From Octopus bimaculoides (lineage: Eukaryota): a stretch of DNA of 34,080 nt. Both the position numbers and the translations under genes were made by a program. The notes under the pieces were generated by a model, which did not search any database, was not told the origin of the DNA, and saw only the letters and a program-made list of their open reading frames with translations. Of this stretch, positions 1-34,080 are shown piece after piece; the first letter of the stretch is position 1; the number at the start of each line of letters is the position of its first letter. Where the stretch lies: positions 126,288,448 to 126,322,527 of the forward strand of contig NC_068985.1 of the NCBI RefSeq assembly GCF_001194135.2, written 5' to 3'.

Positions 1-11
1 AAGAGAACTAA

Positions 12-12
<1 letters not shown>

Positions 13-62
<50 letters not shown>
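13..62. repeat. (TAGA)n microsatellite
   Basis: Direct reading. Confidence 0.95.
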
Positions 63-63
<1 letters not shown>

Positions 64-229
64 GTGAGATGATTGTAAAAGATACAATGTTTATTTCGAT
101 CCAACGTCTCAACTTCGTCTTCTGTAAATATTATAGTCCCTACATATATATAAATACTTTCTCAGAACCTTGAGTGTAACACCTATATCATCTACAAATA
201 AGTTTTTAGAGAGATTTCTAGTTAGGTTA

Positions 230-1275
230 TTGGTTTTACTGATATTGTAAATAGGGTTCTATCAAAGTAAATAGGGTTCTATCATTCGCTCGGGTTCTTT
301 TCTCGACTGTACCACCACTTCCCTTTTCGCAGGACTGGGAATTTTCCGGTTGTGGTATCACCTGTTGTTAGCTTCTACCAAAAGGCCCCCGAACAAGTCG
401 GGCATGTGAAGATAAAGCTTGTAGTGCAGACTGTCCAGTCCTGACCACTTCTCGCACACGCAGCCATCCATCACTTTTCATATTTTGTCAACCGTTATCG
501 GCGTTTTGCAAAACTTTGTATCCTAAAACCGAGAGCCATGGCAGGCCGTCGAGGCATGTGATAAAGTCTACCTCATTTTCGGTCTGCAGTCCACCCGCAA
601 AGTATTGAGTTAAATACCGCTGAAAAACTGCACACATCTTGGAATCGAGGAGCAGGCACTGCTCCTGATCCATCAAAGACCGAATTGTGGCTTTATCTCT
701 ACGTTGCGCCTGGGCCACCGGGACCATCAAACGGCTTTCGTTTCCTCATGCCTTCGAGCACGCATCCCAGCTCTGACGAATCCATCAAGAGCCAATATCA
801 CTGCCAGCTCGTCAGTCGCAATAACTTTTCTCAGTGCTCTTCCAAATCACTAACTAGCTCTCCCTCTACTGTAGGATTCTCTATCTAGATTTCCTTACTA
901 AACCTAATCAATCAATTCTAATCTAATAGCCCTTTCAAGGATAACCACCATCGGTTGTTGACAGTTGGCTCTATCAATCTCCCCTTAACTCCTGCTAATC
1001 AGTAAGCTTGGTGCGCCGAGAGCGATGCACTCATCTTCCAGTAACCGGGGCATTGCCGATGAAACCCATCTATGTCAACCGTACAGGTCACAAATTTATT
1101 GTCAGTGTAGCCGATGATTTTAAATTGTTGAAAATTAATGATATCCCTATCTGCTGGCCGACAGAATACTCTATCTAGATACGATCTGGATGACCATATG
1201 CTGTTTTTCCATGTCCACATTACTGCATTCAGGAAATCGAATCGGTTCCTGTCAGGTAGTTGGAAACGACCTTGT
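230..1275 (-). mobile_element. L1/Tx1-clade LINE ORF2 fragment (APE endonuclease C-terminus, linker, RT N-terminus), decayed
   Basis: Minus-strand remnants 'MWTWKNSIWSSRSYLDRVFC', 'GYTDNKFV' (SDH-like), 'PGYWKMSASL', 'NNRWWLSLK', 'SGLDSLHYKLYLHMPDLFG' (SPGLDGLP-like). Multiple stops and frameshifts. Confidence 0.8.
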
Positions 1276-1382
1276 ATCGATGAAAGGAGAAGTTGATCTC
1301 GTCGGGATTTGAACTCAGAACGTAAAGAGCCAGAACATACACCGCAAAGCATTTTGTCCAACACTCAAACAACTCCGCCAAT
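1276..1382 (-). mobile_element. tRNA-derived SINE, family 1 (partial)
   Basis: Reverse complement of the 'tttacgttctgagttcaaatccc..gagatcaactt..ctttcatcga' core seen in many copies in this window. Confidence 0.75.
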
Positions 1383-1419
1383 TCAACGCAATAAAGAACA
1401 AGAAATATATCAATGTATA

Positions 1420-1560
1420 TGAGATACTTCATGTCATCGACCCCGTAAGGATGGAAGGAAAAGTTGACATTGGTGGGATTTGAACGCAGAACGAAAAGAG
1501 CCAGAGTAAATACTGCAAGATCTTTTTTTTTTCCCGACACTAACGATTCTGCCCATCAAC
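1420..1560 (-). mobile_element. tRNA-derived SINE, family 1 (partial)
   Basis: Second adjacent diverged copy (gaccccgtaaggatggaagg...tttgaacgcagaacg). Confidence 0.7.
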
Positions 1561-2207
1561 GGCAATAAAAATAACGAAACAACTAACTGGCACTAGCAAA
1601 ATATCTAACAATAACAACCGAAGCATTCATCCGAGGATAAGCAAAATGATCTGAAGTTTCATGCTCACATGACCGTTGCCAACGACTCAATGTTGATTAC
1701 AATAGATGAATAATACGAGTTGCTGGAGATGCGCTTCTAGGCATTCACAAAGAAGCAGGGTTTGTTCTGACACATACTTTGTCATCAAATTTAACACCCA
1801 ATTAGAGACGAAAATTATCCCTTTAAAAACGTGTTAATATTATACAAACTATACAACATAAATACAGATTGCTGTACTTCTGGGTTACTTTGCTTTCGCT
1901 TTTTGTTTGTTTGTTTGTCTTTCCTACAAACGACAAAACTAATCTTTTGTAAAAGTCTTGAAGGTTACTTAAATCCTTGTCAGGTTAAATAAAGAGCTTT
2001 GAAAGCCTCAATAGTGTCAAGGAAAAACAAAAGTAGATTTATTCGCAATACTCCTATTTAAATATGCCCACATGAAGCAGACACGTTAATTTCAGGCAAT
2101 TTTTTCTTTTCTTTTTCATGGCTCCAGCGCGTTTAGATGTTAACTGAAGGGTCGGCAGTTCGAACTTAGTAATAGTTGCCAATGTAATAAACTAGCAGTG
2201 TCATTAA

Positions 2208-2400
2208 AGTGTCGGGAAAATGCCTTGCAGTATATGTTTCGGTTCTTAACATTCTGAGTTCAAATCCCACCGAGGTCAACTGTGCCTTCCATCCTTTCGT
2301 GGTCGATGCAATACAGTACCATTCAAAGCACTGGGGTTGGCGATATCGGCCAGCTACCTCCTCTCAAAATTGCTGGCCTTGTGCCAAAACCGTAAACCAT
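2208..2400 (+). mobile_element. tRNA-derived SINE, family 1
   Basis: ttctgagttcaaatcccaccgaggtcaactgtgccttccatcctttcgtggtcgat...ggccttgtgccaaaa. Confidence 0.8.
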
Positions 2401-2429
2401 TATTACTTAAATTCAAAATTCTGGTCCTC

Positions 2430-2806
2430 CATACCAAGCAAGATGACGGCCGCCTCAAAAGGGATCTCATCTACCCTTACCCGTGAAACACGTCTTCCCA
2501 GGTAAATAGGTAGAAGGACCGCTTCTTCCGTTTTGAGGGGAGACATGCAACATAAAGAATATTCCCCCTTCGTCAGTTGTCCCTGTCCATCTACTCCGCG
2601 TACACACACACACAAATACCGGATGAACCAACAATCCGACATGAGGTGTAGACGAGGACAGCGGAATCAAACTCCCTTATGCACCAAATGGGCCAACAGC
2701 CGGAACAAGAGTGGTGATGCGAAACACCCAAAACTGAGGAAACCAGAAAGACCACGGTGGTGCTCCAGTATGAGCACAGCCGCATGGCTGAAACGAGTAA
2801 AAGAGT
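2430..2806 (+). mobile_element. Probable LINE/SINE 3' end remnant
   Basis: Ends in ggtgctccagtatgagcacagccgcatggctgaaacgagtaaaagag, resembling a recalled octopus retroposon tail. No coding motif recognised. Confidence 0.35.
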
Positions 2807-2887
2807 ATATGTATATGTATATATATATATGTTAATTCTCTAGGGGTCAGCCACATTTAAGTGGCAATATACTTCAATATATATATA

Positions 2888-3253
2888 NNNNNNNNNNNNN
2901 NNNNNNNNNNNNNNNNNNNNNNNNNNNNNNNNNNNNNNNNNNNNNNNNNNNNNNNNNNNNNNNNNNNNNNNNNNNNNNNNNNNNNNNNNNNNNNNNNNNN
3001 NNNNNNNNNNNNNNNNNNNNNNNNNNNNNNNNNNNNNNNNNNNNNNNNNNNNNNNNNNNNNNNNNNNNNNNNNNNNNNNNNNNNNNNNNNNNNNNNNNNN
3101 NNNNNNNNNNNNNNNNNNNNNNNNNNNNNNNNNNNNNNNNNNNNNNNNNNNNNNNNNNNNNNNNNNNNNNNNNNNNNNNNNNNNNNNNNNNNNNNNNNNN
3201 NNNNNNNNNNNNNNNNNNNNNNNNNNNNNNNNNNNNNNNNNNNNNNNNNNNNN
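2888..3253. other. Assembly gap (N)
   Basis: N run flanked by (TA)n. Other gaps: 5007-5045, 7983-8343, 9499-9628, 15752-15761, 19513-19933. Confidence 1.
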
Positions 3254-3297
3254 TATATATATATATATATATACATATATATATACATATATATATA

Positions 3298-4766
3298 CTA
3301 CCAGATATACACGGCGTTGCCCGGGTTAAAGAGAATAATGAAATTTTAAAATGTCGTTTAGATTACGCGGGTTTCAACTACTAGTAGTTGATATACCAAC
3401 TTTCTACATTAATAATTCTCTATCCCATGCCAGCATGGAACATAGACGTTAAGTGAAACTGAAATGCTGAAAGAAAGCTTTCAACTCATATATGTATATA
3501 AAGAAAATACACGTAATTCAAAAACACGTTTTGTGTAGCTTATTTCGTAACCAAAAACACAGCTACAAATTATAAGCAATGAAACGCAAAATGTGATGAT
3601 TCATTTGAGGTAGCGGTGAGCCAATCCGATGATAAATCTAACCTTAGTTCTTGTAAGGTTGCATGAATCCTGGCTCAGTTAAATCTCTTGTGGCCCCAAA
3701 TAATGTCATCTGTAGTGCAGCGTGGCATTGTCTAATCTTCTTTTGGAAGTGCTTGGAATCTTGATTAGTTGATGACAACAGTTTCTTCTATGGCTCTGGA
3801 GGTCGGGGGTTCTAGAAGTTTAACCTTTCTACCACTGCAGCACAGTACAGGTGTCTCTCCAGGCAAATTCCTGGCTTTACAATGATGCACTCAGTTGTCA
3901 TTGCACCAATGGAAACTCTAATGTCATCTGTATAATGAACTGCTGGATCATAACTGAAAGCTGTTTCATAGAAGTTGCTTCTCTGAGCTGTTGCAACTGT
4001 TCTTCGTTCTGCAGTGGAGAGCCTATTCTTTGTCAGCCATGCATACCTCTGTCCATCACTTTGAGATTTTCTGGTTTTTATAGTGCACAGTCTATTCGTT
4101 TCTTGGTATGCTTCACTTTGCGCAGCTGTCTCTATTTCCCTGGACAGAGACATTCTTTTGGCTGACTTTGACATTGTAGACAAATTTGACACTTTCCTTC
4201 CAGGCATGGTTATATGCGAATACAGAAATATGCGGGTGCAGAAGATAGTAAACAATGGAAATAACTGGGTAACGGAAATTATATTTGTTAATACGACAGG
4301 CAGAAAGTAAATAAGTAATTTTTACGGAAAATAAAGAACTGTACAGGTTAAAGAGAAATTTGTCACTTAGTAAACCAAAGAGCCAATATCGAAGGAGCCA
4401 GAAAAAAACCGTTAACAACAGAAAAACACAAAACCGTTGCAAAGGTAAATAAGAATTTTTTAAGGAAATTAAGTGTACGGATTTAAGTGAAATTTTTGAA
4501 GTTACTTCTGTCAGTAAATTATGGATGAAATTACTTTCATCAATAATTGTGAACTTCTTTCTGTCAGTAATTTATCGTTGTTGCTTATAAGTAGTGATTG
4601 ACAATTTACAGTGAAAACAATAATGATTGAACTTAAAGTAAAAACAATAGCGTCTAAAAATGAAAGCGAAAACAATAGAGAGTGAGTGACATATAGAGAA
4701 AGGAGGAGAGAGAGAGAGAGAGCTAGCTAGTTAGACAAATAAGATAGATAGATAGATAGAGAGAGA

Positions 4767-4797
<31 letters not shown>

Positions 4798-4853
4798 TGA
4801 GTGAGATACGCGTGAAAAGCGAATACACACACATCTCTATTTTATATTTTAGA
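3298..4853 (-). mobile_element. Non-autonomous Helitron (internal deletion derivative retaining the RepHel N-terminus)
   Basis: 3' end on minus strand: imperfect hairpin ACCCGG-GCAACG-CCGTGT, then GTAG|T (CTAG-like) at 3298. Remnant ORF 'AFSYDP..Y....VSIGAMTTEC', 'PPEP.KKLL...SKHF...ALQMTLFGA...GFMQ'. The 5' TC at 4853 (TCTAAAATATAAAA) is tentative. Confidence 0.75.
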
Positions 4854-4975
4854 CGACATTGTGATAATCCTTTGACCAATGGATGTAAGGGAAGCAATGA
4901 ATTTCTCAAAGTTACTCCGCAAAGACTTACCTCCCTTGTCCACGTAACACAGGAACATACATATATATATGTATG

Positions 4976-5006
<31 letters not shown>

Positions 5007-5045
5007 NNNNNNNNNNNNNNNNNNNNNNNNNNNNNNNNNNNNNNN

Positions 5046-5122
<77 letters not shown>

Positions 5123-5351
5123 ATAGGACTGGGAATACATATTGATTAGAATGTAAGCGAGAGACAGAGTAAGGGGTAGAAAGATGGCAAATGAATTAAG
5201 AAGAAAGAAAGAAAATGAGCGGAATCGAATAGAGAAAAGTGAATGAAGGGCGAGGTGCATAATAAATGAATAGAAATAGAGAGAAGGAGAGGAAGTAATG
5301 AAAGAGGGATGGAGGAAAGGAAAGGGTGAGATTTCAAGTATAGCAGCTTAC

Positions 5352-5494
5352 CTGATGCCGTAGAACACTTCGAATGGTGCCTTTGAAGAGGAATATAACG
5401 AAGTTGTAAAACCAATTATAAGTGTCGAGGTCAAAAGCGATATCACAACTGCAATGTGTTGCTTTCACATCAGGAGCTCCGTGTGGTGTTTTTG
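5352..5494 (-). CDS. LBP/BPI-family gene, internal coding exon D (143 nt, phase 1 to 0)
   Basis: Acceptor TCTCTCTATTTTAG|, donor CAG|GTAAGC. Encodes (T)KTPHGAPDVKATHCSCDIAFDLDTYNWFYNFVIFLFKGTIRSVLRHQ, with the 'G.P.V...CSC' disulfide Cys and 'W.YN' of the BPI1 domain. Confidence 0.92.
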
Positions 5495-5569
5495 CTAAAA
5501 TAGAGAGAGAGTAAAAGTTATGTTTTATCGAAATTATTGCAATAGAGAGAAAAACAACAGCATTAATAC

Positions 5570-6908
5570 CAGGCGGTGACAGGAGCAAAAAATTAATCAT
5601 GAAAAGTTGCCGAGTCTGCAGCGCAGTACCACGAGAAGGAATCCATGCTATCCAACAGCATCTTGGGACACTGGACTGACGGACCGATTAAATGACTCGG
5701 AGTTTGGTTAGGTCCAGATCCTGGTAGACAAAAGCAGGAAAGAGGTGACAAGCAAGATGATTAGTCTGACCCAGAAATGGACCAAGACCAAACTATCTCT
5801 GAAAGGTCGGGTGAGGGTTAATTATGACTATGTCGCATCTTTCATCTACTACCACCGTTTACAAGATCCGCTCTTCTGCTGCTATCTTTTTGATTGAGCT
5901 GCAGTCTTGGTTCAAGCCTAAACCGAGGCAGGGCGCCTGACACCTAGAATGCCTTCAGGCGCTCACAGACCTCAACCATTCTGTCAGAGTGGTCTGTGGC
6001 TGTTTCACCATGAGGGTCTACAGACGATTAGTGGGTTTTAAGAGCTACTAATTATCAGGGGAAACTGAGCATCGATGAAAATCAAATAACCGGTCCGTTC
6101 TGGAGGACTTTGCACCAAGCCTCATGAACAATTTCCAGAAATTCTCTGACTAGGCAATGCTACCGGAGAAGTGGGAATAGCATTTCGGGTTCGGAGTAAA
6201 CTTTACAAGCGTTATAGTGCCTGTCCAAGATGCGCACAGAGTGACGAAACCGTCTTGCACGCGCTCGTACAGGGTCCGTGTGTTGCTGACTTGTGGAGAT
6301 ATGTTGAACTGCTGCTATCACATGTAGGAAAGATCTGGCTATCGGCTGACATCGCTGTACAGATCGCCCCGTCACCTTCCTTTGGCCGAGAAGAGCAGGC
6401 AGTTTTCTACTGTCAGGTTACTATGGCGAAGTAGGATAGTATGATGTGTGGTGGCCACGACTGAAATGACTGTAGACAGACACTTTCCTTTACGGCCAAG
6501 TTCTCATCAACGTGTTCAAGTTTCACTTGGAGAAGAAAGTGAGGTTGGAGAATGGAGGTACTGCCTCCCACCACTGAATTTGTAAAAAGGTTGGGTATTT
6601 ACCCAACCTTTTTACAAAGAGAGAATGACCCGAGTAAGTGGCCCTGCTCTAATCTTGCACTTGTATGCTGAAAATACAGAGGAGAGAGAAATACTTGTAG
6701 TATCATCTCTGGCTAAAAGGGTGACTTGGGACCTAAGGGATTGTCTTTCACCTCTCGGTGGTGTTTCTCACCTTAACGGGGAATGTTGCTGTTATAATTC
6801 TTGTGTTAATTGTCCTTTTATTGTTTACGCGTGTTTTAGTAAATCCTCTCTGTCCTTTGTGTTTGTATCGAGCTGAACGTCTTTGCAGTCCTTGAGGCCA
6901 ACAAAGAA
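5570..6908 (+). mobile_element. L1/Tx1-clade LINE, 5'-truncated (RT C-terminus, CCHC zinc finger, 3' UTR)
   Basis: Remnants 'GAK..', 'EVTSKMISLTQKW', 'KLSLKGR', and zf-RVT-like 'CPRCAQSDETVLHALVQ'. 3' terminus tgcagtccttgaggccaacaaagaa at 6884-6907. Confidence 0.82.
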
Positions 6909-6934
6909 AAGGTCGGTATTTTTTTGTATCTCGT

Positions 6935-7020
6935 TGTTGTTATCGTCTTTGTTGTTGTTGTTTTTGTTGTTGTTGTTGTCGTCGTTGTTGTTGTCGTCGT
7001 TGTTGTTGCGGTTGTGGTTG
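6935..7020. repeat. Compound (TTG)n/(TCG) microsatellite
   Basis: Direct reading. Confidence 0.9.
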
Positions 7021-7041
7021 TTTAGTCCTGGATCAACGTTG

Positions 7042-7073
7042 AACAGACCAACAGACCAACAGACCAACAGACC
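7042..7073. repeat. (AACAGACC)x4 tandem repeat inside a dispersed-repeat remnant
   Basis: Direct reading. Confidence 0.85.
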
Positions 7074-8343
7074 TACGCTCAAAGCATTCTAACCATCACC
7101 GCCCGCCCCTTTCGGAAAAGGGACGGAGGTTTTCTTTTTCGAAAGGGAAACACAGTGCGATGTGCACTCAGAACCACTTCAATCTTTTTAATAAGACCGT
7201 ATAGGTTGGAATTTAAGAGACACTAGACTGCTATTTCTAGCAAGTTGAGCGAACACGTACAGTCACTCCACCTGTCCATCATGTCATCATTGGGAGTTTA
7301 TCTTGTCAAATCTGATGATGACCCCTAACGACTTGTGATTCAGATGACGAATCTAGAATTATCTAAATAAATATTTAACGAAATAGCTAGAAATATAACA
7401 AAATAATTGTGAAAATAAAGGATAAAAAATACTGAAGGATAAATTGAAAAAAACTTAAAAAATTTTTTTTTTAATATGAAGATAAAGATAGAAAGAAAAA
7501 GAAATTTTGTTAAGCAAACAAAAAGAATATTTCTCAAGGCGACAAGGAAATTCGAAAGAGAGACAGAATTAAGGCTAAATGGATAACATTGTCTATATAC
7601 ATTAAAAAGATTTTTGTTTTTACGTTGTTTGAATATGTAAAGTGATGAATTAATCTATCACTAGTCCGAGTTGATCGCAGATAGCAAAGAGGATGGAACA
7701 CACACACACACGTAGATACATTCATGGATGTGTATGTGTATGTGTATGTGTGTGTGCGTATGTGTTTGTGATACTTTTACAAGAAGAGTGGTCACCATAA
7801 GGAGATAGTATGGAATAATTTTTCAGTTTACAGTTAAACTGCTTTTATTTCAACTCGACATAAAAAACAATGATATATATATATAACAGAGATTTAGTAA
7901 GGGATTATCAATCAGGGCAAAATATTTCATAAAGAAAAAATATGTAATGACCATTATTTATGCCATGTCTCATATATATATANNNNNNNNNNNNNNNNNN
8001 NNNNNNNNNNNNNNNNNNNNNNNNNNNNNNNNNNNNNNNNNNNNNNNNNNNNNNNNNNNNNNNNNNNNNNNNNNNNNNNNNNNNNNNNNNNNNNNNNNNN
8101 NNNNNNNNNNNNNNNNNNNNNNNNNNNNNNNNNNNNNNNNNNNNNNNNNNNNNNNNNNNNNNNNNNNNNNNNNNNNNNNNNNNNNNNNNNNNNNNNNNNN
8201 NNNNNNNNNNNNNNNNNNNNNNNNNNNNNNNNNNNNNNNNNNNNNNNNNNNNNNNNNNNNNNNNNNNNNNNNNNNNNNNNNNNNNNNNNNNNNNNNNNNN
8301 NNNNNNNNNNNNNNNNNNNNNNNNNNNNNNNNNNNNNNNNNNN

Positions 8344-8581
8344 TGGTATAGACAACAAACAGATGTATTAATTTAACGCTCGGCAAGTGTAAAAAGTCTT
8401 TAACGTTTCGAGCCTACGCTCTTCCACAGAAAGGAACACAGAAAGAAACAAGGAGAGAAAATTTTTTAAATGTGTAGTCGCTAGCGATCTATAGTTTCAG
8501 AGTTGTCTTGTCCGAGGAACGGACAACATATCGAAGAAAATACGCAGGTAACAGGCCATTAAATCGACCTAAATAAAACAT

Positions 8582-8629
<48 letters not shown>

Positions 8630-9400
8630 TGTTTCTACAAATTCGTGGACCATGATAAAAAAACGTCTTGAACGTCAATTCAGTTGGATTCGAAATTATT
8701 ACTACCACACCATTTCCTTTTCTCTCAATCGCTATAAAAACTGTAACAGTAACACTGACACCACCACCTAACCATTAACTCAACAGGTACACAACCTCCA
8801 ACATCAAGCCGCTGATGTGCCAAGAGCAATGAAAATAACATTGATCTTGGTACTACCGACACACCGCAAATTGGAACTGCTTTGAGTCTACCACTTCCGG
8901 TTGCAACAAACCACATTTCACAGATCTATCTGTCCGAAAAGATGCATTTACTAAATCTTTGCCCAAAATTCATCTTAGGTCAGTGATTTAAGGACAAACT
9001 AAAGCTTGGTATAGAAACTAATTTCTGCAGAAAGGTTTACCAACGAAAATGAATATTAGCTCTGAAGCCGCCCAACCTCTCCGTCCTCCAATAGCACTAT
9101 CCGTAGCTCCACCTCTACTATAAGCACTACTTGATTCTCCATCTACCACCCAGACAACCTACTTCACTCCTCCTTCTGACACCGAAATTAACACTCAGCT
9201 AATGAGATTTAAACATTCAATTTTCAACATCTTAAAATAATATTCAAGTCCTTCCTTTAACCTCTCTAGATCACAATTCCTCACTCTGCAAAACCTACAT
9301 TTAGAAAAAAAACTGATAAAACTACCTACAGGCGAAAGGAGAGAATTCTGCAATGTAGAAAGTTAATACGAAAAATTGGCATTCGAGCAATTAAGCAACA
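8344..9400 (+). mobile_element. Penelope-like element remnant with inverted pseudo-LTR
   Basis: Plus-strand remnants 'EKMHLLNLCPKFI' (LLSLGPKF-like) and 'NLSRSQFLTLQNL..IKLPT' (NL...AL..L...I.PADKG-like). A hammerhead-bearing pLTR lies on the opposite strand at 8344-8480. Confidence 0.62.
8398..8433 (-). ncRNA. Minimal type I hammerhead ribozyme motif (A6U core variant) in Penelope pLTR
   Basis: Minus strand CUUU-CUGUGGA-A-GAGC(GUAG)GCUC-GAAAC-GUU-AAAG: stem I CUUU/AAAG, stem II GAGC/GCUC, palindromic ACGU stem III, GUU cleavage triplet. Confidence 0.6.
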
Positions 9401-9791
9401 CTACATTATATGCATTAGTAAAGTGTAAAATAGCAAATATCCTGATAACGTGGAATACTTATTATTCCCTAAGTTTTTAATATATATATATATATATANN
9501 NNNNNNNNNNNNNNNNNNNNNNNNNNNNNNNNNNNNNNNNNNNNNNNNNNNNNNNNNNNNNNNNNNNNNNNNNNNNNNNNNNNNNNNNNNNNNNNNNNNN
9601 NNNNNNNNNNNNNNNNNNNNNNNNNNNNAAATGTGAAACAATATAAAAGTGAAACTATTTATAACTTAACTCCGTCGAGTTATTCTTCGAGTTTTGAGAC
9701 GTAATACGAACCAGTTATACCACACAATGCTTCATCAAAAGTATTTCATGTTATATATATATAACCCAGTGCATCACCGGGGCCAAGAATT

Positions 9792-9823
9792 GGTGCAGGC
9801 GTGGTTGTGTGGTAAGAAGTTTG
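9792..9823 (+). mobile_element. 5' part of a tRNA-derived SINE head (family 2), split by an insertion
   Basis: ggtgcaggcgtggttgtgtggtaagaagtttg continues seamlessly as aagaagtttgcttcctaactacatggttccg at 11101-11170. Confidence 0.8.
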
Positions 9824-11100
9824 AAAAAGAGTTGGCAGATTATTTGCCAACTGTCAAACATATAGCTCGGGGGTGGGAGGCCAAATTTGCAACGGTGTGG
9901 TTGCTGTTTGGCACTCCCGAGGAAGCTTGCAAATTTGCAAGCGAGCCCCTCCGTATTGTGGGTGGAAGCTGATAAGAGCCTGGGTGTGTGGGCTGCCGCC
10001 TGGGATAAATCCCCGGTGGATAGAAGAGACTGTTCCCAGGGATCTGGGTGGCAGCAATTCCAGGCTCCTGAGTCAAAATGATGCCTGTAGCTGTTTGGGT
10101 CGGAGCAAAAGCTGTTTTGACCCTTTGGACCCAATCAGCTCAAGACCTTGTTTTCCCTGATTTTTTGAAGATGGCCGGGTTGAGGTACCCGTTGATACTC
10201 GAGGGACGCCCCCCCCCCAAGTGTCACCTGTGCCTGGAGCCTGGCCATATCAGGAAGAACTGCCCCCAGGGCCGTAGTAAGGCCCTAGAGCAGGAAAAGG
10301 AAAGGTGCCCCCCCCATTGGAGGGGGAGACGGTGGAAGTCGTGGAAAAGGTTGCCTCCACGAAAAAAAGAAAGCGGAAGAAGGTGAGCAACAATGGCTGC
10401 TCATCGAGGGATCCGCAGGTTGCGGGAAAGGAGGTCCTTCCGGTTAAACCAACAGAGGCCCCTGCACTCGCAACCCAAAAGAAAAGGAGAAGGAGGGAAA
10501 ATGGGATACGGCAGGCGGATGTTGATACACCGTCGGCATGTCCCGATGCTTCATCGGTGGGAAGGGTGCCACCGATGAAGCAGACTGTGAGTGGGACAGT
10601 GATTGCATTGTCTTCTACCACAGGGGAGAGGTCGTGGAGTGCTACCTGGATGGCATACTGGACCGTGAACGGTTAGAATTCAGGTGCCTGGACTATCCAG
10701 AGTGGCCTCCACAGGTGAACGCGGAAGTTCTGAGCAACTCAGAGTTGTTCCAGATAATGGCCTCCTTTAGAAAGGAAGATTTTCAATTCCTTGGAATAGG
10801 CCCCGACTTGTCACAGCAGGCTTGCTGCCTGCGGGCGACAAAAAAGTTGCTCGGGGAGGAAGTTTAATGAGGCTTAAGTGCCTATTCATTGATTGTTAAA
10901 TTATGATTGTTCGATTTGATTTGATTGTATGTAATTTGAATTGTAAAAGAACAGTGGTTTCGAGGGGTTTTCGGTCGGCGGGCGCCGAATACCCCTCCCA
11001 TTTATAACATTCGCATTTTGTCATTTCCCTTTTCATTAATGTAAATGTCCAGCCCGCATAGCTTCTATGTAAGGCCTTCATGGCCAATTTCCATGAAATA
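9824..11100 (+). mobile_element. ORF1-only (Gag-like) retroposon, 5'-truncated, 10-bp TSD AAGAAGTTTG
   Basis: TSD at 9814-9823 and 11101-11110. Frameshifted ORF with RRM-like segments ('FGTPEEACKF', 'AWVCGLPP'), zinc knuckle 'CHLCLEPGHIRKNC', basic linker and C-terminal domain ending TAA at 10867. About 230 nt of 3' UTR with AATAAA at 11097-11102. No EN/RT. Confidence 0.8.
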
Positions 11101-11110
11101 AAGAAGTTTG

Positions 11111-11170
11111 CTTCCTAACTACATGGTTCCGTGTTCCCTGCGAGGTAACTTGGGCATGTGTCGTCTATTA
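11111..11170 (+). mobile_element. Remainder of the split family-2 SINE
   Basis: cttcctaactacatggttccgtgttccctgcgaggtaacttgggcatgtgtcgtctattata. Confidence 0.7.
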
Positions 11171-11171
11171 T

Positions 11172-11335
11172 ACACCCGACAGGCGTCTTTCAGTTTCCGT
11201 CTACTAAATCTACTCACAAGGCTTTGGTCAGCCTGGGGCTATAGTAGAAGACACACAATGGGACTGAACCCGGAACCATGTGGCTGGAAACCAAGCTTCT
11301 TACCACACAATGACGCATGCGCCTCCACCACGGCC
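11172..11335 (-). mobile_element. tRNA-derived SINE, family 2
   Basis: gggctatagtagaagacac...gggactgaacccggaaccatgtgg...aagcttcttaccacac is the reverse complement of the family-2 head and body. Confidence 0.8.
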
Positions 11336-12059
11336 TTCTCTAAATATCTAAGGCTTCTTGACTTTTGTTGTCCCCTTATTAGCTCACAACACTCCTTATG
11401 TGTGCGCTGGTGTTCCTGATTCAAACCACTGACAGGAAGGTGAACTGGAGCTTATTCATGAACAGAGATCAGAGACAGACAGGATAATGTATTCATAACT
11501 GAATTTCAATTACCTCGGATTTTCATTCTCCTTCTTTTCCTCTTCCTTCTCCATCAACTCCTTCACCTCATAATCATCATCACAAGTATATTGTCTGATA
11601 ATCATATCAAAGGATAATGCTAGAGACTAAACAATATACTTGTGTTTTAATTCACCTCTGAGAGTAAGTAAAATTGACTTGTTTAGCGGAGAACAGATAT
11701 GAGATAAAAGCAATTTCATAGACAAATAAAGACCCATATATACGCACGCACGCACACACACACACATGCATGCATGAAAACACACATACACATATACACA
11801 CATGCACGATCTCATACACATACAGATAAATAAAAACCGATCCAAATTAGCAACAAAGCCAAAGTCGTTGAAAGCAAAACAGAAAAAAATAACATCAGCG
11901 AAAGTGTTCTTTTTTACATTGGGTTTATAGAAACAAGCAATTAAAGTTGTCTGACCTTTGACACGTACTGTGTGATCCTTTTACGTAGTGTAGGTTCACT
12001 TCCGTTTTATGGTTGAATTTTACATTGGCATGCTTGCCTGCTTACAAGCATAAAAGTGA

Positions 12060-12064
12060 ATCTG

Positions 12065-12097
<33 letters not shown>

Positions 12098-12370
12098 GTA
12101 TATATATATATGTATATATATACGTAGAGAGAGAGGGGGGAGTAAGATATGTTTTAGTGTGCGAATGAGACACACAGAGAGAAAGGGAAAAGATAAAGAC
12201 AAATTAGAATGTGTGTGTTCTAGCGCCATAGAGTCTGTATATGCAAACACACAAAATACATACATATATGCACACAGATATATACACACATATACATACC
12301 TACAAGCATACATACATACGTACATACATACATACATACATACATACATACATACATACATACATACGTA
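12060..12370. repeat. Compound (TA)n and (TACA)n microsatellites
   Basis: Direct reading. Confidence 0.85.
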
Positions 12371-13129
12371 CATTATGTATTAGCTACTTATACATTCCCA
12401 TAACTCAAAACAAGTAAGGTCTATGGAACGTGTCCCCACGTTAAGATTTGTTTATGAGAGAAGTATACAAAGTATATATATTAACCCTAATTGTGATGGG
12501 GCCTCTGATAATCAGTGCTAAGAAAATTTAGTTTATAATTTCATAAACTTGAATAATTTATTGCGTCTTGAAGAGAAGTGAGTCTTTGATATAGGGTCTG
12601 TCTAGCTCAATGATTTTCAACCAATTTTTGCTTATAGACCCCTTTGATACCTATTTTACTCCTATTTTACTCGGGGGCTAGAACTCTCAGAGCCAGTTGA
12701 GGTGTAAAAATTCATTTTTATGATTAAATAATTTTAAGAACTGTATTAAAAAATGTTTAAATAGTTTGTGTATAGTAGAAATATAACCAGTTTATTGCAC
12801 ATAAATTTTAACAACAAAATCTTATATAGATCTCCATATCTAGCTCAACTGAATATATTACTCAAAATAGCTCAACACAATTGAATAGACATTTTATATT
12901 AACAAATAGTACTTGTGCATAGTTAAGACCTAAGAAAGATACGTATCACACAGTACCATGGGGCTTTACTTGGTCGTATGCAAAAAAATCATCCACAAAA
13001 ATAAAGACAAAACTGATATCATTGAAAACTGCAGGTCTATGGTTACATTTGTCTGAACTAAATGCATGGGCACAGTGGGTAGTTGTGTGGGAGTCCCATA
13101 AACATAGGGGCCCAATTCTAATTCGTATA

Positions 13130-13440
13130 TGCTGTCGGCTTGCTGGTTACGACAGTGAGTGTTCCAGATGATTCTATCAACAGAACAGCCTGCTCGAGAA
13201 ATTGACGTGCAAGTGACTGAGCACTGCACAGACACGAGTCCCCTTAACATAGTTCCCAGGGAGATTCGGCGTGACACAGATTATGACAAGGCAGGTCCTT
13301 TCAATTTACAGGTACAACTCATTTTTGTTAGTTGGGTGGACTGAAGCAATGAGAAGAAAAGTGTCTTACCCAAGGAGACGAACTCGTAACCTTACAATTG
13401 TGAGCCGAATATCTTTACCACTAATCCATGCGCCTCCATC
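13130..13440 (-). mobile_element. tRNA-derived SINE, family 3 (head, CORE-like centre, shared 3' tail)
   Basis: Minus strand has a tRNA-like head at 13440-13380, then '..cagtccacccaactaacaaaaatgag..', then a tail shared with 29939-30285. Confidence 0.75.
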
Positions 13441-13897
13441 TTGCTGACAATAAATGTATATTATAAGGCCCAATATACAGATTTTTCCCGGAACCTAAAA
13501 CCCTGCTGAAACGGACCTGGCTGAGCCAGCAGTTTGCCTCTCTTAGACGAGCTGCCTTCACGACAATTAAAAAGTACGTCTACACATACCTTCTAATTAT
13601 TATACAGAGCGCTCGTTCACCCTCTCGAGTTAAAACTCCATCAACTTGGCTATAATGAACACTACCAGAGTACACAACCAAACCTGCAATCGGTTAGCAT
13701 GAACACGTAAGCATGTGACTAGCACGGATAAGCCAGCACTCGGTCGAAAACTGTTGAACTGAATGCGTACGTACACACACGCATGCGCACACATTCTTCT
13801 CTCGGTTGACACGGCGGACTGGTTCTGCGAGTCATCGCATACAAACCAAGACCGTCTAAATCGAAGGAGGAACGTTTTTATTAATATTGTCATTACA

Positions 13898-14041
13898 GAT
13901 CCGCCGAGGTTGACTTTGCCTTTCATCCTTTCGGGGGTCGATGAATTAAGTACCAGTTGTGTACTGAGGTCGATCTAATCGACTGCCCCCTCCTCCTCCC
14001 CTATAATATAGGGCCTTGTGCCTAATGTAGAAAAAGATATT
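13898..14041 (+). mobile_element. tRNA-derived SINE, family 1 (5'-truncated)
   Basis: ccgccgaggttgactttgcctttcatcctttcggggtcgatgaattaagtaccagtt. Confidence 0.85.
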
Positions 14042-14119
14042 TTCATTACAGAACGACAGAAACAAATTTTTTAAATAGTTTGAAATGTGGTTAGCTGTTT
14101 CTTAATCATGTTAGTCCTA

Positions 14120-14560
14120 CAGGGTGGTGCACGAAAACTTAGCCCAGGTTCCGTAACATAGTGTAAATACAGAAATGCTTTTGCAAGGATCATTTTGCAA
14201 ATTATTTCAACCGAAAAAAGTACGTTTTTAATTGCTTTACACATGTGAAATGATATGGCTCCAATTTTAGATTTTCCAACACCCTTGACATGACCTCCTG
14301 CTTATGTGAGACTGCTGACCCAATTTACATATTGACTTCTTTGGACTTTGAGTAATCCATTGGCGAGTGTCCTGAATAACTTCCGGCGTTCGAACTGTAG
14401 AGTCTATCTGTTTTGGGTCGTTGTGCCCTGACCCCGTAACGCGCCAATTCTTAACCAACATTTGTATCGTTCTCTTTGCCCTTTAGCCTTTATTTGGAAA
14501 CTTGACTTCAAACATTTCGCGCGTTTGCTCAACAGAATCCGTTCTCATATACGCATCCAC
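14120..14560 (-). mobile_element. Tc1/mariner-superfamily deletion derivative (transposase N-terminal HTH)
   Basis: TA|CAGGGTGGTGCAC terminus at 14118-14132. Minus-strand remnant 'FEVKFPNK...TIQMLVKNWRVTGS...TVRTPE.I......SPKKSICKL'. Other TIR uncertain (possibly ending at about 14653). Confidence 0.6.
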
Positions 14561-14654
14561 AATCTCAACACCTAACTTATTACACCTGGATCCTTGGATC
14601 TTAAATTTACATATCATTATTCTTTGCTCCGACTTTTGCGAACCGTAACTCTGT

Positions 14655-14830
14655 GGAAGATATGGGAATGGAAAAAAATGAAGCTAAGCCTATCACGAAA
14701 GGATATACCCCCAACAAATAAAACTGAATGAATGAAACTCATGATTCACAGTACCAACGACCTGATTCGCCACATGGGATGGAAAGCGTTCTTTGCTCTC
14801 AACAATCTCATAACCAAATCTAAAAATCCG
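14655..14830 (+). mobile_element. Second Penelope-like element, ORF N-terminal remnant
   Basis: 'LSRKDIPPTNKTE*MKLMIHSTNDLIRHMGWKAFF' resembles the PLE motif 'YS.KNIP.P....Y...LI......I.RMRWKAFF'. Confidence 0.55.
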
Positions 14831-15559
14831 AATCACCAAGCCTTCTTTTCTCATTCAGTGCTTTCCACTTATTTTCGATCAATTCTCCTGCGAGTTAACT
14901 TGGGATCCTTTCACAACAATGTAACTTTCATTTAATTAAGGTATATTCCATCTGATGAGTAGCTAGTGGAGCACCCTTCGTTGAGTAATTACTACTTCCG
15001 ACGTTCTCGTAGCTAGAAAATATATCTAGCTCGGATTTCACCCGCTCCATTTCCTAAATTTGGATTTCTATTCGCATACATAGAAACCCTAGTTGCTAAC
15101 CTTGAACTATAAAATAACTTTTTCAGCTTATCGCACTTCGATATAGGAAAAAATTACCACTTCTACGCCCATAGACCACTGTTGTTCCTGAAAGTTTTTT
15201 TTAATACCGTTTACGGACTACTCGAGGCTTACTAAAGTCCTACACGTGTATCGTTGGATGATACATTTATATATCATTATAAACGAAAACAAGATGACAA
15301 AGAAATAAACGATTATTTTATAAACTCCATTAGCTTACAGGCGTTTCTACTATAAGAAGCAGTGGTGGACCTATAGTTGAGTGCAGAAACACCTGCAAGC
15401 TAATGAAGTTCATAACATAATCGTTATTTCTTTTGTCATCGCATTTTCGTATTACCGTTCTATACTCACCTAACACTGTTCTGAAGAATACATATATTGT
15501 GTTCTACACCAGGCTATTAGCCTCGCAATACCTAAGCGAAATATTAAAATTATGTGTGG

Positions 15560-15596
15560 GTATGTGTGTGTGTGTGTGTATACAACATACATATAC

Positions 15597-15660
<64 letters not shown>

Positions 15661-15761
15661 GTATGTATATTTATATCTTTATATATATGTGTATAGACAT
15701 ATATAAATATTCATACATGTTTGCTTATACATACATTCTTACGCACACACANNNNNNNNNN

Positions 15762-15855
<94 letters not shown>

Positions 15856-15940
15856 TGTATATCTATATATATATATACACTTACATACACAAGCTTACAT
15901 ACAACTTCCGTTGCACATATTTAGATAGACAGAGAGACCC

Positions 15941-15986
<46 letters not shown>

Positions 15987-15990
15987 GACC
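15560..15990. repeat. Compound (TG)/(AC)/(AT)/(TAGA) microsatellite block
   Basis: Direct reading; includes the 10-N gap at 15752-15761. Confidence 0.9.
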
Positions 15991-16304
15991 TTTAGAAGTG
16001 CAGTCGATTGCTAAATTTCAGGACACAACTGCTGAAAATAGTTCACGTTGTTTATGTTGTTTACGTAGCCAGTGTTAGGCGCCGTACCTTTGCAGATAGA
16101 TTTATGAGGCACTTACGATCTCATAACATCATTCTATACATAGCACACATTACAGATTATCTTGAATGATAATTTGTTGTGTATCATAAACATATAAATG
16201 CGTGTGTATGTGAGTGAGTTTCTTGCATATATTTTAGTTTCTTGCATATATTTTATTGCTGTTGTGTTTACGTTCAGATGTACTCGGAACGAGCAGCTTC
16301 CTCT

Positions 16305-16308
16305 CTGT

Positions 16309-16378
<70 letters not shown>
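16305..16378. repeat. (TG)n microsatellite
   Basis: Direct reading. Confidence 0.95.
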
Positions 16379-16380
<2 letters not shown>

Positions 16381-17192
16381 CTGTATGTGTCTGTATCCGC
16401 GTGAGTGAGTGTTTGCCCGTTGGGATATTGCAGGATGACTTAATAAAGTGTTTATTTTAGACTGTTTAGTTATGTTGCATACGGGGCAAGGCAATTCTTG
16501 AGTCTGTATATCGAATCGCGGCCCAGAGACTCAGGGAAGAGTCTGTGAATATCTTATTGACTCAACAGTATTCGAAATCAGACAGTTCTCGTTATATGAT
16601 TCATCATTACATGTCTGAGCTTGCTCTAGGTTCTCAGCTAGACAGAGGAGGCGTCTTATAACTACAACAGATATGTGTGTGGCACCAAGCCATTCAGTTG
16701 GCTTCACTGCGTGCCACAACCCTAGGAATACACAACAGCAACACATAGGTCGCTGTCACAGATGAAAGTTAAATGTATTTCCATGACAAGCTATACTGTC
16801 CCAAAGGTTTCTTTATCCGTCACATCTGGAGAAATTGAACTCATGACTCCTAGGTCAACGATCCATTTGTCGTTAACTAACCACTACTCTTAACAGAGAA
16901 TGTTACCAATTATATCGTAGGACACCTGCTTGCAGTTAAGAGCAAAGCCCCTTGGCGACCTCCACAACACATTAGCGCCGAGAAGACACGAACCAGACTT
17001 CCCGTTCGTTGTTTGGCACCTTATCTGTTTGGCAAGCTACACAAAATCAACTGTAATGTGCATCAAAGTTTCAATTTTAGATTGATGGTATAAAAAACAA
17101 CTTTTTAAAGATTTTCGATAAGTAGCCTTCGAAAGCCCGAATTTATATGGGTAAAATCTCCACTCGTTATGCACATCTCTATATCATACTTC

Positions 17193-17326
<134 letters not shown>

Positions 17327-17479
17327 CTCCCTGTTTTATCTTCTAGCTTGTCAACTGACCTGAACACGTTACTATTTGGCGAGGGTTTTTTTTTTACTAT
17401 CTCCACAGCTACAATGTTTGTCCCAAATAATGTCTTTTTCTCAAGGTGTTCCCCAAGATTCTAATATGTCGCCTGCGTG

Positions 17480-18230
17480 TTTTCTCTCTTGAATTAACGA
17501 TCTGCTTGCTGATAGCTCTGAAAACGCTTATACAAGTGATACCAATTTTCATGTCTTCTAACCTACTACACACAATCGTCATTCACAAGCAACATAGACA
17601 CCTCGCATCAAATCTTGCTGGCCTCAGAAACAAAAGCCACGAAAGTTTCTGTGATGCGAGTGTCGTTAATCTAATTTTCTTCGCTGCGTATATCTATGAA
17701 ACAATCTTGTATCTCATCTTTATTACATGTTATTAACATCCTCTCAGTCGCAGCAAATGCTAGGTCTCTGAAATACTGATACTCTCTCCTAGGGATCCGA
17801 CATCCATAAAGTGGCAAAGATTAGCATTCGTCTTTAAAGTTATATAAAATTTCAGCTCCTGATTCTGTAAAGCTCCCAATGAAATACTGATCACACAAAC
17901 AGATCGCTTCTACTGCCTTACTCAAGAACATTCTGGACCCTATCCAAAAGAAGGCTATTCAAGTCATCCCCAGCTTATGTAAGCGCTGCCTCTCAGTCTG
18001 CTTTCATATTGAAACGACGAGGCTACTTGTCAGCTGCATACTATCTCACCCCTCTCCCATTACTCAGTCTGAGTTTCCCGCACACACACGGGCACTCCAG
18101 ACCCCACGCTAATCGCTGTCCTACAACATCAATTCACGAAAACGTCAAACTTTTGGAATTTCGTCACTTCTAATGTTTGCATACAGTCTTCGACTTACAG
18201 CAGTTGAACTTGAATATCAATACATTAACT
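17480..18230 (+). mobile_element. Old CR1/L2/Jockey-group LINE 3' remnant
   Basis: 'INDLLADSSENAYTSDT' (INDL...YADDT-like) and 'LDPIQKKAIQVI'. Heavily decayed. Confidence 0.5.
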
Positions 18231-18337
18231 AATCAGTTACCATTTAAACAAAACACTTAAGATAGAAGGAAGCAGAGAAAGAGACAGACAAACAGACAAA
18301 CAGAGAGGGGCAAGTGAAGAGTTAAAAAGTAACATAC

Positions 18338-18411
18338 TCAATTTAATGATGATTTCAACATGCGTTTCTGGCATATTGATCTTCATACTCCCAGCGTCTC
18401 CAACTCTGAAA
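18338..18411 (-). CDS. LBP/BPI-family gene, internal coding exon C (74 nt, phase 2 to 1)
   Basis: Acceptor TTACTTATTTTCTAG|, donor A|GTATGT. Encodes (F)FRVGDAGSMKINMPETHVEIIIKL(T). Phases bridge exons B and D exactly. Confidence 0.88.
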
Positions 18412-18490
18412 CTAGAAAATAAGTAAACACATTTTAATAATAACACTTTTATGCTTCATAAATGTATAGATGGTGCTGATGGGGAGAAGC

Positions 18491-18588
18491 AGGAGGAAGA
18501 GGGGGAGGAGGAAGAGGGGAGGAGGAAGAGGGGGAGGAGGAAGAGGGGGAGGAGGAAGATGGGGAGGAGGAAGAGGGGTGGAGGAGGG
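18491..18588. repeat. 15-bp polypurine minisatellite (AGGAGGAAGAGGGGG) x about 6.5
   Basis: Direct reading. Confidence 0.92.
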
Positions 18589-18815
18589 CCCCGGTAACGA
18601 TGATTGAGTTGTAAAAGTAAGAGAAGACCAGAAATTTTGATGTGCGAAATAGTGAACAAGCGACAAGAATTTACCAAGTACAGCCCGCTTCTTTTTCAAT
18701 CTCGCACTTCTAAAGATCTTTCTAAAATTTAATTTTTCAATACCTACATACATGTATTTCTAGCAATGTAGGTGTTCTAACACCCTAGTCATAAAAATGT
18801 GATTATTAAAATGTG

Positions 18816-19350
18816 TCAAAAAACTCCGAAGCCACAGAACAATCACTAAATTAATACAGGCATGGTAGGAAAAATTAAGTGAATAAGACTGCATCTTACC
18901 TCCGCAAAGGTTGTAGAAGGAATGGCAGTTAGTCTGATATCATGATTTCGAATTTAGCGCCAAAGGCACTCGATTCTTTTCAGTCAGATCTGCTAGTAGC
19001 AGTTACTGATATTCACTGTTAACATGCCTGTGTTCGTTTGAGTGCCCAAGCAACATTGAAACAACATGAATAATAATGTTCTTATATAGTTTTATAAGTA
19101 ATTCACATGGTTCGTTTGTTTCAATGGTGTTTGGGCACTGAAACGAACACAGGCTTGTTAACAGTGAATATCAGTAACTGCTACTAGTAGATCTGAGTGC
19201 CTTTGGCGCTAAATTCGAAATCATGATATCAGATTAACTGCCATTCCTTCTACAACCTTTGCGGAGGTAAGATGCAGTTCTTATTCACTTAATTTTCCTA
19301 CCATGCTTGTATTAATTTAGTGATTGTTCTGTGGCTTCGGAGTTTTTTGA
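18816..19350. repeat. 535-bp long inverted repeat (foldback)
   Basis: Arms 18816-19064 and 19116-19350 are reverse complements with 7 substitutions, two 1-nt indels and one 14-nt indel (18972-18985). Confidence 0.97.
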
Positions 19351-19934
19351 GTCTATCTTAAGCAAAGCAGGTCCTTATTAATATCCTCCTATATATAAAT
19401 ATATTTTATATATATTTATTAATTTTGCTTGTATAGCTTTTACGCTTGCGGTCACTAACATTAGTATTTTTATGAATGATAATGTTCTTTATATATACAT
19501 ACATACATATATNNNNNNNNNNNNNNNNNNNNNNNNNNNNNNNNNNNNNNNNNNNNNNNNNNNNNNNNNNNNNNNNNNNNNNNNNNNNNNNNNNNNNNNN
19601 NNNNNNNNNNNNNNNNNNNNNNNNNNNNNNNNNNNNNNNNNNNNNNNNNNNNNNNNNNNNNNNNNNNNNNNNNNNNNNNNNNNNNNNNNNNNNNNNNNNN
19701 NNNNNNNNNNNNNNNNNNNNNNNNNNNNNNNNNNNNNNNNNNNNNNNNNNNNNNNNNNNNNNNNNNNNNNNNNNNNNNNNNNNNNNNNNNNNNNNNNNNN
19801 NNNNNNNNNNNNNNNNNNNNNNNNNNNNNNNNNNNNNNNNNNNNNNNNNNNNNNNNNNNNNNNNNNNNNNNNNNNNNNNNNNNNNNNNNNNNNNNNNNNN
19901 NNNNNNNNNNNNNNNNNNNNNNNNNNNNNNNNNN

Positions 19935-19978
<44 letters not shown>

Positions 19979-20305
19979 CAGAGAGAGAGAGAGAGAGATA
20001 CACATACATATACACACATATATATAAATCTATATATATATATGTGTGTGTTTGTGTGTGTGTGTGTATGCGTGCGCACGCACACACACATATACACGTA
20101 TATGCATATATATATATGCACTGAAGCACAAACTCCACCATTGTATATATGTGTTGAGAGAGAGTAAAAGACAGACAGACAGACAGACAGACAAGACAAA
20201 CTGACTGACAGTCACAGAAAACAAATTTTTAAAAATGCTCGCAACAAACTCACAGATGACATCAAAGTCTATGTGCGATCTACATTAGTTAAATTGAATA
20301 CTTAC

Positions 20306-20437
20306 AACCACAATTTTTTCGAGTAACGCCAGTTACCAGTGATCTGTGCATTTGGTATTGTCATCGACCATTTTAGACCGTGTCCAGGCACAAAAGCAAT
20401 GCTACCGTGGGGTTTTGTTAATTTATCTACATACAGA
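20306..20437 (-). CDS. LBP/BPI-family gene, internal coding exon B (132 nt, phase 2 to 2)
   Basis: Acceptor GTTCTTTTTCTTTTCAG|, donor TT|GTAAGT. Encodes (N)LYVDKLTKPHGSIAFVPGHGLKWSMTIPNAQITGNWRYSKKLW(F), matching the BPI/LBP 'PxxGL...I.G.W' strands. Confidence 0.92.
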
Positions 20438-20549
20438 CTGAAAAGAAAAAGAACAAACAAAATGAATTTTAGATTAATAATTACAGTGACATCTAAACAA
20501 CTAATAGTGAATTTGTTTTATGTATGTATGTATGTATTTGCATAAAGTT

Positions 20550-20584
<35 letters not shown>

Positions 20585-20749
20585 ATGTATATATATATCA
20601 GTTCGTATATATAAATATAGATAATATATTGATATATAATATATAATATAATATATATGATAATTAGTGCCATCTCCTATATTCCCACCCTAACCGATGT
20701 TTTGTGAGTGAATGTGTGTGTATGTATGTATGTATGTATGTATGTATTA

Positions 20750-23100
20750 TGTGCAGATTTGTACGCTTTATGTATGTATTCTCATCCATATAGTTGCATA
20801 TCTAGACATGCTTGTATATATTTAAATGATAAACTTCTGGGTAGTTTTACAGATTTTTACAGTTCCAGTGATGGATTGAATGTGTAGTCTTCGCATTAGC
20901 TTTCTCCTTTCTGGTTTTGAGAAGCCTAATTTCTCAAGATTGGTATTTTGGTAGTGTGTTACATATCCCAGGGCCCCAATAATTACAGGTATAAACCTGA
21001 ACTTGTAGTCTGCATGGAGTAACTACAGATTTCTCAATAGTTCAGCGTAGGCATTCTCCTTTCATTGATCTTCAGCTTTATGTTAACATCCGCTGGGCAG
21101 CTAATTTCCACAACTGTGCACAGTTTCTCTTCTCTGTCCCAAATCATTACATCTGGTCTTTGTGCTTACATTTTATTCGGGTCTTCACTGGGACATTCCA
21201 CCAGCATTCATTTTTATTATGAGTGGCTATGGCTTCTACCATGTTGTAGGTTCTTATTTCTTTGTTCTAGCTACAACATCATGTCTCATCGTTAGATAAT
21301 ACCTTGATGACATTTTTGGGCAACTGCTTATGATGTGGGTGATATGTTCAGTGTGAACTCCACAAAGTCTGCATCTGTTGTCACACTTTACCTGCATCAC
21401 TATCCCTTTTACGCATCAGGTGCTTGGTTGATATTTCCTGTTCCTGGATTGCAAACGCATACCTTTCAAAGTTGGAGGTAGTAACCCGGCTATTCGTCCT
21501 TGATAGACTGCTTTGATGATTGATGTTATGCTTTCTCCTAACATATCCATGCATAGTCTTCTGCTCATATAGGCTCATCCTTTCATCTGATGATCCGTTG
21601 TGGTAGAGTCGTGAGACTTCTTTGGGCATGTATTCTAGGTTATCAGACACAGAGTGTTGCTCAAGGAGCTGCCTTGCAAGTCTTATGATGTTATCAGCCT
21701 CATGTATGCAAACTTGGTCAAGGGATTCACTTCGACACTTGGTGGTTAAAAGATGTTGCCGAAGGGACATGATGCGACATTCAAAGTCATTTTGGGTCGA
21801 TGTTGAGCCTTTCTCTCCTTGTTTTCGTTTTAGGTAGAGGCTGTCTACGTCACTGTTTATGTGGAAATTATGTGTGCTTGTTAGTATTGTTCGGGTTTTC
21901 ACATCAATGGCTAGGATCTCATCAAGTGTCCAGTCAAGCAGCGCAAATGCTGGTATGTGTTCTGACTCTTTTTCATCTTATGCATACTCTTTGCATAACG
22001 TTTCAAGTCATCCAGAGAGAAACAGTGTTTAATATTGGTATTTCTGTTTTCTTGTGAACCAGTGAGATAGCCTTCAGCCTTCCTTAACATGAATGACAAG
22101 GGGTTTACGGAAAGTTTAAACAACATCACATAGAGGCTGTCTTCTTGGAATATGCCTTTGCGATACTGTTTCTATCGGTGATAATACAGTCACTCTTTTT
22201 GTTTAATTTCAAGATGGTGGCCCACGATGAAGTCAGGTCAGGTGTGGCTTTAGCAAGTTGAAGAGCTTCCTGCATCCATGAGTGGGGAGCAGAATCAAAA
22301 GCTTTCTTGTAGTCCAGCCACATTGAAACTAGGTTCCTCCTATGCTCTAGCACCTCTGACATCACAGTTTTGTTGATTAACAACTGCCCGGCACATCCTC
22401 AGACTCCCTTCTTCTCAGCTGCTTGATCTGTTGTGATAATGTTATTGGTTTCACAATGGTCCTGGAGGAATTGGCCGGTAGTCTTTTGCCATGTGGTTGG
22501 TTCTGCATTTGGGGATCAATTTTTTCTCTGCATTTGGGGATCATTTTTTTCTCTTCCAAAGCTAACCAGTGCAGTATGCTACTGTTCCTATTGAGAGCTT
22601 GCTTGTGCAGATTGATAAGATATGGTCGGTAGAATGTTAGCTTCTTGTACCAATATCCAACAATCAAGTCTCTTCCAGGTCCTTTTCCATTTTGGAGTTT
22701 CTGGATCACAGTTGCAAGAGTTTCACCATCAATGTTGTATGTCTTGGATGTAACGCAGGAGCAATAACTTTTTCGGATTTCTTCCACCCACAGAGCATCT
22801 TGGTTAAATTCCTTCTCTTCACTTCAGATTTTCCTCCAGAAGGAGTCTATGTCTTCTCGTGAAGGGGCTTCTGTGATATTCACTGCTCCTCCTCTCATGA
22901 TTCTGTATACTGCTGCCTGGTTACGGTTAAATTTTTTGTTTATTGTTCTTCTCTCAGTTATTCTCTTCTGATGTCGGAGTTTTTCAGACAGCAATTAGCC
23001 CCTGCTTGAGGGTAATCAGTTTGCAAGTGGGTGCCCCCTTTTTCCTGTCACCAAACATCATTTCTATCTCCCTCTTTACTTTGTTGGTGGGACGTATAAT
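20750..23100 (-). mobile_element. R4/Dong-like non-LTR retrotransposon (RT, CCHC, restriction-like endonuclease), 5'-truncated, decayed
   Basis: Minus-strand motifs 'GKGPGRDLIVGYWYKKL', 'WLDYKKAFDSAPHSW', 'GIFQEDSL', 'LDDLKRYA', 'AFAIQEQEISTK', 'CRLCGVHTEHITHIISSC', 'RHDVVA', 'RPDVMIWD....TVVEISCP', 'IPVIIGALG'. Confidence 0.85.
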
Positions 23101-23127
23101 AATTTGTTTGTTTGTCTACAAAACTTG

Positions 23128-23272
<145 letters not shown>

Positions 23273-23294
23273 TTTACACGGTCGAGGTTTTTTC

Positions 23295-23785
23295 CAGAGA
23301 TATTCCCGGAATAAAACTCTCCGCCTAGACATGTGTAAAAACATATTTCAAGAGATTTGAATGACGTCACTGAAATGGCGTCGTTTTGCTTTGTTAGCTT
23401 CGAAAACCAAATATGTCGTTCACGGCCCGGGCGAAAACGAAACTGCATACGGAATATTTGCTGATGTGCGTAAAGTTTCGCAAACAATAAATAAATAATG
23501 TTACACGGTGAATAAAGAAAAATTCACGTAAAGTCATATTTAACACTTTCGAATATGTTCAGATGTGATAAGATCTTTCGCTGCAGAGATAGTCCAGGAG
23601 AAAATTCTCCACAAGACATGTGTGAAAATATGTTGATTTTTTTAAATTGTAAATTACGTCATTGTATCGTAGGATGCATGCGTTTCTGCGTTGTTTCATT
23701 TCGTAAGCTACGAAAGCCAAATATTTCATTCACAAACCTGAATAAGAACAGAATTATTCTTATGAAAACAGCATACGGAATATTT
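23295..23785 (+). repeat. Diverged direct duplication (23295-23459 and 23584-23785)
   Basis: Colinear shared blocks, e.g. a 45-nt ungapped block with 10 mismatches and an identical GCATACGGAATATTT. Confidence 0.85.
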
Positions 23786-23960
23786 ATTGAGAGGATTTGG
23801 TCAAGCTAGAATATAACGCTGCTCCGTGCGACATTGTTTACTTAATTCTAGCTTGACGAAGCGAGAATTAAATAAAAATGGTGATCAGAGGACGATGCAC
23901 GTCAAGGAAGTAATGAAATACAAAGAAACATTTTGTTCAGCATTATTAATTTTCAATTCG

Positions 23961-25440
23961 AAGGCGGCGAGCAAAATGCTTAGCGGTATTTCATCCGTCT
24001 TTACGTTCTGAGTTCAAATTCCGTCGAGGTCGCCTTTGCCTTTCATCCCTTTCGAGGTTGATGAAATAAGTACCAGTTGACCATTGGCGTCGTTGTTATC
24101 GACCGGCCCCTTTCCCCAACATCACAGGCCTTGTGTTTATTGTAAAAAAGGATTAATTCTCTGTCCAAGGAAAAATACCTTACGGTATTTCTTCCGGCTC
24201 TTCACATCCTAAGTTCAAATCTCACCAAGATCAACTTTGCCTTTCATCTCATCAGATCTGATAAAATAAAGTTCCAGTCAGACACTGAGGTTGGTGCTAT
24301 CCACTAACATTCCCCTCCAAATTGCCAGCCTTGTTCCTAAACCAGAATCAATTATTAATTTTCCATCGTTAGATTGTAAGACTAAATAACCTCGGTATAC
24401 TTCTTTTAGTTCTTTACATCTTGAGTTCATATCCCGCCAAGTAAACACTGTTTTTCATTCTTTCGGGGTCGATAAAATTAAGTTTTCGTCAAGCATTAGG
24501 GTCGATATTATCGACTATGCCCTTCCCCGCAAATTTCAGTTCTTGGACCCAGATTAAAAGAGATTATTAAGGGCAGTGCGTTGGAACTGTTACAGTGTTG
24601 GAAAAATTCTTTGCAGTACTTCTTCCGCACCGTATTCAAATCCCAACGAGGTCAACTTGCCTTTCATCCACCAATCGATAAAGCAAGTTACCAGTCAAAT
24701 ATTGGGGCCGATGGCATCGACTAACCTCTCCCTCCTCCAAATGTTAGACATTCGAAACAATTATCAGGTTTCCTTTCACCATTCTCTTTCACAATATTAT
24801 GTTACAGTGGAAAGCAGCGAGCTGGCAGAAACGTTAGCACACCGGGCGAAATGCTTAACGGTATTTCGTCTGTCTTTATGTTCTGAGTTCAAATTCCGCC
24901 GAGATCGACTTTGCCTTTCATCCTATCGGGGTCGATAAATTAAGTATCTGTTGCGTACTGGGATCGATCTAATCGACTGGCCCCTCCACCAAAATTTCGG
25001 GCCTTGTGCCTAGAGTAGAAAAGAATATTATATTACAGTGGAAAGCGACGAGCTGGAAGAATCGTTAGCACGCCGGGCAAAATGCTTGGCGGTATTTCGT
25101 CCTTCTTTACGTTCTCAGTTCGAATTCCACCGAGGTCGACTTTGCCGTTCATCCATCCGGTGTCGATAAAATAAGTACCGATTGGGGTAGATGTCGATAA
25201 AAAAATTGAGTCGATAAAATAAGTACAGAGTGGGGTAGATGTAATCAACTTATCCCCTCCCGCGAAAGTGCTAGCTTTGTGCCAAAATTTGAAACCAATG
25301 TTATATCATGGTGGAATAACAAAGTCGTTAGAATCATTAGAGCTTCGGACGTAATACCTTGTATTTATTTACAGTCCCTTAGGTTACGAGTTCAAATCGA
25401 TTAAATATACCTTGGTGTTTGATCGGTATTTTTTTTATCG
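23961..25440 (+). mobile_element. Head-to-tail array of 6-7 family-1 SINE copies
   Basis: Copies start near 23961, 24165, 24385, 24570, 24812, 25043 and (degenerate) 25325. Each has the '(t)gagttcaaat..cc..gaggtc.actttgcctttcatcc' core. Confidence 0.88.
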
Positions 25441-25724
25441 ATTCCAGTGTAATAAAAGAAAAAGTTGACCGTAACAGAATTTGATTTCTGACTCGCACAG
25501 GAATAGAATTAGTTATAATACTGTATTTGGCCAGTCTTCCCATAAATTCTATCTTTCCAATGCCTTAATTATTCCAACGTCCCGTATCAGACCAAACAGC
25601 AGAATGCCAATAACAGTAAATGGAAACAAACAAAAAAAACTGCAAAACGTAACAAAGTTATGGGGCTGCTGTGAAATGTTCTCTTAAGTAACAACGAGAG
25701 CTACTTAATGATTATGTAATATAC

Positions 25725-25755
<31 letters not shown>

Positions 25756-25819
25756 AGGGGCATTATATATATATATATATATGTATATACAAATATCATA
25801 TCATATCATATCTGACGTC

Positions 25820-26400
25820 TTATAAGTACACTTTTTACATCCATCACACGAACGCAATGTGTCCCAGAAGATTGACCTGCATCTATAAACACGAGGTCAG
25901 CGTTTACGTTACTGGAAATTGATGGGTGAAGAAAGGGTCAATGAAAATTGAAGAACATTTTATAAACTTGTGCTCAGCAATAATATAATACTCCATCTCT
26001 AACTTGTAAACACGATAAGAATATAAGATCACTTGCACCAAAGATGGAAGTGGTCTATTCTATTCATATCACTTGAGAGAAATGTTTCTTCTATATGAAG
26101 TTAAGACGACCAAATCATTTCATAAACTTCGAACGCTATCTGGCCGTATTCGTGCTACATAGAGGGAAGCATGTTTCATGCCAAGCCTATCGCATAAAGC
26201 TCATTGAAAAACAACAAAGATGGAAGCTGTTGTTTCACAATCACCTTTAAAACTGAAAAGCTTTCTGCCAATTCAGTTGAGTGCATGCGGATCGTTATCT
26301 CCCAATGATCTGTGGAAAGCTATCTGACAATTATACATAAGAGGCCTGTCTGAGGATTATAATGATCAAGTATATATAATCCTAAATAATATATTTAATC
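25820..26400 (-). mobile_element. Possible Ty3/Gypsy pol remnant (RNase H end to integrase zinc domain)
   Basis: Weak, correctly ordered motifs on the minus strand: 'IGRK', 'SFK', 'DRLGMKHA', 'LQVRDGVLY', 'FWDTLRSCDGCKK'. Many stops. Confidence 0.4.
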
Positions 26401-26480
26401 CCAGATACCCTGTACCTGAAAAAAAGAGGTTATAGGCAGATCTGGAACACCTCTGCTCAGTTAAACAACGATAACATATA

Positions 26481-26525
26481 AATGATGTTACAATGTTACA
26501 ATGATGTTACAATGATGTTACAATG
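26481..26525. repeat. (AATGATGTTAC) minisatellite, about 4 units
   Basis: Direct reading. Confidence 0.85.
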
Positions 26526-26538
26526 AATTAAAGCTTAC

Positions 26539-26638
26539 TTTGTCAAGCTGTAGTAAGTGTCGCCAGTGTGTACGATGTTTGGAATTTTTCGTATTGACTT
26601 GAATTGTTCATGAAGTTGTGTGAATCCAATAGTGGAAG
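26539..26638 (-). CDS. LBP/BPI-family gene, internal coding exon A (100 nt, phase 1 to 2)
   Basis: Minus strand: acceptor GCTTTCTTTTGGCAG|, donor AA|GTAAGC. Encodes (A)STIGFTQLHEQFKSIRKIPNIVHTGDTYYSLT(N), like the BPI helix and 'IKIPD' region after the 'KGLDYA' motif. Phase matches the exon at 20437. Confidence 0.88.
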
Positions 26639-26859
26639 CTGCCAAAAGAAAGCACAAAAAATCAGAGCATTATGATAGATGTATGATACTGTAGTCGGCA
26701 TGAAGTTATGTCCATAGGTGTAGGAAATTATAATCATCGGGAGCCCCTCCGAAGATTTTAATCTTTCCACGATGTATAAGTTCGGTTGCTGTTGTTGCGA
26801 CGGTTGCTTCTGCTATTACTGCAACTATTGCTGGTGTTGTTGTTGTTGTTTTGCTTCAG

Positions 26860-28620
26860 GTTATCCATAAAACTGAGAAGATATGTCATCAAAGGCGTTT
26901 CATTCATAACCATCTCATTTAGGATCTCACCAGCCTCCCATGATTCAAACATTAACTAACGTAGACCTCTAATGACATTGTCTTCTCTATGTTTTTCAAT
27001 TCCACTAGAATCCCATCCACTCCTGACGCCTTTCTATCTGAGAATGAGCTACCTAGTTACCGCCAACGTCTCTACACAGTGTAATGTGCTGCGTTACATT
27101 TTTCCAAAGTTTCCCGTTTAAGGTGTCTTGGTGCACTGAACATTTAGTGAAGTGCTCTGCAAAGCGGTCAAGCACTTGTCCTTTTTTCCTGAAACATTGT
27201 TGAGCCATCAGCTGACTTCAGCTAATTGTTACTCCTTGCCTGAGGTCCGCATACAGCTTTCAGACCAGAATAGAAGCTGCAAATGTTATAGAAATCAGTA
27301 GCAGTTTGTAGCTTGATCGCAACTTTGCTTTCCAAACACTCCAGCTTTGTCTTGCAAGTCTACTTGCGGTATCTCCAAATTTAGCAGAGCTTGATCGAGT
27401 TTTTTTTCAACCCGAAGATATTTCTTGTGAGCTTGGTTATGTTGCTCTATAACTGAAACAAGAGCGTTATCCATGCAAATAAACCAGTCATATTTTTGTT
27501 GGGTTACCAGACGGAACTTCAGTTGCGCTATACACTGTTGTGCGAAGTAACGACTATCTTACATTCAAATTTATTCGTCTTTGTTATTTCTCATGAGTCC
27601 AGAACCTCGTCCTTATCTACTTCCAGAAATGATTTTGCATACTTATCCATTAACTTTCAGTTCCCATTTTAATTCGCTTGAAAGTTCCAGTTTTATTCCA
27701 TTTGGAGACAACTAGGAGGGTTATCTTAGTATTTGGTGTTTTATAATAATTTTTATAACAATTTGCCATTCTCAACATCCACGTAAGCTTACAGCACTCG
27801 TGCCCAACTACCTAGTTACGCGGTGTAGCCTACACAACGTCAATGCTTTGACTACAAACACATCCGGGCCACTTTCCGTAATTCTTTGAGTTTCAAGATG
27901 GTGTTGGTAAAGAAGAACTCCTGCTCGAAGCAAAAATTGACAGAAAAGTTCTCCATTTGAATTGCACCTCCACACACTACCCTTTTTATTAACACTAGCC
28001 CTCTTTTCCGCTTCTTCTCTCATGCTAATTTTGAAATTACTCTTTAATACCAGTTTGCCTCTCTGGAGCATCCTGTGTATTGTAATTTGCAGATGATTGT
28101 AGAACTGTCCTTTTGCACCATTACGGTTAATTATTTTAGTGTCGTAAACACTGGATCGTGTGGTATAGCATCTCTTTCTGATGAGAACAAGGAAACTCAT
28201 TATCCGATCATTCACAGCAGTTAGTTATTAGCCTATTTTGGCCATAATAATGTTATTTTATGGCCAAGTTTTCTCCAGCACGTGTCTCTCTTTTACTGGC
28301 TTCTCTGTCAAAATCATATCTGCCTCGTATCTACGACTGCCATATTCTGGCAGTCGGGTCTCGCAAAGAACTGCTATATCGATATTGTATTTTTCCAACT
28401 ATAATGCCGTAAGTGCAGTGTCTCTTACCAATCTTTCCTATGTTTAGCAGTATTCTAACATTGCAATAGGTGAGATGAAAGTTCAAATTCTTGCATGGAA
28501 TGGAATTTTTGCCACAGCTCGGACGCAATCACTGACAGTGCGATCCTCAGTGAACCAAGTGGTAACCAATCAAGGATACTTCTGCTTTTTCATCATTACT
28601 TCACAGCAATGCTTGCAAAA
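26860..28620 (-). mobile_element. RTE-clade LINE 5' portion (endonuclease, linker, start of RT), decayed
   Basis: 'TYCNVRILL' (WNVRTLL-like), 'NDRIMS', 'CNSNGELF', 'SFYSGLKAVCGP', 'KSADGST', 'LDRFAEHF', 'KASGVDGILVEL'. Confidence 0.8.
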
Positions 28621-28696
28621 TATTTAAGTGTTAATAACTTCTGCAGATACTAATAGCACATGCACACATACGCACATACACGTATACACACACTCT

Positions 28697-28702
28697 CTCT
28701 TT

Positions 28703-28783
<81 letters not shown>

Positions 28784-28788
28784 TCTCT
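28697..28788. repeat. (TC)n microsatellite
   Basis: Direct reading. Confidence 0.95.
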
Positions 28789-29244
28789 CACAGTTCTTAC
28801 AGTATAATAAAAGCTGGTCTTTTCCTTTTGAGGTTGTACAGAATATCATGGAAATTCTCTGTCCCTCACCGCCAACTACTATGAACAAATTATTATCTCT
28901 CTTGTGTGAATTGTCCATTAGGGGACTTCACATGATTTTTAAAACTTCTTTACGTTGAATAAGAGAGAGAGAAGGGGAAAGAGAGGGAGAGAGAGAAAAG
29001 TGACAAAAAAAGAGGGAAAAAGAAAACTACCCACAAAGATTATACAAGCGTGTCGTAAGATTTGCTTTTAAATGATATTTTGGAGTAGGTGACCGGTTTT
29101 TTTATTTTATTTTATTTTTTAAACAAATATAACCCAAAGAAATTGAGTAATGGGCTGTTTCGATAAAAATCAATCATTACTAATCACATAATTCATTAAA
29201 TACTTTCTCTCGGATCATCTATTAATTATGTGTTCAAATTTTGG

Positions 29245-29431
29245 AACAAGGCCAGCAATTTTGGTGGCGAGGTAAGTCGATTACATTGACTCCAGTGTTC
29301 AACTGGTACTTATTTTATCGACCCCGAAAGGGTAAAAGGCAACCTCGACCTCGGCGAAATTTGAACTCAGAACAAAATGCCGCTAAGCATTTCGCCCAGT
29401 GTGCTAGTGATTCTGGCAGCTCGCCGCCTTA
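29245..29431 (-). mobile_element. tRNA-derived SINE, family 1
   Basis: Reverse complement of the full head and core (ggcggcgagctgccagaatcactagcacactgggcgaaatgcttagcggc...). Confidence 0.85.
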
Positions 29432-29507
29432 GATCACTTATTAATTATGGCACGGGTTAATTATTTCTCGTTTGTAATATTTCTATAGTAATTATATTTG
29501 CATTTTT

Positions 29508-29620
29508 AAGGCAACGAGCTGACAGAATCGTTACCACGTCGGATGAAATGTTTAGCAGCATTTTTTCCAGCTTTATGTTCTAAGTACAAAAACCTTCCAT
29601 CGGTGTTGATAAATAAGTAT
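29508..29620 (+). mobile_element. tRNA-derived SINE, family 1 (internally deleted)
   Basis: ggcaacgagctgacagaatcgttacc...gataaataagta. Confidence 0.65.
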
Positions 29621-29873
29621 CGCTTGATGTGTATCTTTATAAGGATGTAAGGATGTTAATCTTTATAAGGATACACATCATAGAAAAACAGAATGGACTA
29701 AGTGGAGCAGGAACAAAAACGAGGACGGAAGTGTCAGTGAAGAGGTCACAGATGTGTAACGAAAGATTTCCGGACAATGGATATGATTTAAAATAAAATA
29801 AGAACAGTAATAAACGAGTGAAGAACGAATATATAGTGCGTGTGTTTTTTGGCAAAAAAAAAACCATCCTGAA

Positions 29874-29904
<31 letters not shown>

Positions 29905-29938
29905 TGTGTGTGTGTATGTATGTATGTATGTATGTATG

Positions 29939-30285
29939 TTGTTGTTGTTGTTGGCACTCCGTTGCTTACGACGTCGAGGGTTCCAGTTGATCCGATCAAC
30001 GGAACAGCCTGCTCGTGAAATTAACGTGCAAGTGGCTGAGCACTCCACAGACACGTGTACCCTTAACGTAATTCTTGGAGAGATTCAGCTTGACACAGTG
30101 TGACAAGGCTGGCCCTTTCAATTACAGGCACAACAGAAACAGGAAGAAAGAGTGAGAGAATGCCGTGGTGAAAGAGTACAGCAGGGTTCGCCACTATCCC
30201 CTGCCGGAGCCTCGTGGAGCTTTAGGTGTTTTCGCTCAATAAACACTCACAACGCCCGGTCTGGGAATCGAAACCGCGATTCTAT
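29939..30285 (-). mobile_element. tRNA-derived SINE with (CAA)n tail, 3' half shared with family 3
   Basis: Minus strand has a B-box GGTTTCGATTCCC, a distinct centre, a tail nearly colinear with 13130-13320, and ends in caacaacaac. Confidence 0.8.
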
Positions 30286-30368
30286 GACCGTCGTTTATCT
30301 TTCATCCTTTTTGGAATCAGATTATACTCCGTTACTAAGATCCTTCCTCCTTCCTCCCTCCCTCCTTC

Positions 30369-30411
<43 letters not shown>

Positions 30412-30790
30412 GGAAGATATATTTATTGCTGCTAGTTTTAGAAAGGGATGGGTCCGCGTAGTTTACTCGCGCAAAGACGAAAAAAGTAAGAACGAACAAA
30501 ACGTAAGGTTACGTTCTCGAGTCAAACAGACTGATAAGGGCCGGTTTCCCGGTTTCATAGCAAGCTTCTTACCACACTGCTACGCCTGCGCCTGTTCTTA
30601 TTTCCTAGCCACGACTGTGAGTATATGCACACATACACGCATGCGCATGGTATACATATGCACGCACAAGCATAAACAGTAATGAAACATACGCACTTGT
30701 GTTCTATTATGACATGCGCACCTACGAGTACAAGTATGCACATACATACACATACGCACAACACCCTAATATATATGCCTACATAAATTA

Positions 30791-32081
30791 TTAGGTCGTC
30801 AAGTATGAAATTTGTAGTAAGGTATATAGTAAACCTTGACAGCTGCTCATTTTGCGCCATTATTATATTTTGACAATCTTTATTTTTTTGTTAGAAAGCT
30901 GATACATCTATTTCTTTATTCTAACTCATTTTGCGCTTTATAAATTATTTATAAATCGTTTTTTCTATTTTTGTTTAGAGGTGGATAAGTTGGAAATTCG
31001 TAGTTTTGAAATATGAGTTCTTTCTTGGAATACAGCATCACAGGCAGCTCGGAATATTAATGGAGTATTTTATTCTAATGAAATACAGCAGACAGTTGGT
31101 TTGCAAAATTTCGCTCCGGTAACTTTGACCTCACAAATGAGCAGCGCGGTCGACCAGAAGCAAAGGTGGATAATGACGAACTAAAAAAGCCACCGTCAAG
31201 TCAGATCCATCTCAAAGTGCCCATGAATTATCGTTGTTGTTTGGTGTAAGCAAGCAAACAATATTGACTCACCTAGTTCAAAAGGGTAAAGTGGAAAAAG
31301 TTGGATAAGTGGGTTCGACATGAACTCAATAAAAACCAGAAACAGCAACGTTTGGAAGCCTGCATTATGTTACTTTCTTGTCACAAAATGAATCATTTTT
31401 GAATCGAATTGTAACGTGATGAGAAATGGATCCAATAGAGCAACCGTAAATGTTCAGCACAATGGTTGGATGAAGACTATCCACCAAAACACAGTCCAAA
31501 AAGCAAAATTCATCAAAAGAAGCTGATGGTGTGTGTTTGGTGGTCTGGTGCAGGTGTGATCCATTATGATTTCATTAAACCTGGCTCATCAATCACGGCC
31601 GAAGTATACTGCAGCCGACTGGACCAAATGAAGCAGAAACTTACAACAAAAAAACAGCCTAGATTAGTCAAGAGATCCCCTCCTATTTTATTGCAAGACA
31701 ACGCCAGACCACACATCGCCAAAAGGACATTGGCGAAACTACTGGTGTTGGAGTTGGAAGTTCTCTATCATCCACCATACTTACCTGATCTTCCACCCCC
31801 CACCCCCACCCCACTGACTACCATTTCTTCTAGAATTTGGCTAACTTTTTGATAAGAAAAAAATTTAATTTTGACGATGTTGTAAAACAGGCCTTCCAAG
31901 ATTTTATTGACTCAAGATTGCCAGGCTTTTACAGTTCCGGGCTGGACAAGCTACTGCTGAAATGGCAAGAATGTATTGACAATATGGGTGCATACTTTGA
32001 TGAATAAAACTATTCCTTGTATTTATAAAACATTAGCAAACTTTTTCTTCTTTTCTACAAATTTCATACTTGATGACCTAA
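30791..32081 (+). mobile_element. Full-length mariner (D,D34D) transposon, 1291 bp, inactivated transposase
   Basis: 27-bp TIRs at 30791-30817 and 32055-32081 (1 mismatch), TA TSDs at 30789-30790 and 32082-32083. Motifs 'DEKWI', 'KKLMVCVWW', 'LLQDNARPH', 'HPPYLPDL', 'TDYHFF'. Frameshifts and stops. Confidence 0.95.
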
Positions 32082-32419
32082 TAATTCCAGTAAGGACGGG
32101 TCTGTGCTTATAATATTTGTAATCCCTTGCTTCAAGTGTGGTTAGATCAATGCTGATGTAGGTGTTCGATTAGAACATTTGTTCTTCGATACCTACCATC
32201 AACTGGAAAACAGTGAACAAAGAAGAAATGATTTCCATGAAGCACTAGAGGTGCTATTGTGATATACAGTTACAACCACGACTTTCTGGATGCTAATGAT
32301 CCGGAAACTCTTATAATCCGCACTAATTTACATTAATGACAGGTACCTGTATTTGATTTAATTATTTAAGTGAATTTAAAATTCGTTTAATTTCACAGCA
32401 TCGCTACATGGAAATCACT

Positions 32420-32545
32420 TTGTCCGTCTTTACATTGAGATCCACCGAGATCGACTGTGCCTTTCATCTCTTTTTTGGTTCATAAGTACCAGTTGAGTAT
32501 TGGGATCGATGTAATCGACATACTCCCTCCCCTGGAATTGCAGGC
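32420..32545 (+). mobile_element. tRNA-derived SINE, family 1 (partial)
   Basis: ccaccgagatcgactgtgcctttcatc...aagtaccagttg. Confidence 0.7.
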
Positions 32546-32624
32546 AATACATTATTTAATTTAGAATGTGTTGACTAAGGTGATCACACCCGCTTTGGAA
32601 AAACCAACAAATATACTATCCACT

Positions 32625-32752
32625 CAATTTTGCCAGCTGAGTGGACTGGAGTTACCTGAAATGAAGTGTTTTGCTCAAGAACACAACGTGTTGCCCGGTC
32701 CAGGAATCGAAACCACAATCTTACAATCATGAGTGCAACACCCTAACCACTA
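32625..32752 (-). mobile_element. tRNA-derived SINE head plus CORE-like centre (family 3)
   Basis: Minus strand GGTAGTGGTTAGGG (A box) ... GGTTTCGATTCC (B box) ... CAGTCCACTCAGCTGGCAAAATTGAG. Confidence 0.75.
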
Positions 32753-32819
32753 CCAAATATATTCACAAGGCTTTATTCGGCTCGAAGCTGGAGTAGAAAA
32801 CACTTGCCCAAGGTCTTGT

Positions 32820-33252
32820 GTATGTAGTCGAAAGGAGCTGAAGACCGATAGTTTCCCCTTTAACCAAGCCCTCATCAATTTTGTTCAAGTTTCACTTGAA
32901 AAGAAAAGTTAGGGTGGAGAAGAAAGAGCTACCTTCCAACAATTTTGTTAAAAGATAGATGAACGTTGCATAAATGGCCCGAGTGAACGACGGGCCTGCT
33001 CAAAGCATGCACTTGTAGATTGAAGAAGGACGATGTGAGGGAGCACTTGCCCCCAGGGATCAGGGTGACTGTCGTTTGGGGTGGTCTCCACGAATAGCCA
33101 GAGGTAGTTTCACTCTTTTGAGGAATTATCCATTGTTATCATTTCATTTTGTTAGTGCTTTTACCGTTTGCACCCCCTTTATCTAACCCCACATTGTATT
33201 GTCCTGTACCGTCCCTAATGCTTTTTGTAAACCCTTAGTGGTTAATAAAGAA
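32820..33252 (+). mobile_element. L1/Tx1 3' end, short 5'-truncated copy related to 5570-6908
   Basis: Shared ctcatcaa..tgttcaagtttcacttg.a.aagaaa and gcccgagt. Ends tgtaaacccttagtggttaataaagaa, then (CAT)n. Confidence 0.75.
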
Positions 33253-33316
33253 AACATCATCATCATCATCATCATCATAATCATTATTAGTAATAATAAT
33301 ATTATTATTATTGCCT

Positions 33317-33560
33317 AGCGAGATCGTGGTTTCAGTTCCAAGACCGGGTTCTGCATTGTGTTCTTGAGCAAAACACTTCATCTCACGTTGCTCTGCGATC
33401 ATCTTGACACCTGACACTGGCACCTGTTCAGGCAACATCGATTTGGTGAACGGAGTGAGCTAATGTACAGAACATGTATTTGTTCACTATAAGCAAATCA
33501 TTTGTGCAGGTCTTCGACGGGAGAGTCCAACATCATCATCATCATCATCATCATCATTAT
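33317..33560 (+). mobile_element. tRNA-derived SINE with (CAT)n tail
   Basis: gagatcgtggtttcagttcc..gaccggg..tgtgttcttgagcaaaacacttcatc head shared with 32625-32752, then a different body. Confidence 0.7.
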
Positions 33561-33597
33561 TATTATTATTATTATTATCATTATTATTATTATTGAT

Positions 33598-33809
33598 AAG
33601 GTGACGGGCTGGCAGAATTTTCGCACGCCGGGCAGAAGGTGAACGGCATTTCGTCCGTCTTTACGTTCTAAGTTCAAATTCCGCCGAGGTCGAGTTTGCC
33701 TTTTATCCTTTCGGGACCGATAAAATAAGTGCCAGTCCAGCCCTGGGGTCGATGTAATCGACTTGTCCCCCTGTCCCAAACTTGCTGGTCTTGTGCCAAA
33801 ATTTGAAAC

Positions 33810-33840
<31 letters not shown>
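33598..33840 (+). mobile_element. tRNA-derived SINE, family 1, full length with (ATT)n tail
   Basis: Head, core and tail all present. Confidence 0.88.
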
Positions 33841-33841
<1 letters not shown>

Positions 33842-34080
33842 GTCAAAACGAAGAGCGCGATTTTAGATGTTTTATTTTTTGAACAACATTTCGACAGAAC
33901 GTCTGTCTTTCTCAAGTTCAAACCAAAAGGTGATTGAAAATTCAAAATTTCAGAAACCAAACGTAGACTATGAACGTGAGTAATCAGCGTCCATACGTTG
34001 ATAGAATGACATCATCAGCTTTTGTCAGTTTTTTAATAAGCAGAAAGAAAGAAAGAAAAAGGAAGACGACAAAGTTACTG

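Follow-up and report, generated by a model that had tools for sequence, protein, structure and literature searches.

The window, the whole stretch of 34,080 nucleotides of Octopus bimaculoides DNA analysed here, contains a 1277 bp insert on the plus strand (9824 to 11100) that lies between two exact copies of the 10-mer AAGAAGTTTG, the left copy at 9814 to 9823 and the right copy at 11101 to 11110. These two copies are the only ones in the whole window. The insert has a GC content of 51% compared to 39% for the window, begins with AAAAAG and ends with GAAATA, and no terminal inverted repeats were found at its ends. By itself a repeat of 10 bp is not significant, as exact 10-mer direct pairs spaced 500 to 3000 bp apart number 137 in the window, low-complexity ones excluded.

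The insert interrupts a tRNA-like SINE head on the plus strand. Alignment to SINE heads from O. sinensis loci and from the window places the 5' part of this head at 9792 to 9823, which includes the left duplication, and the rest of the interrupted head aligns to SINE heads at 11111 to 11178. We joined the two parts to give the empty site and aligned it to four other SINE heads, three from O. sinensis loci and one from the second SINE of the window, which is inverted (11177 to 11330). The empty site was gapless across the junction when compared to all four. Because the empty site restores the SINE in this gapless manner, the AAGAAGTTTG repeat counts as a target-site duplication. An earlier note on this DNA had described a 1277 bp insert between exact 10 bp duplications and a SINE head split into two halves that rejoin perfectly, and both descriptions hold. 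No tRNA was called by ARAGORN, and no Rfam match was found within 9629 to 11500. A DNA transposon and a solo LTR were both considered and rejected, as the insert has neither terminal inverted repeats nor TG...CA ends with a duplication of 4 to 6 bp.

At the 5' junction, the last 3 nt of the left duplication (TTG) match the sequence directly upstream of element position 1 at the O. sinensis locus (L001) which encodes the related protein P0001. Microhomology of this kind is known at truncated insertions made by LINEs. The tRNA-like head of this abundant SINE may be a preferred target of these elements, as the O. sinensis relative sits 510 nt downstream of a same-strand SINE head, and this head breaks 5 nt from the insertion point seen in the window.

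The insert carries a broken first ORF and is a 5'-truncated retrocopy

The coding sequence of the insert lies in five frame pieces on the plus strand (9826 to 9948, 9951 to 10070, 10072 to 10302, 10299 to 10586, and 10577 to 10864). The first piece is collinear with residues 50 to 90 of P0001 and corresponds to the C-terminal two thirds of a first RRM-like module, an assignment made for this module from the sequence pattern only. The second and third pieces encode a second RRM-like module (9951 to 10221) that aligns to residues 45 to 121 of P0003, a related protein from O. bimaculoides. This module is followed by a CCHC zinc knuckle, CHLCLEPGHIRKNC (10222 to 10263), identified with Pfam zf-CCHC and with a family profile run against the PDB. 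A Lys/Arg-rich linker (10264 to 10576) comes next and contains two NLS-like basic runs, STKKRKRKKV (10356 to 10385) and QKKRRRRE (10476 to 10499), a SACPD motif, and a frameshift near 10293 to 10302. The ORF ends with an orphan C-terminal domain of 96 aa (10577 to 10864), defined by its open reading and its codon-position GC, and a double stop, TAATGA (10865 to 10870). Neither an endonuclease nor a reverse transcriptase is present in the insert.

Over element positions 1 to 611 the insert is 69% identical to the L001 copy, and L001 reaches further 5'. Since P0001 starts 49 aa before the first codon of the window copy, the window copy is 5'-truncated within the first RRM-like module. This truncation is absent from the earlier note. 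Compared to the O. sinensis relative, the window copy lacks 28 nt after 9947, 2 nt after 10071 (within the second RRM-like module) and 1 nt near 10293, close to a C8 run (10308 to 10315), and it has an indel just after 10586 (near 10587). Two in-frame insertions are also present relative to the closest relative, one of them in a C10 run (10209 to 10218). When the frame is corrected no nonsense codon is found. The frameshifted ORF that had been reported, with RRM-like segments, a CCHC knuckle, a Lys/Arg linker and an unrecognised C-terminal domain, is therefore confirmed, and its four frameshifts are now mapped. The two indels in or near these C-runs could be sequencing errors in a gap-rich draft; the 28-nt deletion cannot be one.

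From the target-site duplication, together with the reconstructed empty site and the shortened 5' end, we conclude that target-primed reverse transcription produced this insert as a 5'-truncated retrocopy. It is highly improbable that no retroposition took place here and that the insert is instead filler DNA at a double-strand break, a DNA transposon, or an assembly artefact. Such an origin would be in keeping with the draft state of the window, which has six N-gaps, one of them just 185 bp upstream of the insertion, and with the two indels at or near the C-runs. However, the insert is contiguous sequence with no internal gap and no terminal inverted repeats, its exact 10 bp duplication and the seamless restoration of the SINE are the signature of a staggered-cut insertion, and reverse transcription would account for its being shorter at the 5' end than a related ORF.

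The encoded protein resembles LINE ORF1 proteins with RRM and CCHC modules

Comparison of the knuckle CHLCLEPGHIRKNC to Pfam zf-CCHC gave E=0.0026, which is under the gathering score in the window copy, while P0003 clears the gathering score for zf-CCHC. When the family profile was searched against the PDB, the matches were CCHC knuckles only. Pfam gave no match other than zf-CCHC, and thus none to the L1-type ORF1p (Transposase_22, with its coiled coil-RRM-CTD order). Protein database searches likewise returned no described LINE ORF1 as a sequence match.

An AlphaFold model of P0003 was built from a four-sequence alignment and reached a pLDDT of about 70 at residues 45 to 140 only. Within this part, residues 45 to 121 are modelled as a beta-alpha-beta-beta-alpha-beta unit. 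The Foldseek matches of the model in the PDB were mostly RRMs, with RRM12 of IMP3 first (E = 1.9e-3) and then Musashi, SART3, HuR and Fox1. In the 'Jockey-like' ORF1p layout one or two RRMs are followed directly by CCHC knuckles (PMC3905857). On the modelled fold, the insert protein fits this RRM and CCHC class, which is a LINE-type ORF1. The call of a Gag-like ORF1 made in the earlier note is sound because the order of RRM then CCHC is the 'Jockey-like' layout, and it is in agreement with the RRM fold in the model of P0003, the CCHC knuckle and the order of the domains.

The C-terminal domain looks coding and has no recognised relatives

We found no match for the C-terminal 96 aa in Pfam, in the PDB or in the two protein collections searched, one of which covers 1.84 billion representatives. 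This domain had been described as unrecognised, and it stays so after profile and structure searches. The 109-codon ORF 10538 to 10867 is open, this region contains a run of 113 sense codons, a length equalled in 92 of 2000 shuffles, and the GC content at the three codon positions of the domain is 58/35/63, similar to the 59/45/62 of the knuckle region. The L001 locus is collinear into the domain, reading ACPETSS...DDLVIFFHKGGAV where the window reads ACPDASS...SDCIVFYHRGEVV, and shares its first 13 aa before another repeat interrupts at L001 position 10975. Taken together, the open run, the codon-position GC and the collinearity with L001 make the C-terminal domain look coding.

A single-sequence AlphaFold model of the domain was unreliable (pLDDT 52.7), and its Foldseek matches were noise with E of 0.2 or worse. 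The proteins P0003, P0004 and P0005 also end in a C-terminal domain, and comparison of the window domain to theirs by hhalign gave a probability of 0.1%. By BLASTP, the SACPD motif ahead of the domain was the sole feature shared with these three proteins in this region. Homology between the C-terminal domain of the window copy and that of P0003, P0004 and P0005 is not demonstrable by sequence comparison.

The window copy and the L001 copy each shift frame near the boundary between the linker and the C-terminal domain, about 25 codons apart. Since the frame changes at different points in the two copies, the ancestral ORF was continuous through the C-terminal domain. Both copies shift by -1, and programmed -1 frameshifting from the linker into the C-terminal domain was also considered. 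It was rejected on account of the distance between the two shifts; in addition, no slippery heptamer precedes the hairpin in the window, and P0004 reads in frame once a SINE is excised.

The stop codons are followed by a non-coding tail

The double stop is followed by an AT-rich non-coding 3' tail on the plus strand (10871 to 11100) of about 230 nt (233 nt following the stop). The tail has a GC content of 39%, so that GC falls abruptly to the genome level where it begins, and it has stops in all frames. A GC-rich hairpin is present at 10962 to 10997. The whole tail folds slightly more stably than its shuffles (z = -2.4), and the hairpin gave z = -2.5. All frames of the tail are closed, and the reported absence of an endonuclease and a reverse transcriptase is upheld.

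At the 3' end of the insert we found neither a poly(A) or other A-run nor a recognisable LINE-type 3' motif. The source RNA may thus have continued past the 3' end of the insert. The sole AATAAA hexamer of the tail (11097 to 11102, plus strand) straddles the junction of element and duplication. It cannot be counted as a signal carried by the element, since AATA comes from the insert and AA from the duplication. Of the earlier description of a UTR of about 230 nt that ends at AATAAA, the non-coding tail of that length stands; its AATAAA end does not, as the hexamer is partly duplication and no A-tail follows. Comparison to about 75 kb of octopus DNA (the window, L001 and L002, the O. sinensis locus of P0004) gave no further copy of the tail, and the junction of the ORF1 stop with the tail was observed in the window copy alone. 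L001 is uninformative in this respect, because the repeat that interrupts its C-terminal domain cuts it off before the junction.

These features bear on whether the source was an ordinary bicistronic LINE that gave rise to this insert in a single event, either from a source copy with a deletion of ORF2 or by internal priming at an A-rich patch in a long spacer between the ORFs of a full-length LINE RNA. The structure of ORF1 and tail would then belong to this copy only and would not define a family. We regard this as unlikely, though it deserves serious weight. The missing poly(A) tail and terminal motif, the AATAAA that is partly target sequence, and the failure to find the tail a second time in the 75 kb all speak for such an event. 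The A-rich end GAAATA beside the AAGAAG target fits internal priming by microhomology, and octopus has active LINEs with an ORF1 (PMC13282606). However, the tail is closed in three frames and has no start of an ORF2, and its drop in GC to the genome level is UTR-like. The distant relative at L002 lacks endonuclease and reverse transcriptase sequences downstream too, and our protein searches, described below, found no database protein that joins this ORF1 to an ORF2.

Relatives are few, and those with a named source are all from Octopus

A word-indexed search of 5.8 billion clusters returned one protein, P0001 (O. sinensis LOC115225585, 281 aa, 58-62% identity). With an exhaustive HMMER search through 1.84 billion representatives we also recovered P0003 (O. 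bimaculoides A0A0L8G4Z0, 386 aa) and P0004 (O. sinensis LOC118764025, 254 aa), and a profile without the linker brought in P0005 (O. bimaculoides A0A0L8G1L3) and P0006. This gives five relatives in all, and those with a named source are all from Octopus; the same protein searches identified none outside Octopus. Scans of metagenome and viral contigs gave no relative. One further candidate, P0002, proved to be a run of plant-type CCHC repeats and was dismissed. The finding of five relatives in billions of proteins argues against a high-copy family with intact ORFs.

The relatives fall in two deep lineages. P0003, P0004 and P0005 have the same order of a knuckle, a charged linker, a C-terminal domain of about 90 aa and a stop, and P0003 has an RRM-like module ahead of the knuckle as well. 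P0003 and P0005 are recent duplicates with 90% identity in the linker and C-terminal domain, and the window itself contains a 35-aa P0003-like fragment on the minus strand (2433 to 2537). The superfamily is thus dispersed and multi-copy.

The two relatives for which DNA was examined, L001 and L002, are intronless. The annotated 'intron' of LOC118764025 at L002 is in fact an inserted SINE flanked by a 14-nt duplication of its own. After its stop L002 has an A-rich tail, and no Pfam endonuclease or reverse transcriptase was found in the next 4.8 kb. A SINE breaks up this tail and an imperfect repeat of about 45 nt flanks it, so that the point where the tail really ends is uncertain. P0001 sits in an intron of another gene and has lost both the first Cys of the knuckle and the C-terminal domain, and so looks like a decaying copy. 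For neither the L001 nor the L002 copy was it possible to define target duplications.

We compared the window and L001 copies over 148 gap-free codons, which cover the RRM-CCHC part only, and obtained dN/dS = 0.19 (bootstrap 0.11-0.30), with dS = 0.90 and dN = 0.17. The earlier note had proposed a dN/dS below 1 as a check, and over this part the ratio is well below that value. A ratio of 0.19 means that most of the divergence arose in protein-coding lineages whose protein mattered. The two copies are deep paralogous lineages and not orthologues. These data support the view that the insert protein belongs to a real, selected and octopus-restricted family, as judged from the sequences compared.

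It is also conceivable, but improbable, that a LINE ORF1 had been domesticated as a host gene, as in the case of L1TD1, and that the insert is a processed pseudogene of this gene; the family would then consist of a few host paralogues and their dead retrocopies. The relatives are very few and carry gene annotations: P0001 has three NCBI isoform accessions, and P0003 and P0005 are O. bimaculoides gene models. Purifying selection is strong, and a duplication with 5' truncation is equally typical of processed pseudogenes. Against this, the examined relatives are intronless and the sole 'intron' is a SINE insertion, P0001 resembles a decaying copy, the recent duplication of P0003 and P0005 together with the window fragment is a transposon-like dispersal, and the insert has no poly(A) tail. 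We consider LOC115225585, LOC118764025, A0A0L8G4Z0 and A0A0L8G1L3 to be better annotated as remnants of a retroposon ORF1 than as host genes.

Discussion

Our data indicate that a retrocopy of a LINE-type first ORF with its non-coding tail, and with no ORF2, was inserted into a SINE head in O. bimaculoides. We think the most likely reading, with a probability of roughly 0.5, is that the insert derives from a HAL1-like, ORF1-only non-autonomous element whose RNA was copied with the enzymes of an autonomous LINE.

The source RNA would come from an old octopus-restricted family of this kind. In this RNA an ORF for two RRM-like modules, a single CCHC knuckle, a basic linker and the C-terminal domain (about 95 aa) would have run straight into a non-coding tail of about 230 nt. 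The protein of the element presumably coats this RNA, and the endonuclease and reverse transcriptase would be borrowed in trans from an autonomous LINE. The bottom strand of the SINE head may have been nicked at 5'-CTTCTT^AC-3', with cDNA synthesis starting at, or close to, the A-rich RNA end and halting inside the first RRM module. The 5' end would then have been joined through the 3-nt microhomology, and a second cut staggered by 10 bp would have given rise to the duplication. Four frameshifting indels have accumulated as the copy decayed after insertion.

A nick at 5'-CTTCTT^AC-3', where a run of pyrimidines gives way to a purine, would be in keeping with an L1-like endonuclease, but the missing A-tail would be easier to explain by a LINE that recognises tail structure. 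In our protein searches and in the octopus DNA examined we identified no partner LINE that shares the ORF1 or the tail. L1-Tx1, CR1, RTE and Dong-R4 elements have been recently active in O. vulgaris (PMC13282606). The earlier note had proposed that an RNA made of ORF1 and a 3' UTR was retroposed in trans by an L1/Tx1 enzyme. The retrocopy of ORF1 and tail stands, by its duplication, empty site and truncation; an enzyme of the L1/Tx1 type is a candidate.

Elements of this kind are already known from HAL1 and HeT-A. HAL1 (half-L1) elements of mammals are ORF1-only derivatives with several independent origins (PMC5753468). HAL1 is a non-autonomous LINE derivative that keeps ORF1 and a 3' end, lacks ORF2 and is mobilised in trans, and the source of the insert would be of the same form. 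In contrast to the insert, which combines the RRM and CCHC type of protein with an orphan domain, HAL1 encodes an L1-type ORF1p (coiled coil, RRM, CTD). HAL1 also ends in poly(A), lives in a mammalian host and is defined by thousands of copies, whereas the octopus insert has no poly(A), lies in a mollusc and is known from one junction.

HeT-A, a telomeric element of the Jockey clade in Drosophila, codes for no protein other than a Gag-like one with CCHC knuckles and obtains its reverse transcriptase in trans. It is targeted to chromosome ends and has a very long 3' UTR. From this description, the insert is like HeT-A in having a Gag-like CCHC protein alone and, probably, a reverse transcriptase from elsewhere; however, it sits in an interspersed SINE and not at a chromosome end, and we know of no sequence similarity between the two.

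L1TD1 and other host genes domesticated from ORF1 are kept by selection without an ORF2, and they are single-copy and syntenic. The octopus sequences share with them an ORF1-derived coding sequence under selection without an ORF2, but the octopus copies are dispersed, intronless and decayed, and the copy in the window is flanked by a duplication. Processed pseudogenes made by LINEs resemble the insert in its 10 bp duplication, its 5' truncation and the A/G-rich start of its target; they differ in that the insert lacks a poly(A) tail and is not known to have a parent gene with introns. With 'Jockey-like' ORF1 proteins the insert shares the order RRM-RRM-CCHC (PMC3905857), its own first RRM being recognised by sequence pattern alone. 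In those elements an ORF2 normally follows, whereas the insert has none, and behind its knuckle come a basic linker (about 100 aa) and the C-terminal domain (about 95 aa).

The cephalopod transposon literature that we searched contains no description of an ORF1-only family in cephalopods, and within that literature the earlier note, whose author knew of no such family, is borne out. More broadly, and more tentatively than for the origin of this one insert, octopus could harbour an old superfamily (>100 million years, from the dS of about 0.9) of ORF1-only elements with the order RRM-RRM-CCHC-basic linker-orphan domain and a structured tail without poly(A), maintained under purifying selection and parasitising the enzymes of LINEs.

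A one-time origin would make the insert an ordinary dead retrocopy. If many copies share its junction, it would represent an ORF1-only, HAL1-style retroposon outside mammals and Drosophila, built on a different class of ORF1. Such a family, if true, would carry an extra C-terminal domain without relatives anywhere. It would also bear on why non-autonomous retroposons keep a coding gene, whether through cis-preference or competition for the partner reverse transcriptase, and on the unusually repeat-rich genome of the octopus.

Hairpin at the linker/C-terminal-domain boundary

Within the coding sequence of the insert, at the boundary between the Lys/Arg-rich linker and the C-terminal domain, we found a perfect 14-bp hairpin (window 10547-10582) with arms TGCTTCATCGGTGG and CCACCGATGAAGCA and a folding energy of -28.2 kcal/mol (z = -5.6; 0/200 shuffles). 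The homologous bases of L001, the O. sinensis locus that encodes the closest protein to the insert (P0001, LOC115225585), can form a 7-bp stem in which, by eye, two pairs are altered on both sides relative to the window hairpin. Taken alone this L001 stem is not significant (z = -1.6), and automatic alignment did not recover it.

State of the related copies in O. sinensis

In P0001 the first cysteine of the knuckle is replaced by phenylalanine (residues 191-195, L001 10571-10585; KFHLC versus KCHLC in the window), and the protein ends ahead of the C-terminal domain. Because of these two losses the annotated gene LOC115225585 looks like a decaying retroposon copy. The sequence that cuts it off (L001 10976-11195) is a repeat in its own right, recurring at L001 17873-18081 (85%) and 4858-4978 (90%).

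The more distant relative P0004 (LOC118764025, locus L002) has an "intron" in the NCBI model that is a SINE-like insertion (L002 10443-10675) with the 14-nt duplication GGTTATGATGTTTC on both sides, and excision of 242 nt restores one continuous ORF. Two imperfect copies of a direct repeat, each roughly 45 nt long (L002 11047-11090 and 11520-11563; AATAGACTGT.AA.AA.GTTTAA...), bracket an A-run and a SINE located 3' of the P0004 stop. They represent either a tail repeated in tandem or a diverged duplication of unusual length.

Other transposon-like sequences in the window

A 35-aa fragment, LKTEEAVLLPIYLGRRVSRVRVDEIPFEAAVILLG, lies on the minus strand at window 2433-2537 next to an assembly gap and shares 54% identity with a stretch (residues 28-62) of P0003, a distant O. 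bimaculoides relative. This fragment is a relic of the second, deeper lineage within the ORF1-like superfamily of the insert. A mariner-type transposase fragment was found on the plus strand at 31466-31852 (Pfam Transposase_1, E = 5.6e-23). Two minus-strand ORFs of 173 and 136 aa at 21381-22787 have a reverse-transcriptase-like look (…KGPGRDLIVGYWYKKL…) and no match in Pfam; an old LINE fragment without relation to the insert may account for them.

The SINE target and a possible target preference

Directly adjoining the interrupted SINE head is a second, inverted SINE copy (window 11177-11330, minus strand), and the insertion target is therefore a head-to-head SINE pair. L001 also carries a SINE head fragment on the same strand (9452-9489), which terminates at ...GTAAGTAGCTTGCTTCC, 5 nt past the split point of the window's SINE head; the P0001 start codon lies 510 nt downstream of its end. 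If L001 9490-10000 is the 5' UTR of the element, the window and L001 copies entered the SINE head at a near-identical first-nick site; such a match would be a hint of target preference.
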